Of a DNA stretch of 64,000 bases, positions 1 to 64,000 are shown piece after piece (the stretch's first letter is position 1; every line of letters starts with the position of its first letter). Source of the DNA: Verrucomicrobiota bacterium (GTDB lineage: Bacteria; Verrucomicrobiota; Verrucomicrobiia; Limisphaerales; CANJXF01); NCBI GenBank assembly GCA_043775015.1, contig JAYVSV010000029.1, positions 6,818 through 70,817 on the forward strand. Direction: 5' to 3'. The notes below the pieces were generated by a model. It was not told the origin of the DNA. It made no database searches and saw only the letters and a program-made list of their open reading frames with translations. Made by a program: the position numbers and the translations under genes.

Positions 1-2
1 GC

Positions 3-176
3 AACACCGCCGCCGTGGTTGAAAGGCTGATCCAGCTTGCCGAACATCCAGAGCTGCGACAAAAATTGGGCAATCGCGGACAACAAATCGTAAAGGAAAA
101 TTTTTCCGCCGATCGCATGGTGGAAAATATTTATGAACTTTATTTAAAACTCGGTGCCCCGGAGCAACGCGCGTGA
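3..176 (+). CDS. Glycosyltransferase (GT4-like) C-terminal fragment, truncated by window edge
   Basis: Frame 3 reads NTAAVVERLIQLAEHPELRQKLGNRGQQIVKENFSADRMVENIYELY...*, a typical GT-B/GT4 C-terminal helix. Its TGA overlaps the GTG of the next gene. Confidence 0.7.
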   Translation, partial: NTAAVVERLIQLAEHPELRQKLGNRGQQIVKENFSADRMVENIYELYLKLGAPEQRA

Positions 177-1147
177 TTTTCCCTCTCAACATTTATCTGA
201 TCGCATTCACGGCGGCGCTGCTCACCACCTGGCTGACTCGATCGCTCTGGCGCAAAGAGTTTTTGCGCGTTGGTTTGGTGGATGATCCAGGCCAGCGAAA
301 AATTCATCATAGCCCGGTTCCACTTTCTGGCGGTTTCGCGGTGATGACCGGCATCGCGGCACCCATCATTTTAGCCGCTGTGATTATTTTCCTTAGCTCG
401 CCTGGCGCAAAATCCTTTGCGCTCCTTCGACACGGATTGGAAAAACGCGGACTTGAATTAGCTGCGATTTTTCTGGGCGCGATTGGAATGCTCTTGCTCG
501 GATGGATCGATGACAAACACGAGTTGAGCGCGAAGAAAAAATTCACCGGGCAATTCTGCATCGCGCTGCTGGTCGCTGCGGCCGGGGTGAGGATTACGCT
601 CTTCGTTCCCAACATTTTATTTAGCTACGCCATTACCATCTTGTGGATTCTCACGGTGACAAACGCCTTCAATTTCATGGACAACATGAACGGCCTTTGC
701 TCGGGAGTCGGCTTGATCGGCGCATGGTTTTTCGGACTCAGCGCCGCCGCCGATGGCCAATATCTCGTCGCGATTGTCGCTTTTGTGACGTCGGGTGCTT
801 TGCTCGGATTTCTTCCACAAAATTTTCCAAAAGCGTCCGCGTTCCTCGGCGATGCCGGCAGTCATCTCGTCGGTTTTCTTTTGGCTGTTCTTGCGATTCT
901 TCCGCATTTCTACACACCACAAAATCAACGAACCTGGGCGGTGCTCCGGCCGTTGCTGATTTTGGCGATACCGCTCGCTGATCTCGTTTTTGTGGTGATC
1001 TTGCGCTGGCGCATGGGCAACCCCTTTTACATCGGCGACAACAACCACTTTTCCCATCAATTGGTGCGGCGAGGACTGAATCCGCTGCGAGCAGTTCTTG
1101 CTATTTGGCTGGTGGCGACGCTGTTGGGTTGGTTGGCGTTACTTTAG
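173..1147 (+). CDS. Undecaprenyl-phosphate HexNAc-1-phosphate transferase (MraY/WecA/TagO family)
   Basis: Multi-TM protein with RKIH..PVP..GG, GWIDD, NAFNFMDNMNGL, FLGDAGS and HFSH motifs. Confidence 0.9.
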   Translation: MIFPLNIYLIAFTAALLTTWLTRSLWRKEFLRVGLVDDPGQRKIHHSPVPLSGGFAVMTGIAAPIILAAVIIFLSSPGAKSFALLRHGLEKRGLELAAIFLGAIGMLLLGWIDDKHELSAKKKFTGQFCIALLVAAAGVRITLFVPNILFSYAITILWILTVTNAFNFMDNMNGLCSGVGLIGAWFFGLSAAADGQYLVAIVAFVTSGALLGFLPQNFPKASAFLGDAGSHLVGFLLAVLAILPHFYTPQNQRTWAVLRPLLILAIPLADLVFVVILRWRMGNPFYIGDNNHFSHQLVRRGLNPLRAVLAIWLVATLLGWLALL

Positions 1148-2978
1148 TCTTCTCAGGCTGGGTTGTATTAATCAAATCGCTGCTGGCCGCAATCGCCTCG
1201 GAAAGCAAACCCAACGCTTCAGCGCGAACCACCGATCCGACCAGGCGATTTTCTTTGAACGTATTTACGACAGGAACATTGCGTTGTTCGCTCGCCAGCA
1301 GCACCGGCAAGGCGTCGAGCAAACGCTGGTTGGGGGTCAGGTAGGGCGGTACCGGACGCATTACGTCGTAAGCAATAATCGCATTCAGCTCCTGGCCGGC
1401 GTTGAGGTATTCTTTCAAATCTTGCAAAGCAACGACGCCAAGCAAACGTTGTTTGTCGTCCACCACGGGCAGGAAATTATTTGCGCTCGTCAGAAACCGA
1501 TTCGCAATTTCACCCAGCGTGGCAGTTTCAGAAACTGGCGCGACCGGTGCTTGCATCAGATCGCCGACCGTTTCCTCAGTCGCAGCACCGGCACGCTTGT
1601 TTTCTGATTCCAGCGCAAGTCCTTTTTGTCGGAATGGCTCGGTATAAATCGATTCGGGATGGAATCGGCGTGCGACCAAAGTTGAAACGACACTCGCCAG
1701 CATGAGCGCGGGCATGAGCGAGTAATTCAACGACATCTCAAATACCATGATCATCGCGAGCAATGGCGAACGTGTCGTCGCGGCCAGAACACTTCCCATT
1801 CCTACTAAAGCAAAAACGCCGATCGGCATCTCTTCTCCGAACCCGCCCCAATAGAGAGCTTTGCCGAACAACGCGCCGAGTCCTGCACCAAGAAAAAGAG
1901 TCGGTGTAAAAACACCGCCGACTGCGCCAGAGCCAATCGAGAGCACGGTCGCTACAAGTTTCGCGAGAAAAATGGCAATGAGCAAATTGACTTCGAAGTT
2001 GTTGTGCAGAATATCGTTTGCCACGGAATAGCCGTTGCCCCACACCTGCGGAAAATAAATCGCGATGATCCCGACCAGAGCGCCGCCAATCGCCAGTCGC
2101 GCAAACAAAGGAATATTCAGGAGTGAAAAAAACTCCTCGCTTCTCCGCAACATTTTCATAAACAGGACGCCAAGCCCTCCCGCGAGCGCGCCCAGCAAAA
2201 TGAACCAGGGCAGTTGTGTGACGCTGGTAAACTCGAACCCCGGCATGGAATACCACGGGGTAATGCCGAAAAAATTTCGCGACAACATCGAAGCAATCAC
2301 GGAGGAAAAAACCAGCGGCGCGAAAAGGTTCATCGAAAAATTTCCAAGAACAATCTGCGCGGCGAAAACGGCACCGGCAATCGGCGCGTTGTAAGCGGCG
2401 GCCAAACCGGATGCAGCGCCACAGGCCACGAGTAACCGCAGCCGATACGGATGCCAGCGGGCGAGTTGCCCCCACTTCGATGCGAGCATCGCGGTGAGTT
2501 GCGTAATGGCCCCTTCGCGTCCGATCGACGCTCCTGTGGCAATGCTCACGAGAGAAGAAAGGCCACGAACCAACCCCGAGCGGAACGGCAATCGCCCGTC
2601 GCCGGCCACCACCACTTCGAGAAAATTTGTTGTCCCTTGTTTACCGGCCAACCGGAGGCCCCAGTAAAGAATTGCGCCAGCCACCAGACCACCGAGCGTT
2701 GGAATCAAGAAGCGCTGCCAACTGTGAAGCGATTCCGCCATGCGAACCGGATCACGCGCTTCACCAAAAATGAGCGCTTGGGCGAGGCGGACACCACTGG
2801 AGAAAATAAGATTGGTGAAACCGCCGATAACCCCGACGACCCCAGCGAGCAGGAGGTGAAACGCTTCTTCACTGAAAAATATTTTTTCACGTATCGCCCA
2901 GATTTGTTTCAGATTATGGCGGACAAACTCCTGAATGGTTTTAAGATGAGGCTCAAAAAAATTTCGCCAGGAATTCAC
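1101..2978 (-). CDS. ClC-family chloride channel/antiporter with C-terminal CBS domains
   Basis: GREGA, GLAAAYNAPIAG, GGVFTPTLFLG and SIYT motifs, plus a C-terminal CBS pair (LPVVD, VPVVN). Confidence 0.92.
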   Translation of the reverse strand: MNSWRNFFEPHLKTIQEFVRHNLKQIWAIREKIFFSEEAFHLLLAGVVGVIGGFTNLIFSSGVRLAQALIFGEARDPVRMAESLHSWQRFLIPTLGGLVAGAILYWGLRLAGKQGTTNFLEVVVAGDGRLPFRSGLVRGLSSLVSIATGASIGREGAITQLTAMLASKWGQLARWHPYRLRLLVACGAASGLAAAYNAPIAGAVFAAQIVLGNFSMNLFAPLVFSSVIASMLSRNFFGITPWYSMPGFEFTSVTQLPWFILLGALAGGLGVLFMKMLRRSEEFFSLLNIPLFARLAIGGALVGIIAIYFPQVWGNGYSVANDILHNNFEVNLLIAIFLAKLVATVLSIGSGAVGGVFTPTLFLGAGLGALFGKALYWGGFGEEMPIGVFALVGMGSVLAATTRSPLLAMIMVFEMSLNYSLMPALMLASVVSTLVARRFHPESIYTEPFRQKGLALESENKRAGAATEETVGDLMQAPVAPVSETATLGEIANRFLTSANNFLPVVDDKQRLLGVVALQDLKEYLNAGQELNAIIAYDVMRPVPPYLTPNQRLLDALPVLLASEQRNVPVVNTFKENRLVGSVVRAEALGLLSEAIAASSDLINTTQPEKTKVTPTNPTASPPAK

Positions 2979-3038
2979 TTTTTAAATCCTAAAATCTTTT
3001 TGGCCGTTGACGAGCGTTGAAATGCGCAAAGGACGAAT

Positions 3039-4355
3039 TCAAATCGCACCTCCCCACCAGTGCAGCGCGAGGGTTGCCAGTCCGAGAAAGAAAAAGAACC
3101 CGGCGACATCGGTCACAGTTGTTACAAAAATGCTGGAAGCGAGCGCGGGATCAATCTTGGCCGCTTTCAAACCAAACGGAATCAGCACTCCGGAAAGCGC
3201 CGCAGCAACCATGTTCAACAGCATCGCGAGTCCAACGACGAATCCGAGAACGGCCTGCCCTTTCCAAAGATAGCTGATCACGCCGACGACCAGCCCGATC
3301 GCCAGGCCATTCGCAATTCCGAGCAAAAGTTCTTTGAGCAACGCCTTCCGCCCGTCACCCCGGGAAATTTCCCCGAGAGCCAGGTCGCGAATAATGACCG
3401 TCAAAGTTTGCGCGCCGGAATTACCACCCTGCCCCGCGACAATCGGGAGGAAAATCGCGAGCACGGTCCAGCGCGCAATGGTTTCTTCGAAATATCCCAC
3501 GACCGCCGCCGCGAGAAAGGCAGTCGCAAGATTGACATAAAGCCACGGCAAACGAGTGCGAATGGATTTACGCCACGGCGTCAGCGCTCGTTCTTCTCCT
3601 GAAAGACCCACCATCAACTGCATGTCTTCAGTAGCCTCGTCCTGCGCCACTTCGATGAAATCGTTTGCGCGAACGATTCCAACCATGCGACTTTCTGCGT
3701 CGAGGACCGGCAGCGCGAGATAATGATAATGCTCGAACTGCCGGGCGATTTCTTCCTGGTCCGCATCGACCCTTACAAAGCGAACGCCCGGGTTCATGAT
3801 TTCCTGGATGCGTCGCTCCGGCTTTTTGAAAACGAGATCGCGCAATGAGACCACGCCTAAAAGTTTTTGCGCCGCGTCCATCACGTAAAGATAAGAAACA
3901 TCTTCACTCTGCACTTCCTCGCGTGAACGCAACATTTCCTGGCACTGTTGGACGGTCTGATCAGCGCGCAACGCGATGAACCGATCACTCATGATTCCGC
4001 CCGCCGTGTCCGCCGGATATTGCAACAAGGCGTTGACACGCGCCGATTGATCGGGCGGAAGATCAGCCAGGGTTTCAGCGCGTTGTTCCGCCGTCAAATC
4101 CCCCGCCACATCCGCAGCGTCGGTGGAAGACATGCGTCCGAGAAAACCAGTCACCTGCTCTGACGAAAGGGTTGAGAGTAATTTCGACGAAGGTTCGTGC
4201 TCCAATTCGGCGATGGCGGCTGCCGCAACCGACGACGGGAGTTGAACCAAAATTTCGTGCGCCTCCCAAACGGGCAGACGCTGCAGACGATCCGCCAGAT
4301 CCGCAGGATGAAGCTGCAGATATTCTTGAATTGAATTTTTCGATTCGGTTTCCAT
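3039..4355 (-). CDS. mgtE: Magnesium transporter MgtE
   Basis: N-domain HPADLAD, YPADTAGGIM CBS pair, RLPWL, GQGGNSGAQ and DPALASSIFVTTVTDVAG. Confidence 0.95.
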   Translation of the reverse strand: METESKNSIQEYLQLHPADLADRLQRLPVWEAHEILVQLPSSVAAAAIAELEHEPSSKLLSTLSSEQVTGFLGRMSSTDAADVAGDLTAEQRAETLADLPPDQSARVNALLQYPADTAGGIMSDRFIALRADQTVQQCQEMLRSREEVQSEDVSYLYVMDAAQKLLGVVSLRDLVFKKPERRIQEIMNPGVRFVRVDADQEEIARQFEHYHYLALPVLDAESRMVGIVRANDFIEVAQDEATEDMQLMVGLSGEERALTPWRKSIRTRLPWLYVNLATAFLAAAVVGYFEETIARWTVLAIFLPIVAGQGGNSGAQTLTVIIRDLALGEISRGDGRKALLKELLLGIANGLAIGLVVGVISYLWKGQAVLGFVVGLAMLLNMVAAALSGVLIPFGLKAAKIDPALASSIFVTTVTDVAGFFFFLGLATLALHWWGGAI

Positions 4356-4516
4356 TCCGTTCCGCTACGTCGATGAACAGTACGAGTGGATTGCGTAAAT
4401 TGTCCAGCGGGAGAAAAAAATTAATGGGCACGGCCAAGGTTCTGCCTTCCGGGTTCCGCGTGCTGGCAGTCCGGTGGAGGCCAATAATCCGCCGCAAGTC
4501 GCGCTTGTATTCCCAC

Positions 4517-4604
4517 ATCCCGAATGGACGACTCGATAATAGCACGGCGTTTCAACGCCGGGTTTCGATTTGCAACGTGACAAGTCCCGAAGAGACGGCT
4601 GAAA
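4517..4604 (+). repeat. REP module copy 1 (three-hairpin unit) directly upstream of the transposase
   Basis: ATCCCGAATGGAC..AATAGCACGGCGTTTCAACGCCGGGTT..GTCCCGAAGAGACGGCTGAAA, the same unit as at 5121, 5284, 5454 and 5617. Confidence 0.85.
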
Positions 4605-4611
4605 TGCCGCC

Positions 4612-5058
4612 ATGTCCTATGTGAGTTCGTATCACCATTGCGTTTTCAGCACCAAAGAACGCCGTCCACTCATCACCGCGCCATTGAGAGAACGACTCTG
4701 GCCATTTCTCGGCGGCATCGCGCGGCAAAATAAAATGTGCGCCCTGGAAATCGGCGGCGTGGCAGATCATGTGCATATTCTTCTCTCGACGCCCGCCACC
4801 ATGCCCATCGCCAAAGCCATGCAACTTATCAAAGGCGGTTCCTCGAAATGGATTCACGAGAATTTTCCCGACCAAAGATTATTTGCGTGGCAGGAAAAAT
4901 ATGGCGCGTTCAGCGTCAGCGTTTCGCAACTCGACACCATCATCGCCTACATCAAGAAACAGCCGGAACATCATCGGAAAATGACGTTTCAGGAAGAGTT
5001 CACGGCGTTGTTGAAAAAGCACAAGATGGAATACGACGAACGTTATTTGTGGGATTAA
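4612..5058 (+). mobile_element. tnpA: IS200/IS605-superfamily Y1 HUH transposase, REP-associated (RAYT/TnpA-REP-like)
   Basis: H(C)VFSTKER, HUH motif DHVH, IKGGSSKW, FAWQ..YGAFSVS and catalytic YIxxQ. No tnpB; flanked by palindromic repeats. Confidence 0.92.
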
Positions 5059-5120
5059 TTTTCAGTCGCGAATTCCCGGCACGAAAGAATATCGCGTGAA
5101 ACCCCAAATAAGAATCCCCA

Positions 5121-5703
5121 ATCCCGAAGGGATTTCCGAAAATAGCCCGGCGTTTCAACGCCGGGTTGGAATGAAAATGAAACGAGTCCCGAAGGGACGG
5201 ATGAGAACGATCCTTTCACATCGAAAATCGGAAGGACGTTTTGGAAATAATCGGATGAATTTGATGACGTTTGTTCGTGAAAATTTCAGCCGTCCCTTCG
5301 GGACTCGACATCTTGTCGCGTGGAACCCGGCGTTCAAACGTCGGGCTATTGTCAGATGTTCCTTCGGAACGGGCATGGAAGAATTTAAATAACATGGAGC
5401 CTCGCAAAAAATGGATGGTGAAAACTCCGCGATATTCGCGAATCGATTTTTCAGTCCCGAAGGGGACGTTCCGAAAATAACCCGGCGTTCAGCGCCGGGT
5501 TGGAATGAAAATGAAACGAGTCCCGAAGGGACGGATGAGAACGATCCTTTCACATCGAAAATCGGAAGGACGTTTTGAAAACATCGGATGAATTCGATGA
5601 CGTTTGTTCGTGAAAATTTCAACCGTCCCTTCGGGACTCGACATCATGTCGCATGAAACCCGGCGTTCAAACGCCGGGCTATTGTCAGATGTTCCTTCGG
5701 AAC
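5121..5703. repeat. REP/REPIN array: four ~87-bp modules as two inverted pairs, duplicated with 333-bp period
   Basis: Modules at 5121-5206(+), 5284-5370(-), 5454-5540(+) and 5617-5703(-). Block 5121-5370 is nearly identical to 5454-5703, including the spacer. Core hairpins are GTCCCGAAGGGAC and CCCGGCGTTTCAACGCCGGG. Confidence 0.92.
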
Positions 5704-5751
5704 AATTACGCAGAAATAAGCGAACGCCGTCTCGTGCCGACTTTCATTTCT

Positions 5752-6879
5752 TTATTTCGCAGGTTTATTCGTTGAGGCGGAAATTTGATTTGTTTTCAAT
5801 CGCTCACTCCAGCTTTTTTCTATTTTAGCAAACTCAAGGGGAGGATTGTAGTCCGCCTTTAGTTCGTCGGAAAGTAAACGAGCCGCTCTATGTAACGCTG
5901 GTAAATTATTTCGGCTGTCGGCCAACACGCCATGAAGAAAGGATAGTTTTTGTTCTTTATCAATATTGGTATGCCCCCACACAAATTCCACATAAGCCCT
6001 CGCAAGATCTGAAGGAACATTTTGCCAATTTTTTCCGATCTCATCCATGCCAAATAAATTTGGTTTCGCCGTTTCACGCCAATTTAGAACTTTATACGGC
6101 TTGTCGAACATGTCGTTCGCATAACTTAGTTGAATGGCAAATTTCGCCTTACGTGCTTCGGATCTCAATCTGAAATTCTCATCACCCGCCCACTTGTCTA
6201 GCCTCTGATACGCGTCTCTATCTTCGGTCTGAGCTGCAAGCACTGCCATAATGAACATCGACTGTTCGTCTAGCTTTTCGAGAAGAGATCGAGCTTCAGC
6301 TAACGTGACTTGAAGTTCATCTCCTGTTTTTTGCGTCTGTTTAGAATTTTCGTCCAGCTTTTCGACCCGATCTTGAATGTCTGCTTTGCTCTTTGAAAGC
6401 AAATCGACAAATTCATTTCGGATTGGGGCAATCTGGTTTGTGATATTCTTTTGAATCAACGTGTCAGCGATCGTATCGATTCTTTCCTTTGCTTTATCTT
6501 GGACCAACGCGGATATTTCTTTTGTGGCGAACTCAGAATCAATGCGTTTTGTAACTTCCTTCCGCAAATCATTTACATCGCTTTGCAAATCTTGCCTCAA
6601 TTTCTGTCCCAAGAGTTCGAATTCAGATTTTTGTCTCGCTTGAACACGCAAACCTTCATCTCGGAGATCGGCTTTAAACTCACTGGCCGATTTATAGGAA
6701 AAATAGATTCCTATCGCAATTAATGCACCAATTATAACTACCACGAATTTATACGCTGACCGCACCCAAGAAATTTCTTTATGAGCGTGGTCAGTTAATG
6801 AAACAATTGCGTTCGACAGATCGGTTGGGCCTTCCTTGTCAGCAACATCGGTTTTGATGTCTTTACGTTTGGTACTCAA
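5752..6879 (-). CDS. Hypothetical membrane-anchored coiled-coil protein (AT-rich)
   Basis: 375-aa ORF with one TM helix (FVVVIIGALIAIGIYF) followed by a long charged helical region. TTG start; a TTGACA-N16-TAGCCT promoter-like motif lies upstream on the - strand. Confidence 0.7.
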   Translation of the reverse strand: MSTKRKDIKTDVADKEGPTDLSNAIVSLTDHAHKEISWVRSAYKFVVVIIGALIAIGIYFSYKSASEFKADLRDEGLRVQARQKSEFELLGQKLRQDLQSDVNDLRKEVTKRIDSEFATKEISALVQDKAKERIDTIADTLIQKNITNQIAPIRNEFVDLLSKSKADIQDRVEKLDENSKQTQKTGDELQVTLAEARSLLEKLDEQSMFIMAVLAAQTEDRDAYQRLDKWAGDENFRLRSEARKAKFAIQLSYANDMFDKPYKVLNWRETAKPNLFGMDEIGKNWQNVPSDLARAYVEFVWGHTNIDKEQKLSFLHGVLADSRNNLPALHRAARLLSDELKADYNPPLEFAKIEKSWSERLKTNQISASTNKPAK

Positions 6880-6935
6880 TCGGAAGAAAGGCTAATGTTT
6901 CTCAGGGTTCTGTCAAGATACGAGCTTCACATGTT

Positions 6936-6983
6936 CACCCATTACTTGTGGAATTGTGAATAACTTACCCCTTTATATGGTGT
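6936..6983. promoter_or_regulatory. Two NrdR-box-like 16-mers (6936-6951, 6968-6983) flanking a DnaA box (6955-6963) upstream of smc
   Basis: CACCCATTACTTGTGG and CCCCTTTATATGGTGT versus NrdR consensus acaCwAtATaTwGtgt, with starts 32 bp apart. TGTGAATAA is the reverse complement of TTATTCACA. Confidence 0.5.
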
Positions 6984-7027
6984 TTTTTACCTTTACTTGA
7001 TTTCGCGGTTTTGGCTTCATTTCGCCC

Positions 7028-10000
7028 ATGTATTTGAAGAATTTGACCGCGCTCGGTTTCAAGTCTTTTGCGGACAAAACTTCCCTGAATTTCCAGCCCG
7101 GCGTGACCGCGATTGTCGGACCGAATGGCTGCGGCAAATCGAATGTTTCGGACGCGATTCGCTGGGTGCTCGGCGAGCAATCGGCCAAGGCGTTGCGCGG
7201 TGGCGAAATGGCGGACGTGATTTTCAACGGCACGGACGGACGCAAACCGCTCGGCATGGCGGAAGTTTCCCTGACGATTGGCGGCGTCGATGGCGAACAT
7301 CTGGTCACGGCGGGTGTCGAGGTAGCGTATGACGAAGTGACTTTGACGCGGCGCGTGTTTCGCGACGGCGGCAGCGAATATTTCATCAACAAAACGCCGT
7401 GTCGCCTCAAGGATGTGCAGCAACTTTTCATGGGCACGGGCGTCGGGCGCACGAGTTACAGCATCATGGCGCAGGGAAATATCACGCAGATTCTTTCCAG
7501 CAAACCGGATGATCGCCGGATGGTTTTCGAGGAAGCGGCGGGCATCACGAAGTTCAAGTCGCAGAAAAAAGAGGCGCTGCGCAAATTGGAAAGCACCGAC
7601 CAAAATCTTTTGCGCGTGGCGGATTTAATTCGCGAAGTGAAACGGCAGATCGGTTCGTTGCAACGGCAGGCGGGCAAAGCGAAACGTTACAAACAACTCG
7701 CGCAGGAATTGCAGCATCTCGACACGCAACTGGCGCGGCATCAGTTCGATGTTTTGCAGGGCGAAATCAACGAGCGCCAAGCGTCAGTGGAAAAATTGCG
7801 CGTGGAAATCGAGGTGTGTTCCGAAAGTGTTTTGCGCGGCGAAAATGAAATTGCGCAATTGCGCGAACGGCTTTCCGAACTGGAACAGCAGATCAATCAG
7901 ACACAGCAGCGCGGACTGGAATTGAAAAGCCAGATTGATCGGCACGAGAGCCGGATTCATTTCAACGAAGAACGTTTGCGAGAATTTGAATCGCAGAATT
8001 CCAAGGCGCTGACGGAAATCACGCAGTCAGAGGAGCGTCGTCTCGCGGCGGAACAGGAACTTGCCGTCGTGACGGAAAAATTGGCGGCGTCGCAAAGCGG
8101 GCTCGAAGAACAAAAGAAAAATCTGGAAACAAAACGCGCTGCTCTGAGCGGCGTTGAGCAGGAATTGTCCGCGAAGCAGGAAGCGATTCGCAAAGCGCAG
8201 TCAGATTTATTTGCTGCCGCGCAGCAACTCACCCGCGTGCGCAACGAGATCAACGCGCTCGACATGCAGAAGCAGGGCAATGTGATTCGCCTCGAAAAAC
8301 TTTCTTCGGAAAAAATCCAGTTGGAAGAGGAACGCACCCGCCTGGAAACGCGCTTGCATGAATTTGCCTCGAATGTTGAAGCGGAAAAACTGAGCGTGCA
8401 AACGCAACGCGGCACGGTTGAGCAACGACAAGAGCGCTTAAAGGAAATTCAAACCGAGCTGACGCAAATCACACAACGGCTTGACGACGTTCTCCGGCAA
8501 CAAGCGGAAAAACGTTCGCGCCTTAACGTTCTCGAACAACTGAACGAAGCGCACGAAGGCTTCAGTACTGGAACTTTGGCCGCATTGAAGACTGCGCAAA
8601 ATGTTTTGGGTTCGCTCGCCGATAAAATACAAGTTCCAAATGAATACGTCGTGGCGATCGAAGCCGCTCTCGGCCACAATCTTCAACTCGTTCTCACCGA
8701 ACAACCGGAATCCGCGCAGCAAATTCTCGGTGACCTGAATGCAAATAAAAAAGGTCGCGCCAGCATCGCGGCACTGGCGTTTAGTGGCACGGGCGTCTCG
8801 CCCGTGCGGATCTCCGAAACGACCGAATCTAACGTTCTTGAAACGCACGGGCGGGACGCCCGTGCCACTACTGCGCTTTCGATCATTGAAGCCGATTCTT
8901 CCATTCAGCCGTTACTCCAACAATTGCTCGGACAAACATTGATCGTTTCTGATTTGGCTGCGGCGGTTTCAGCTTTTCGCGAGAGTAACGGGGCGTTTGA
9001 TTTCGTGACGCAATCTGGTGAGTTGCTCAATCGCAACGGAATTTTCACCGGCGGAAACGCCAACAGCAACGGGTCTGGAAATGCGTCGTCCATCCTCGGA
9101 CGCAAAAACCAAATTACGGAATTGCAATCGGCAGCAGGCCAACTTCAGGAACAGGTCAACGAAATCAGCCGCAATAAAGGTGCGTTGCTCAGCGAACAAA
9201 CGGAACTGCAAGCGAGTTTGCAAGCGGCGCAAACGGAATTGCGCACACAGGAAGTGGCGATTGCAACACGCCAAGGGGAACACAACGCGCTGCAAAATTC
9301 GCAGCGTGTCTTGCATCAGAAAATCGACACGGTCGTTTACGAAATCACCAGTCTCGCGGCACAGGAGCAAGAGGGGAATCAAAAGCGCGAAACCTTGGCG
9401 GCGCGCATTGGCCATTTTGAAAACAGCGAGCGCGAATTGCAGGCGCAGGTCAACGAACTGAATGCAGCCCTCGAACAATTGCGTCAGCAGCGCGATGCGG
9501 CGAATGCGGCTCTGACCGAAACCAAAGTTTCTCTCGCGACCGAGGAACAACTTTGTTCGTCGTTCCGCAACCAGAAGCAACCGCTCGAACAACGCATTCA
9601 CGAATTGACGCACCTGGCTGAGCAGCGGCGGACTGAAATCGCGTCGTTCCTGAATCGCAAAGCGCAGGCGGAATCGGAGATCGCCGAGTCGCGTCAGAAA
9701 ATTGATTCATTGCAGCACGACCGTGAGCAAGTGAATGCGCAAGCTGCCGAACTCATCGGCCAAAAAGATGCGCAGGAAAATGAAGTCTCAACGCGCGAAG
9801 AAAACTTACGTGAACAACGCCGGCGCTTGACGGAAATCCAGCAGCAACGCGGTTCGCTGGAAGTTGAATTGGCGCAAAAGAACATGTCGGTGCAAAACTT
9901 GCGCGAAAAGATTCAGCAGAAATATCAGGTGAATCTCGACGACGTTCGCAGTGAGTGCATCACGATTACTTTCGCCGACGAAGGCGCAGCAAAAATTCAC

Positions 10001-10819
10001 ACACTCACTCCAGATGAAATGGCGGCGCACGGTGCGGCCACCGATTGGAACGCGGTCGGCGAACAAGTCGGCGCGTTGCAAAAGCGGATTGACGAAATCG
10101 GGCCGGTTAATCTGGTGGCCATCGAGGAATACGAAGAAACCGAACAGCGCCACACGTTCCTCACGACGCAACACGACGATTTGACCCAGGCGAAAACGCA
10201 GTTGATGGAAGTAATCAATCGCATCAACACGCAGACGAAGGAAATGTTCACGGAGACATTCAACAAAATCCGCGACAACTTCCGGTTGATGTTCACGGAA
10301 ATTTTTGGCGGCGGTAAAGCGGACCTCATTTTGGTAAATGAAGGCGATGTTTTGGAAAGCGGCATCGACATCGTGGCCCGTCCGCCCGGAAAACAATTGC
10401 AGACGATTTCACTTTTATCCGGCGGCGAACAAACGATGACCGCGGTCGCCCTGCTCTTCTCGATTTATCAAGTGAAGCCCAGCCCGTTTTGCGTCCTCGA
10501 CGAATTAGATGCGCCGCTCGACGAATCGAACGTCAACCGTTTCGTTAAAGTGCTGCAACGCTTTCTCGCACACTCGCAGTTCGTCATCATCACGCACAAC
10601 AAGCGCACCATCGGCATGGCTGACGTGCTCTACGGCGTGACGATGCAGGAGCATGGCGTGAGCAAAATCGTGAGCGTTAAATTTCATAAATCCGGCGAGG
10701 TGGTAACTGATCACAAACCGGTTTCGCTGGAGACGCCGACAACAGGACTGAGTGTCGAAGCCGAAGAAGATGCAATGCACAAAGCGGAGGAGACTCTGGA
10801 AATTGCAATGGCGAAGTGA
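7028..10819 (+). CDS. smc: Chromosome segregation protein SMC
   Basis: GFKSF, Walker A GPNGCGKSN, coiled coils, hinge, LSGGE signature and LDELDAPLD Walker B/D-loop. Confidence 0.98.
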   Translation: MYLKNLTALGFKSFADKTSLNFQPGVTAIVGPNGCGKSNVSDAIRWVLGEQSAKALRGGEMADVIFNGTDGRKPLGMAEVSLTIGGVDGEHLVTAGVEVAYDEVTLTRRVFRDGGSEYFINKTPCRLKDVQQLFMGTGVGRTSYSIMAQGNITQILSSKPDDRRMVFEEAAGITKFKSQKKEALRKLESTDQNLLRVADLIREVKRQIGSLQRQAGKAKRYKQLAQELQHLDTQLARHQFDVLQGEINERQASVEKLRVEIEVCSESVLRGENEIAQLRERLSELEQQINQTQQRGLELKSQIDRHESRIHFNEERLREFESQNSKALTEITQSEERRLAAEQELAVVTEKLAASQSGLEEQKKNLETKRAALSGVEQELSAKQEAIRKAQSDLFAAAQQLTRVRNEINALDMQKQGNVIRLEKLSSEKIQLEEERTRLETRLHEFASNVEAEKLSVQTQRGTVEQRQERLKEIQTELTQITQRLDDVLRQQAEKRSRLNVLEQLNEAHEGFSTGTLAALKTAQNVLGSLADKIQVPNEYVVAIEAALGHNLQLVLTEQPESAQQILGDLNANKKGRASIAALAFSGTGVSPVRISETTESNVLETHGRDARATTALSIIEADSSIQPLLQQLLGQTLIVSDLAAAVSAFRESNGAFDFVTQSGELLNRNGIFTGGNANSNGSGNASSILGRKNQITELQSAAGQLQEQVNEISRNKGALLSEQTELQASLQAAQTELRTQEVAIATRQGEHNALQNSQRVLHQKIDTVVYEITSLAAQEQEGNQKRETLAARIGHFENSERELQAQVNELNAALEQLRQQRDAANAALTETKVSLATEEQLCSSFRNQKQPLEQRIHELTHLAEQRRTEIASFLNRKAQAESEIAESRQKIDSLQHDREQVNAQAAELIGQKDAQENEVSTREENLREQRRRLTEIQQQRGSLEVELAQKNMSVQNLREKIQQKYQVNLDDVRSECITITFADEGAAKIHTLTPDEMAAHGAATDWNAVGEQVGALQKRIDEIGPVNLVAIEEYEETEQRHTFLTTQHDDLTQAKTQLMEVINRINTQTKEMFTETFNKIRDNFRLMFTEIFGGGKADLILVNEGDVLESGIDIVARPPGKQLQTISLLSGGEQTMTAVALLFSIYQVKPSPFCVLDELDAPLDESNVNRFVKVLQRFLAHSQFVIITHNKRTIGMADVLYGVTMQEHGVSKIVSVKFHKSGEVVTDHKPVSLETPTTGLSVEAEEDAMHKAEETLEIAMAK
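8782..8870. repeat. REPIN-like inverted repeat inserted in frame within the smc hinge
   Basis: TAGTGGCACGGGCGTCTCGCCCGTGCG (8782-8808) and CGCACGGGCGGGACGCCCGTGCCACTA (8844-8870) form a 26/27 inverted match, and each arm is itself palindromic. Confidence 0.88.
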
Positions 10820-10836
10820 AATTTGCGCCGAATCAA

Positions 10837-13431
10837 TCAATCGTTTTTTGCGCCAGATTTCCGCTGATTTTCCTCGCACTCTCGGATCGCAGATTCAATC
10901 CACCACTGTTGATCTGAAATCGCCGTTTTTTTGCGAGCGGCGCGTAGCGCGGCCAACGAAGTTTCTGGTTGTCGGGCAAGTAACTTTATCGCGGCTTCTC
11001 GTTTTGAAAAATCTTTGTCGCCCAGTTGAGAAATTAATTTCTGAATCCGCTCCGTCGGATTGGATCGAATTTCAAAAAGGACCTCCGATGGCGCCGGATC
11101 CATTTGCAACCACTCGTCGATGGCGGCGACTTGCACACGATGTTTGCCGTTGGCCAAATCATCGAGGCGCACGAGCGTGTTGGTTGTGGCGTTGTTCCAT
11201 GCAGCGTCATCCACGCGCCAGATAAAACGCGGTTGAGTCGCACCGCCAGAGATTTCCACAGTCACAGCGTCGTCGGATTCGTCGGCGAGTCTTGCTTTCG
11301 TGTCCGGCAACTTTCCGCGCGCAGGAATCAGAACATATTCTTCGCAACTGGCCACCACGGTTCGGAGAAAGCAGTTTCCAAAATTATCCATGAACGCTTC
11401 GAGAATTTTGCGTCCGTCAATGAATGGCTGCGGTTCGTTCGGCGCGAAACGCGAAACGTGCAATCCGTAACCCGCGCAGAAAAGCTGTTTGCGCACCGTC
11501 GCCCAAAAAATGCCGCGACGATCGGCCACCACGGAATCGGCTTCGGGCAAATAGGGCGGACTTGAAGCGGCGGTGCTGGCCGTTGTTTTCGGCGGCTCAT
11601 CGTCCGTCGCGCCCCACTTCCCGAAATCATCGAGTTGCCAGACTTTGCTGTTCAAAAAGATGGAAAGTTTATTTTCGCGATCAAAGTAGGGCTTGCCGCC
11701 GGGCCAATTCATCAAACCGCGCGAGACGATGATGTTTTTGTTCCAATGACGCCATTCATGTCCGTCGAAATAGCGGACTTCCGTGGTGCGGTCTTCGTAA
11801 CAAATGCGTCCATCGGGAGAAAACGCCGCCGCGAACATCGCGTCGCCGTTGCCGAGTCTGGTGTCGGCAAGTTTGGCAGCCTGCGCTTGCAACGCCGTCG
11901 GAAAACCCGAGTAGCGCTCGAATTTGCCCGAGGTCGAATCAAAAATTAAACAAGGCCGCAACTGCGGGTCAGGATTCCAATTTCCGTCAATAAACCAAAC
12001 GCGATTTTTGGAATCGGTCAGCAACTGGCAATCGCCCCAAAGTTGCAAGCCGTTGGGCAAAGGATGGTGCTGCCACTTCTTACCGTCCCATTCGCTTAAC
12101 GCGCTTTCTTTGTGACGGAGCACGGCGAAAATTTTTCCATCGACGGTTTGCAGCAGCGGACGTGTCGCTCGAAAAACTTTCGACGATGCCGCGACGGCGG
12201 GCTTGGTCAAAAGCAGCGGCGCATCCGCGAGCAATCCGCCGCGATTGAATTGAAGGCCAAGAATCTGGCCATTCTTAACTTGAAACCAGCGATGGATGCT
12301 TTCGAACGGCGAATTGTTTTGCCAATTAATTTGGCGCGGCTCGCCGTCCTCGCGCGGCACGAACCATCCGCCGGTGCCGAACGCACCGAGCCACAATCCA
12401 TCCGCCGCGAAAATCCAGCGGCGATCGGCGAATTGTTCCATCGCGCCGTCGCTGTCGAGTCCGCCAATCAATTTTTTCCATCGACCAGCGCGCAATCGCC
12501 AGAGTGAATTGAGCAAACCATTTTCATCGTAATCGCTCGCGCTGCCGGCAATAACGTAGCGATCATCACCATCACTGAAAATTTTTTGCACGACGCGAAA
12601 GGCACCGGGTTGCGGTTCAGCAACGGGCGAGCCGTGCAAGGATTCGACGTCCAAAGAAAAAATTCCGGCGTCGCGCACGGCGATCCAAAGATTTGTTTTT
12701 GAAATTGGCGCGAGGACTGAAATTCGATTTGTAGCCGTGCCTCCGAAGCCGGGATGCAGCGTCATTTCGTCGGCGTCAAAAATCAACACACCGCGAATCG
12801 CGCCGCGCTCATCGCCGCCGAGAAGATAATTTGACCAGAACCAAATCCGGCCGCGCGGATCTTCCATCATCGAGACGGGCAAACGGTTCGTCGCATCGCC
12901 GCCGGGAAACAATTCATCGGTGGTGATGGTGTGGATAGTTTTGTAAGCGTAGCCTTTGGCGCGGGAAGTTTTGAGAATGTTCAGCGCTGCTTCGATGAGC
13001 CAAAGATTTGTATTCAAGTCTGTCATCACGGTCACGAGTTTGGCCGGTCCGTGAAGGTTGCCACGGCGAGGATGTTTCTCGTCAAACCACGCCACGGTGT
13101 TGCCGTCTTTTTCGCTGTGCCAAATCGAATAAGCATTTCCGTTGGCCGCAGTCTCAAAGGTGGCGGCGACAGCATCGGTCCCGAAAGACGAACTCGATCC
13201 CATCCACGGGGAATTATTATAACTTGGCTGCCAATTTTCGTTCCAGCGAAACCAGCGATTCGGCTGCGCGTCGGTGGCGTTAATCATGCCCGAGCCGTCT
13301 TGTGCGGCAGCTTGCAAAGCGGACCAATTTTCTTTTTCAAAAATCTGAATCTGCGCCGACAAACGCAAATGAAAAAAGCTCGCGATTAAAATAAACGCCG
13401 CGATTCCGCTGACTCGAATTTTTTTCACCAT
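10837..13431 (-). CDS. Secreted beta-propeller-like protein with C-terminal Ig/Y_Y_Y-like and HEAT-like segments
   Basis: Signal peptide, repeated 'D..G.IWF' blades, LDDLANGKHRVQVAAID...DPAP, and terminal LISQLGDKDFSKREAA. Confidence 0.65.
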   Translation of the reverse strand: MVKKIRVSGIAAFILIASFFHLRLSAQIQIFEKENWSALQAAAQDGSGMINATDAQPNRWFRWNENWQPSYNNSPWMGSSSSFGTDAVAATFETAANGNAYSIWHSEKDGNTVAWFDEKHPRRGNLHGPAKLVTVMTDLNTNLWLIEAALNILKTSRAKGYAYKTIHTITTDELFPGGDATNRLPVSMMEDPRGRIWFWSNYLLGGDERGAIRGVLIFDADEMTLHPGFGGTATNRISVLAPISKTNLWIAVRDAGIFSLDVESLHGSPVAEPQPGAFRVVQKIFSDGDDRYVIAGSASDYDENGLLNSLWRLRAGRWKKLIGGLDSDGAMEQFADRRWIFAADGLWLGAFGTGGWFVPREDGEPRQINWQNNSPFESIHRWFQVKNGQILGLQFNRGGLLADAPLLLTKPAVAASSKVFRATRPLLQTVDGKIFAVLRHKESALSEWDGKKWQHHPLPNGLQLWGDCQLLTDSKNRVWFIDGNWNPDPQLRPCLIFDSTSGKFERYSGFPTALQAQAAKLADTRLGNGDAMFAAAFSPDGRICYEDRTTEVRYFDGHEWRHWNKNIIVSRGLMNWPGGKPYFDRENKLSIFLNSKVWQLDDFGKWGATDDEPPKTTASTAASSPPYLPEADSVVADRRGIFWATVRKQLFCAGYGLHVSRFAPNEPQPFIDGRKILEAFMDNFGNCFLRTVVASCEEYVLIPARGKLPDTKARLADESDDAVTVEISGGATQPRFIWRVDDAAWNNATTNTLVRLDDLANGKHRVQVAAIDEWLQMDPAPSEVLFEIRSNPTERIQKLISQLGDKDFSKREAAIKLLARQPETSLAALRAARKKTAISDQQWWIESAIRECEENQRKSGAKND

Positions 13432-13438
13432 AAGAATT

Positions 13439-14959
13439 TCACCATGAATAATGGACTGAGTAGGAAACTGTTTCTTCCGCGTCCGGTTTCACTTGCACGC
13501 GAAACTCGATATTCTGTGCGTCGGTCTTTTTGAAGGCGTTGGATTTCTCGGTGATTTCCCAATTCGTCCAACGGTAGAGATGTTCGACCACGCGGATTTC
13601 GACGGGCGTTTTCTTGTGATTGCGCAGTTTGATTTCGAACGTTTCATCAACCCATTTCCCGTCGGAATCCATTTTGTAATTAGTGCGCTCGCGTTCACCG
13701 ACTAGGTCGAACGCGCTGCCGGTGGAAACGCGGATCGTCTCGTCGCGCGGCGTGTGGTCAATCGTATCTTCGCCGGTGAATTCCAACTGGCCGTCGGCGT
13801 CGCGCCGATAAAATCGCAAACGGCCTTTGGGCAGCGGCATGCCGAGATGGTTCATTTCCGAATTGGCGAATTCGCGCATGACCCAGATTTTCGGATTTGA
13901 TTGCGTGCCGTAATCGCGGTCCTGGCGAATGTTGTCGTAGCCCCAGCCGTTGTAACGATTGGCGTCAATTTTCACGCCGTCATAGACGTAAATCGCCTCT
14001 GACTTAATGCCATTGGCGCGAACGAATTCGACTTGTTTCGTTTCGCGGTCGAGCAACGTCGTGGAGCGTTCCAGCGTGTAGAGATGATATTCGTCGAAAG
14101 ATTTTTCGGAAACGGCGGGGCGAGGAGGTCCGCCTCCGCCTCCGCTGCCGCCCATTCCACGACGATTTCGTTCCTCGAATTGAATTTTCTGCACGTCGCC
14201 GGCCATCAATTTAATTTTCGCATCCGGAAAAGTTTTGCCGCTCTGATTGTCCATTGTGACCCAGCCAATCAAATCGAGCGCGTCGCCTTTTTCCGGCGAG
14301 ACCAGATTGTAATCCGCGTGCCAGCTCATGCCGCCGGTGACGTAACTGACTTCCGCGTCGAGCTTGCCCGGCTGGTCGGATTGAATCAGCCAGAGGAGCG
14401 TCGGCTTGAGAATCGTGTCGTCGCCGAGGCTTGGAAAAAGCGGCTGACCCGGAAGATTGAAACGAAGCTTACCGTCCACTTCGATGATCGGTTGCCCTGC
14501 TCCCGAAGGCGACGCGTAAGCCATTTGCGCAGAGGCGTAATCCGAGCCGTATCGCGACATCGCCTGATAATGCGGCACGTAACCGCTGCGAATAATTTTG
14601 CCCTGGATAATTTCGCGTTTCTGTTTTCCATCAACCATCGTGACGGTTTCAAAATCAATCGTCTTGCCCTCATTGAGCGAAAGCAGCAACTCCGCAGAGA
14701 TGGGGTCGGCGCGATAATTCTGTTCGAGAATTTGCAACGTGCGTTTGCCGGTGAGATCACGAAGCACCACGGAGTCCGGCTCGACATGCGCGGTCGCGTC
14801 GGCAAAACGGACCTGATTGACGCCTGACTTGAGGTCAAGCGAGACGGTGTCCCGGACGACTGCGAAGTTTTGGTTATAAATGGTGAGCGCAGGTTGAGCA
14901 GCGAGCGCCTTGAACGCGAACAGTGTGGTCACAATGGCGATAAAAGAATTTCGTTTCAT
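13439..14959 (-). CDS. DUF4139-domain secreted protein
   Basis: Signal peptide, LTIYNQNFAVVRD, SYVTGGMSWHADY, EYHLYTL...ETKQV, PLPKG and IDHTP motifs. Confidence 0.85.
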   Translation of the reverse strand: MKRNSFIAIVTTLFAFKALAAQPALTIYNQNFAVVRDTVSLDLKSGVNQVRFADATAHVEPDSVVLRDLTGKRTLQILEQNYRADPISAELLLSLNEGKTIDFETVTMVDGKQKREIIQGKIIRSGYVPHYQAMSRYGSDYASAQMAYASPSGAGQPIIEVDGKLRFNLPGQPLFPSLGDDTILKPTLLWLIQSDQPGKLDAEVSYVTGGMSWHADYNLVSPEKGDALDLIGWVTMDNQSGKTFPDAKIKLMAGDVQKIQFEERNRRGMGGSGGGGGPPRPAVSEKSFDEYHLYTLERSTTLLDRETKQVEFVRANGIKSEAIYVYDGVKIDANRYNGWGYDNIRQDRDYGTQSNPKIWVMREFANSEMNHLGMPLPKGRLRFYRRDADGQLEFTGEDTIDHTPRDETIRVSTGSAFDLVGERERTNYKMDSDGKWVDETFEIKLRNHKKTPVEIRVVEHLYRWTNWEITEKSNAFKKTDAQNIEFRVQVKPDAEETVSYSVHYSW

Positions 14960-15309
14960 AAAAAGTTTTCCGTTGTCAAAGTTGGAATTGGATTTTCCCT
15001 CGTTGTTGAATTTGTTAATGAAAAAGTGCTTCGGTTTAAATCCGGATGCGAGAAGATTTTCATCCCCATCATATAAACCCGCGCCAGGCGAAAAGTTGTC
15101 ATGTGCGGGTAAATGTTTTGTAAATCTTGTGTGAGACTCGCTGGATTTGAGGCTGGCGGAAAGTGGCTATTAGGTTTGGGGAGCGCGCTTGCTCAGGCTC
15201 CCGTCAGTTTGACCCCTGATAAAAAAACAGGGCGCAGTCAACTTGAATTCCCTTGCTCGCTGACTCGATGTTACTTCACGTATCGGTTAACAATTAAAAA
15301 AGGAGTAAC

Positions 15310-15923
15310 ATGAAAACTATCGTAATCTTAGCGGCCGCTTCGCTGGCCTTAGTCGGTTGTAATAATCGCGACAACACCATGAATGATTCTGCTGGCGCGC
15401 AGAAAATTCAAATTGAACAGTCCAAAGACGCTCAGAAAGACGCGTTGAATCAGCAGAAGAAACAGATCAAGCAAGCCAAAGATCAGCAACAGGATCAAAT
15501 CACCGCTCAAGCAAAATTGGAAAAGAAACAACTCGAAGCTCAGGCTGATGCTCAAAAAGCACAAATCGATGCTGAGAAAAAACAAATTGACGCTCAAGCA
15601 GCCGCTGCCAAAGCAGACGTAACAGCGCAATAAAAAATCAATGAAGCTGCGGGCGCGGTCAACGACAAATCGGTGGAATTGTCTGTTCAAACTCAAGGAG
15701 CGGATACTGACAAAGCTTTGTCGCAACAAATTCGTCAGTCGTTCACCAGTACGATCGGCCAGGATAATCCGACAGCGATGAAAAATATCACCATTACTTC
15801 GACCGAAGGAAAGGTAACCTAAAAAGGAAGCGTGAAGACAGAAGCTGAAAAGAAAAATCCGAAACTCAGGCCCAGAAAACTCCGGGCGTGACGTCAGTGG
15901 ATAATCAGCTTGAGGTGAAATAA
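15310..15923 (+). pseudogene. BON-domain (OsmY-like) lipoprotein, disrupted
   Basis: Lipobox LALVGC with a strong AAGGAG RBS. The frame continues past TAA 15631-33 (DKALSQQIRQ...KNITITSTEGKVT) and TAA 15820-22 (KGSVKTEAEKK). After a frameshift near 15852 it reads ETQAQKTPGVTSVDNQLEVK*, a BON C-terminus. Confidence 0.85.
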
Positions 15924-16020
15924 GTAACCTCTAGACCAAGGCGACGAGCGGTTTGCTAGGCCGCCTGTGTTTGGGCGGCGCTTTGGACTTTTAAGCCGTG
16001 GCGAAAATTCGCCAGGGCTT

Positions 16021-16353
16021 TTAAACGCCCATGTTGGAGAGCGTTGTGCAGATTCGATTCACGATCGCCACAAGTTCCGGATGGGATTTCTCAAAGCCTT
16101 CGACGGAAGAGGAAAGACCCTGCAAAGAAACCTTGAGCAGCTCTGGATTTTTTTCCTGACGAGTTGCTTCGTGCGCAGAAACGTTCGCAAACCCAGCAAT
16201 GCTCTCAGCTTGTTCGTCGTGCGTTTTCGAAAGAGCCGCAACTTCCTTCTTCAAAGTGGAAACGAGTTCAAGCAGTTCTGATCGATTCTCCTCTTTGATT
16301 GCACCGGTCGTTTGAAGTTTCGATTCAATTTTGGAAATTGTTTCTTCGAGCAT
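16021..16353 (-). CDS. DUF4404-family small helical protein
   Basis: C-terminal VEGFEKSHPELVAIVNRICTTLSNMGV motif. Start placed at MLEETI. Confidence 0.8.
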   Translation of the reverse strand: MLEETISKIESKLQTTGAIKEENRSELLELVSTLKKEVAALSKTHDEQAESIAGFANVSAHEATRQEKNPELLKVSLQGLSSSVEGFEKSHPELVAIVNRICTTLSNMGV

Positions 16354-16457
16354 GGAAAAAGAATAATGGCCCATCGACAAAAGAAAAGGAGACAATCGGG
16401 TTTGCCTCTCCATCTCAAACAGGCTCTACTCACCGCAGCAACGGTTTGGATTTTAAT

Positions 16458-17642
16458 ATGCGTGTTTTAATTGCAACAGTAACGGCCGGAGGTGGTCATT
16501 TGGCGGCGGCAGCGGCGACGGAAGAATCATGGAAAGCCCTGCGTCCAAATGACGTGGTCGAGCGGGTTGATGTGCTTCAATTTGCGTCCAAGCTTTACCG
16601 CAAAATTTATAGTCAGGGTTACGTGAAAGTAATCGAGCACGTTCCCGAACTTTACGCGCTGGTCTTCAAAAAAACGGACAATCAAGAGCAAGTCCGCAAG
16701 ATGAGCCGCTTTCGCCGAACTTTCGCGCGACAGACCAACAAGGCTTTCATTCGACATCTGAAGTTGTTCAAACCAGACATAGTCCTCTGCACGCATTATT
16801 TGCCGCTTGAAATTCTTTGCTATCCTGAAGACCGGGCGAAAGGCCCGCACCCGTTCACCGTTTGCATCGTGACCGATTTCGAAGCGCACGCCTTCTGGCT
16901 CGAACCACCGGCGGACTTTTACTGTGTTGCCACTGAAGAAACCAAAGAAAGCCTGATTGCCCGTGGCGCAAAGCGCGAGCAGATCGCGAGCACCGGTATT
17001 CCAATCTCGTCGAAATTCCTGGCGAAAATCAACCAAACCCAAGTGCGGAAACGTTACGGCTTGCGCGACGACATGCCGACCTTGCTCGTGCTGGGCGGCG
17101 GTTTTGGCATGGGTCCCGTTGCAGAAATTTTGGCGCAACTCGACAAAACGGAAGGTGAATTTCAGACGCTCGTCGTGGCTGGTCGCAATGAAGAACTGCG
17201 CCGCGATCTGGCGCTGCAAGATTTTCTGCATCCAACCCGGGTTCTCGGATTCGCCAGCAACATGCACGAGCTGATGGGAATTGCGGACCTCATCATTACC
17301 AAGCCGGGCGGCCTGACCACATCGGAGGCACTGGCGCTGGGCAAACCACTTTTCATTTTGAATCCCATCCCCGGACAGGAGGCAGCGAACAGCGATTTCC
17401 TTTTGGCCCGTGGCGCAGTCGCCAAAGTAAATCGCGTGGATGACCTGCCTTATCGTCTCCAACAATTACTCGGCTCAAAGAAATTGTCGGAGATGGCTGC
17501 GGCCGCCAAGTCGCTCGGTCGCCCGTTCGCCGCGAAAGATATTTGCCGCGAGGTTATGGCGCGTTTTGAAGCGCAGACTGCGCAAAAGGTTGACCCAGAG
17601 GTCACTTTGTTCAAACGGAAAAAAGCGAAGAAAACCGCTTAG
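16458..17642 (+). CDS. Diacylglycerol glycosyltransferase (MGDG synthase/UgtP family, GT28)
   Basis: TAGGGH..AA, CTHYLP, VTDF..H..W, TGIPI, ITKPGGLTTSEA and PIPGQE..N motifs. Confidence 0.9.
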   Translation: MRVLIATVTAGGGHLAAAAATEESWKALRPNDVVERVDVLQFASKLYRKIYSQGYVKVIEHVPELYALVFKKTDNQEQVRKMSRFRRTFARQTNKAFIRHLKLFKPDIVLCTHYLPLEILCYPEDRAKGPHPFTVCIVTDFEAHAFWLEPPADFYCVATEETKESLIARGAKREQIASTGIPISSKFLAKINQTQVRKRYGLRDDMPTLLVLGGGFGMGPVAEILAQLDKTEGEFQTLVVAGRNEELRRDLALQDFLHPTRVLGFASNMHELMGIADLIITKPGGLTTSEALALGKPLFILNPIPGQEAANSDFLLARGAVAKVNRVDDLPYRLQQLLGSKKLSEMAAAAKSLGRPFAAKDICREVMARFEAQTAQKVDPEVTLFKRKKAKKTA

Positions 17643-17756
17643 CCATCTCATTAAATTTCGCTGCAAACGGACATTCTCCGAACGCAAGGTCGGGATTTAA
17701 ATAGAATCAAAGCAGCGGTGGTACTAGATCTTTTTTTGCAAGCAGGGTGAGGGTTT

Positions 17757-19295
17757 TCAAGGATTTTTTCGGTGAACTTTTGTAAAGTCAATGTAGTCCG
17801 TATCGCCAACAATAAGTTTCTTTAAACCCACTTCGTAGGTTTTGCCCTCTTGGTTGTGCGCAGCGCGCTCCACGATTTCTTTGACCTCGACCTTGTTTGG
17901 CGGAGGACCGTTGCGCAGAAGTTCTTTGAGAATTCTTCCATTCATAGATCGAGGCGCCTTGATCCCTAGAAGATGAAGAATGGTCGGAGCGAGATCAATA
18001 TTGCCGGTCGGCACGTCACTGCGAAGGCCGCGCTTAAAACCAGGCCCGGAGGCGATCAGGCGAATGTTCAAATCAAACGGGCTGGAAGTGCCGTGACCTG
18101 CGATGCCGTTGTTGGCCGTTGTCCCTCGATAACCGAACGCGTTGGTTTGGTCAGTCCAATCGGAATCGACTAAAATGTCTGCCGCTCGCTCGTGGTTCCA
18201 GTGAATGAGATCGAACGACAAGGTTCCGGAAACAAACCCGTGGGCTCTCCCTAGTTTTTCAGCGCGGGTAAAAATCGCGCCGACCAAGACCGTCTCCTGC
18301 AACATACGAACAATTGCTTTGATCTTTTCCTCGTCACGATTTTTTACATGGATCTGATTTGAGACAATGTTGACACCATCATTTAGACCGCGATCGCTCA
18401 AAAGCTTTTGCAGGTTAACCCCACCCGTGTAGCTCGAAAAACCGTGATCCGTTGTAACGAAGATATTTATTTTATCTTTTAGCCCGCGAGCCTTCAATCC
18501 GTCCAGAAGGTAACCAACCTCGGCATCCACATGCCGCACCGCTTCGAGAGTTTCGGAGCTGCCAACTCCACTGCCGTGCTCCACGCCGTCAGGATCGGTT
18601 AGCCAGAGAATAATCACATCTGGAGACGTTTTTTTTCCAACATTTTCGAGCACGGCTTGAACAGCCCAGCGATTTCCTTTTCGGCTCGGTTTGGATTCTC
18701 CGGGAAACGGTCCCAACAATTTTTCCGCTCGCGCCTGGTTTTCCCCGGGCTTGACCAACCCGCGACTGTTCCAGATGCCGTCTCCTTTGAGTTTATGATT
18801 CAGCAGCAGTGAAGCCCCGGTCGAAGATGACCCGGCGACAAATAACCTTTTACCTTTCTTTTCCATCAACTCACCGAGGGAAGGCGCGGTCAAGAGATGT
18901 CCGCTGGTTTTCGTCTCCATTTCAAGGAGAGCCGTTGCGTCGGCCGTATTAATCGGATTCGATGAAACCGCTGGAAGAAAAATCGTATTCTGCAGAATGC
19001 CGTGCGCTGCCGGATACGACCCCGTGGCGATGGACGACGCATTCACACGCGTGACGCTCGAAAAAACCGAATGATGCCGTTGCGCGACCACCCCAGACTG
19101 CCCCAGCGCATCCAAGTTCGGCATCAGTTCAGGCGAGATATAATCGGGTCGCAACCCATCAATCACGACCATCAAAACGGTTGGCTGGTTTTCACGGGAC
19201 TCGACCGTGTTACCGCAGAAAAAACCAACGCTGAGCAATAATACTAACGCGCAGAATCGAAACATTTCGGGTCTGATTCTTATCAGTTTCTTCAT
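17757..19295 (-). CDS. Alkaline phosphatase superfamily nucleotide pyrophosphatase/phosphodiesterase
   Basis: VIDGLRPD, SVTRVN nucleophile region, DPD..EH, TTDHG, GHG and NIDLAPT motifs; signal peptide. Start uncertain. Confidence 0.85.
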   Translation of the reverse strand: MKKLIRIRPEMFRFCALVLLLSVGFFCGNTVESRENQPTVLMVVIDGLRPDYISPELMPNLDALGQSGVVAQRHHSVFSSVTRVNASSIATGSYPAAHGILQNTIFLPAVSSNPINTADATALLEMETKTSGHLLTAPSLGELMEKKGKRLFVAGSSSTGASLLLNHKLKGDGIWNSRGLVKPGENQARAEKLLGPFPGESKPSRKGNRWAVQAVLENVGKKTSPDVIILWLTDPDGVEHGSGVGSSETLEAVRHVDAEVGYLLDGLKARGLKDKINIFVTTDHGFSSYTGGVNLQKLLSDRGLNDGVNIVSNQIHVKNRDEEKIKAIVRMLQETVLVGAIFTRAEKLGRAHGFVSGTLSFDLIHWNHERAADILVDSDWTDQTNAFGYRGTTANNGIAGHGTSSPFDLNIRLIASGPGFKRGLRSDVPTGNIDLAPTILHLLGIKAPRSMNGRILKELLRNGPPPNKVEVKEIVERAAHNQEGKTYEVGLKKLIVGDTDYIDFTKVHRKNP

Positions 19296-19417
19296 GGAAA
19301 ATATTCTGTTCCAAGCACGACATCCAAAGCCAATCAATTATTCAGGTTCTCTACGGCAGTAAAAATTCGGCTCCAAAAACTTACAGGTTGTCGGGTTTGC
19401 TCCGGCTGGTCATGGTT

Positions 19418-20272
19418 ATGCAAATGAGAACGAGTCTGACTATTTTGCTGCTGGCCGCACGGAGCTTATGTGGAGCGGAGCCGGAAGACGTTGTTTTCAA
19501 ATCCAAGCTCGACGGCTCAGAGCAGCGTTATGTGGAACTGCTACCACCAGAATTCGACGATGCCAGACCCCATGATGTTATGCTTGCCTTCCATGGACAT
19601 GGTTCGGATCGCTGGCAGTTCATCAAGGATGCGAGAGGCGAATGCCGCGGGGTACGCGATGTGGCCGCGCGGTTCGGGCTGATTCTAATTTCTCCAGACT
19701 ATCGCGCAAAGACCTCATGGATGGGGCCGAAAGCCGAGGCCGATGTCCTACAGATCATCGCAGAATTAAAACAGCGCCATAAGGTTGGTCGCGTCTTTCT
19801 GGTGGGAGGTTCCATGGGTGGGACCGCAGTGTTGACTTTCACTGCGCTCCATTCCGAACTCATCACTGGCGTTTGCAGCCTGAACGGCACGGCCAACCTG
19901 ATCGAGTATGAAAAATTCCAGGAAGCCATTGGCGAGTCGTTCGGTGGCACGAAGTTGGAAGTGCCCGATGAATACAAGAAACGCAGCGCCGAGTTCTGGC
20001 TGGAGAAATTCACGATGCCAGTTGCTTTCACCACCGGAGGCAAAGACGAACTCGTGCCACCGCAGAGCGTCCTTCGGCTTGCGGGCAAGCTCAAGGTAGC
20101 AGGCCGTAAAGTACTCAGTATTCATCGTGAAACCGGCGGCCATTCGACAACCTATGAGGACACCTGCACCGCGATCGAGTTCATCCTGCACCAGACCGGC
20201 GGCGCGACCACACCCCTGAATGGAAAACGCGCTTCCGTTCCCAAACCGACCAACGTTAAAAATTTGAAGTGA
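19418..20272 (+). CDS. Secreted alpha/beta hydrolase (esterase/S9 peptidase-like)
   Basis: FHGHG, GGSMGG nucleophile elbow, GGKDELVP (Asp) and GGH (His). Confidence 0.85.
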   Translation: MQMRTSLTILLLAARSLCGAEPEDVVFKSKLDGSEQRYVELLPPEFDDARPHDVMLAFHGHGSDRWQFIKDARGECRGVRDVAARFGLILISPDYRAKTSWMGPKAEADVLQIIAELKQRHKVGRVFLVGGSMGGTAVLTFTALHSELITGVCSLNGTANLIEYEKFQEAIGESFGGTKLEVPDEYKKRSAEFWLEKFTMPVAFTTGGKDELVPPQSVLRLAGKLKVAGRKVLSIHRETGGHSTTYEDTCTAIEFILHQTGGATTPLNGKRASVPKPTNVKNLK

Positions 20273-20305
20273 ACTCCCGGGCCACTTTCAGTTAATTTCG
20301 TCGCA

Positions 20306-21385
20306 ATGAAACGCAAACGTTGGCGTGTCGCCGGGATTAACTTCGACCATTTTCACATGGGCGACTTGCTTCGCTTCACCCGAGAACATCCGCACGCTGA
20401 GATTGTTGGCATCTCGGATGAACAACCTGAACGGATGGAAGAAGTGATTGGCAAATTGGGTATTCCACGGGAACGAAGTTTTACCGACCACCGCTCCTGC
20501 CTGGAACAAACAAAACCGGACATCGTCCTCCTTTGCCCGGCGGCTGCGCGGCATGGGGAGTGGGTCAGGAAAGTTGCGCCCTTCGATGTTCACATCGTGG
20601 TGGAAAAGCCGTTTGCGGGTTCATCGAAGGAAGCAGACGCGATGGTTCACGCCATGGCTCCCGGCAAAACCTTAATGATCAACTGGCCTGCGCAATGGGA
20701 TGCCGGTCATCAACTAGCCTATGAGATGATTGAGCAAGGGCGAATTGGAGAGGTGCTGAATGTTTGGTACTTTGGCGGCAACCGCGGGCCGCTTCTTCAT
20801 GGTGCAGACAAGGCAAAGAAGGCCCCAGGCCCGGTGGAGAAATCTCGTTCCTGGTTTTACAATAAAAAAGCCGGTGGAGGTTCGTTGCTGGATTATCTGG
20901 GATACGGCACGACCCTCGGCACCTGGTACCAAGGAGGTCGCCGCCCGATCGAAGTTACTGCGATGACAGATGGGCCTCCGGGACTGGAGGTGGACGAACA
21001 TAGCGTTGTCATTGCTCGTTACGCTCATGGTTTGTCAAAATTTGAAACGCGTTGGGGAACTTTCACTGACCCTTGGACCATCCAGCCCCAACCCAAGTGC
21101 GGATTTATCGTTGCTGGCACGGAAGGCACTTTGAGCAGCTACGGCCACGAGAAGCTAGTCACGTTGCAAACCCGCTCAAAGCCGAAACTGCATCCGATCC
21201 CGGTAAGTGCAACCAAGGCTCCGATTCAAAATCCAGTTCAATATCTGATTCATTGCCTTGAGCACAACCAACCTCTGAAAGGTCCGGTCTCCTTATCGAT
21301 CAGCCGTATTGGACAGGAGATTGTGGACGCCGCCGTTAAAAGCGCGCGGCTCAAACGAACCGTCCAGCTAGAAGTCATCTCATGA
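20306..21385 (+). CDS. Gfo/Idh/MocA family oxidoreductase
   Basis: Rossmann N-terminus, VEKP motif and GGGSLLDYLGYG. Confidence 0.9.
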   Translation: MKRKRWRVAGINFDHFHMGDLLRFTREHPHAEIVGISDEQPERMEEVIGKLGIPRERSFTDHRSCLEQTKPDIVLLCPAAARHGEWVRKVAPFDVHIVVEKPFAGSSKEADAMVHAMAPGKTLMINWPAQWDAGHQLAYEMIEQGRIGEVLNVWYFGGNRGPLLHGADKAKKAPGPVEKSRSWFYNKKAGGGSLLDYLGYGTTLGTWYQGGRRPIEVTAMTDGPPGLEVDEHSVVIARYAHGLSKFETRWGTFTDPWTIQPQPKCGFIVAGTEGTLSSYGHEKLVTLQTRSKPKLHPIPVSATKAPIQNPVQYLIHCLEHNQPLKGPVSLSISRIGQEIVDAAVKSARLKRTVQLEVIS

Positions 21386-21455
21386 ATAGTAGCGGAGCGC
21401 AGCGTTCATATCCCGCGCCCGGATATTTATGAGATAAGTTCTAGCAGGACAAAAT

Positions 21456-22034
21456 TTAGGAGCCGGCTTTCTTCAATGCGTCCAGCTTTGCCTTCGCCTC
21501 TCGAATCAGAAATTTGAATTCGGCCAATTGCTCCAAAGGTAAAACGATTTTACCGCCCGCAGGTTGATAAGCTGTTTGGATCGCGGTTTGAAGCGTGCCC
21601 GGTTGACGATTGGTGCTGAACGCAAGAACTCTAAAATCCGCTCTCGTTCGGTAAATCGCGTGAAAATTTGGCAGCGATGTAACGGTTACCTCAACTTTAC
21701 TCACATATTCGATTCCATCCAAAAACGAATCCAACTCGTCGTAATCAATAACGATCCGGTATTCCGCGAGGTTTTCCTCTTTGATGCCGATAGAAATTCC
21801 ATATTCCTTCTGACCGCTGGCAACATCCGCAGATTCCTTAAACGCCACGGAGATGACCGCCGTTTTCGCCGTGATCGTGCCGATCAACGCGTAAGCTTTG
21901 ACGATCACTTTGCCAACCTGATTTTCAAATGCCTCCAGCTTTGTGTAGAGCGTGATGACGTTGGTATCTTCCGCGCGGCCAACCAGCGCCGAGCCACTTG
22001 CCAACAGGACGAATACAATATTTTTTAAGCGCAT
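21456..22034 (-). CDS. Hypothetical secreted protein
   Basis: 192-aa ORF with a signal peptide and an AAAGGAAA RBS. Confidence 0.7.
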   Translation of the reverse strand: MRLKNIVFVLLASGSALVGRAEDTNVITLYTKLEAFENQVGKVIVKAYALIGTITAKTAVISVAFKESADVASGQKEYGISIGIKEENLAEYRIVIDYDELDSFLDGIEYVSKVEVTVTSLPNFHAIYRTRADFRVLAFSTNRQPGTLQTAIQTAYQPAGGKIVLPLEQLAEFKFLIREAKAKLDALKKAGS

Positions 22035-22213
22035 GATGATTTTCCTTTTCTCGATTTTTTTGAGGTGTTCGATCTAAACAAACTTCTCGTTTCGAAACCA
22101 TGGGTCATCAGCTTTTGACGGCGCCCACCAGAATGCATTCACTCGAATCTGCAAGGTGAGCGCTATCCCCGTCGTTACCCCCGACCTTAGTGGCTCGCGC
22201 AAAAGAAACGAAC

Positions 22214-22240
22214 CAAATGCGATCGTGTGAATCGCATTTG
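22214..22240 (-). terminator. Probable intrinsic terminator downstream of the old-yellow-enzyme gene
   Basis: CAAATGCGAT-N7-ATCGCATTTG perfect 10-bp stem, followed on the - strand by GTTCGTTTCTTTT. Confidence 0.55.
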
Positions 22241-22272
22241 TGTCATAGAGATCGCAGGTCCTCGCGTGTGTT

Positions 22273-23343
22273 CTACGCCATTTGCAGGGAAGATTTCAGG
22301 AAAGGATAATCGGTGTAACCTTTGGCTCCGTCCGCATAGAACGTGGAAGAATCGTAATCGTTCAAGGGCGCGTTTCCTTTGAAACGTTCCGGCAAATCTG
22401 GATTGGAAATATACTGCTTTCCGAACGCAAACGCGTCGGCTTCGCCTGCGGCCAAAACTTGTTCGGCAGATGCTTTGCTGAATTTTTCATTGGCAACCCA
22501 GACTCCGCCAAACGCCGCCTTTAGTTGCGGACCGAGTCGCCCTTCTCCCAAAGATTCTCGCGCGCAGATAAACGCGATGCGGCGTTTACCAAGCTCGCTC
22601 GCCACATAACCGAAAGTTGCTGCCGCGTTGGCATCGCCCATGTCATGCGCGTCACCTCGTGGCACCAGATGCATCCCCACCCGACCCCTGCCCCAAACTG
22701 ATACCACCGCGTCGGTCACTTCGAGCATCAGCCGGGCGCGATTCTCAACCGGTCCGCCGTATTGGTCGCTGCGGCGGTTCGTCTTGTCCTGCAAAAATTG
22801 ATCCAGCAGATAACCATTCGCGCCGTGAATTTCCACGCCGTCGAAACCGGCGCGCATGGCATTCTCCGCTCCCTTCCGGTATTCCTCAATGATGCCGGGA
22901 ATCTCAGCCGTCTCCAAAGCTCGTGGCGTGACAAACTCTTTCTTTGGGCGAACCAGGCTCACATGTCCGGCGGCCGCAATCGCACTCGGAGCAACCGGCC
23001 ATTGGCCATCGAGATAGATCGGGTCGGAAATACGTCCCACGTGCCAGAGTTGCAGCAGCATTCGCCCGCCCGCACAATGCACCGCCTCGGTGATCGCGCG
23101 CCACCCGTTGACTTGTGCCTCCGACCAGATGCCCGGCGTATTCGGGTAGCCCACGCCCATCGGCGAAATCGAAGTCGCCTCGCTAAAAATCAAACCCGCC
23201 GAGGCACGTTGGGTGTAGTACTCGGCCATCAGCGCATTCGGCACACGCCCTTCGCTGGAGCGACAACGTGTGAGCGGCGCCATGAAAATGCGATTCGGCA
23301 AATGCAGGTCACCGACGGTGATTGGGTCAAATAAGGTTGGCAT
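22273..23343 (-). CDS. nemA: Old yellow enzyme / alkene reductase (NemA-like)
   Basis: MAPLTR, YYTQRASAG, QLWHVGR, EIHGANGYLLDQF and GYTDYP motifs. Confidence 0.9.
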   Translation of the reverse strand: MPTLFDPITVGDLHLPNRIFMAPLTRCRSSEGRVPNALMAEYYTQRASAGLIFSEATSISPMGVGYPNTPGIWSEAQVNGWRAITEAVHCAGGRMLLQLWHVGRISDPIYLDGQWPVAPSAIAAAGHVSLVRPKKEFVTPRALETAEIPGIIEEYRKGAENAMRAGFDGVEIHGANGYLLDQFLQDKTNRRSDQYGGPVENRARLMLEVTDAVVSVWGRGRVGMHLVPRGDAHDMGDANAAATFGYVASELGKRRIAFICARESLGEGRLGPQLKAAFGGVWVANEKFSKASAEQVLAAGEADAFAFGKQYISNPDLPERFKGNAPLNDYDSSTFYADGAKGYTDYPFLKSSLQMA

Positions 23344-23453
23344 AAATAAAATAATATTATTCCGTCTGCGCGCAACTTAGACGACGCGTAAAATGTGTCA
23401 AATACGGGCTGTGGTGATTTTCAGACGAACGGCTATCGGGTTGGTGAAACAAA

Positions 23454-25340
23454 TTAGAGTTCAACCTGCATACCCAATTCCACCACGCGGTTGGGAGGCA
23501 GTCTGAAAAACGACGCAGCACTCGAGGCATTTCTGGACATCACCGCGAAAAGACCTTCTCTCCAAAGCGCCATGCCACGAGCCGGGCCGGGAATAAGCGT
23601 TTCCTTGCTCAAGAAAAAGGTGATTTGTTCCGGCTTCATCTCCAAGCCATACTCAGCCGTTCGTTGCAACAACTTTGGAATATCTCGCTCTTCCATGAAG
23701 CCGTAGTGGCCTACCACTTTGTGAAACCCATCCTGCAGCGACTCCACTTCAATGCGCCTTTCCTCTTCCACATAAGGAATGTCGTGCGAGACCACCGTCA
23801 AAAACACGACGCGTTCATGAAGAACTTTGTTGTGTTTCAAATTGTGCAACAGCGCGAGGGGTGTTGCGCCCAATCTCCCGGCTAAGAAGATGGCGGTACC
23901 CTTCACGCGCGCGGGAGGATGTAATTTCAAGTTCTCCATGACAAACGGCAACGGGAGGGTCGAATCCCGCAAGCGTTCCGCCAGGATGCGACGCCCGGAT
24001 TTCCAGGTCGTGAGGAATGTAAAAATAACGAGACCAACAACCAGCGGGAACCACCCGCCGTGAAACACCTTCAAACCGTTGGCCGCCAGGAACGCGCATT
24101 CCACGATCAGGAATGGAACGCACGTCAGCAACGCCCTCGGCCTTGCCCAATTCCAAAGGCGGCGTGCCGCGAAATAAAAGAGCAGCGTGGTGATCACCAT
24201 GGTCATGCTCACAGCGATTCCATACGCCGCCGCCAAATTGCTGGATGAGCGGAATCCCACGACCAAGGCAATGCAGGCCAGCATCAACACCCAATTCAAA
24301 TGTCCGATGTAAATCTGGCCTTTCTCCATGGATGAAGTGTGCTCGATTCTGAGACGTGGAAAGTAGCCGAGCTGGACCGCCTGCATGGTCAGGGAGAACG
24401 CGCCTGAAATCAAAGCCTGCGACGCGATGACGGCGGCACAAGCAGCCAATGCAACCAAAGGATAGAGCATCCAGGTTGGCGCGAGTTTGAAAAAGGGATT
24501 CGCTGCCGCAGACGGATCGACGAGCAGCAAAGCACCTTGTCCAAAGTAATTTAAAACCAGCGAGGGCAGGACCAGCCCAAACCAGGCGAGGCGAATCGAT
24601 TTTTTTCCAAAATGTCCCATATCGGCGTAGAGCGCTTCAGCTCCAGTTGCCACGAGGAACACCGCACCGAGAACGAGAAATCCTTTTCCACCATTTTCGG
24701 AGAGAAATCTAAGTCCATGCATCGGGTTCAAAGCCGAGAGCACGGGTGGGTAGCCGGCTATCCCTTTGATTCCGAGTGCGGCAATGACGAGGAACCAGAC
24801 CAAGGTCACGATTCCAAAAACATTTCCAATTTTAGCCGAGCCAAATCGTTGGACGGAAAATAGTCCAATTAAAATACCAACGGTGATTGGTATGATGTAA
24901 GGCTCGAAAAATGAAGTGGCGACGTTCAAGCCTTCTACCGCGCTCAAAACTGAAATCGCAGGTGTAATCATGCCATCACCGTAGAGGAGCGCGGTTCCAA
25001 AGATGCCCAGGAGAATCATGCATCTTCGAGTCCGGTTCATCGGAGTCGCGTTCTCAGGAAAAGCCAGGGAGAGCAACGCGAGGATACCGCCTTCGCCTTT
25101 GTTATCGGCGCGCAGAATCAATCCAAGATACTTGATCGACACAATCGTAATGAGAGACCAAACGATGAGCGACAGCACGCCAAGGATATTGTCTCTACTC
25201 GCTTCGATGCCATGCGCGCCGTGAAAACATTCCTTCAAAGCGTAAAGAGGGCTTGTGCCGATGTCTCCGTAAACCACCCCGAGCGCTCCAAGGCAAAGGA
25301 TTAATAAAGGGCTGCGTCCGGCCGTTGCTTTCTGTGTCAT
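23454..25340 (-). CDS. kup: KUP/HAK/KT potassium transporter
   Basis: GVVYGDIGTSPLY, ADNKGEGG, GAEALYADMGHFG and RVVELGMQVEL. Confidence 0.97.
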   Translation of the reverse strand: MTQKATAGRSPLLILCLGALGVVYGDIGTSPLYALKECFHGAHGIEASRDNILGVLSLIVWSLITIVSIKYLGLILRADNKGEGGILALLSLAFPENATPMNRTRRCMILLGIFGTALLYGDGMITPAISVLSAVEGLNVATSFFEPYIIPITVGILIGLFSVQRFGSAKIGNVFGIVTLVWFLVIAALGIKGIAGYPPVLSALNPMHGLRFLSENGGKGFLVLGAVFLVATGAEALYADMGHFGKKSIRLAWFGLVLPSLVLNYFGQGALLLVDPSAAANPFFKLAPTWMLYPLVALAACAAVIASQALISGAFSLTMQAVQLGYFPRLRIEHTSSMEKGQIYIGHLNWVLMLACIALVVGFRSSSNLAAAYGIAVSMTMVITTLLFYFAARRLWNWARPRALLTCVPFLIVECAFLAANGLKVFHGGWFPLVVGLVIFTFLTTWKSGRRILAERLRDSTLPLPFVMENLKLHPPARVKGTAIFLAGRLGATPLALLHNLKHNKVLHERVVFLTVVSHDIPYVEEERRIEVESLQDGFHKVVGHYGFMEERDIPKLLQRTAEYGLEMKPEQITFFLSKETLIPGPARGMALWREGLFAVMSRNASSAASFFRLPPNRVVELGMQVEL

Positions 25341-25389
25341 AAAAACTTATTTGACCCGATCAAAATTGATCTGCGTCAGGCATGAAGAA

Positions 25390-26244
25390 TCAGGCTGGCT
25401 TTTCAAGCTGGCAGCGGAGACGGGAAATATTTTGATCAATGCGATCGATGTAATCATTTCCCCCGTCGGGATAGGGGTCATTCAGGAACCGATGCACTCC
25501 TTGAAACTCGTTTTCAATTTTTTTGCGAACATATTTCTCCCAAAACAAAGGAGTTTTTTTAAGCAACTCTTCCGGGCTATGGAATAACTGGGCGGCGGGC
25601 CTTTTGCCGGGATCAAAACGCTCGGCTTCGGCAAATTCGGAATACAAGACCGGCAATTTCTCGACGTAATCTTTGGCCGCCATCTGCCCAAGCAAATCCG
25701 ACGTGCCCAGGGCAAATCCGACGCGGCGCTCCACGTCGCTTTGAAATGGAATGGCGGACAAATCAAGATTTAGTCCCGTGCAACGAATCATGTTTTGCAC
25801 TGATTTAATTTCGAGTGGCGAAAATAATTTCTCTGCTAGAAGTTCTGCCGCGAAGCCAATGCTGCGATCGACATGAATCAAGGTGTACTTCGCACCGGTC
25901 CCTTCGTGATCGTCTCTCGTTTTAAGATAGCCGGTATCATGCAGCAAAATGGCGATGATCCCCAGCTCGAAAATGCGCTGAGTCAAAATGGGTTGCGGCT
26001 TGGCGAGTGACCAACCACGAAGCAGGCGCGCCATGCAAAGCGTTCCTTGCAAGGTGTGTTCCAGATCGTGATAGCAAGCGTCAATGGGTTGGTAATCGCG
26101 ATAGTTACCAGTGAAACAAGCGTGCGCCCAATCAAAAACGTCCGGCACGAACGACTCGTTGCCATGAGGAAAAATGGTTTGATAAATGGTCTGAACCTCC
26201 TGTTGAACCAGGACGATTTGCTTTGTGTCTATCTCGACAGGCAT
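25390..26244 (-). CDS. HD-superfamily metal-dependent phosphohydrolase
   Basis: YHDLEH...LLHDTGY...HV.RS...SDLLGQ metal ligands. Confidence 0.8.
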   Translation of the reverse strand: MPVEIDTKQIVLVQQEVQTIYQTIFPHGNESFVPDVFDWAHACFTGNYRDYQPIDACYHDLEHTLQGTLCMARLLRGWSLAKPQPILTQRIFELGIIAILLHDTGYLKTRDDHEGTGAKYTLIHVDRSIGFAAELLAEKLFSPLEIKSVQNMIRCTGLNLDLSAIPFQSDVERRVGFALGTSDLLGQMAAKDYVEKLPVLYSEFAEAERFDPGKRPAAQLFHSPEELLKKTPLFWEKYVRKKIENEFQGVHRFLNDPYPDGGNDYIDRIDQNISRLRCQLEKPA

Positions 26245-26399
26245 CCCCTTTGAAGTTAAGCAATCCGTCCCAAATTGCACGCGTAATTTCTGGTCTGGTG
26301 GAAAACGTCTTTTGCGCGCTTGCGGCTATTTCGTTTACAAGCTGCATTGAATGTTTGGCATTTGTGAGTTACAGATTCCGCGCCTGAAGAAATAAACTC

Positions 26400-28277
26400 A
26401 TGTCACGACACCCGATTCGCTCAGCTCAATCCGATCCTTCGATCAAATCAAAATCGCGCTCCACGTGGGAAATCGTCCGCCGCGTTTCTGTTTACATCAA
26501 GCCGTATAAATTGATGGCTTTGGGAACGATTTCATGTGCTTTGCTGTCGCTCGGTTTTTCCTTTGCCTACCCGAAACTCACGCAATTCGTCATTGATGAA
26601 GCGATTGGGAAAAAGCAGATTTCAGCCTTAATGCCCGCCATGCTGGGATTGCTCGGCGCGTTTTTTCTGCGCGATTTGTTTAACAGCATTCGTATCCGCA
26701 TCAACAATACATTTGAGCAAAATGTTATTTTCGACATGCGCCGTGAGGTTTATGCGCGCTTGCAACGGTTGCCGGTAAATTATTTTGACCAGCGCGCTTC
26801 CGGCGACCTGATGACGCGCGTCATCGAAGATGTGAACTCCGTTGAGCGCCTGCTGATCGATGGGACTGAACAAGGCACGGTCGCGGTAATATCCATCATC
26901 GGCTTTCTCACGATGCTGTTTTTCATCAACCCAACGCTCACCTGGGTCGCGCTCAGTCCGTTACCGATTCTGGGAGGCGGCGCGCTTTGGTACACCTTGA
27001 CCGCGCATCGACGGTATCGCTCTCAACGCGAAGCTTCCAGTGCGATGAACTCATTGCTTATGGATAGTTTACAAGGGGTGCGCCAGATCAAATCGTTCGC
27101 GCGTGAATCGCATGAAGATGCGCGGTTCGCCGATCGCGCGAATGATCTCCGCACCGGAACTCTCGGCGTGATGCGCGTCTGGGCTTTGTATTCTCCAGCC
27201 ATGAGTTTCGCCGCCGCGCTCGGCATGGGTTTGGTTTTGTGGGTCGGCGGCAGACACGTCATCGCCGGAACAATGACGCTCGGACAGCTCATTGCCTTTC
27301 TGTTTTTGCTCGCGCTCTTTTACGATCCGATTCGAAGTTTGCACGGTCTCAATCAAATCCTCCAAGCCGCGCGCGCGGGTGGCGAGCGGGTGTTTGATAT
27401 TCTCGATGCGCCGACCGAGCGAAACAGAGCGCTGCCGAAATTAGGTCGGCAGGATAATTTCGCAGCGACTGATTCTGCCGGATCGACGAGGGCAGCAATG
27501 TGGCATCCGCGCGGCGAAGTGGTTTATGAAAACGTCAGCTTCAGTTACGGCGAGAATAAATCGGTGCTGCGAAATATTTCCTTGCACGCGAAACCGGGCG
27601 AAATGATCGCGCTGGTCGGGCCAACCGGCGCCGGCAAATCGACTCTCGTTAATTTACTCCCGGAATTTTATCAGACGACTTCCGGCCAGATCACCATCGA
27701 CGGCAAGGATATTGCGGAAATTTCTCTGGAATCGTTGCGGGCGCAGATCAGCGTCGTTTCGCAGGAGGCGTTTCTTTTTAACGGAACAGTTCGCGAAAAC
27801 ATTCTCTACGGAAAGCTCGATGCCACCGATGACGAACTTTTCGCCGCAGCTCGCGCCGCCAATTGCCATGAGTTCATTACGCATCTGCCGAACGGATACG
27901 ATTCACGCGTCGGAGAACGGGGGGTGAAATTGAGTGTCGGCGAAAAACAGCGAGTCAGCATCGCGCGTGCGCTTCTTAAAAACTCGCCGATTCTGATTTT
28001 GGATGAAGCCACCGCGAGCGTGGACACGGCAACAGAAAAATTAATCCAGGAAGCACTCGAACGATTGATGGCCAATCGTACGAGTTTCGTGATCGCCCAT
28101 CGTCTCAGCACAATTCGAAATGCCGACCAGATTCTCGTCATGCGTCACGGCGAAATCATCGAGCGCGGCCCGCACCAAATGTTGATTGAACAAAACGGTC
28201 TTTACGCCAAGTTGGCGCGAATTCAAAATACTACCTTCATCGAGGAGGGCTTCGAGAAACTTTCCGCTGTGCCATGA
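26400..28277 (+). CDS. ABC exporter, fused permease/ATPase (MsbA/MdlB-like)
   Basis: N-terminal TMD, GPTGAGKST, LSVGEKQR, ILDEATAS and IAHRLST. Confidence 0.95.
   Translation: MSRHPIRSAQSDPSIKSKSRSTWEIVRRVSVYIKPYKLMALGTISCALLSLGFSFAYPKLTQFVIDEAIGKKQISALMPAMLGLLGAFFLRDLFNSIRIRINNTFEQNVIFDMRREVYARLQRLPVNYFDQRASGDLMTRVIEDVNSVERLLIDGTEQGTVAVISIIGFLTMLFFINPTLTWVALSPLPILGGGALWYTLTAHRRYRSQREASSAMNSLLMDSLQGVRQIKSFARESHEDARFADRANDLRTGTLGVMRVWALYSPAMSFAAALGMGLVLWVGGRHVIAGTMTLGQLIAFLFLLALFYDPIRSLHGLNQILQAARAGGERVFDILDAPTERNRALPKLGRQDNFAATDSAGSTRAAMWHPRGEVVYENVSFSYGENKSVLRNISLHAKPGEMIALVGPTGAGKSTLVNLLPEFYQTTSGQITIDGKDIAEISLESLRAQISVVSQEAFLFNGTVRENILYGKLDATDDELFAAARAANCHEFITHLPNGYDSRVGERGVKLSVGEKQRVSIARALLKNSPILILDEATASVDTATEKLIQEALERLMANRTSFVIAHRLSTIRNADQILVMRHGEIIERGPHQMLIEQNGLYAKLARIQNTTFIEEGFEKLSAVP
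27428..27499. repeat. Decayed REPIN-like inverted repeat in the ABC transporter TMD-NBD linker
   Basis: AGCGCTGCCGAAATTAGGTCGGCAG ... CTGCCGGATCGACGAGGGCAGCAAT. Each arm keeps CTGCC..GGCAG self-complementarity; about 14/25 inverted identity. Confidence 0.5.
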
Positions 28278-28359
28278 TTAATCTGGGAGCCGGATAAATT
28301 AACAGTGTTCATGGGTGTCGTGATGAATGAGGTCAGAAGCGGATTACTCATTTCTCCAC

Positions 28360-28388
28360 TTGCCAAGGAAGAATCCGATTCTTAAGTT
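28360..28388 (+). promoter_or_regulatory. Sigma70-like promoter for nuoA (probably leaderless)
   Basis: TTGCCA-N17-TAAGTT ending 6 nt before the ATG; no SD sequence. Confidence 0.5.
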
Positions 28389-28394
28389 CCCTCC

Positions 28395-28790
28395 ATGGAT
28401 TCGCAGTTAGCTCAATACATTCCAGTCCTGATTCTTGGCCTCGTCGCGCTGGCTTTTGCCGGTGGCACCCTGGTCATGTCCACGTTGATCGGAAAATGGG
28501 CGAACAAAAATCGTCGCGATACCAAAATTAAAAATACGCCGTACGAATGCGGCATGTTACCGGTCGGCGAAGGGAACACCCGTCTTTCGATCAAGTTCTA
28601 CCTCGTGGCCATGCTGTTTATTCTTTTTGATATTGAAGTCGTGTTTCTTTTCCCGTGGGCCGTGGTCTATCGCCAGATGCTCGTTGAAAACGCGAACTTG
28701 ATTTTTGGTTCCATGATTTCATTTTTGGGAATTCTGTTCGTCGGCTATATCTACGCTTTGAAGAAACGTGCGTTTGATTGGAAGAGTTGA
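28395..28790 (+). CDS. nuoA: NADH-quinone oxidoreductase subunit A
   Basis: K..PYECG, KFYLVAMLFILFDIEVVFLFPWA and C-terminal FDW. Confidence 0.97.
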   Translation: MDSQLAQYIPVLILGLVALAFAGGTLVMSTLIGKWANKNRRDTKIKNTPYECGMLPVGEGNTRLSIKFYLVAMLFILFDIEVVFLFPWAVVYRQMLVENANLIFGSMISFLGILFVGYIYALKKRAFDWKS

Positions 28791-28890
28791 TTCGCCCCCG
28801 CGTGACGAATCACGCTCGCTCGAAAATTTAATTGAATTCCCGATGGCGTAAAAAACCGCCTTCTGCAAAATTCTAGCGCAGGAACAAATT

Positions 28891-29634
28891 ATGATTACAC
28901 GACGCCAGGCCATCAAAAAAACCGCATTGCTCGGAGCCGCTGCCATTGCCGCTCGTTCGACGATCGAAATCGCCTCAGCCCAAAACGCCGCCGCTACAGC
29001 GAGCGCGACAGCCGTCATCGGCCCATTTCGTGTTCCGTCCCTGCCCTACGCTTTTGACGCGCTGGAACCGCACATCGACGCTCGCACGATGGAGATTCAT
29101 CACGACAAACATCACGCGGCTTACGTGAATAACGTGAACAAAGCCCTCGCCGATTTTCCCGATCTTGCGAAGAAACCGGTTGAACAACTGCTCCAGAACC
29201 TTGAAGCCGTTCCCGAGAAAATCCGCGCGGTCGTTCGCAATAGTGGCGGCGGACACCTGAACCATTCTTTGTTCTGGTTGATGATGAAGAAAGACGGTGG
29301 CGGCGAACCGAAAGGCGAATTGGCCAAAGCCATTGATCAATCCTTCGGCAGCTTTGGGCAGTTCAAAGATAAATTCACCGAAGCGGCCACCAAACAATTT
29401 GGCAGCGGTTGGGCGTGGCTCACGCTGGGGAAAAACAAGGAGCTGCTCGTCGAAGGCGCGCCCAATCAGGACACGCCACTCTCCGCTGGACGCATCCCGC
29501 TGCTCGGCCTTGATGTTTGGGAGCATGCTTATTATCTAAAATATCAAAACAAACGTCCGGACTATATCGTGGCATTTTATAGCGTGATCGATTGGGATTT
29601 CGTTGCCGAACGTTTCCAAAAAGCACGAGTTTAG
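28891..29634 (+). CDS. sodA: Mn/Fe superoxide dismutase with twin-arginine signal
   Basis: TRRQAIK signal, LPYAFDALEPHID, HHDKHH, FGSGWAW and DVWEHAYY. Confidence 0.93.
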   Translation: MITRRQAIKKTALLGAAAIAARSTIEIASAQNAAATASATAVIGPFRVPSLPYAFDALEPHIDARTMEIHHDKHHAAYVNNVNKALADFPDLAKKPVEQLLQNLEAVPEKIRAVVRNSGGGHLNHSLFWLMMKKDGGGEPKGELAKAIDQSFGSFGQFKDKFTEAATKQFGSGWAWLTLGKNKELLVEGAPNQDTPLSAGRIPLLGLDVWEHAYYLKYQNKRPDYIVAFYSVIDWDFVAERFQKARV

Positions 29635-29671
29635 CATGGTTTTTTGCGACGAAGGTTTTTAAAGTCGGGAC

Positions 29672-30559
29672 ATGAACCAAGCACTGACCCGACGTTCCGC
29701 ACTTCGCAAACTTGCCGGTAGCGCTGCTGTTATCACCGCCGCTTCCAGCATTTCACATCGTCTCACCGCCGCTGAAAATTCTTTGAGCGCGCCGTTCAAA
29801 GGGCGGATTAATCATTCCGTTTGCAAATGGTGTTACCCGAAGATTGAGCTGGAAGACCTCTGTAAATCTGCCAAAGAGATCGGTCTTAAATCCATTGAGC
29901 TGCTCGACGTAAAGCATTTCGAGACGCTGAAAAAATACGACCTCACTTGCGCCATGGTTTCGGGCGTTCCGGGCGGAATCAGCAGCGGTCTCAACCGCAT
30001 CGAAAATCACGACAAGATTCTTCGCTTCATCGAAGAGACTGCTCCGGCGGCAGCCAAGGCGGGCGCGCCAAACATCATTTGCTTTTCTGGAAACCGTGCG
30101 GGAATGGATGACGCGCAAGGTCTGGAAAATTGTGCGATTGGCTTGAAGCGGATTGCGCCGATTGCGGAAAAGCACAAGGTGACTATCTGCATGGAGTTGT
30201 TAAACAGTCGCGTGAATCACAAAGATTACATGTGCGACAAATCAGCTTGGGGCGTGGAGCTCGTGAAGCGCGTCGGATCGGAACGGTTCAAACTGCTTTA
30301 CGATATTTACCACATGCAAATCATGGAAGGCGACATGATCGCAACGATCAAAAAGAATTACGAATCGTTCGGCCATTACCACACCGGCGGCGTTCCGGGA
30401 CGGGCCGAAATCGACGACACTCAGGAAATTTTTTATCCCGCCGTGATGAAAGCGATTGTCGAAACCGGTTACAAAGGATTCGTCGCACAGGAATTCGTTC
30501 CCAAACGCGAAGATAAAATTGCCTCGCTGAAACAAGGGGTGAAGATTTGTGATGTGTAA
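29672..30559 (+). CDS. Hydroxypyruvate isomerase-like TIM-barrel protein, Tat-exported
   Basis: TRRSALR signal, ELLNS, LYDIYHMQIMEG, HYHTGGVPGR.E and QEF. Confidence 0.88.
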   Translation: MNQALTRRSALRKLAGSAAVITAASSISHRLTAAENSLSAPFKGRINHSVCKWCYPKIELEDLCKSAKEIGLKSIELLDVKHFETLKKYDLTCAMVSGVPGGISSGLNRIENHDKILRFIEETAPAAAKAGAPNIICFSGNRAGMDDAQGLENCAIGLKRIAPIAEKHKVTICMELLNSRVNHKDYMCDKSAWGVELVKRVGSERFKLLYDIYHMQIMEGDMIATIKKNYESFGHYHTGGVPGRAEIDDTQEIFYPAVMKAIVETGYKGFVAQEFVPKREDKIASLKQGVKICDV

Positions 30560-30564
30560 ATTAC

Positions 30565-31182
30565 ATGCACATAAGCTATAATCGCCGCACTGCTACAAAG
30601 GTTAAGAATGGCCGTGTGCAACGTAAGAACCGCCATTTGCCAACCGGGCTGCAAGGTTATGTAATTGACCGCGAATCGCCCGGGCGCGGCTTTCGTCATG
30701 TGTTGAGCAAGCGGGATTTGCAGGCATTCATTGACCTCATTCCCGATTGGGATCAACTCTCCCAGCGCTTGGAACGCATCGTTTTGGGGAGTGCCAATTC
30801 CTGCGACGGAGAATACGTTTTTTATCACCGTGAGGAGACGTCATCGATTTTCCTTAATGCGTGGCAAAAAGATTTATGGATGGAAATCGCAACTGAATAT
30901 TTCGATTCGCATAAAGAAATTTTTCACAGACTTGGGGTTTCGCATGAAACGTCAGATAAAGCGATTTTGTGCAGATTTACAGAAGCACAAGTCAGGGCTT
31001 TTATGTTGCTTCACGTTTTCATGCACGAACTCGGCCATCACCACGATCGGCTTCAGCAGAAACATCACGACGCGAAACGTGGCGAAGATTACGCGGAACG
31101 ATTCGCCAACAACAGATTCAATCAAATGCTTCCTGCTTACATTCGTGTCTTTGGTGACCCGCGTAGGCACAACGAAGTTTAA
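30565..31182 (+). CDS. Hypothetical protein with HExxH zinc-binding motif
   Basis: FMHELGHHH...EDYAERFA, a zincin-like arrangement. Confidence 0.65.
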   Translation: MHISYNRRTATKVKNGRVQRKNRHLPTGLQGYVIDRESPGRGFRHVLSKRDLQAFIDLIPDWDQLSQRLERIVLGSANSCDGEYVFYHREETSSIFLNAWQKDLWMEIATEYFDSHKEIFHRLGVSHETSDKAILCRFTEAQVRAFMLLHVFMHELGHHHDRLQQKHHDAKRGEDYAERFANNRFNQMLPAYIRVFGDPRRHNEV

Positions 31183-32547
31183 TCAATACCGCTTCTGGAG
31201 CTTCGCCATCTCCGCTTTCATTTCTTTAAAAGCTTTTCCCGCCGAAGAATCGTTCACTAAATTTTTCATTTCAAACGGGTCTTTCTTTAAATCGTAAAGT
31301 TCATCCATGCCTGGCAGGTCTTGGTATTGAATATATTTCCACCGGTCAGTGCGAACGGCTTGCCAGGTCGGGGTGCGAAATTGTTTCTCGTTGAAATATT
31401 CGAACAGAGCGGCGTCGCGCCATTTCGCGTTCGGATTGTGCAGCAGCGACAAAAAGGATTTACCTTGAACGGCTTTCGGAATCTTCGCGCCGCCCAATTC
31501 CAGCAACGTCGGCGCGAGGTCGATGTTCAAAACAATCTTGTTGATAACGGTCCCGGGTTTCGCGAGCTTCGGATAACGCACGAGCAGCGGGTCACGAATG
31601 GATTCTTCATACGCCCAACGTTTGTCGCCGAGGCCGTGTTCGCCCCAGAAAAATCCATTGTCACTGCTGAAAATAAATATCGTGTTGTCAAGCTGGCCGG
31701 ATTGTTCGAGCGCAGTGAAAATCTGCCCGACACCTTCGTCGATTGCGGCGAGACTGCGGAGTTGTTGCAACATGGTGGGTGTTGGAAAATCTTTCCACGG
31801 TTTTGAATTTTCTTTGCGGGGCCTGCTTTTGATTGGCGTTTTTTCACTTTCCACCAGGGCAGGTTTGCCATCGAGCGAGTCGTGCAAACTCGGGATGGTT
31901 GGAACATGGGTCACGCCGGAATACAAATCCTGATGCCGCTCCGCCGACGTGAACGGGCCATGCACCGCTTTGTGGGCGAGGCAGAGCACAAACGGTTTTG
32001 CATGTTCCCTTTTTATGAAGGCGACCGCGTTGCTGTTCAGAATATCGGTGATGTAGCCGGTCGCTCTGGCAGCGGTTCCGTCCACATTAATCATCGGATC
32101 GTTGTAAATGCCCTGCCCTTTGAAACTGACCCAACGATCAAAACCGGGTCGCGGCGAATCGTCATTGCCCATGTGAAGTTTACCGATGTAAGCCGTTTCA
32201 TAACCAGCGTCCTTCAGCAGCTTCGGAAAAGTCACGAGCTGATGGCTGAGTTCATTGTGATTGCTGTTGTCAATCACTCCGTTGCGATGGGCATATTGGC
32301 CGGTGAGAAACGTCGCGCGGCTCGGTGAGCAAAGCGGCAGTGTGACGAAAAAGTTTTTGAAGAGAGCGCCTTCTTTTGCAAGTCGATCGATGTTCGGCGT
32401 TTTCGCCACGGGATGACCCATGCAACTGAGCGCATCCCAGCGTAAATCATCGACCAAAACAAAAACGATATTTGGCCGGGACGTTTTGGCGGCGTGAAGG
32501 TTTGAGACAAACAAAAGTGCGGCGACAAAAATGAGAATTTTTTTCAT
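31183..32547 (-). CDS. Sulfatase (N-acetylglucosamine-6-sulfatase-like)
   Basis: PNIVFVLVDD, CSPSR formylglycine motif, GKLH, SSDNG and ELYDL..DP.E; signal peptide. Confidence 0.93.
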   Translation of the reverse strand: MKKILIFVAALLFVSNLHAAKTSRPNIVFVLVDDLRWDALSCMGHPVAKTPNIDRLAKEGALFKNFFVTLPLCSPSRATFLTGQYAHRNGVIDNSNHNELSHQLVTFPKLLKDAGYETAYIGKLHMGNDDSPRPGFDRWVSFKGQGIYNDPMINVDGTAARATGYITDILNSNAVAFIKREHAKPFVLCLAHKAVHGPFTSAERHQDLYSGVTHVPTIPSLHDSLDGKPALVESEKTPIKSRPRKENSKPWKDFPTPTMLQQLRSLAAIDEGVGQIFTALEQSGQLDNTIFIFSSDNGFFWGEHGLGDKRWAYEESIRDPLLVRYPKLAKPGTVINKIVLNIDLAPTLLELGGAKIPKAVQGKSFLSLLHNPNAKWRDAALFEYFNEKQFRTPTWQAVRTDRWKYIQYQDLPGMDELYDLKKDPFEMKNLVNDSSAGKAFKEMKAEMAKLQKRY

Positions 32548-32721
32548 GTGCAAGTTGCAGACAAACGATGCAAAACCGACGTTACAAATTCCATTGGCCG
32601 AGTGCAATCCAACGACGAATTTGTTCACCCTGGGTCTGCCGGAGAGAAGACGTTTTAGAGCCTAGTAAATCCTTCACGCTCTGTTCTTGTTTCAATTCGT
32701 GGGGTGAGTTAAAGAATCGGT

Positions 32722-33351
32722 GTGATAGCGTTTCCAAAGAAACCGATTCCACAGCAAAAATCCACGGAAGCGGCGTTTTCACTGGTGGAACTCCTGATCT
32801 CAATCATTTTGGTTCTGATTCTTTCGGTGATGGTACTGGGGCGCGGCAACTGGTCGGATGGGCAGCGCAAAATGGTCAATTGCCAAAAAAATCTACAGAG
32901 TATTTACGTGGCCCTGAGTATTTACGCTGCGGAAAACAAAGATGCTTTTCCGGCAATCAAAGGGGCAGAAGCTTCGGAAGCTCCACTCAGTTTGCTTGTT
33001 CCGCGCAGCACCACTGTGACCGAGTTGTTTATTTGCCCCAGCAGTTCGGATAACAAGTTGCCGGAGGGAGAGTCCTTTGCGAAGCGGCGCATCAGTTATG
33101 CCTACTACATGAATCACACAAAAAGCGATGGCGCAGGCGCGCTCCTGTTGTCAGACCGGCAAGTGAACACGTTTCCGAAAGTGACGCGGCAGCTTGTTTT
33201 TTCCGAGAACGGCAAGCCGCCCGGCGCGAACCATCGTAAGGTGGGCGGAAATTTTCTTTATTGCGACGGTGAATTCAATTCGGTCAAACCTCGGGCGTCG
33301 CACGATTTTCTCTTTCCCACCAACATCGTTTTGCTAAATCCCAAGCCATAA
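32722..33351 (+). CDS. Prepilin-type N-terminal / H-X9-DG domain protein
   Basis: AFSLVELL type IV pilin-like cleavage site, C..NL, LFICPS and H...GGNFLYCDG. Confidence 0.85.
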   Translation: MIAFPKKPIPQQKSTEAAFSLVELLISIILVLILSVMVLGRGNWSDGQRKMVNCQKNLQSIYVALSIYAAENKDAFPAIKGAEASEAPLSLLVPRSTTVTELFICPSSSDNKLPEGESFAKRRISYAYYMNHTKSDGAGALLLSDRQVNTFPKVTRQLVFSENGKPPGANHRKVGGNFLYCDGEFNSVKPRASHDFLFPTNIVLLNPKP

Positions 33352-33353
33352 TT

Positions 33354-35510
33354 ATGAACATCAAAGTTCAATGTTCCTGCGATACACGCTACTCGTTTGA
33401 AGTCGAACCGGTGCATGGCAAAATGCCTGCCAGCATTTTCTGCCCGAAGTGCGGGGCTGACGGCACGGATTACGCCAATCAAATCATCCAACAAAATTTG
33501 GGGGATACGCCCGAGCCTACGGATGTTCCAGTGAGTAAGCCGAGGATTCGTTTGCATGTCGCTGCTACTCATGCTGCGCCGCCTCCCGTACTGGCCGTTG
33601 CGGGTGAAAGTGGCGCAGTCACCCACGCAGCGGTCGAGATGTGTCATCGTCATCCACGTAGCGCAGCGACCGAACATTGCGTCGTTTGTCAGAAACCAAT
33701 TTGTCCCGAGTGCATGCAGACGTTCGGCTACTTGTGCTCCGTAAGCTGTCGGTATCGCGCGGAACAGGAAAAAATCCGCGTGCCGGTTTATAAACTTCAG
33801 CGAAACTTGGTGGAACGTGGCACGGTCCGCAAATCAGTGGGGATCAGTGTCGCGGTTGGACTCGTGGTCGTGGCGCTCTTTGGGGCGTTGATCTGGTACA
33901 CGATGAGCGGCTCGAAACCGCGTTCTTATTACACGTTGAAACTCCCGTCTGAAAAAGGTGGAACTTACTCTCAATTTCTCGGGCCTAACCAAATTTTGCT
34001 GCTGAATAAAAATAAGATTTCCGTACACAACATCAAAACGAAAAAAGAGGCTTGGTCCACGGTGTTGGACGATCCCAAAACCGAGACAGCAACCGCCTCC
34101 ACCAAGGTCGCCGGAAAAAAACCGGTCGTGGACGAGGACGAATCCTATGGCTATGAAGATTATTCGTCGGGGCCAGCACCCCACTTCTCGGGCAACGAAA
34201 TCTGGATTTGTCTTTCGCACCGCGCTGTTTGTGTGGATCTGACCAGTGGCACGATCAAACACAATGTTCCGTTCAAAGGGCGACGCGTTAGTTTCACACC
34301 GGGTGAATCAACGCTCCTGGTGGTTTCCGAAAGCGGGCCGACGAAAAAAATTGTGACCCAAATCAGCCTGGCTTCCGGCGAACCCAAGACTTCAGAAGTC
34401 ACCGTGGCAGCCAGAGAGAAAGTTGGTCTGTCCAAGGATTTGCCGTCCACGATCCTTCCGACTGCTGGGCTGCTCATGAAATACGAACTGGATGCGGCCA
34501 AGGTGAATCAGCCATCCATTTATAAATCGAGCAGCGAATTTTTTCCAGCCGGTCAAAATTTGGTGGAGATGCGGGTCAAGCTGGTGGAAGCAAAATTGAC
34601 GACGGTGCAAACGATGAAAAAACCGGGGGCATCTAAATTAAATTCTGGCACGAGCTCCTCGACCAGCACGCGCGCCGTGGCTGAGGAAATTTTTAACGAA
34701 CTCAAACGAGCCGACACCGGTGGTTTCCGGCAGGTGGACGAAAGTCGTTACGGTGTAACCCTGCATCGGGAGATGGAAACAGGCGCGACCGATTGGACCG
34801 GCGAAGTCCACGGCGTGCCGATATTCTTTCCTCTGAAAACGGTGGACCTGCTAACGGCTGGAAAGAGCCTTCTGATTTTCGACAAACAAAATAAAAAAGT
34901 TGCGCAAGCCGAACTCACGTTCCCGATCGCTGATCATTTTACCACTGAATATCACGGGAACGAAGGACCTTGCCTTGAAGCGAACGGCACATTGTTCTTC
35001 TTTGATAAAGGTGTTTTGACGGCGTTTGATTTGCCAACCGGCGCGGTGCGTTGGCGGTTGCCCAGTGTCGGAATCAGCGGCATCCACTTGGATAAGAAAG
35101 GCTTTTTGTATGTCGGCACTACGACCGCAGCGCCGGAAGATATTCAATATTCTGAGCAGATCAAAATGAGCGACGCCATCACACCGCTGGTCATGAAGGT
35201 GGAGGCAGTTTCAGGAAAAATATTATGGAAGAGCGCGCAAACCTGCGACGAGGTTTTTCTCACTGGGAAATATGTTTATGTCACCGATTCTTCGAGAAAA
35301 GGTTTCTCCATGATCACGGCTGCGCAAGATGCATTTGGCCAATCGTCAAAAGGTGGAGGACTGCGGCTCTATCGAATTGATCCTTCAAATGGGAAAAAAA
35401 TGTGGTCCTTCAGCAAACAAGGCCAACCGGAAAACGTCGACTTTGCGGAGAATAGAATTCTTCTTCATTACTCGAACGAAATTGAAATCATGAAATTTAT
35501 TTCATTCTAG
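33354..35510 (+). CDS. Membrane protein with N-terminal Zn-ribbon and B-box-like motifs and a PQQ-like beta-propeller
   Basis: CxC..CPKC, CHRHP....EHCVVCQKPICPEC, one TM helix, and repeated 'D..TG...W' blades. Confidence 0.7.
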   Translation: MNIKVQCSCDTRYSFEVEPVHGKMPASIFCPKCGADGTDYANQIIQQNLGDTPEPTDVPVSKPRIRLHVAATHAAPPPVLAVAGESGAVTHAAVEMCHRHPRSAATEHCVVCQKPICPECMQTFGYLCSVSCRYRAEQEKIRVPVYKLQRNLVERGTVRKSVGISVAVGLVVVALFGALIWYTMSGSKPRSYYTLKLPSEKGGTYSQFLGPNQILLLNKNKISVHNIKTKKEAWSTVLDDPKTETATASTKVAGKKPVVDEDESYGYEDYSSGPAPHFSGNEIWICLSHRAVCVDLTSGTIKHNVPFKGRRVSFTPGESTLLVVSESGPTKKIVTQISLASGEPKTSEVTVAAREKVGLSKDLPSTILPTAGLLMKYELDAAKVNQPSIYKSSSEFFPAGQNLVEMRVKLVEAKLTTVQTMKKPGASKLNSGTSSSTSTRAVAEEIFNELKRADTGGFRQVDESRYGVTLHREMETGATDWTGEVHGVPIFFPLKTVDLLTAGKSLLIFDKQNKKVAQAELTFPIADHFTTEYHGNEGPCLEANGTLFFFDKGVLTAFDLPTGAVRWRLPSVGISGIHLDKKGFLYVGTTTAAPEDIQYSEQIKMSDAITPLVMKVEAVSGKILWKSAQTCDEVFLTGKYVYVTDSSRKGFSMITAAQDAFGQSSKGGGLRLYRIDPSNGKKMWSFSKQGQPENVDFAENRILLHYSNEIEIMKFISF

Positions 35511-35681
35511 GCCAACTGAAACGAGGCCTCGCTAATAACGCGACAACAGCGACGCGCGGTGGCTGCAAGATCGGTTGCCATCGACCGCGAGCGGGTTCCC
35601 GCCATAACTTAACCCTCAGTCCTGAAATGAAATGTCTTTCGTTCTAGTGGAACTTTGGTTTGATTCTCGACGAATTCGGGC

Positions 35682-36608
35682 ATGAATCCAAAAATTAAAA
35701 TAGGTCTTTACGCAGTTTTAATAATTGCTGCCGCCATCTTTGCTGGTCTTTTTTATTCCAGTTACAAGAGCGCGCCCTCGGCCTCGGCGGAAACCAACGC
35801 GCTGACCCAAATAACCGCTGAGATTACCAACCCCGCGCCTACGAATTTAGATACCGCAATCAACCACGTAACGAACGCCCCAGCGCCAGCCAATACCAAC
35901 GCGGCAACAACAAATCCAGGAACCGGGCCAAAGATGGTTCCGCCCGCCGTGCTCACTGCGAAACAACCTGCCCATGGCCGCAGCGGAATGATCGGGTATC
36001 TGTGTGCTTTTTTGGCCGTGGCGATTTTTCTAGGTCTATTGATTGCCCGCGATATTTCGGAATTCTTTGGAAATCGCAGCGTTCAATTCATGTTCAATGA
36101 CGAGGGTGAGGGAATTAAAAATCCCGAATACGAAGAGGCGGAACAGGAATGGGCCAACGGTCATCATCTCGAGGCGGTTCGGTTGATGCGCGCGTATCTG
36201 GTGAACAACCCCCGCGAACAAGGGGTTGCCCTGCGCATTGCGGAAATTTACGAAAAAGATTTGAAGAACAATCTCGCCGCTGCCCTGGAATACGAAGAAG
36301 TGTTGAAACATAAATTGCAGCCAGAGCGTTGGGGTTGGGCGGCAATTCATCTTTGCAATTTGTATTCCAAAATGGGCAAAACAGCGGAAGCGGTCGCGTT
36401 GCTGCATCGAATCGTCGCGGAATTCGGGCAAACTCCAGCAGCGGAAAAGGCACGCAAACGACTGGCCATGTTTGAAACCGTCGGTGAAGAAGGTCTCGAT
36501 GGAGATTTGCCTGATTCCATCCAGAGCGCACCGCCCAAGCCGGCTGAACCGGAAGAAAAAACCCGGCCAGCCTCGAACCTTCCGCCCGGCTTCCGTCCGA
36601 AAAAATAA
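35682..36608 (+). CDS. Two-TM protein with C-terminal TPR-like domain
   Basis: TM, T/N/P-rich linker, TM, then helical repeats (IAEIYEKDL..AALEYE). Confidence 0.7.
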   Translation: MNPKIKIGLYAVLIIAAAIFAGLFYSSYKSAPSASAETNALTQITAEITNPAPTNLDTAINHVTNAPAPANTNAATTNPGTGPKMVPPAVLTAKQPAHGRSGMIGYLCAFLAVAIFLGLLIARDISEFFGNRSVQFMFNDEGEGIKNPEYEEAEQEWANGHHLEAVRLMRAYLVNNPREQGVALRIAEIYEKDLKNNLAAALEYEEVLKHKLQPERWGWAAIHLCNLYSKMGKTAEAVALLHRIVAEFGQTPAAEKARKRLAMFETVGEEGLDGDLPDSIQSAPPKPAEPEEKTRPASNLPPGFRPKK

Positions 36609-36663
36609 CCGGAAATTAGATTTCCTTTCCCATCAGAAAATCAAAAAAGAGTCCACTTTCATT

Positions 36664-37911
36664 ATGTCCGACACCTACATTCAAAACCTTTTTGCCGAAC
36701 GCATCGGCGGTAAACAGTACGGCAAATCCACCGCCATTTATAAATTCGAAAAAATCAAGCGCGCAAAACGCGCCGCGCTCGCTGCAAATCCTGGAGCCGA
36801 AATCATCGACATGGGCGTTGGCGAACCCGACGAAATGGCATTCCCTGAGGTAGTCGCGAAATTGCACGAGGAAGCGCTCAAACCCGAGAATCGCGGTTAC
36901 TCCGACAACGGTGACGGCGTTTTGAAAGAAGCGGCGGCGCGTTATCTGGAGAAAGTATGTGGTGTGAAAGGAATCAATCCGGACACAGAAGTTTTACATT
37001 CTATTGGCAGCAAAGCCGCGCTTTCCATTCTTCCTGCAGCGCTCATTAATCCTGGTGATTACGTTTTGATGACCACGCCTGGTTATCCGGTTTTCGGAAC
37101 GCACGCGAAATATTGCGGAGGGCTTGTCCATAATTTGCCACTGACGGAAGCGAACCAGTTTTTGCCAGACTTGGATAACATTCCCGGTGATGTCTTGGCC
37201 AAAGCCAAGGTGCTCGTCATCAATTATCCAAACAACCCGACCGGGGCGAGCGCCACGCCGGAGTTTTACGCGAAGGTGGTCGAGTTCGCAAAAAAGAACC
37301 AGATCGTGGTCATCTCGGACGCTGCCTACGCCGCACTAGTTTTCGAGGGCAATCCGCTGAGTTTTTTGTCCACGCCCGGCGCGAAAGACGTGGGCATCGA
37401 ACTTCATTCCACGAGCAAAACGTTCAACATGACCGGCTGGCGCTGCGGCTTTGTGGCGGGAAATGAATTGTTGGTCAAGGCGTACGGTGATGTGAAAGAC
37501 AACACCGATTCGGGCCAATTTCTCGCCATCCAACACGCGGCTGGATATTGCTTTGATCATCCCGAGATGACTGAAAAAATTGCAGCCAAGTATTCTCGCC
37601 GGATGAATTCCCTCGTCACGGTACTGCGGCAGGCTGGCTTAAACGCGAAGAAACCGCGTGGCTCGTTTTTCCTCTACGTCAAGGCTCCGAAAGCGGCTCT
37701 GAAAAAAGATGGCTCGCGTGTTGAATTCAAAAATGGCGAAGAAGTTTCGCAATGGTTGATCACGGAAAAATTAATCTCCACTGTTCCGTGGGACGAAGCC
37801 GGAGCAAACCTGCGATTCAGTGTCACCTTCGTCGCAAAAAGCGAAGCCGACGAAACGCGTGTGCTGAATGAAATCTCAAGACGCCTCAACGATGTGAATT
37901 TTGAGTTTTAA
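36664..37911 (+). CDS. dapL: LL-diaminopimelate aminotransferase (class I PLP enzyme)
   Basis: DMGVGEPD, INYPNNPTG, DAAY, HSTSKTFNMTGWR and NTDSGQF. Confidence 0.88.
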   Translation: MSDTYIQNLFAERIGGKQYGKSTAIYKFEKIKRAKRAALAANPGAEIIDMGVGEPDEMAFPEVVAKLHEEALKPENRGYSDNGDGVLKEAAARYLEKVCGVKGINPDTEVLHSIGSKAALSILPAALINPGDYVLMTTPGYPVFGTHAKYCGGLVHNLPLTEANQFLPDLDNIPGDVLAKAKVLVINYPNNPTGASATPEFYAKVVEFAKKNQIVVISDAAYAALVFEGNPLSFLSTPGAKDVGIELHSTSKTFNMTGWRCGFVAGNELLVKAYGDVKDNTDSGQFLAIQHAAGYCFDHPEMTEKIAAKYSRRMNSLVTVLRQAGLNAKKPRGSFFLYVKAPKAALKKDGSRVEFKNGEEVSQWLITEKLISTVPWDEAGANLRFSVTFVAKSEADETRVLNEISRRLNDVNFEF

Positions 37912-37991
37912 AGATTTTGTTAGAGATTCAGTTTTTAAAATGATTTTCGCTTTCAAGCGATATTGAAACGCTCAGGGCTTTTCCTCCTGAA

Positions 37992-39743
37992 TTATTTTTC
38001 AAAATCTTTTGGCGAACGCAAGCTGGACTGTCCCCTGCCTTTCAACATTCTGAGTTCAAGGAGAATTTCTTGATCGGCATCGGGACGCACCGTTACGCGA
38101 GGAAATTTCATTGGAACCGGATCCAGCAAGAGAAGTTTGTTGAGTCCTGTTCTTAACGGCGACTCGTATCCGGTTGAATTCACATCTGCAAATTCGCCTT
38201 TGAGCAACCGAACTTTAACTCTGTTGCCCCATCGAAGTTGGTTTCCATTGTGGACTGGCTCGCCCTGGCACCACCACCGCCATGCATTTGAATTCTTGCG
38301 GAAAATTCTCACCGTGCGATCCGAACGATTCAGTTCGATTTGCAGAAGATTCGTTGGCGAATTTCCGTAGCGAACCAAAACGCGTGACGCATCGTCTTCA
38401 AAGCTTTGCAGTTTTAAATCAGGACTCGGATCACCTATTCCCGGTTCAATCAAAACCGTTTGTCCGCCCGCATGAACGGCGAGTTGCCCTTTGCTGACGC
38501 CAACCAACAAATCTCCCGGCTGCCACGACGCACGCGCGTAGATTTCTTCCACCGATGGAAATTGATACGACAGTTTTTTGTCATCATCTCTCAACGGCAC
38601 GCTTGAGTCGCACCAGAGATAAGCATACCCGCCCAATTCAAAAAGCAACTGTTCGCCGTGCGGAGTGATGGCGCGAGTTTTTTGGATTTGTCCAAGAGAA
38701 TGGTCCCACTGCGCCAGATATTGAAAGATCGGACGGCGATATTCGCGCGCTAAAAACAAAAGGATCGGCGCGTAGTAATCTAGCTGGCCATAGTAGGGTT
38801 CGAGAATCACGTTCGCGTGGCTTTGCTCGTACCCGGGAAATTTTTCCGTCGCGATGGTCGCAAGCGCGAGATCGGCGCTCATTTGCTTTTCATATTTTTT
38901 GAAAAGATCGCGACCCGTCACGCGACGAAGGGCATCGAGGAAAAAGATTCTCGATTGCATGGTCGAAGCCCAGAACGTTCCGCCTTCGATTTGCGCTCCG
39001 TCCGGCGCAAGTCCATTGGGCAACAAATGCTCCTCAAATTTTTTCACGGTAGCCTCAACCCAAATTTTAGCTTTCGGCTCTTCGTTCAAAAGCACAAGTG
39101 CTGCGATTCCAAACGAACTCCATTCGACAATAGCGTGATGCGTATAAAAACCGGTGCCGGCGATAGTTGGAGTCTGAAAATATTTTTCAAAATATAAATC
39201 AGCGATGCGCTCAAGCGTATCCCGGATTTCCTTCCGTTCCAGTTCGGTGAAGCGGTCATAAACGATGTCATATCCAACCGCCATTCCTTTGAGCAGTCGG
39301 GAAACGGCATACGCTTTTCCCCCGTCGGGCGTGCCATCGGCTTCGCTTTTCCAAGCGCGACAACTCGCAAGCACCCACCGTCGCGCCGCCTCGCCGTATT
39401 CCTTTTTGCCGCTCAACGCGTAAGCAAACGAGAGATGTTCGGTAATCGCGAGGTCGCCCATGATCGCGTAGAAACGGTCGTAAAGATTTTCGTAAACTGG
39501 ATCGGGAGAAACCGGCGCAATCCAATTTGCGCGCGGAGTTTTGGTCAAACACCAGTCAGCGGATTCGATCAAGTTTTTGTAAATTTTCGCGTGAAGACGC
39601 TCGCTCCGTAACTGGCGAAGTTTCGGCAACTCTTGTGCGGTAAAATAAAGGCGCGGATGAGAAGAGTTTTTTCCGGAGTTCGATTCGCCGAAAGCCAGTG
39701 AGATGGAAAACAAATTTAGCGCGAACAGAAATAAAAGTTTCAT
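37992..39743 (-). CDS. Secreted DUF4962/heparinase II-III-like polysaccharide lyase
   Basis: HPRLYFT, (alpha/alpha) toroid helices, DG..IEG..FW and YARASW; signal peptide. Confidence 0.65.
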   Translation of the reverse strand: MKLLFLFALNLFSISLAFGESNSGKNSSHPRLYFTAQELPKLRQLRSERLHAKIYKNLIESADWCLTKTPRANWIAPVSPDPVYENLYDRFYAIMGDLAITEHLSFAYALSGKKEYGEAARRWVLASCRAWKSEADGTPDGGKAYAVSRLLKGMAVGYDIVYDRFTELERKEIRDTLERIADLYFEKYFQTPTIAGTGFYTHHAIVEWSSFGIAALVLLNEEPKAKIWVEATVKKFEEHLLPNGLAPDGAQIEGGTFWASTMQSRIFFLDALRRVTGRDLFKKYEKQMSADLALATIATEKFPGYEQSHANVILEPYYGQLDYYAPILLFLAREYRRPIFQYLAQWDHSLGQIQKTRAITPHGEQLLFELGGYAYLWCDSSVPLRDDDKKLSYQFPSVEEIYARASWQPGDLLVGVSKGQLAVHAGGQTVLIEPGIGDPSPDLKLQSFEDDASRVLVRYGNSPTNLLQIELNRSDRTVRIFRKNSNAWRWWCQGEPVHNGNQLRWGNRVKVRLLKGEFADVNSTGYESPLRTGLNKLLLLDPVPMKFPRVTVRPDADQEILLELRMLKGRGQSSLRSPKDFEK

Positions 39744-39755
39744 CGCGCGAATTGT

Positions 39756-40826
39756 TTACGCCTTCGCCTTGAGCTTTGTCTGTGTAGCAATCGTGTCCAG
39801 ATCGACAATCGCCGCGCGGTCCCCCGCTCTTTTTACCAGCTCACAAATCAAATCAATGGCTTTGAACTCGGGGTCTTTCGCGGAAAGCACTGCGGGATGA
39901 GCGAGGAAATCATAAACCGCGCGATTCTCAATCGTCCATTCAACGCCAAGACGAATTGCTTTGAGAAAATCTTTCAGTTCCCACCGCCCGTTGCGAAACG
40001 CGCCAATATCGCTGATTGGATTCATTGGAATATCAATCAGACCGCTCGGATAAATAAACGGCTGCGCGTCCATTTGCGCTCTGACGATATCGTCGAAAAC
40101 TTCTATTGTGGGTGATGATCCTGGATTGCCGTACAAGTGCGCCGGATATTTGCAACTGATCCATTTAAAACCCAAATCCAAAAACATCTGCTGCACATCT
40201 GGACGCGGGGTCAATCCATCCGCAAAACCTCCGGGCGTGCGAAAGCCTGCTGGTTCGATGCCGAGACGGGTCTTGATGGCCGCGCTCGCCAATTGAACAT
40301 TTTCGCGAATGACATCCATCGGTTTCCGTCCCTCGACCAGCCATGGCGCGCGTTTGAAAATGTATTGAACTTCGTCCAGCGTCTGCGCTCGAACGTAAAC
40401 GTGGTCGTAAGTGTGGTTGCCAATGCGATGGCCCATCGCCAGAATTTCTTTCAGCCAATCGACGTTTTCCTGTTCCAACGCACGGGCGACGAGGAAAAAA
40501 TGAATCACGCCGCCAGCCGCTTTCACGCGCCGCGCCGCCTCCACTGCATATTTCTTCAATTCGTCGTTCAGATTCCCCTTTTCGAAATCCCAATGCGTGT
40601 CCTCCCAATTTGGGAAATTACGCGCCATTTCCAAATCAAGAGTGATGGCAATGAGCGCTTTCTTCGCTGAATTTTGCTGCTGTTCCTGCGCGAATATTTT
40701 TTTGGCGAAAAGAATTCCGCCGGTCGCCAACGCAGAAGTTTTTAGAAAATCGCGGCGTGAATAATCGTTGGGTAAAACCTGCGTCCGGCGGGTGCGAAGG
40801 GACGAGTTTTTCAAAAGTGCATTCAT
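39756..40826 (-). CDS. Polysaccharide deacetylase (NodB/CE4-like), Tat-exported
   Basis: SRRDFLK signal, ITLDLE, GNHTYDH, GFRTPGG and FLAHP. Confidence 0.85.
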   Translation of the reverse strand: MNALLKNSSLRTRRTQVLPNDYSRRDFLKTSALATGGILFAKKIFAQEQQQNSAKKALIAITLDLEMARNFPNWEDTHWDFEKGNLNDELKKYAVEAARRVKAAGGVIHFFLVARALEQENVDWLKEILAMGHRIGNHTYDHVYVRAQTLDEVQYIFKRAPWLVEGRKPMDVIRENVQLASAAIKTRLGIEPAGFRTPGGFADGLTPRPDVQQMFLDLGFKWISCKYPAHLYGNPGSSPTIEVFDDIVRAQMDAQPFIYPSGLIDIPMNPISDIGAFRNGRWELKDFLKAIRLGVEWTIENRAVYDFLAHPAVLSAKDPEFKAIDLICELVKRAGDRAAIVDLDTIATQTKLKAKA

Positions 40827-40851
40827 AAAAATATTTTACAATTTCTCGCGT

Positions 40852-41943
40852 TCACTTCTCACCAACACTCGCTCGCGAGACGCGGGCGCTCCCCTCATAT
40901 TTGATCCATGAAATCTGCGTGATGAGCTGGTTAATCGACGCAAACGAAATATGCGCGCTCGTTGTAAAACGCGGCGTGGCGGCGGCGGGAAAGGTCGCCA
41001 ACGTCGTGTCGCCAACCAGGAAAACGTTGAAGTCTTTTGAAAGATTTTCGTAGCCGGCGCATGTCCGCGCGTAACACATGTCAGTCGCGTAGCCCGTGAG
41101 CAGCACATGTCGGATTCCATTTTCCTCGAGAAATTTCTTCAATGCCGGATAACCTTCGCCATCGTAAATAACGACATCATCCGGCTTGAGGTCGATATCG
41201 GTGGTGACGGGAATGGGCAATTGCCAAAACCCTTTCGGGTCATATTTGTCACCGGCATCCAGACCGGGAAATTGTTTGAAATAATCCACCACCGGCTTGT
41301 CGCTCGACAGCTTCAGCGCTGAAACCAGCGGTTCGCCGCGATAATTAAAGTTCGTCAGTTTTGCGTTCAACTCCCTTTTTCCTTCCGCGCGCTCGGTCTC
41401 ACCCGGTTTGCCACGAAAAGATCGGTACAGCTTTTTACGAATCGGATCTTCGTTCCCTGGTAAGCTAACCAAGATCAGACTGACTTTTCCCCGGAGCGAT
41501 TTCAAAAATGGATTGATGACGCCACGCGTGTGTTTGGCGGCGAGATGGTTTTTTTGCGGCGTGCAAAAATCGGCGACGCCCGCTGGCTCCGGCGTATTCC
41601 AACCTTGCCCGTCGTCGATTCCCCACGGATGAACCATGATGATCGCCGTCTCTTTCGCGCGAAGTTTGTTCGGCATTTCGATGATGCCGCGCGCGTTATA
41701 GGAAAATCGCCACGCGCGCACCGACAAATCCGAATTGTCATCATTCACCAAAATGGGCGCTTCAAAACGGTTCGTCTCGCGAATCGGTTCGACCCATTCT
41801 GGAAAATCAGCGAGCAACGGTTTCGGATTTTTGATTCGTGTCAGCCGGTTTTCGTAAGTGCGCTCCTGGGCGCTTCCGCATTGCGCGAGAAGTGCGAAAA
41901 GAAAAATGAAGCCTGTAATTTTCTCGTGGAAAAAAGTTTTCAT
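40852..41943 (-). CDS. Secreted isochorismatase-like cysteine hydrolase
   Basis: Signal peptide, VLLTGYATDMC nucleophile motif and LVGD.T. Confidence 0.65.
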   Translation of the reverse strand: MKTFFHEKITGFIFLFALLAQCGSAQERTYENRLTRIKNPKPLLADFPEWVEPIRETNRFEAPILVNDDNSDLSVRAWRFSYNARGIIEMPNKLRAKETAIIMVHPWGIDDGQGWNTPEPAGVADFCTPQKNHLAAKHTRGVINPFLKSLRGKVSLILVSLPGNEDPIRKKLYRSFRGKPGETERAEGKRELNAKLTNFNYRGEPLVSALKLSSDKPVVDYFKQFPGLDAGDKYDPKGFWQLPIPVTTDIDLKPDDVVIYDGEGYPALKKFLEENGIRHVLLTGYATDMCYARTCAGYENLSKDFNVFLVGDTTLATFPAAATPRFTTSAHISFASINQLITQISWIKYEGSARVSRASVGEK

Positions 41944-41953
41944 AGACGGTTTT

Positions 41954-44900
41954 TTATTTCACAGCGACTGGTTTCTCACTCTGCAAATAACTGAACAGAT
42001 CCCGAAGCTCCTCCGGCGTGAGCGCGTGCAGCAAACCTTCCGGCATGAGCGAGACCGAAGATTCCGCAATCGAAACAATTTGGTCACGATTGAGTGTAAT
42101 TTTTTCGTTCTTCGGGCCGACAAGGGTGACGTTGTTTCCGTTCTGTTCGACAATCAAGCCGTTAAGAACACGCCCGTCCCTTGTCTCGATGTTGAAGTTC
42201 ATAAACTCTTTTCGGATCACCGCGCCCGGATCAACGATGCTCGTCAGCAGAAAATCTTTATCGGCGCGATTGGCGTGCGTAAGTTCAGGCCCGATCTTTT
42301 CCCCTTCGCCAAAGAGCTCGTGGCAACCCGCGCAACTTTTTAGAAAAACGGCATGGCCATTTTTCGCGTCGCCGGGGAAAGCGCGCAGGTCGTTGTTGAA
42401 GCGGCGAATGTCGGCGAGTTTTTCTTCCGGCGTTCCGCTGTCGATATTTCCCCAATGTTTGCGAACGAGTTGGTTGAGTTGTTTGTCGTTCAGCAAAGCA
42501 ATTTTTTGCAGTTGCTCTACAGGGACTTCGCCCGCCACATATTTTCCGTTGTCCACATTCACCAGAAAACGGCGGGACCATTCCTTGCGACTGAACATAA
42601 CATCACGAATTTTGCTGCGGACAGGCGGAGACAAGGCCGGATAGTTGGAGAGAATTTCGTCCACTGGAGCGTTGGGAATTTGTTGAAGCGCATCGAGCGC
42701 CGCCAACTGTAACGGTTCCGGTTCTCGTGGTGAAATATAACCGGGAACAACAGCGCCGCCCGGTGAAGGATTCAATTCGCCCATCAGATGCAACATCGCC
42801 GCTCGCAACGGCACGGGGTTTTGAGAATCGATGACTAATGCGAGCATTCGCTCCCGCGCCGGTTTGTAATTGAGCCGCGATAGCAGGCCGATCAACAATT
42901 CGTCGCGGGTTTCATTCTGCCAAAGAGCAACGAGTTGCTTCTGCAACGGCGCGGGAAGTTTTTCAAATTGTGAAACGCGATTGCGCTGAGGTTGATCGCG
43001 CATGCCCTGGTCAAACGCCGCGAGCATCGAGCGTTTTTCCTTTTCTGGCGCGAGAGCCATGATTCGGGCACAGGCGGATAAAGTTTTATCTGAACTCTCA
43101 GCGGCGTAACGGCGCATCAATCGCGGCAAAATTGTTTCGCGAATGATCGCCGATTTCCACGCTTTCTCCGACGTGAATAACTCCGAGATTCCGGCGACCG
43201 TTGCAACAGAATGTCTTTCGAGCGCCCACCAAAGCAGCAGTGGAATGTAAGGATCCTTCGCGTCAAGATCGCGTTTTGAAATTGCGGACACGATTGAGAC
43301 GCCAGCCTTTGCGGGAACGCGTTTGGCCGTGCTGGCAAGTTGGCTGCGAACCATGACGTCGCTTTCACTCTCCGCCAGTTTCAAGAGATTTTCCGCCGTG
43401 GTTGGGGAAACCTCGTTCTCATCGCCGAGAAGTCGCACCGCCCATTTTCGAATTTGCGACAACGGATGTTTCAGCAGGTCATTGAGAAATGATTCGTCAG
43501 CGCCGCCGCTGGCGTAGAGCGCCCACAAGGATTCAAGCGCGAGTTGTTTGTCTGCTGCGGCAAAAACTTGCGCGCGAAGTTTTGGATAAATGGTCACGTC
43601 GCGGCGGTCAGCAAGAATGCGACGCGCCTTGCGGACGAACCAATTATTTTTGCCGCTGAGGTGTTCGATGAGTTGTGCGCTTGAAAGTTTTGTTAAATTA
43701 TTCGTAGCAGCCGATGTGAGGAGGCTCTGATTAATTTCGGATTTTGCAGTGAGCTTTCTCACGTCGGCTGCTACGCGATAAATACGACCGTTACTTCGGT
43801 CCCACTCCGCGTCGGGATCAGGATGCGCGGTTCGTTTGTCATACCAGTCAGCGACGTATATTGCGCCGTCCGGGCCCATGGTTAGATCACACGGAGCAAA
43901 CCAATTGTCGTTTGGAACGAGTAACTCGCCGCCGTAACTTGCTGTGAAAGTAGACCCCCATTTTTCCAGGTTGTGCCATTGCACGGTGTGGCCGAGGAGA
44001 TCATTGGCGATATATTTGCCGCGAAATATTTCTGGAAACGAATCGCCTTGATAAATAATTCCGCCGTCTGTGACGTGACCGCCGGTGAAATTTTTGTAGG
44101 GAATATGATCGAAGTAACCGTAGGTGTAAGGATTATGGAGCGCCCCGTGTTTGCCGAAACTCTTCCAATAATAACCGCCTTGCACGCCGTGGAGATTTCG
44201 ATACGGTCCCAGATTGGTGGAATAAATTAAATTTCCATCTTCATCGAAATCGAGTCCCCAGGAATTTCCGCCGCCTTCGCAAAAAAGTTCAAAGCGTTTT
44301 GAAATGGGATGATAACGCCAGACACCTTGCTGAAATTCAATGCCGCGAATGTTCGCGGTAACGGTGCTGCCCTGACATCCGTAGAGCCAACCGTCCGGCC
44401 CAAAGATCAAAGAGTTCGCGACGGAATGCGCGTCTTCCATGCCGAAACCGGTCAGCAAAACTTCAGGATCGGAATCAGGAACATCGTCGCGGTTTTTATC
44501 TGGATAAAAAAGCAAATACGGAACCTGCAAAACAAAAACGCCGCCGTGACCGAAGGCGAGTCCGCTGGCGAGATTTAATCCGCCCACAAAATCTTTGGCC
44601 TTTTGCGCACGACCATTTTCATCAAAGTCAGAGAGCATCGTGATGCGGTCTGCGCCTTTCGGTCCGCGTGGTGGCGGTTCAGGAATTTTGTCGTAAGTCG
44701 TGCGCGAGAACCGATCTACTTTGGCGCGATTGAGTCCGGCAGGATTGGGATATTGTAGATATTGAATGACCCAAAGCCGTCCGCGATCATCGAATTCGAT
44801 ACAAACCGGTTGGGCAATCATCGGCTCGCTCGCGACGAGTTGAACCTGAAAGCCATCGGCGACGGTCATTTTCGAAACGGCTTCGGAAGGTTTGTAGCCT

Positions 44901-44989
44901 TGAGCGAAAATAGAAAAATTTCCCGTTAGCAAAAGAATTCCAATCCAGAGAAACCTAAACTGTGAAATTGAAAATGCCGATGGGTTCAC
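41954..44989 (-). CDS. PVC-type heme-binding CxxCH protein (beta-propeller dehydrogenase-like, HEAT repeats, cytochrome c)
   Basis: GFQVQLVASEP, FDDRGRLWV, GPDGAIYVADWYD, CAGCH, IGPELT and SLMPEGL. Confidence 0.92.
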   Translation of the reverse strand: MNPSAFSISQFRFLWIGILLLTGNFSIFAQGYKPSEAVSKMTVADGFQVQLVASEPMIAQPVCIEFDDRGRLWVIQYLQYPNPAGLNRAKVDRFSRTTYDKIPEPPPRGPKGADRITMLSDFDENGRAQKAKDFVGGLNLASGLAFGHGGVFVLQVPYLLFYPDKNRDDVPDSDPEVLLTGFGMEDAHSVANSLIFGPDGWLYGCQGSTVTANIRGIEFQQGVWRYHPISKRFELFCEGGGNSWGLDFDEDGNLIYSTNLGPYRNLHGVQGGYYWKSFGKHGALHNPYTYGYFDHIPYKNFTGGHVTDGGIIYQGDSFPEIFRGKYIANDLLGHTVQWHNLEKWGSTFTASYGGELLVPNDNWFAPCDLTMGPDGAIYVADWYDKRTAHPDPDAEWDRSNGRIYRVAADVRKLTAKSEINQSLLTSAATNNLTKLSSAQLIEHLSGKNNWFVRKARRILADRRDVTIYPKLRAQVFAAADKQLALESLWALYASGGADESFLNDLLKHPLSQIRKWAVRLLGDENEVSPTTAENLLKLAESESDVMVRSQLASTAKRVPAKAGVSIVSAISKRDLDAKDPYIPLLLWWALERHSVATVAGISELFTSEKAWKSAIIRETILPRLMRRYAAESSDKTLSACARIMALAPEKEKRSMLAAFDQGMRDQPQRNRVSQFEKLPAPLQKQLVALWQNETRDELLIGLLSRLNYKPARERMLALVIDSQNPVPLRAAMLHLMGELNPSPGGAVVPGYISPREPEPLQLAALDALQQIPNAPVDEILSNYPALSPPVRSKIRDVMFSRKEWSRRFLVNVDNGKYVAGEVPVEQLQKIALLNDKQLNQLVRKHWGNIDSGTPEEKLADIRRFNNDLRAFPGDAKNGHAVFLKSCAGCHELFGEGEKIGPELTHANRADKDFLLTSIVDPGAVIRKEFMNFNIETRDGRVLNGLIVEQNGNNVTLVGPKNEKITLNRDQIVSIAESSVSLMPEGLLHALTPEELRDLFSYLQSEKPVAVK
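43703..43775. repeat. REPIN-like inverted repeat inserted in frame in the CxxCH protein gene
   Basis: CGTAGCAGCCGATGTGAGGAGGCTC (43703-43727) and GAGCTTTCTCACGTCGGCTGCTACG (43751-43775) match 22/25, with GTAG/CTAC ends. Confidence 0.85.
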
Positions 44990-45070
44990 GGCCAGAGTTT
45001 CGGCAGAATAATTTCCAGCCGCGAGAAGATTTTTAGAAGATCTGCAAGAATTCGATCCGCCGATTATGTT

Positions 45071-45388
45071 TTAGGCCGCTTCATCCAAAGCGACTGAAAC
45101 GCGTAATCCCAATGGTTTCAAAATTTCCTGCAAAGTCGCCAGCGTAGGATTGCCGTGCTTTGAAAGAATTTTATAAAGGCTCGGGCGTTTGAGTCCGACA
45201 CGCCCGGCCAGATCGCCCACGCCACCTGTAGCTTCCACGACATCTTTAAGCGCGATGAGGAAAGCTTCGCTGTCCTGTTGAGCCAACACTTGCGCAAGAT
45301 ATTCAGCGGCGTATTTGGGATCACGCAGCCGTTTGAGCAAATCCTCCCGATAATTTTTCAGACGCATATTTTTTTGAACTGTTGCCAT
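45071..45388 (-). CDS. Addiction-module antitoxin (HI1420-like HTH)
   Basis: AAEYL...FLIAL.DV..A.GG...LA...GL.R.SLYK.LS..GNPTL.T. Confidence 0.9.
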   Translation of the reverse strand: MATVQKNMRLKNYREDLLKRLRDPKYAAEYLAQVLAQQDSEAFLIALKDVVEATGGVGDLAGRVGLKRPSLYKILSKHGNPTLATLQEILKPLGLRVSVALDEAA

Positions 45389-45687
45389 AATTGCTGTGCG
45401 TGATGAATGTCACGCCGCTGACTGCTTTTATCGCCCCCGCCCAACAGAACTACAACTTGTTAGCCATGCAGCGCGTAATAAACGCGAAGCCCCGGCCCAA
45501 AACTGATTCGCAACTCGGAAACATCTCCGCCGACGGATTTGCAATCACCAAAATTTCCGGCGCGAACTCTCGCTAAACGCGCATCGACTGCCGCTTGCAT
45601 TCTTCTGTCGCCAAGGGAATCAAACCATTGATCAAACGGGACGACTCCGTTTTGAAGCTCCAGCTTCTTGATTTCCCTTTCAAACAT
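45358..45687 (-). pseudogene. RelE/ParE-type toxin (HI1419-like) with premature stop
   Basis: GNFGDCKSVG..VSELRI.FGPG.RVYY, then TAA at 45462-45460, then in frame QVVVLLGGGDKSSQRRDIHHAQQLW..., the conserved C-terminus. Confidence 0.88.
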
Positions 45688-45694
45688 CTGAACA

Positions 45695-45722
45695 ACTGTA
45701 ATCTATAGGTGACACGCGGCAA
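45695..45722 (-). promoter_or_regulatory. TA operon promoter with palindromic operator
   Basis: Imperfect palindrome TGTAATCTATAGGTGACA (45697-45714) overlapping TTGCCG-N16-TACAGT on the - strand, 7 nt before the toxin ATG. Confidence 0.6.
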
Positions 45723-45803
45723 GTTTAAAAAGCTTGGAGGGATGTTGGTCAACGTGCTGGCATCACTCCGTAAACAGCAGCCGTGAGAAATCTTTTGCCG
45801 GTT

Positions 45804-46031
45804 TCAACGGCGCATCAAAGAATCCCACGAGCAATCCATGGCTTTTTGTAAACGCATCACCGTGGTGAGAAGAATGTTTAACTTTCCCGCTTCGATTTTC
45901 TGGATGGTGCGCGGGTTGACTTCCATCAGTTCGGCCAGTTTTTCCTGCGTGAGTCCGTGAGCGACGCGTTCGCGGCGCACGTTCGCGCCAAAGGTGGCAA
46001 GCTGAGGAAGTTTTGAGTGGCTTTTCGGCAC
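45804..46031 (-). CDS. XRE-family HTH transcriptional regulator
   Basis: FGANVRRER...GLTQEKLAE....PRTIQKIEAG. GTG start assumed. Confidence 0.88.
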   Translation of the reverse strand: MPKSHSKLPQLATFGANVRRERVAHGLTQEKLAELMEVNPRTIQKIEAGKLNILLTTVMRLQKAMDCSWDSLMRR

Positions 46032-46129
46032 ACCGCATTGAGGCGTGAATTTCTCTTGCGCAACACCGCCCAATGGGGCGTAATCACACCGACTCACTCA
46101 GAAAAATTCCACAGGACGAAAGGAAATTG

Positions 46130-46375
46130 ATGAAACGAATTATTCTCCCAGCAATGATCGCGTTGCTTATGTGTTCAAACACGCACGCGCAAGTGAACAG
46201 CGGCAGCAACGGCAGCGATGGCGCGCTGAATCCCGCCCCTGACGGCACGTTTATTATCAACATGGCCGACCACCCGAATGGCGTTTACCACTACACGTCC
46301 GTCACCATCTCGGGGGGCGTCACGGTGACATTCATCCCAAACACCAACAACACACCAGCACGCCAGCCTATTTGA
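46130..46375 (+). pseudogene. N-terminal fragment of a secreted protein (probably the detached 5' part of the downstream ORF)
   Basis: Signal peptide followed by VNSGSNGSDGALNP...YTSVTI..GVTVTF..N.NNTP, then an abrupt stop overlapping the next ORF. Confidence 0.55.
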
Positions 46376-48054
46376 TAACGTTGCCGCCGCCTTCACGACT
46401 CAAGGCGTTTCATGACGGGATTTTTACAACGAATCTTGCTTCGGTTAATTCCAATCAGCCCACGATGGTTTTAACGCACGGCTGGATTCCGTTAAATCCT
46501 TTGACTGGAAATCCCCTTTACACACCTATCGGGGTTGAAGATTGGCCAACGACGTTCGCCGCACAACTGCGCGCCAGCGGTGTCACGGGAAATATCGTCG
46601 CGTGGGATTGGTCGTATCTGGCGGGTGCGGCGGTGAATGCTCCGGGAATAGCAGAGCAACGAACCGTCTTTCAAGGACAGGCTTTGGGACAAATCTTATT
46701 GCTTAAACTGGGCGCAAATTATTCTCAGCCAATTCAGTTCATCGGGCACAGTCTTGGAACTTTGGTCAACGCTTCTGCGGCGAATTATTTACATGGCGAC
46801 GGCGAGGCTCAGGAAAATATTTTTTCGCCTACCCCGTGGCCGGGATCGAATACCTTGATGACCTTGTTTGACGAGGCTGAAATTGCCAGAGGGGTTTCGA
46901 GTTTTGGCGCAGACATAGACACGCTCGCGGGACGGAACGGAAATCCATTTTTGCCGCCGAAGGCTTCCGACCGTCATCCGCTGCCGAAACATTTTGCCTG
47001 GGCGGAAAATTATATCGCCGGGTTTGGCTTGTTACAGACCAACGCGGCGAACGTCATTCTGACCAATAAATTTCCGCTGCACGCGAATAATCCGAAAAGC
47101 TGGTTCGAGAAAATCGCCACCTTTCATAGTTATCCGATGGATTGGTATGATGAGACAATTCAGACGGACAATTCCGCCATGGGATTTATCTGGCCGCTTC
47201 TCTGGTCGTTCCGCGATCTCGCGTTTGCGAATGCACCCACGAACGGTTCAGTGTATGTGCAAGCGGGTTCAGAATGGAATCTGACGGCAACGAATTGGAA
47301 TTACGGAACGAATCTTCTTGCAGCGCGGTTTCAAGCATATCGCAATGGTTTGTTCTATTCGCTTACAGGCCAGACATTAGATGAAGCAACTGTCAACGGC
47401 AAGGGCAACGGACAAAATATTGTTGGAGCTTTGTCTGCATATAGCAGTTTCCTCGTGTCAATTTTTACGACGAATACTGCTCCTTCGCCGCAATTCAAGC
47501 TGGACCCGCTTGATGGCCCACCGCCAAGCGATGCCAGCGATGACCCGACCATTCCAGCGTATGCGTGGATGCAATTGGTCGTTCCATCGAATGCCGTTTC
47601 AATGTCGTTTAATTACATTATTCGAGGCGACTGGCAGAGCGATTGGCTTGCGGCAGCCTTCAACGGAACGAACGTGCTGTCGTTGCCCGGAAGCCAGATT
47701 GAAACCAACGTGCTATTCAGCAGCGGACAAATTGATATTTCGGATCTCGCGGGTCAGACGAACGAGTTTTTCATAGGAATCGTTGGTGGCACATCGATGA
47801 ACGCGCAACTCACCGTAATGAATGTCGCATTTTCCATTTCGTCCCCGCCTCTGTTGCAAGCACAGGCCTCGGGAAATAATTTTGTCCTAATGTGGCCGCT
47901 TTCTGCCGCAGATTATAATTTGCAATTCACGACCAATCTTGCCGATTTAAATTCTTGGACAACTCTTACGAATGTTCCGGCCATCGTGAATTTGCAGAAC
48001 ACGATTACCAATTCCATTTCTAGTGGAGCAGAGTTTTATCGGTTGAAGAAATAA
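46372..48054 (+). CDS. Alpha/beta-hydrolase (lipase-like) exoprotein with verrucomicrobial-type C-terminal domain, lacking its own signal peptide
   Basis: VLTHGW, IGHSLG, TLFD and FHSYP motifs; C-terminal LQFTTNL...W......FYRLKK. Confidence 0.7.
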   Translation: MITLPPPSRLKAFHDGIFTTNLASVNSNQPTMVLTHGWIPLNPLTGNPLYTPIGVEDWPTTFAAQLRASGVTGNIVAWDWSYLAGAAVNAPGIAEQRTVFQGQALGQILLLKLGANYSQPIQFIGHSLGTLVNASAANYLHGDGEAQENIFSPTPWPGSNTLMTLFDEAEIARGVSSFGADIDTLAGRNGNPFLPPKASDRHPLPKHFAWAENYIAGFGLLQTNAANVILTNKFPLHANNPKSWFEKIATFHSYPMDWYDETIQTDNSAMGFIWPLLWSFRDLAFANAPTNGSVYVQAGSEWNLTATNWNYGTNLLAARFQAYRNGLFYSLTGQTLDEATVNGKGNGQNIVGALSAYSSFLVSIFTTNTAPSPQFKLDPLDGPPPSDASDDPTIPAYAWMQLVVPSNAVSMSFNYIIRGDWQSDWLAAAFNGTNVLSLPGSQIETNVLFSSGQIDISDLAGQTNEFFIGIVGGTSMNAQLTVMNVAFSISSPPLLQAQASGNNFVLMWPLSAADYNLQFTTNLADLNSWTTLTNVPAIVNLQNTITNSISSGAEFYRLKK

Positions 48055-48146
48055 CCGCTCGGTTGTTTTGCTATTCAGCATTTCCCCTAAATATCTTGAC
48101 CGCGATTCATTTCCCCCGTTCTATTTATCCCCGTTAGGTAAAATTC

Positions 48147-49172
48147 ATGTTTGCGCAACTTAAAAGCCTGTTTTCCAATGACATCGGGATAGATCTCGGG
48201 ACAGCCAATTCCCTTGTTTACGTTCGTGACCAAGGAATTGTTCTGCGAGAACCCTCTGTCGTCGCCATCGAAGCTGGAACCACCAATGTTCTTGCGGTCG
48301 GCGAGGAAGCCAAGCGGATGCTCGGACGCACTCCAGGGAATATCGTAGCCATTCGGCCCATGAAAGATGGCGTGATTGCCGATTTCGAGATTACCGAAGC
48401 GATGCTGCGTCATTTCATTCAAAAAGTGCATCATCGCAAATTGATTGCGCCGAGAGTCGTGGTGGCTGTTCCGTCTGGAATTACCGAAGTGGAAAAACGG
48501 GCGGTCAAAGATTCTGCAACTCATGCCGGAGCACGCGAAGTTTATTTGATCGAACAACCCATGGCTTCGGCCATCGGGGTCGGTCTCCCGGTTCACGAAC
48601 CGGCAGGCAACATGATCGTCGATATTGGCGGGGGCACCTGCGAGATCGCGATTATTTCTCTGGCTGGAATTGTTTTCAGCCGGAGCTTGCGCGTGGGCGG
48701 TGATGAGTTCGATGAAACGATCGTTGCGCACATGAAGCGAGCCTACAACTTAATGATTGGTGAACGCACCGCGGAAGAAATCAAAATACGTATCGGATCT
48801 GCCTTTCCGCTGGAGCAAGAATTAACAATGGAAGTCAAAGGTCGCGATCTTAGCGCCGGTTTGCCGAAAACGCTTTCCGTCCGCTCAGAAGAAATTCGCG
48901 AAGCATTGAAAGAACCGCTTTCAAGCATATTGGAATCTGTTCGCATCACACTGGAACGTTGCCCTCCCGAACTCTCCTCCGACTTAGTGGAAAGAGGAAT
49001 TGTCATGGCGGGTGGCGGTGCGCTTCTGCGCGGAATTGATCGGTTGGTCGCCGAGGAAACTGGCTTGCCGGTTCACATCGCCGACGATCCGCTTAGCGCG
49101 GTTGCCGAAGGCACAGGCCGGGTGTTGCAGGAACTTCAATTTCTCAAGCGAGTCGCTTCTTCCAAGACATAA
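48147..49172 (+). CDS. mreB: Rod shape-determining protein MreB
   Basis: IDLGTAN, EPSVVA, DGVIADF, VDIGGGT and GGGALL. Confidence 0.99.
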
Positions 49173-49210
49173 TTCTTCGGGCGTTCACCGTGCAAATTTG
49201 CATTGGTGAA

Positions 49211-50020
49211 ATGTTTAAAAAGCCGCAATACATTGCGTTGGCTTTGGTCATCGTGGTCGTGCTGATTATCTTTAATCTGCCGCCCCAAACCATGTCCCGC
49301 TTGAAACTGGCGATCAGCGGACTGTTCCTGCCGCTCTTCGGCCTGGCCGGATCGTCGCAGCAACTCCTCGAAAAGGCCGGCAACACCGTTTTACCCCGGA
49401 ACGTCATTACCAAGGAGAATCAAAAACTGCGCGAGGAAAACGAGCAGCTCCGCATTTTACTGATGCAAAACGAGGAGTTGTTTCGCGAAAATTCTCAACT
49501 CCGCCAATCTCTCGAATGGCAGAAGCAGTCCCGTTGGAAAGTGAAGCTCGGCCGCGTCATCTCACGCGATCCGGCCAACTGGTGGCGCACCATCCAGATC
49601 GATCTCGGCTCGGCCCAGGGTCTTCGCGAAAATATGCCGGTCCTGACTTCGCAAGGCTTGGTGGGACGCACGTCAGTCGTTGGAAAAAATCGCTCGCAAG
49701 TATTGCTTTTGGGCGACCCAAATCTGCGCGTGGCCGCATCTATTCCCGATAAAGATGTGCGCGAAAATGGAATCATTATTTCCAGTTCCGGGCCGCTCGA
49801 TAACAGCATCGTCCGCTTTCAATATTTTTCCCGCAACAACGCGGTCAAGCCCGGACAAACCGTGGCGACAAGTGGCGAAGGCGGTGTATTTCCGAAAGGC
49901 ATTGTCATCGGCCAAATCCTCGACACGGGAAACAGCAACATCGGCGTATCATCCGAAGCACGAGTAAAAGTCGCCGCGAATTTGAATTCGCTGGAGGAAG
50001 TCTGGGTGATGTTCCCATGA
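49211..50020 (+). CDS. mreC: Rod shape-determining protein MreC
   Basis: TM, coiled coil, VISRD, IDLG...G, TSG.GGVFPKGI; operon position. Confidence 0.95.
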   Translation: MFKKPQYIALALVIVVVLIIFNLPPQTMSRLKLAISGLFLPLFGLAGSSQQLLEKAGNTVLPRNVITKENQKLREENEQLRILLMQNEELFRENSQLRQSLEWQKQSRWKVKLGRVISRDPANWWRTIQIDLGSAQGLRENMPVLTSQGLVGRTSVVGKNRSQVLLLGDPNLRVAASIPDKDVRENGIIISSSGPLDNSIVRFQYFSRNNAVKPGQTVATSGEGGVFPKGIVIGQILDTGNSNIGVSSEARVKVAANLNSLEEVWVMFP

Positions 50021-50568
50021 AAATGCTGAACACCATTTTTGTTCTGCTGGCTGCATTTCTCGCAGTTTATTGCGAGTCATCCTTTGATTTTTTTCGCAAT
50101 CTATTCGGCGCCCAAATCGATTTGCTACCCGCGATCATGGTTTACACGAGTCTGACTTTGGGTCTGGTCTCCGTGTCATTGCTCGCGATTGTGGGCGGAC
50201 TTTTGTTCGACTCGCTTTCAGCCAGCGCGCTGGGCATTTCTGTTGTTCCTTTGTTGCTGATCGGCGTCGGCATTCAGCGTTTTCACGGATTACTTTTGCG
50301 CGACCAACTTTATGCCCAGTTCGCTTTTGGGGTCGCAGCCAGCGTCTTAATTCCGCTTTTAAGCCTGCTTATTCTGCTCAGTGGCGACAGCAACCCACGG
50401 GTCGGTTGGGGAACAATTTGGCAGCTCATCGTCATGGGACTGGGTGGCGGCTTGCTTACTCCGGTCTGTTTTTGGATGCTCGATTCGCTGAGCCGCGCTT
50501 TGAATTATCGTCCGGTTTCCCAGACCAGTTTTCGTCCTGACCGGCAAATCAAGAGAGGGCGCGCCTGA
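50017..50568 (+). CDS. mreD: Rod shape-determining protein MreD
   Basis: Hydrophobic, GLLFDSLS...LG motif; ATGA overlap with mreC. Confidence 0.88.
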   Translation: MKMLNTIFVLLAAFLAVYCESSFDFFRNLFGAQIDLLPAIMVYTSLTLGLVSVSLLAIVGGLLFDSLSASALGISVVPLLLIGVGIQRFHGLLLRDQLYAQFAFGVAASVLIPLLSLLILLSGDSNPRVGWGTIWQLIVMGLGGGLLTPVCFWMLDSLSRALNYRPVSQTSFRPDRQIKRGRA

Positions 50569-52514
50569 TGCTTGTCTTTGATCAACTCAAACGGGCGGAC
50601 CGCAAGTTGCAAATCATTTCCATCGGTGTGCTGGCGGGACTGATTATTTTGCTGGCCGGTCTGTGGTGGGTTCAAGTCGTTTCCGCCAAGCACTACGAGG
50701 CAAATTTAAAAAACCAGTCGTTTCGCTCGGTGCGGGTGCCGGCTTTGCGTGGAAAGATTTTAGACCGTAACAACGAGAGCCTGGTGGAAAACCGTCCTCG
50801 CTTTGACGTGAATCTTTACCTCGAAGAATTGCGTCCGCAGTTTACGGCTGAGTTCGGCAAAGTCGTCAGTGCGATAACGAACCACACACCTGGTGTGAAG
50901 ATTAAAGGCAATCTGCTGGGAGAGGTGAATCGCGAGGCGCGTTATCGAGTGGCGAGCAATATCACTGCGCAAATCGCCGCGACTTTGCAGGAGCCAAAAA
51001 TTCTTGATCCCGTCCGTTTTGGAAAACATTACTCGCAGCAACCATACATTCCGTTTCCCATCGCACAAAATTTGAGTTCAAAACAGGTCGCCATCTTCGC
51101 GGAAAATTTTACCGGATTGCGCGGAGTGGAAATGGAAATTCAACCGACGCGCACCAATCTTTTCGGCACGACGGCAGCGCATTTGTTGGGCTACATTCAA
51201 CGTCACGATCAACCGGAGGATGACGACGAAATACCCTACAAATATTATCAGCCTGATTACATGGGAAAAACCGGCGTCGAAGCGACGTTTGATTCTGCGT
51301 TGCGGGGCAAAGCTGGAGTGCAATCTTTGTTGGTGAACAATGTGGGCTACCGGCAGCGCGAAGAAACGCTGGTGCCGACTGAGCCTGGACAAAATCTTTC
51401 GCTTACGATTGATCTCCGCATTCAGCGCACGGCGGAAAAAGCCTTGGCGGGAGCAATGGTGAATGTTCGCGGTGCGGCGGTCGTAATGGATGTCCGCAAT
51501 GGCGACGTTCTCGCGCTGGTTTCCGCTCCGGCGTTCGATCCAAACGCTTTTTCTGTGGGTGTTTCAACGGAGCAATACGACGAATGGAACAATGAGAAAT
51601 TCAGCCACATGTTTAATCGCGCAACTCACGGAGGGTATGCGCCAGGATCAACTTTAAAAATTCTGACGGCCATTGCCTGCCTCGAAAACAATGTGATGGA
51701 CCCTTCCGATACCATTGAAAACCCAGGCTATTTTTATGAACCACAAATGTTGGGAAATCGGAAAATCGATGATACTGCACCGCCCGGAACTTACAATTTT
51801 CGCCGTGCGTTTATCAAATCGAGCAACACCTATTTCATCCATTTTGGATTGAAAGCTGGCGTAAAGAAACTGGTTGAAGTCGGCGAACGCTTTCATCTGG
51901 GCGAAAGCACGGGCAGCTTTCCGGGAGAGGAAGTTTCGGGAGAATACCCGCATTCAAGTGATTTGAGATCGTGGACACCTGGGAGGGCAGCAAACCTTTG
52001 CATCGGTCAGGAAATTACGGTCACGCCGTTGCAAATGGCAGTGATGACTTCGGCCATCGCCAGCGGCGGAAAACTTTTTTGGCCGCGCATCATAAAAAAC
52101 CTTCAGTCGCCTGACTCTGAAGCCGAACGGGAAACCAATTCGTTTCGTCCCGGCGTCCTCCGCTCCGATTTACATTTGAACCCAAAGCATGTGGAAATCA
52201 TTCACCGAGCGATGCAGGCGGACGTGGAAGATCCTGAAGGCAGCGGCACGGCAGCGGCGGTGAAAGGTTTTCGCGTCTCGGGAAAAACCGGCACGGCACA
52301 AGTCACAAAAGGAAATCGGGTGATTGATCACATAACTTGGTTTGTTTCGTTTGCCCCGTATGAAAAACCAAAATACGCGGTGGTCGTGATGGTGGAATCC
52401 GGCGCTTCGGGCGGCAAAACATGCGCACCAGTCGCCCAAAAGATTTACGAAGCGATATTGAAAATTGAACAAAACGGAACCGCATCGCCAACGACAATTG
52501 CGAAGCTAAAATAG
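50568..52514 (+). CDS. mrdA: Penicillin-binding protein 2
   Basis: RGKILDRN, STLK (SxxK), SSN (SxN) and KTGTAQ. Confidence 0.95.
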   Translation: MLVFDQLKRADRKLQIISIGVLAGLIILLAGLWWVQVVSAKHYEANLKNQSFRSVRVPALRGKILDRNNESLVENRPRFDVNLYLEELRPQFTAEFGKVVSAITNHTPGVKIKGNLLGEVNREARYRVASNITAQIAATLQEPKILDPVRFGKHYSQQPYIPFPIAQNLSSKQVAIFAENFTGLRGVEMEIQPTRTNLFGTTAAHLLGYIQRHDQPEDDDEIPYKYYQPDYMGKTGVEATFDSALRGKAGVQSLLVNNVGYRQREETLVPTEPGQNLSLTIDLRIQRTAEKALAGAMVNVRGAAVVMDVRNGDVLALVSAPAFDPNAFSVGVSTEQYDEWNNEKFSHMFNRATHGGYAPGSTLKILTAIACLENNVMDPSDTIENPGYFYEPQMLGNRKIDDTAPPGTYNFRRAFIKSSNTYFIHFGLKAGVKKLVEVGERFHLGESTGSFPGEEVSGEYPHSSDLRSWTPGRAANLCIGQEITVTPLQMAVMTSAIASGGKLFWPRIIKNLQSPDSEAERETNSFRPGVLRSDLHLNPKHVEIIHRAMQADVEDPEGSGTAAAVKGFRVSGKTGTAQVTKGNRVIDHITWFVSFAPYEKPKYAVVVMVESGASGGKTCAPVAQKIYEAILKIEQNGTASPTTIAKLK

Positions 52515-52515
52515 A

Positions 52516-53730
52516 ATGTACGAACCGCACTTAAACGAACGCAAATCGCTCCTCGATTGGCCGCTGGTCCTGGCTCTGCTGGGACTGATGGTCGTCGGGA
52601 CCGCGTTCATATACAGCGCTTCATTGGCGAACGAGTCCGCTCGCACCCTCTCGTGGTTCCGCCAGATTCACGTGAAACAAATCATCTGGTACGAGGTGGG
52701 AATTATCTCGGTCATTGTTCTGTGCATGTTTGATTATCGAACCCTCGCCCGCTGGTCGATCATAGCATATTGGCTGACGATTTTGTCGCTGATCCTCGTT
52801 CTGTTCATCGGAACGGGCGGCATAAATTGGGGCGCGAGGCGTTGGATCAACATGGGATTCTTCCAGTTTCAGCCGTCCGAGTTTGCAAAGATCGCTTTTA
52901 TTTTGATGCTCGCCAATTTCCTCAGCCGTCCAGTTGAAGAATTGCGCTCACAAAAATTGTTTTTCAAAGCACTTGGGATGATTGCCCTGCCCTTCTTGTT
53001 GATCTTGAAAGAACCTGACCTCGGTTCAGCGCTGGTTTTTTTCCCAGTTGGACTGCTGATGATGTTTATCGCCGGCGTGCCGGGTAAATTGTTGGCTAGT
53101 TTCATCGCCGTCGTTGGCCTCATCGTGATTCTACTTCTTGTCGATGTGTTATTCGCTCCGCCGGATTCGAAATGGCAGATCCAATTACATCCCTATCAGC
53201 GGCAAAGATTGATGACTTATTTCGGAAAAGATTTTGCTCCACGGAACGCCACTCCGGCGGAGCGCAAACAAGCGGCGGTCCTGCAACGCGATAAATCCTA
53301 CAACGTCGAGCAGGCGCTGATTTCGGTCGGTTCGGGAGGGCTGACCGGCAAGGGTTGGCGGCAAGGAACACAATATTCTCTCGGGTTCCTGCCGCGCGGG
53401 GTGGCACATAACGACTTCATTTTCTCTGTCATTGCCGAGGAGAAAGGATTCGTTGGAAGCGTCATCGTGTTGACGCTGTATACGGTTATCCTGTTTAGCG
53501 GGATAAAAATTGCCAGTCAGGCGCGCGATCGCCTGGGAAAAATTCTGGCCGTTGGTGTGGTGGCTCTTTTATTCAGCCACGTCTTCATCAATATCGGCAT
53601 GAACATTCGGTTGATGCCAGTGACGGGTATTCCACTGCCGCTGCTTAGTTACGGCGGATCCTCAGTGCTCTGCTCGCTTATCGCCATTGGTATTCTGCAA
53701 AACGTCCACATGTATCGAAGATCCTATTAA
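52516..53730 (+). CDS. rodA: SEDS glycosyltransferase RodA
   Basis: GARRWI, QPSEFAK, EPDLG, HNDFIFS..EEKG and PLLSYGGSS. Confidence 0.96.
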   Translation: MYEPHLNERKSLLDWPLVLALLGLMVVGTAFIYSASLANESARTLSWFRQIHVKQIIWYEVGIISVIVLCMFDYRTLARWSIIAYWLTILSLILVLFIGTGGINWGARRWINMGFFQFQPSEFAKIAFILMLANFLSRPVEELRSQKLFFKALGMIALPFLLILKEPDLGSALVFFPVGLLMMFIAGVPGKLLASFIAVVGLIVILLLVDVLFAPPDSKWQIQLHPYQRQRLMTYFGKDFAPRNATPAERKQAAVLQRDKSYNVEQALISVGSGGLTGKGWRQGTQYSLGFLPRGVAHNDFIFSVIAEEKGFVGSVIVLTLYTVILFSGIKIASQARDRLGKILAVGVVALLFSHVFINIGMNIRLMPVTGIPLPLLSYGGSSVLCSLIAIGILQNVHMYRRSY

Positions 53731-53731
53731 T

Positions 53732-55699
53732 ATGAGTGATAGAAATTTTTCGCGTCGCCGCCGGGGCGGGATGCGTTTTCGCCCACCGGGTGGGTTGAAC
53801 CCTAATCAGAAACCAGACCGCGCCGCCCATGAAGCGCGCGCGGATGCCTTGGGCGAAAAAGCCGGGGGCGCTGAAATAATTTACGATAAATCACGCCACG
53901 AACAGGAGATCGAGCGCGCCGAAAACTTGGCCGCCGGCCTGCCTCCCCAAGGAGTGCATGCGCCGGAAGAAACTCACGAACATTCTAAAAAAGATTTTCG
54001 TGAACCTGATTTAAAAACTCCTGCGCACGTCGAAGAACCCCCCTACCAACAGATCAAAATTGCCGAACCACCCACGCAAGGAATCGTGTACAGCATTCGC
54101 GCGGCGGCAACAAAGGTCATTAAAAAAGTTCAGCAATTGATCCGCCCGGTTAAACGCACGAACAAAGAAGTGATCATTAACGCCGAGTCTCTGGAAACGC
54201 GGGTTGCGGTTCTCGAAGAAGGAAAACTCGAGGAGTTTACAATCGAACGCACGACTGAAGAACGTTTGGTTGGCAGCATTTTCAAAGGCAAAGTACGGAA
54301 TTTGGAAGATGGTTTGAAGGCCGCCTTTGTTGATATTGGTTTTGAAAAAAATGCTTTTCTGCATTACTGGGACATCGTTCCAAACAGCTTCGATAGCGGA
54401 GTGGAACTGGTCGAACGCGAGACCAAGCGGCGCGATAAACCACGCATCACGCAAAAAGATATCCCGCGGCTCTATTCACCGGGAAGCGACATCATCATCC
54501 AAGTGACCAAGGGACCGATCGGAACCAAAGGTCCTCGTGTAACCACTAATTTGGTTTTGCCTGGACGATACTTGGTTCTACTCCCCAATTCCGATCAAAG
54601 CGGAATTTCGCGAAAAATTGAGAATCCGGAGGAACGCCAGCGCTTAAAGAAAATCCTGCGCGAACTGACGATTCCCGAAGGAATGGGCGTGATCTTGAGA
54701 ACGGTTGGCGAAGGTCAGCGCGCGGCCTATTTCGTCCGCGACCTCGCATTGTTGATGGAAGAATGGAAAGGCATTCAGGAAAAAATTAAATCGCAACCAT
54801 CGGCCACATGCGTTTTCCAGGAACCTGATTTGATCGAACGAACCGTTCGCGATTTTCTCACTGAAGACATTGAACGCATCGTCGTGGACAGCGCCAAGCA
54901 TCACGATCGTATGCGAGAAATGATTTCGAAAATCTCCAAACGTTCTGCGGACAAAGTAAAACTTTACAGCGAATCGCAGCCGATTTTCGATCGCTTCAAC
55001 ATTACCAAGCAGTTGGAAAACACCTTCTCTCGCCAGGTTCATTTAAAAAGCGGTGGCTACCTCGTCATCGACGAAACGGAAGCACTCGTCGCAATCGACG
55101 TGAACACCGGACGCCACAAGGGCAACAAAGATCAGGAGTCCACGATCCTGAAAGTGAACATGGAAGCGGCTGAGGAAATTTCGAGGCAACTGCGCTTGCG
55201 AAACATGGGTGGGTTGATCGTGCTCGACTTCATCGATATGAAATCGCGCCGCGATCAGCAGTCAGTCTATCAGAAAATCAAAGACGGTTTACGCCGTGAC
55301 AAAGCCAAGACACACGTCCTCCCCATCTCGCAACTCGGCTTGATGGAAATGACGCGCCAACGCCACTCGGAAAGCGTTCGTTCGGCGGTTTACGACGATT
55401 GTCCTTATTGCAAAGGTCGCGGCAAAGTGAAGAGCGCCGTCACCATGAGTGTGGAAATTCAGCGCAAGCTCAGTGAAATCTTGAAAAAACGCCAGCGTGA
55501 CGAATCGGATTTCCAACTCCGCGTGGTCGTCCACTCCAGCGTTCTGGAACGTTTGCGCAACGAAGACGAAAAAATCATCACCGAGATGGAGAAACGCTAT
55601 TTCGGAAAACTGCTGTTCCGGCCCGAACCGGCTTTTCATGCGGAGCAGTTCAAGATCATGAACGTGGCCACAAACGAGGAACTCGCGAGCGGGTCTTAA
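53732..55699 (+). CDS. Ribonuclease E/G family
   Basis: S1 domain (AAFVDIG..KNAFLH), IDVNTG, GGLIVLDFIDM and CPYC.G.G. Confidence 0.95.
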   Translation: MSDRNFSRRRRGGMRFRPPGGLNPNQKPDRAAHEARADALGEKAGGAEIIYDKSRHEQEIERAENLAAGLPPQGVHAPEETHEHSKKDFREPDLKTPAHVEEPPYQQIKIAEPPTQGIVYSIRAAATKVIKKVQQLIRPVKRTNKEVIINAESLETRVAVLEEGKLEEFTIERTTEERLVGSIFKGKVRNLEDGLKAAFVDIGFEKNAFLHYWDIVPNSFDSGVELVERETKRRDKPRITQKDIPRLYSPGSDIIIQVTKGPIGTKGPRVTTNLVLPGRYLVLLPNSDQSGISRKIENPEERQRLKKILRELTIPEGMGVILRTVGEGQRAAYFVRDLALLMEEWKGIQEKIKSQPSATCVFQEPDLIERTVRDFLTEDIERIVVDSAKHHDRMREMISKISKRSADKVKLYSESQPIFDRFNITKQLENTFSRQVHLKSGGYLVIDETEALVAIDVNTGRHKGNKDQESTILKVNMEAAEEISRQLRLRNMGGLIVLDFIDMKSRRDQQSVYQKIKDGLRRDKAKTHVLPISQLGLMEMTRQRHSESVRSAVYDDCPYCKGRGKVKSAVTMSVEIQRKLSEILKKRQRDESDFQLRVVVHSSVLERLRNEDEKIITEMEKRYFGKLLFRPEPAFHAEQFKIMNVATNEELASGS

Positions 55700-55723
55700 G
55701 TTTCAGCTTCAATCGTAAAACGC

Positions 55724-55753
55724 AAAACGCCTCGCAGCAATGCGAGGCGTTTT
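55724..55753. terminator. Bidirectional intrinsic terminator
   Basis: AAAACGCCTCGCA-GCAA-TGCGAGGCGTTTT between convergent genes. Confidence 0.9.
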
Positions 55754-55777
55754 TCTTGGATGAACTCCAATGAAATC

Positions 55778-56263
55778 TTATGGAATTTCGCGAATCAAAA
55801 TAAACCAGGCACAATCATTTTTATCGTCACCGGCAATCACGAAAGGAGCAGCGCTGGTAATTTTCCCCGTCTTTTTTAAAACGTGTTTTCCTTTGCCAAA
55901 AACATTAATTTCATAGCGCGAATCCCCCAGGTTCTTCATCTCGACTACGCACTGTTCGCTCAGCCTGACTTTCTGCTCAGCGGGTGACAGGGGTATTGTT
56001 TGGCGGTTGACCAGAAAATATTTCTTCCATTTGAACATGCCCAGTTTTTTCACCATAGCCGCTTCGAGCGGCTTGTGGGTTGAATCAGGCGAAGTCTCGT
56101 CATTGGTGCCCCACACAAGTTGGATTTCAAGTTTTGTCTCAGCCGCAGCGGCTTTCATTGCGCCGGTGGAAATCAACATTAGCAAGCATCCAAAGCATCC
56201 GACAAATTTAGCTGATGAAAATCGAACGTAACTCATTGCGTATAAAAATTTAGTTTGAATCAA
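55778..56263 (-). CDS. Hypothetical exported protein in the ECF sigma operon
   Basis: Signal-like segment; overlaps the anti-sigma stop codon. Start uncertain. Confidence 0.7.
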   Translation of the reverse strand: MIQTKFLYAMSYVRFSSAKFVGCFGCLLMLISTGAMKAAAAETKLEIQLVWGTNDETSPDSTHKPLEAAMVKKLGMFKWKKYFLVNRQTIPLSPAEQKVRLSEQCVVEMKNLGDSRYEINVFGKGKHVLKKTGKITSAAPFVIAGDDKNDCAWFILIREIP

Positions 56264-56732
56264 CTACCTTCTCAGTTTCCCGGTCAAACAGATAAACCAC
56301 CGTCATACCTTCTTTCTCCGAATGATAAGTGATTGATCCCATCTCCTCACCCGTTCCCTCTACTTCATCCGTCGAGTAAGCCTGTCCATGGAACGCAATA
56401 AACGAAATCATTACAAGCGCGCATCCACCCGCGAATACTCCAGCAAATTGAACGTAGGCCTGCGTCCACCATTTTGCGTTGGAGCGCGGCGCAGTTTCTC
56501 TCGAACCGCGCTCAATATCGCTTTGAATTTTGCTCCAATAAAACTCCCGCGTCTCGGGCAGTTTTAATTCGATTTCGTTGCCGCGCAAAGCCGCCTTGGT
56601 AAAGCTCAACTCCGCCAACAAAGATTGCGACTCAGCATCTTTACTCAGCAGTTCAGAAAGCTCGCGCGCCTCTCCTTTGGAAAGTTCTCCATCCAAATGG
56701 GCCTGCAATTTAAATTTTGTTTCTTCGTTCAT
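56250..56732 (-). CDS. Anti-sigma factor (single TM)
   Basis: LQAHLDGELS N-terminal anti-sigma motif and a TM helix; ATGA overlap with the ECF sigma gene. Confidence 0.8.
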   Translation of the reverse strand: MNEETKFKLQAHLDGELSKGEARELSELLSKDAESQSLLAELSFTKAALRGNEIELKLPETREFYWSKIQSDIERGSRETAPRSNAKWWTQAYVQFAGVFAGGCALVMISFIAFHGQAYSTDEVEGTGEEMGSITYHSEKEGMTVVYLFDRETEKVVDSN

Positions 56733-57331
56733 TTCAACTCGTCTCGTTTGTAACCAGCCAGCAAGCCCGCCATCTTGCGCCGCGCATAAAAAAGCCGCGA
56801 CATCACCGTCCCCATCGAACAACTCATTCGCTTCGCAATCTCCTTGTATTCCAAATCTTCAAATTCGTGCAGGATCAACACCGTCCTGTGTTCGTGCGAA
56901 AGCTGTCCCAACGCTTGATCAATTCTCTTTCGCAATTCAGCTCGTTCCAATCCTTCGGTCGGATTTACCTCAACGACCGGCATCTGCCGTTCGACGCCGC
57001 CCGATTCTTCGTTTAAAACTTCAATCGACTCCGCACGATGCCGCTTGTTTTTCCGCAACTGGTCGAGGCACAAGTTGATGACGATCCGCGTCATCCAGGT
57101 TGCGAAACTCGAATCGCCCTGAAACTGCACCAATCGTTGCCACCCTTTCACCCAGGCTTCTTGAGAAAGATCGAGCGCTTCATCTTCGTTACGCATCATG
57201 CTAAAAGCGCGCGCGTAAATTTTATCTCGATGCCGCGCCACCAACTCTTCAAACGCCAGCATGTCGCTCTGCTTGGCCAACTTCACCAGGAGTTCGTCGG
57301 CTGCATTTGGATAATCCTGGGTCGTGGACAT
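56729..57331 (-). CDS. ECF sigma-70 factor (RpoE-like)
   Basis: AFEELV, DLSQE, FQGDSSFATW..RI..N and YKEIA.....MGTVMSRL. Confidence 0.95.
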   Translation of the reverse strand: MSTTQDYPNAADELLVKLAKQSDMLAFEELVARHRDKIYARAFSMMRNEDEALDLSQEAWVKGWQRLVQFQGDSSFATWMTRIVINLCLDQLRKNKRHRAESIEVLNEESGGVERQMPVVEVNPTEGLERAELRKRIDQALGQLSHEHRTVLILHEFEDLEYKEIAKRMSCSMGTVMSRLFYARRKMAGLLAGYKRDELK

Positions 57332-57370
57332 GGTTTTGACGGAGACGTTGGAGGGGATATTCAGCCCGCC

Positions 57371-58033
57371 TTACAACTTTCCTTTAGTGCTCGGCAATTG
57401 GCCAAAAATCCTTGGATCTTGTTGGCAGGCGAAATCAACGGCGCGCGCAAATGCTTTGAAAAGTGCTTCGACCACGTGGTGCGGTTCTTCACCGTAAAGC
57501 AGCTCCAAGTGCAGATTGCAGCGCGCTTCGTTCGTGAATCCTTGAAAAAATTCCTTCGCTAAACCAAATCGGAACGAGGACGACATGTCCTGGTTCTTTT
57601 CTGTTTTGCTGATGCTTTTGAAAGACATTTTACCAAGACCACGCCAGACCATGAACGGTCTGCCGCTGAAATCGACGACGCACCGCGCTAAACATTCATC
57701 CATCGGAACGAAAGCTTCGCCGGTCAGGGGATTTCGCGGATCGAAACCGGTTCCGTAACGGCGAATCCCCTTTTTATCGCCGAGCGCTGCAACGAACGCC
57801 TGCCCGAGCGCAATCCCGCAATCTTCGACGGTGTGATGCGCATCGACTTCCAAATCGCCCTGGCAATTCAAAACTAAATCGGTCGTCGAGTGTTTCGCAA
57901 AGAGCGTGAGCATGTGATCGAAAAACGGAACCCCGGTTTTGATCGACGATTTTCCACCGCCATCAATGTTTAACTTGAGGAAAATTCGGGTTTCTTTCGT
58001 TGCCCGCTTGATTTGCGCGAAGCGCTTTTTCAT
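57371..58033 (-). CDS. hisB: Imidazoleglycerol-phosphate dehydratase
   Basis: FFDHML, DAHHTVED, VPMDE, HHVVEALFKAF and PSTKG. Confidence 0.97.
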   Translation of the reverse strand: MKKRFAQIKRATKETRIFLKLNIDGGGKSSIKTGVPFFDHMLTLFAKHSTTDLVLNCQGDLEVDAHHTVEDCGIALGQAFVAALGDKKGIRRYGTGFDPRNPLTGEAFVPMDECLARCVVDFSGRPFMVWRGLGKMSFKSISKTEKNQDMSSSFRFGLAKEFFQGFTNEARCNLHLELLYGEEPHHVVEALFKAFARAVDFACQQDPRIFGQLPSTKGKL

Positions 58034-58199
58034 TGGGCGGAATAAAACAGCTTTCGTTGCGAAAACAAAGAGCAAATGAATGTGAAGTGGTAAACCGAGA
58101 GTTCCTGCCGCAGGTTTTGAAAAATATTATTTAGACAAAAGTGACGCAGAAGGGCTTGCCTCTCGACTGAACAGAAGCAAAACTTCTTTGTCTTGTTTC

Positions 58200-59672
58200 A
58201 TGGTGAAGGCTTGGCTGAAGAAAATTCATTGGTGTGCGAGAGGCGCTGGATGGGCGCTGCTTTTATTATTTATTGGGAATTCTGCGCTGGGGGCGCAAGA
58301 CCAGTCACCGCCACCTGATGAAAAATCGCCGGCTTTTCTCAAACTAGTTGTCACAAAGAACCAGGTTTTTATCGGAGAGCCGATTGCAGTGGAAATTCAA
58401 CTTTACTGTCAAGATGCGCGGGACCTCAGCATGCCACAAATCCAAAGCGATGGGTTCACTGTCGGGAACATCCCGCAGCCAACCCAATCTCGAACTCGCG
58501 TCGGCAATGAAATCTATAATCTGGTCACCTTCAAAGTTGTAGCGGCTGCCACAAAAATTGGATCACAGATGCTCGGTCCCGCCACCTGCACTCTTAAATT
58601 GTTGATGGGACCACGAAATGTTTTCGGCCAGTACACTCAGGAAAGGTCGGTCACCCTCAAAAGCGAACCGCAGATGTTGAACGTCCACTCGTTGCCCACT
58701 GCCAATAAACCGCCGGGTTTTAATGGAGCCATCGGGAACTTCAATATGCTATTCACTGCCGGGCCAACCAACGTTGCCGTCGGTGATCCGATCACCATCA
58801 AAGTAAAAATTTCCGGTCGCGGCGCATTGGATCTTTTGTCCTTGCCTTCGCAAAGTGATTGGCGCGAATTCAAAACATATCCTGCCACCAGCAAAGTTGA
58901 ACCGACTGACCCGCTTGGTTTGGAAGGAACGAAAACGTTTGAGCAAGTCGTTGTTCCGCAAAATTCCGGGATCACGGAACTGCCGCAATTTGTTTTCAGT
59001 TTCTTCAATCCCGAGAGGAAACGCTATCAGACCCTCACCAATTCGGCGGTTCCCCTTGTGGTTCGCCCGACCGCCGCGACACCGCAGCCAACCATCTTTT
59101 CGAGCAATTCTGATTCAGGCGAGAAAAGTTCCACCGCACGGGAAATCGTTCACATCAAGCCGCAAATCGGAACTATTCACACGAACTCCGCTCCGTTGCT
59201 CAAACAACCGTGGTTCCTCGCGTTGCAACTGGTCGCGCCACTCGCGTGGATTGCTGGCGTGATTTCTCGAAAACGTCGTGAGAATTTACAGAACAATCCT
59301 CGTTTGCGACGCGAGCGCGAAGTTGCAAAAATCGTGGCGCATGGATTGAAGGAACTGTCGCGCCACGCGGCGGCAAACGAAACGGATAATTTTTTTTCGA
59401 CACTCTTTCGCCTGCTGCAAGAACAACTTGGCGAGCGGCTAAATCTACCGGCCTCGGCCATCACCGAAGCGGTGCTCGACGAACAGTTGCGTCCCAACGG
59501 AGTTTCAGAGGAAACGCTCGCGTTGCTTCACCAACTATTTCAAAACTGCAACCAGGCCCGGTATGCCGCGCAGCGCAGCTCTGCTGAACTCGCCTCTTTT
59601 ATTCCTAAAACCGCCGACGCTTTGGCGGCGTTGAAGAACCTGAAACATGAAAAAACACTGGTTCGAGTTTAA
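58200..59672 (+). CDS. batD: BatD-family protein
   Basis: Ig-like repeats, FNGAIGNF, VGDPIT..V.ISG.G, FSFFNP....Y, a TM helix and C-terminal C..ARYA. Confidence 0.8.
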   Translation: MVKAWLKKIHWCARGAGWALLLLFIGNSALGAQDQSPPPDEKSPAFLKLVVTKNQVFIGEPIAVEIQLYCQDARDLSMPQIQSDGFTVGNIPQPTQSRTRVGNEIYNLVTFKVVAAATKIGSQMLGPATCTLKLLMGPRNVFGQYTQERSVTLKSEPQMLNVHSLPTANKPPGFNGAIGNFNMLFTAGPTNVAVGDPITIKVKISGRGALDLLSLPSQSDWREFKTYPATSKVEPTDPLGLEGTKTFEQVVVPQNSGITELPQFVFSFFNPERKRYQTLTNSAVPLVVRPTAATPQPTIFSSNSDSGEKSSTAREIVHIKPQIGTIHTNSAPLLKQPWFLALQLVAPLAWIAGVISRKRRENLQNNPRLRREREVAKIVAHGLKELSRHAAANETDNFFSTLFRLLQEQLGERLNLPASAITEAVLDEQLRPNGVSEETLALLHQLFQNCNQARYAAQRSSAELASFIPKTADALAALKNLKHEKTLVRV

Positions 59673-60483
59673 TAATTTCAGAGTGAAACACTTTTCAGTG
59701 AAAAGAACGTTCACGTTCCGAGTGGCCGGACAGCTCAACATGATTTTAGTAATTGCCACGGTTGCTTTATCGCTGACCACAAATTTATTTGCCGAAAACG
59801 CTCCCTCAATTTTTAACGAGGCAAATAAATTTTACGAGCAGGGCCGGTATTCTGAAGCCGCCAGCGCCTACGAAAAAATCATTCAATCCGGGTCGGATTC
59901 TGCAGCAGTCCAATTCAATTTGGGCAATGCGTTTTTGAAGGCCGGCAAAACCGGTCGCGCCATTGTTGCCTATCGAACTGCGGAAAAAATCTCTCCACGC
60001 GACCCGGACCTTCGCGCGAATTTGCAATTTGCTCGCGACCAGGCGACGGGCGGAGTTTCGAATACACGACTGCATTGGACGCATTGGACTGCGCCACTCA
60101 CTCTGAACGAATGGACCCTCCTCGCAGCAACCGCCGTAAGCGCGTGGTTTCTGTTGCTGGCTTTTAGGCAATGGCGCACAAAATGGAACAAATCATTTGG
60201 CCGAAGCCTGCTTTTGATCGGAGTAGTCGCCGGAGTTTTGATGGTCTGCCTGATTTCGTCCGTTCGCACCGAACTGACGCAATCTTCAGTCGTGATTGTG
60301 CCGGAAGCGGTGGTCCGGCGCGGGCCTTTCGAAGAATCGCAAAGCGCATTTTCCCTGCGCAACGGTGCGGAAGTTACCGTTCAGGATCGAAACGCCGAGT
60401 GGTTGAAAATTTTGGAAGGCTCGCAGCGAACCGGCTGGTTGCCGCAGCGACAATTGCTGCCGGTGCCGGGCGCGAAACTCTAA
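59647..60483 (+). CDS. batE: BatE-like TPR/SH3 protein
   Basis: FNEANKFY, FNLGNA...G.AI..Y, PRDPDLRANL, two TMs and C-terminal SH3-like GWL. Start uncertain. Confidence 0.8.
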   Translation: MKKHWFEFNNFRVKHFSVKRTFTFRVAGQLNMILVIATVALSLTTNLFAENAPSIFNEANKFYEQGRYSEAASAYEKIIQSGSDSAAVQFNLGNAFLKAGKTGRAIVAYRTAEKISPRDPDLRANLQFARDQATGGVSNTRLHWTHWTAPLTLNEWTLLAATAVSAWFLLLAFRQWRTKWNKSFGRSLLLIGVVAGVLMVCLISSVRTELTQSSVVIVPEAVVRRGPFEESQSAFSLRNGAEVTVQDRNAEWLKILEGSQRTGWLPQRQLLPVPGAKL

Positions 60484-61847
60484 ACTGACGAAAGCTCCTT
60501 CAACGTTCCTGTGCTATCGCCAAGGCGATCCACGCCAGCTCCCATTCGTTCGAGCATCGAAAGGTAAAGATTGGTCATCGGAGTTTCTTTTTGAAAACGA
60601 ATGTGTCGCCCACTCTGAATCGTTCCGCCTCCGCCTCCGGCAAACAACACCGGCAAGTTATCGTGGTTATGCGCGTTGCCATCGCCAATTCCGCTGCCGT
60701 AAACGATCATGCAATTGTCGAGCAAGGTTCCTTCGCCTTCTCGGATTCCTTTTAATTTTTCCAGGAAGTAGGCGAATTGCGTGGAATGAAAATAATTTAT
60801 CTTCGCGATCTTCTGCTTTTTCACCACGTCATTGTCGTGATGCGACAACTCGTGATGGCCCTCTGAAATATTGAGGTTCTTGTAACTCCGATTACTTCCA
60901 TCATAAGCAATCATCAACGTGGAAATGCGCGTGGTGTCCGTTTGAAAGGCCAGCGCCTGCAAATCGTACATCAAGCGGATATGCTTTCCGAAGCCATCCA
61001 CGCCCACGGGGATTCCGTTCGGACGTTTGACATCGGGCAATTCAGTTGAAAATTTTTCCGCTTTCTCAATGCGCTGCTCGACCTCGCGCACCGCCGTGAG
61101 ATATTCATCCAGCTTGCGCCGGTCGGTGTAGCCGAGATTGGACTGAAGTTGTTTCGCATCTTCGATCACGAAATCGAGAATACTTTTCTGGTAACGTTTC
61201 CGGCGAATCGATTTCTCGGAAACTTCGCCCGAAGAATTATTGGCGAAGAGCCGTTCGAAAACCGATCGCGGGTCGATCTCCGGCGGCATGGGCGTCGATT
61301 CCCCTTTCCACGAAATATTTGCCTGATACGCGCAACTGTAGCCGGAATCACAATGGCCGGCCTGACGATTTCCTTCGCAACCGAGTTCCAGCGAACTGAA
61401 CCGAGTTTTGTCTCCAATTTTTCCTGCGGCAATCTGGTCCACTGAAACACCGACTTTGATGTCCGCGCCCTCCGTTTTACGCGCCTGACATCCGGTAAGA
61501 AATGTGGCGGAAGCGCGCGCGTGATCCCCTGCTCCGTCGCCGTTGGCCCGCGCTTTGGCTTGAGCGAGGCCACTCAAAACCATCAGTTGATTTTGAAACG
61601 GTTTGAGCGGTTCGAGAATGTAAGGAAAATCAAAATCCCCACCGAGCTTCGTTGGAGTCCAGTCCACCATGTTCACGCCGTTTGGCACGTAAACAAACGC
61701 CATCCGTTTTGGAAAAATTTTCGTGGGGTCGGTATTCGCCGCGATGAGTTTGGTCACCGGCGACATCGCTTCAAACAGCGGCAAGGCCATTGCCGTTCCG
61801 AGGCCGCGAAGGAACGTCCGTCGCGGAATATGCCACTTCTTTTGCAT
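60480..61847 (-). CDS. DUF1552-domain protein (Tat signal)
   Basis: RRTFLRG.G..MALP.FEAM, YVPNG, SVDQ, CDSGYSCAY, HHELSHH and GTLLDN. Confidence 0.92.
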   Translation of the reverse strand: MQKKWHIPRRTFLRGLGTAMALPLFEAMSPVTKLIAANTDPTKIFPKRMAFVYVPNGVNMVDWTPTKLGGDFDFPYILEPLKPFQNQLMVLSGLAQAKARANGDGAGDHARASATFLTGCQARKTEGADIKVGVSVDQIAAGKIGDKTRFSSLELGCEGNRQAGHCDSGYSCAYQANISWKGESTPMPPEIDPRSVFERLFANNSSGEVSEKSIRRKRYQKSILDFVIEDAKQLQSNLGYTDRRKLDEYLTAVREVEQRIEKAEKFSTELPDVKRPNGIPVGVDGFGKHIRLMYDLQALAFQTDTTRISTLMIAYDGSNRSYKNLNISEGHHELSHHDNDVVKKQKIAKINYFHSTQFAYFLEKLKGIREGEGTLLDNCMIVYGSGIGDGNAHNHDNLPVLFAGGGGGTIQSGRHIRFQKETPMTNLYLSMLERMGAGVDRLGDSTGTLKELSSV

Positions 61848-61899
61848 CGCTTTACTGACGAACTTAGCGGGAAAGTTCTTCAAAAACAAGAAGTCAAAT

Positions 61900-62123
61900 T
61901 CTCCTTCACCATCGGTTTGATCCGTCGGTAATCCTGCCCCGGCTCGGTCGAGAAAGACGCGCTACTTGATTGGCGCGAGGGCGCACGGCCACAGTGAAAA
62001 GGCTTCGGGAAAATCATCCGACCCGACCCGTGGCCGAAGTCTCTGCGTGGGCTTATTCAACAACGACTAGTCCCACGCCTGCGGGACTCCGCTCCTCTCA
62101 GTCGGTCAATGCCAGTCTTGGAG
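61900..62123 (-). mobile_element. Putative orphan IS110-family left non-coding end (bridge-RNA-like), transposase absent
   Basis: GC-rich structured block with hairpins at 62069-62088 and 61987-62035. It starts at CT immediately after an attC R''-like GCCTAAT and ends in an AAGGAG RBS with no ORF. The family assignment rests on recalled resemblance only. Confidence 0.4.
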
Positions 62124-62137
62124 ATTAGGCTGTTCAA

Positions 62138-62614
62138 TCATGGGTCAGTCATCACTTTCTTGAACGCGGCAACCTGGTCTGCCGGCATGTCCTTAAACCG
62201 AGGCTTCATCGTAACCATGCCCACATACTTCCCTTCGCGCACGTAGCCCCAGTCGGTGATGTCCGCCGCTGGAATCTCAATCCGGTCGCCTAGCTTCACG
62301 CTCGCCACGATCTTCGGCTGGTGGCTGATGGTGACCATCGTCTTGCCATCGCGACGCTCGAAGTCGGTGGTGTGAAAGTGCTCAATACGTCCTTTGTCAG
62401 TAATCCTGACCACGAGCACAAAGTTACTTTCCCCGCGCCCTCGCTTATCGTACACCTGCCAGAACTGCGGCAGTGTCCCCTGCGCCTTGGTAATGGCTGC
62501 CGCCATCTCGGGGTCGGTATCCTCGACGTAGCCCTTGTCTGTTTTCGCGCAGGCGGTGAACAACGCCACCAGAACTGCGACTAGAAGCGGGGCGATTTGT
62601 GCGGTGCGTTTCAT
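62138..62614 (-). CDS. DUF2314 (YegJ-like) lipoprotein, gene-cassette ORF
   Basis: Lipobox LFTAC, DPEMAAAI.KA..TLP.F, EHF, V.LGD and ITDW. Start 14 nt after a GTTAGGC core site. Confidence 0.85.
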   Translation of the reverse strand: MKRTAQIAPLLVAVLVALFTACAKTDKGYVEDTDPEMAAAITKAQGTLPQFWQVYDKRGRGESNFVLVVRITDKGRIEHFHTTDFERRDGKTMVTISHQPKIVASVKLGDRIEIPAADITDWGYVREGKYVGMVTMKPRFKDMPADQVAAFKKVMTDP

Positions 62615-62628
62615 GATGTGGTCGAACG

Positions 62629-62849
62629 GCCTAACGGATAAGAGACGAGCCACAGCCGGATGAACCAGCGGCGCGAAATGGGAGCCGAGCTAAACCCAAG
62701 AGCGGGGCGGCTGTTGGCTGCAGCGAGAGCCTGTGTGAAAACTCATTGAAACGATTGGTCATGATTCAATTTGTAAGGACTTACAAAAGTTCATCAATAA
62801 CTTACAAAAGCTTGAAAGAGTTTTCGCACAGGCTCGCGATTTGTTAGGC
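62629..62849 (-). other. attC recombination site (108 bp after removing the MITE and one TSD)
   Basis: The - strand reads GCCTAAC-AAATCGC-TGCAGCCAACAGCCG ... CGGCTGTGGCTCGTCTCTTATCC-GTTAGGC. R''/R' boxes are complementary with an imperfect inner palindrome, and the site lies 1 nt after the upstream stop codon. Confidence 0.8.
62727..62835. mobile_element. 109-bp MITE with 18-bp terminal inverted repeats and 4-bp TSD (GCGA)
   Basis: GAGCCTGTGTGAAAACTC ... GAGTTTTCGCACAGGCTC (17/18). GCGA at 62723-26 and 62836-39; AT-rich interior. Confidence 0.9.
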
Positions 62850-62850
62850 A

Positions 62851-63102
62851 TCACGGCTTCCTCCTCAACTCTAAAATGAACTGAATGAGAACCGCGAAAG
62901 AACCCAAACCGCCGCCCAGCAGAACGCCCACAGTCGCACCGCCAAAAGTAGCAAAGCCGACAGGCTCGACATCCTGCCAAGGAATAACGTGCCGGAAGAA
63001 ATCGGGCGTCATCTTGCCGGACGCAAAACCAAACACGCCGCCCATGACTGAACCAACGAGTGCGGCGATTGTCACGGTGACGAATGTCTTCTTAATGCTC
63101 AT
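62851..63102 (-). CDS. Small two-TM hypothetical protein, gene-cassette ORF
   Basis: 83 aa with two Gly-rich TMs. Bounded by GTTAGGC 13 nt upstream and an attC directly downstream. Confidence 0.8.
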   Translation of the reverse strand: MSIKKTFVTVTIAALVGSVMGGVFGFASGKMTPDFFRHVIPWQDVEPVGFATFGGATVGVLLGGGLGSFAVLIQFILELRRKP

Positions 63103-63115
63103 AGCGTGTAGTGTG

Positions 63116-63165
63116 GCCTAACATTGTATCGAGTTGCGAAACCGAATTCTTTTGCAGCCTAATTT
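63116..63165 (-). other. Core site GTTAGGC at the cassette-array 5' end (attI-like remnant)
   Basis: The - strand reads ...ATTAGGCTGCAAAAGAATTCGGTTTCGCAACTCGATACAAT-GTTAGGC; no matching attC palindrome upstream. Confidence 0.4.
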
Positions 63166-63291
63166 GGTTTTCACTGGCGCCAACCTTAATCTTCCGACTT
63201 GGTGTTGCCAGCATTTTTTCTTGGAGGTTCCATAGGTTCTGGATGAGGGTCAATTAATCCGGGACGCGAGGAACTCTTTCCTTCCTACAAG

Positions 63292-63999
63292 CTACAATCG
63301 GGCTACGAGCAACTCTCTTTGAAAGATAAGTTCCTTCGGCAAATGCGAATAAAGTTTAATGAATAGTTCATCCTGCGACAGAACCTCACGCTTCCAATCA
63401 TCCATGCTCATTCGTTGCGCGGCGGCGAGCCGTGCGGAATCGAAGCCATCCATTCCTTCGAGATCAAAATCCTCGGGGCCAGGAACCCAGCCCAGCGGCG
63501 TTTCGTTTGCGCCTGCGCGCCCGCGACAACGTTCGATGATCCATTTCAACACGCGCATATTTTCTCCGTAGCCGGGCCAGAGATATTTGCCCTGTTCATC
63601 TTTGCGAAACCAGTTTACGTGAAAAATACGCGGTGGAACCGTGATGAGCTTCCGCATGTTCAGCCAGTGTTTGAAATAGTCGCCCATGTTGTAGCCACAG
63701 AACGGCAGCATTGCCATCGGGTCGAAGCGGAGAACGCCGGCAGCGCTCTGCTGGGCAGCAGTGGTTTCGGAGCCCATCGTGGCGCCCAGGAACACTCCGT
63801 GGTTCCAGTCGAACGCTTCGTTGACCAGCGGCACCGTCGTGCGACGGCGGCCGCCGAACAAGATGGCGCTGATTGGCACGCCGGCTGGGTCCTGCCATTC
63901 GTCGGCGATCGACGGGCACTGCGAGGCCGGAGCAGTGAAGCGGGCGTTGGGGTGAGCGGCCGGGGTCTCGGTCTCCGGCGTCCACGCGTTGCCCTTCCA
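63292..63999 (-). CDS. pckG: Phosphoenolpyruvate carboxykinase (GTP), 5'-truncated by window edge
   Basis: [38 protein letters not shown] and [11 protein letters not shown]. Confidence 0.97.
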
Positions 64000-64000
64000 G

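Follow-up and report, generated by a model that had tools for sequence, protein, structure and literature searches.

The smc gene of a Verrucomicrobiota bacterium contains, in frame and within the linker of the hinge region, an 89-bp palindrome that is very probably a non-autonomous mobile REP/REPIN element translated as part of its host protein, one of a family (hereafter family A) that sits in permissive coding loops and would have a RAYT-like mobiliser. Every genomic copy of family A lies inside a protein-coding gene and the family can therefore be regarded as selfish DNA that adds new loops to core proteins. The element was found in a window of 64,000 nucleotides (the whole stretch of DNA analysed, positions 6,818 to 70,817 of contig JAYVSV010000029.1), which belongs to a metagenome-assembled genome of 206 contigs and 92.8% completeness. 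The host is a free-living Limisphaerales verrucomicrobium of soil or sediment. The features are as follows, in window coordinates.

7028..10819, + strand: smc gene, encoding 1263 aa and containing the element; open reading frame with Pfam SMC_N and SMC_hinge.
8782..8870, no strand assigned: REP inverted doublet (REPIN-like, family A), 89 nt; recognised by arm pairing, palindrome pattern, folding and family copies.
8782..8808, + strand: left arm, 27 nt; TAGTGG head at 8782-8787, then hairpin CACGGGCG-TCT-CGCCCGTG at 8788-8806.
8809..8843, + strand: variable inter-arm spacer, 35 nt, with GAAACG at its end as in other family-A copies.
8844..8870, - strand: right arm, the left arm inverted, 27 nt; hairpin CACGGGCG-GGA-CGCCCGTG at 8846-8864, then tail CCACTA at 8865-8870.
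8783..8869, + strand: S586-T614 of SMC, 29 codons supplied by the element; flanked by the hinge strand SIAAL on one side and ALSIIEAD on the other.

The two arms are complementary at 26/27 positions (96%) and follow a common plan, TAGTGG + CACGGGCG-NNN-CGCCCGTG, in which each arm folds into a stem of 8 bp and a loop of 3 nt. Their sole mismatch falls in the hairpin loop (TCT versus TCC). The REP doublet at 8782..8870 described in an earlier sequence-only reading, with 27-bp near-perfect arms differing at one position, is confirmed. The 21-nt palindrome pattern has two matches in the window against a shuffle expectation of 0.02, and none of 100 shuffles contained two or more. The predicted RNA fold of the 89 nt reaches -64.8 kcal/mol (z -11.9), which none of 200 shuffles equalled, and the predicted DNA fold -39.7 kcal/mol (z -11.4). 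The strong mRNA hairpin proposed earlier is a prediction from folding only, and it may affect the smc message. No terminator-like or promoter-like site was found on the + strand within 8500-9150, and an Rfam search of the element gave nothing near a gathering score (best 17 bits versus 43). Two of the three frames are free of stops on either strand and the net length keeps the frame; therefore the element is presumably transcribed and translated with smc. Its translation follows F585 and reads SGTGVSPVRISETTESNVLETHGRDARAT (S586-T614), the same in-frame location and the same peptide as first proposed. Tryptic peptides spanning the insert junctions would be, for example, ...AALAFSGTGVSPVR and DARATTALSIIEADSSIQPLLQQLLGQTLIVSDLAAAVSAFR.

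The host protein is an SMC by both sequence and predicted structure. Pfam assigns SMC_N to residues 2-1213 (4.6e-63) and SMC_hinge to residues 525-647 (1.4e-21), in keeping with the SMC plan of a Walker-type head divided between the two termini, long coiled coils and a hinge in the middle. It is 91% identical over 1263 aa, without stops, to the orthologue of the congener G001. SMC_hinge (PF06470) has a single match in the entire assembly, and since this is the only smc gene found there the protein presumably still functions. An AlphaFold2 model of the hinge has a mean pLDDT of 81.1 and matches the solved SMC hinges 5h69, 4rsj, 6wg6 and 1gxl in Foldseek (E 2.7e-16 to 2e-11). The insert occupies model residues 129-157, with pLDDT below 50 at 132-145 and 149-152, whereas the adjoining 10-residue blocks average 73-92. 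The structural check suggested at the outset thus puts the insert in a loop modelled with low confidence, while the rest of the hinge fold is confidently predicted, and S586-T614 would be a 29-residue, probably disordered, surface loop (SGTGVSPV...THGRDARAT) which the fold would tolerate.

Further copies, which the sequence-only reading had suggested counting, do exist. An nhmmer model of the arm returned 37 rows to E 10, of which the 25 with E up to 0.0052 were taken as arms; these fall at 14 loci on 11 contigs and make up 12 doublets of 62-95 bp, one single REP (C13:15071) and one degenerate copy. GTGG is present in 23/23 aligned arms from this genome, one of which begins CAGTGG instead of TAGTGG. 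Over 40 arms, 319/320 stem cells are paired and compensatory double changes occur at 4/8 pairs, while the spacers of the other copies differ in sequence and range from 12 to 45 nt. Described REP families are usually far larger than 25 arms; family A is small, and short-read metagenome assemblies often leave repeats unassembled. None of the 14 loci is extragenic. All lie in long open frames of 12 protein-coding genes, namely those for SMC, FeoB, DnaE, an N6_N4 methylase, a 2OG-oxygenase-family protein, ValS (two copies), AspS, an alpha-2-macroglobulin, IspG, LigA, an aldehyde dehydrogenase and PheT, and in these 12 hosts Pfam domains flank the element on both sides. Open frames of at least 300 aa enclose 25/25 family-A arms compared with 73% of 3000 random sites, and by the same test other repeat families of this genome score 8/63, 2/34, 9/86, 8/64, 21/58 and 22/44. 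Compared with random placement the enrichment is modest (0.73 raised to the power 14, about 0.012, by the 300-aa criterion) and is not significant by a 150-aa criterion, for which 91% of random sites qualify. By eye, no consistent motif flanks the copies beyond a loose CGG before TAGTGG. The left ends are read as SGTG in 9/12 cases and as VARAS in 3/12; a preference for the SGTG frame was considered and dropped (one-sided binomial about 0.07, not significant).

Comparison with relatives separates the element from its site. No family-A arm was found at up to 2 mismatches in any of 109 SMC loci from other genomes, in agreement with the expectation that orthologues would lack a homologous palindrome. 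At 0-1 mismatch family A itself occurs in 6/31 genomes searched, with 23 arms in the present genome (G000), 15 in G007, 7 each in G004 and G027, 4 in G001 and 2 in G008. In three congeners the SMC hinge linker carries palindromes of three different multi-copy families, whose arm sites number 65 genome-wide in G001 and 60 in G004 (0 in reversed controls), whereas the congeners G002 and G005 have a plain, palindrome-free linker. A variable linker is present at the insertion spot in every orthologue. The proposal that a mobile palindrome was inserted in the hinge is supported, with the correction that the element expanded or overwrote a linker that already existed. Nor was the expected indel of about 29 aa seen: the net gain is only 13 aa relative to G002 and G005, and some 16 native linker residues of these congeners are no longer recognisable in smc, so the insertion was not clean. 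The frame and the orthologous sequence run on directly across the element. A cleaner case is the AspS copy (72 nt, 24 aa), which is absent from 5/5 congeners with clean breakpoints in the protein matches. The empty DNA junction is visible in 3/5 and lacks the whole doublet, heads and spacer included. The AspS junction shows no target-site duplication, the empty site has no TA, and the insert includes 4-5 additional bases outside the TAGTGG...CCACTA ends.

In another possible history two solo REP hairpins were inserted separately on either side of a remnant of native linker, so that the 35-39 nt spacer would be partly native smc. A single REP does exist in family A (C13:15071) and the smc spacer is among the longest of the family (39 nt after the hairpins versus 12-20 nt in most copies). 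It also holds ACGACCGAATCT where the native linker of G002 has ACGACCGATCT in the same frame (TTE versus TTD), and in G002 a CCAC stands at the very point at which the right hairpin meets CCACTA. However, GAAACG and TCCGAAAC are spacer motifs typical of family A, so only about 9 nt of the G002 match are independent and these could be chance, while the AspS copy arrived as an entire doublet, heads and spacer together, of which the congeners lack every part. I consider separate insertion unlikely, though the best placed of the alternatives.

It is less probable still that the smc element has been exapted, either for regulation of its mRNA (pausing, stability or processing) or for tuning of the hinge by the loop. 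The very stable predicted RNA hairpin, the compensatory changes that keep the family-A stem paired and the palindromes in the same hinge linker of several congeners would all fit a useful element. Yet recognition by a transposase, or repair within the hairpin, would maintain the stem just as well, family-A elements are also found in 11 other, functionally unrelated genes, and the closest palindrome-free congeners do without any linker palindrome. The lack of a + strand terminator-like site and of an Rfam family match likewise speaks against a regulatory role.

It is very improbable that the element is a classical MITE of an insertion sequence with a DDE transposase, bounded by terminal inverted repeats and a duplicated TA target. 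The element does start and finish with TA (TAGTGG...CCACTA), and the length of 8/11 measured copies is 2 modulo 3. This fits a 2-nt duplication plus an in-frame insert, but it is also what results when the two symmetric ends share a reading frame. The TA duplication was dropped after the AspS comparison, where the empty site of the congeners has no TA and the insert consists of the element plus 4-5 further bases. Each arm is moreover a GTGG-headed hairpin, the design of a REP, and the only transposase-like gene flanked by family-A arms is of the Y1/HUH type.

The assembly raises a last concern. Logan contigs from four runs contain the element (8300-8869 and 8844-9400) with zero differences; these runs come from one study that may be the source of the window DNA and are thus not independent support. 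In each run the contigs break at the right arm (8844-8870), where summed depth rises 8-10 fold, and among the contigs listed none alone spans both flanks. A chimeric repeat join in this 206-contig assembly, or an smc pseudogene, is nonetheless the least credible explanation, as one contig per run extends from the left flank through the left arm and the unique spacer into the right arm (8300-8869), the other contains the right arm and right flank at similar depth (129 versus 117; 39 versus 36), and the frame and orthologous sequence continue unbroken across the element in the only SMC_hinge gene of the assembly.

Thus a mobile REP doublet, two GTGG-headed hairpins inverted around a variable spacer, remains the best explanation. 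It would have landed in a naturally variable SMC hinge linker, partly overwriting native residues, and family A would persist only in permissive loops of protein-coding genes. Its mobilisation would proceed as single-stranded DNA through a RAYT-like HUH/Y1 tyrosine transposase, for which dnaE supplies a candidate. There a segment of about 245 aa between family-A REPs matches Pfam Y1_Tnp with 32 bits (cut-off 23), and its best NCBIfam match is REP_Tyr_transpos (NF047646) at 68.8 bits, under the curated cut-off of 80. These profile matches and the flanking repeats suggest that family A may be mobilised by this dnaE-nested enzyme. Across 30 relatives, no close homologue of it was found to co-occur with family A. 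G004, which has family A, yielded no transposase more than 45% identical to it, and G027 and G007, which also have the family, no homologue at E 1e-40; in G007, of 87% completeness, the dnaE contig is broken at the REP.

Similar nested transposases are found in AlaS and PriA of the same genome and, among public proteins, in DnaE (at two recurrent sites), MetH, a UDPGP-family protein, DinG-like helicases and IspG. I tentatively suggest, as a possibility short of an even chance, that the REP/RAYT systems of this Limisphaerales lineage are adapted to coding sequence, with transposases nested stop-free and flanked by their own REPs in essential genes. DnaE, AlaS, PriA and other hosts would each contain such a transposase as an internal domain, the one in DnaE would ride to the replication fork, the site at which REP hairpins extrude, and non-autonomous doublets such as the smc copy would then seed loops in further housekeeping proteins.

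Although REPs had been taken in the sequence-only reading as extragenic by definition, this does not hold, as Di Nocera, De Gregorio and Rocco (2013, PMC3733652) describe intragenic GTAG REPs in several bacteria and most of all in the verrucomicrobium Opitutus terrae. According to that paper one O. terrae family has its GTAG head changed to GTGG, over half of the intragenic inserts are dimers encoding 20-30 aa, and DNA ligase, DnaE-type polymerases and tRNA synthetases are among the hosts, while most REPs of each family are intergenic. A verrucomicrobial host, GTGG-headed hairpins and dimers within ORFs are thus common to the O. terrae REPs and family A; compared by description, family A differs in being intragenic at all 14 loci. 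SMC has 0 occurrences in the main text of PMC3733652, and the host list in its Additional file 3 may include it. The palindromic elements of Rickettsia (RPEs) are described as repeats of about 150 bp in frame in unrelated housekeeping genes of an obligate intracellular alphaproteobacterium, for which no transposase is known; of the set first described about half lie in ORFs, and the peptide segments are thought to be compatible with the fold (PMC10969869). Family A resembles them in that an in-frame insertion leaves an intact ORF. By description it differs in consisting of 62-95 bp REP doublets, in a free-living host of another phylum, and in having a candidate RAYT flanked by the same repeat. 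Because intragenic GTAG/GTGG dimers and RPEs have both been described, the smc element is a new example of a kind already known.

REPINs of Pseudomonas and enterobacteria, as presented by Bertels and Rainey (PMC3337134, PMC3116915), are mobile hairpin units of an inverted REP pair and a spacer, extragenic and in hundreds of copies, whose Y1/HUH RAYTs are free-standing, single-copy and REP-flanked. Family A is REPIN-like in its inverted doublets with a spacer, GT[AG]G at the 5' foot of the hairpin and a G+C-rich stem-loop. It departs from what is described for REPIN/RAYT systems in being intragenic, in numbering about a dozen doublets and in having its RAYT-like unit nested in frame in dnaE. 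Inteins are selfish, enzyme-coding inserts that lie in frame in DnaE and other essential genes. The nested transposases are like them in occupying essential replication genes at recurrent sites and in their patchy distribution among close relatives, but they presumably remain part of the mature protein. In the literature searched I found no description of a wholly intragenic REP family or of transposases nested in frame in essential genes, and within that literature both seem undescribed.

If the nested arrangement is true, a transposase would occupy a niche like that of an intein, but with no splicing. Should these transposases prove to be genuine internal domains, a connection of REP mobilisation with the replication fork could be put to the test. 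Core coding sequence (smc, dnaE, ligA and, counting alaS, four tRNA synthetase genes) is open to colonisation by REP-type selfish DNA, and palindromes in coding sequence are not limited to the reduced genomes of Rickettsia but occur in a free-living bacterium too. Such inserts distort marker-gene alignments and trees, break metagenome contigs and put transposase labels on polymerases. Permissive loops struck repeatedly by different families in sister species lead to steady, lineage-specific indels in marker proteins.

The element in smc is built of two inverted arms, 35 nt apart and 96% complementary, whose sole mismatch lies inside the 3-nt hairpin loop. Its codons, S586-T614, encode the peptide SGTGVSPVRISETTESNVLETHGRDARAT.

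8782-8808: left arm, 27 nt, head TAGTGG followed by the hairpin CACGGGCG-NNN-CGCCCGTG
8844-8870: right arm, 27 nt, same head and hairpin design, inverted relative to the left arm
7028-10819, + strand: smc, the host ORF, 1263 aa, with Pfam SMC_N (4.6e-63) and SMC_hinge (1.4e-21, residues 525-647)

The arm, ORF and Pfam checks bear out every detail of the sequence-only reading of this element, from arms and coordinates to frame and encoded peptide. The 21-nt palindrome pattern matches twice in the window against 0.02 matches expected, a count that 0 of 100 shuffles reached, and the 89-nt element is predicted to fold into a single long hairpin (-64.8 kcal/mol as RNA, z -11.9; -39.7 kcal/mol as DNA).

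That reading also took the palindrome to be mobile, and further copies do exist in the genome: a profile of the arms identifies 25 arms (E <=0.0052, among the 37 matches listed to E 10) at 14 loci, here called family A, and the palindrome has 20 sites at <=2 mismatches compared with 0 for a reversed control. Twelve of the loci are doublets (62-95 nt, one of them interrupted by a contig end), a further locus is a single REP, and the last is a degenerate doublet. Their layout is invariant, TAGTGG-hairpin-(A/C)GTTYC, a variable centre, then GRAAC(G/T)-hairpin-CCACTA. Across 40 arms from this genome and its relatives, pre-filtered to <=2 mismatches per half-stem, 319 of 320 stem positions are paired, and compensatory double changes occur at 4 of the 8 stem pairs.

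The assembly (4.39 Mb, 206 contigs, 92.8% complete, 53% G+C; the window lies within contig C29) sets a limit on these counts, since family-A repeats break short-read assemblies and the copy numbers given are therefore lower bounds. Logan per-run contigs from four sediment-metagenome runs contain 8300-8869 and 8844-9400 with zero differences; because the four runs share one study and may be the source of this DNA, they are not independent support. These contigs stop at the right arm with an 8-10 fold rise in summed depth, as a repeat would give. The runs listed for this stretch include none of RNA. Contig ends also fall inside family-A arms at C132:1 of this genome and at the end of contig C398 of a relative, G007.

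All 14 family-A loci lie within long open frames and are read through stop-free, with Pfam domains of the host on either side of each element.

Host genes of family A in this genome
SMC
FeoB
DnaE
N6_N4 DNA methylase
2OG-Fe(II)-oxygenase-family protein
ValS, two copies
AspS
Alpha-2-macroglobulin
IspG/GcpE
LigA, NAD-dependent DNA ligase
Aldehyde dehydrogenase
PheT

Left ends are translated as SGTGV(S/P)PV in 9 of 12 cases and as VARAS in the other 3, and the remaining third frame opens with TAG. Each of the 25 arms falls in an open frame of 300 aa or longer, as against 73% of 3000 random 25-nt sites; with the threshold at 150 aa, 91% of the random sites qualify, so family A exceeds random placement only modestly. 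Four other repeat families of this genome differ sharply from it (8/63, 2/34, 9/86 and 8/64 sites in frames of 300 aa or longer), and two more are intermediate (21/58 and 22/44).

Other repeats were observed alongside family A. The genome holds a GTAG-headed GTAGGGCGCGTCACTCCGTGCGCGCC family (58 sites), a GCGGACAGGAATGTCCGC family (63), a GTAGCGGCGGGCGTC family (64) and an A+T-rich 22-mer, GGGTGTGATTAAAAGTGGGTGA (86), and two of its other families have a third to half of their sites within long open frames; none of these has a copy in the window. By eye, the ValS-like gene at C132:3-2231 encodes further Arg/Ser/Pro/Gly-rich stretches resembling translated palindromes of other families (e.g. 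...GRASPRAESS...SRGRSPH...), and the alpha-2-macroglobulin-like gene at C151:13389-18731 has a similar one, ...TRSASPQSKKSGTRGTRPS..., besides family A.

Presence and absence among relatives bear on the mobility of the family. All five congeners lack the AspS copy (72 nt, 24 aa), and their flanks are contiguous in protein matches. In the three congeners whose DNA could be aligned across this junction, 4-5 bases lie beyond the TAGTGG...CCACTA ends, and no target duplication was found. At the LigA site, congener G002 has a short loop where G007 carries a doublet of another kind, headed by GTAG. The FeoB copy occupies an identical position in G007 and this genome. At 0-1 mismatch, family A occurs in 6 of 31 genomes (23 arms in this one, 15 in G007, 7 each in G004 and G027, 4 in G001 and 2 in G008) and was not found in G002, G003 or G005. 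Ten loci of relatives were inspected, and in nine an open frame of 150 aa or more again runs through the element (minimum lengths, as the sequences were truncated at 3 kb or where a contig stops); the tenth, in G001, is a lone 31-nt hairpin.

SMC is present in all 31 genomes searched, and the closest named public SMC loci belong to MAGs labelled Limisphaerales, Verrucomicrobiota or Verrucomicrobia subdivision 3. The hinge was aligned for 23 of the 27 loci matching the hinge query (the other four, L047, L049, L051 and L053, being partial or very distant), and in every aligned orthologue the linker that joins GRASIAAL to AL-IIEAD is variable and poorly conserved. The orthologues do not share the palindrome: a family-A arm at <=2 mismatches was found in 0 of 109 SMC loci of other genomes (29 from relatives, 80 public). 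An indel of about 29 aa had been anticipated, and this genome does have 29 element-coded residues here, but the indel is not clean, as they stand where congeners G002 and G005 have a plain 16-residue linker (QSLDFRL...NAT), for a net gain of 13 aa. The smc element was probably inserted as a mobile doublet.

Other palindromes occupy the same linker elsewhere, and such recurrent hits on one loop may come from selection alone or also from a targeting of palindromes already there. The linker of congener G001 contains another, nested pair; the arm sites of its outer, GTAG-headed family number 65 in G001 and 0 in this genome, G002 and G011. A third family is found in the linker of congener G004 and likewise of G011, from another family of the order; its arm sites number 60 in G004, 30 in this genome, 5 in G011, 1 in G001 and 0 in G002. 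The linker of G009, an unpublished genome, also contains a hairpin. Among the 63 of 80 public loci whose linker extraction pattern worked, only 4 have a perfect inverted repeat of at least 9 bp; a conserved linker of about 41 residues is common to most genera. In many genera of more distant Limisphaerales (loci L125-L194) the G(D/E)M(S/A)PG stretch of this ~41-residue linker coincides with a short DNA palindrome of GGCGACATGTCGCC type, which may be chance or a very old fixed palindrome.

An AlphaFold2 model of SMC residues 458-757 (39 orthologous rows; mean pLDDT 81.1) places the insert, model residues 129-157, in a low-pLDDT stretch of an otherwise confident hinge, in agreement with the loop proposed earlier: pLDDT falls below 50 at 132-145 and 149-152 and averages 73-92 in the adjoining 10-residue blocks. 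The model matches the solved SMC hinges 5h69 (E 2.7e-16), 4rsj, 6wg6 and 1gxl, and by sequence alignment the insert sits at the ~20-residue linker of 5h69 itself. The hinge fold may tolerate the insert, a model being a prediction and no proof of this; smc is, however, the only SMC_hinge gene of the assembly.

The genome has nine Y1_Tnp (PF01797) matches, all over the family cut-off, one of them inside dnaE. The transposase-like segments nested in genes, and the transposase ORF in the window, are as follows.

C13:12482-16861, - strand: dnaE with nested RAYT-like segment, 1460-aa frame, one Y1_Tnp match inside
C1:29535-33200, - strand: AlaS-like with RAYT-like segment, 1222 aa, segment ~aa 302-544
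C2:3538-6543, + strand: PriA-like with RAYT-like segment, 1002 aa, segment ~aa 219-437
Window 4612-5058, + strand: IS200-like Y1 transposase ORF, 148 aa, PF01797 96 bits, 2 kb upstream of smc

No DNA_pol3_alpha gene other than this dnaE was found in the assembly. Its in-frame insert of 254 aa consists of a family-A doublet, a RAYT-like Y1 segment and a single family-A REP. The segment (~245 aa) has an HVH motif and a YIEENP tyrosine motif, and its best NCBIfam match is REP-associated tyrosine transposase (RAYT) at 68.8 bits, below the 80-bit cut-off, with IS200 at only 22 bits. The whole insert is absent from G002, G004 and G005; G007 shares the REP at this position, where its contig ends, and G001 carries unrelated palindromes at the site. 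Two results count against a link between this candidate transposase and family A: homologues in relatives are at most 59% identical, and no close homologue was found in the family-A carriers G004, G027 and G007.

The AlaS and PriA segments are in frame, stop-free and each bracketed by their own REP hairpins, and in G008 this PriA site is occupied by a further RAYT-like segment. In relatives, nested segments occur in a UDPGP-family protein of ~1440 aa (three genomes), DnaE and PriA. Among public proteins above 396 aa in length, 2224 match the dnaE-nested segment at E <=1e-10; for the 120 listed (P0002-P0121), some of them encoded on contigs as long as 4 Mb, precomputed Pfam domains give as hosts, among others, DnaE, UDPGP-family proteins, MetH, DinG-like helicases, AlaS, IspG and DUF1156 proteins. 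In 37 DnaE-type rows (36 public proteins and that of this genome), just two insertion sites are used, around residue 345-357 or 860-866 in insert-free G002 numbering. The IS200-like ORF in the window lies between 71-nt inverted repeats (4535-4605 and 5283-5353, 77% complementary) that include CCCGGCGTTTCAACGCCGGG hairpins, and has no family-A arms at its sides.

The accessible text of Di Nocera et al. (2013, PMC3733652) describes REPs within genes of several species, many in replication and repair genes and with hosts including DNA ligase and tRNA synthetases, intragenic REP dimers encoding 20-30 aa, and a GTGG-headed family in O. terrae; that of a 2024 MITE review (PMC10969869) describes Rickettsia palindromic elements (RPEs) as frequent in-frame inserts. 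As intragenic REPs and RPEs are already described, the smc insert adds one more case to a known phenomenon. Accessible parts of PMC3337134 and PMC3116915 present REPINs as extragenic doublets and RAYTs as free-standing transposases. In the literature searched, from which most subscription journals were absent, I was unable to find a repeat family with every copy intragenic, a hinge linker that holds a different family in each of three sister species, or RAYT-like transposases nested in frame in essential genes.

Mobilisation of family A may perhaps fall to the dnaE-nested RAYT, with single-stranded hairpins at the replication fork as its substrate, by analogy with IS200/IS605 elements, whose target is the lagging-strand template according to the accessible text of PMC6006769. 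A mobile REP doublet would insert into a permissive coding site, and the copies that survive are probably those kept by selection for an insertion that preserves the frame, is free of stops and is compatible with a protein loop.
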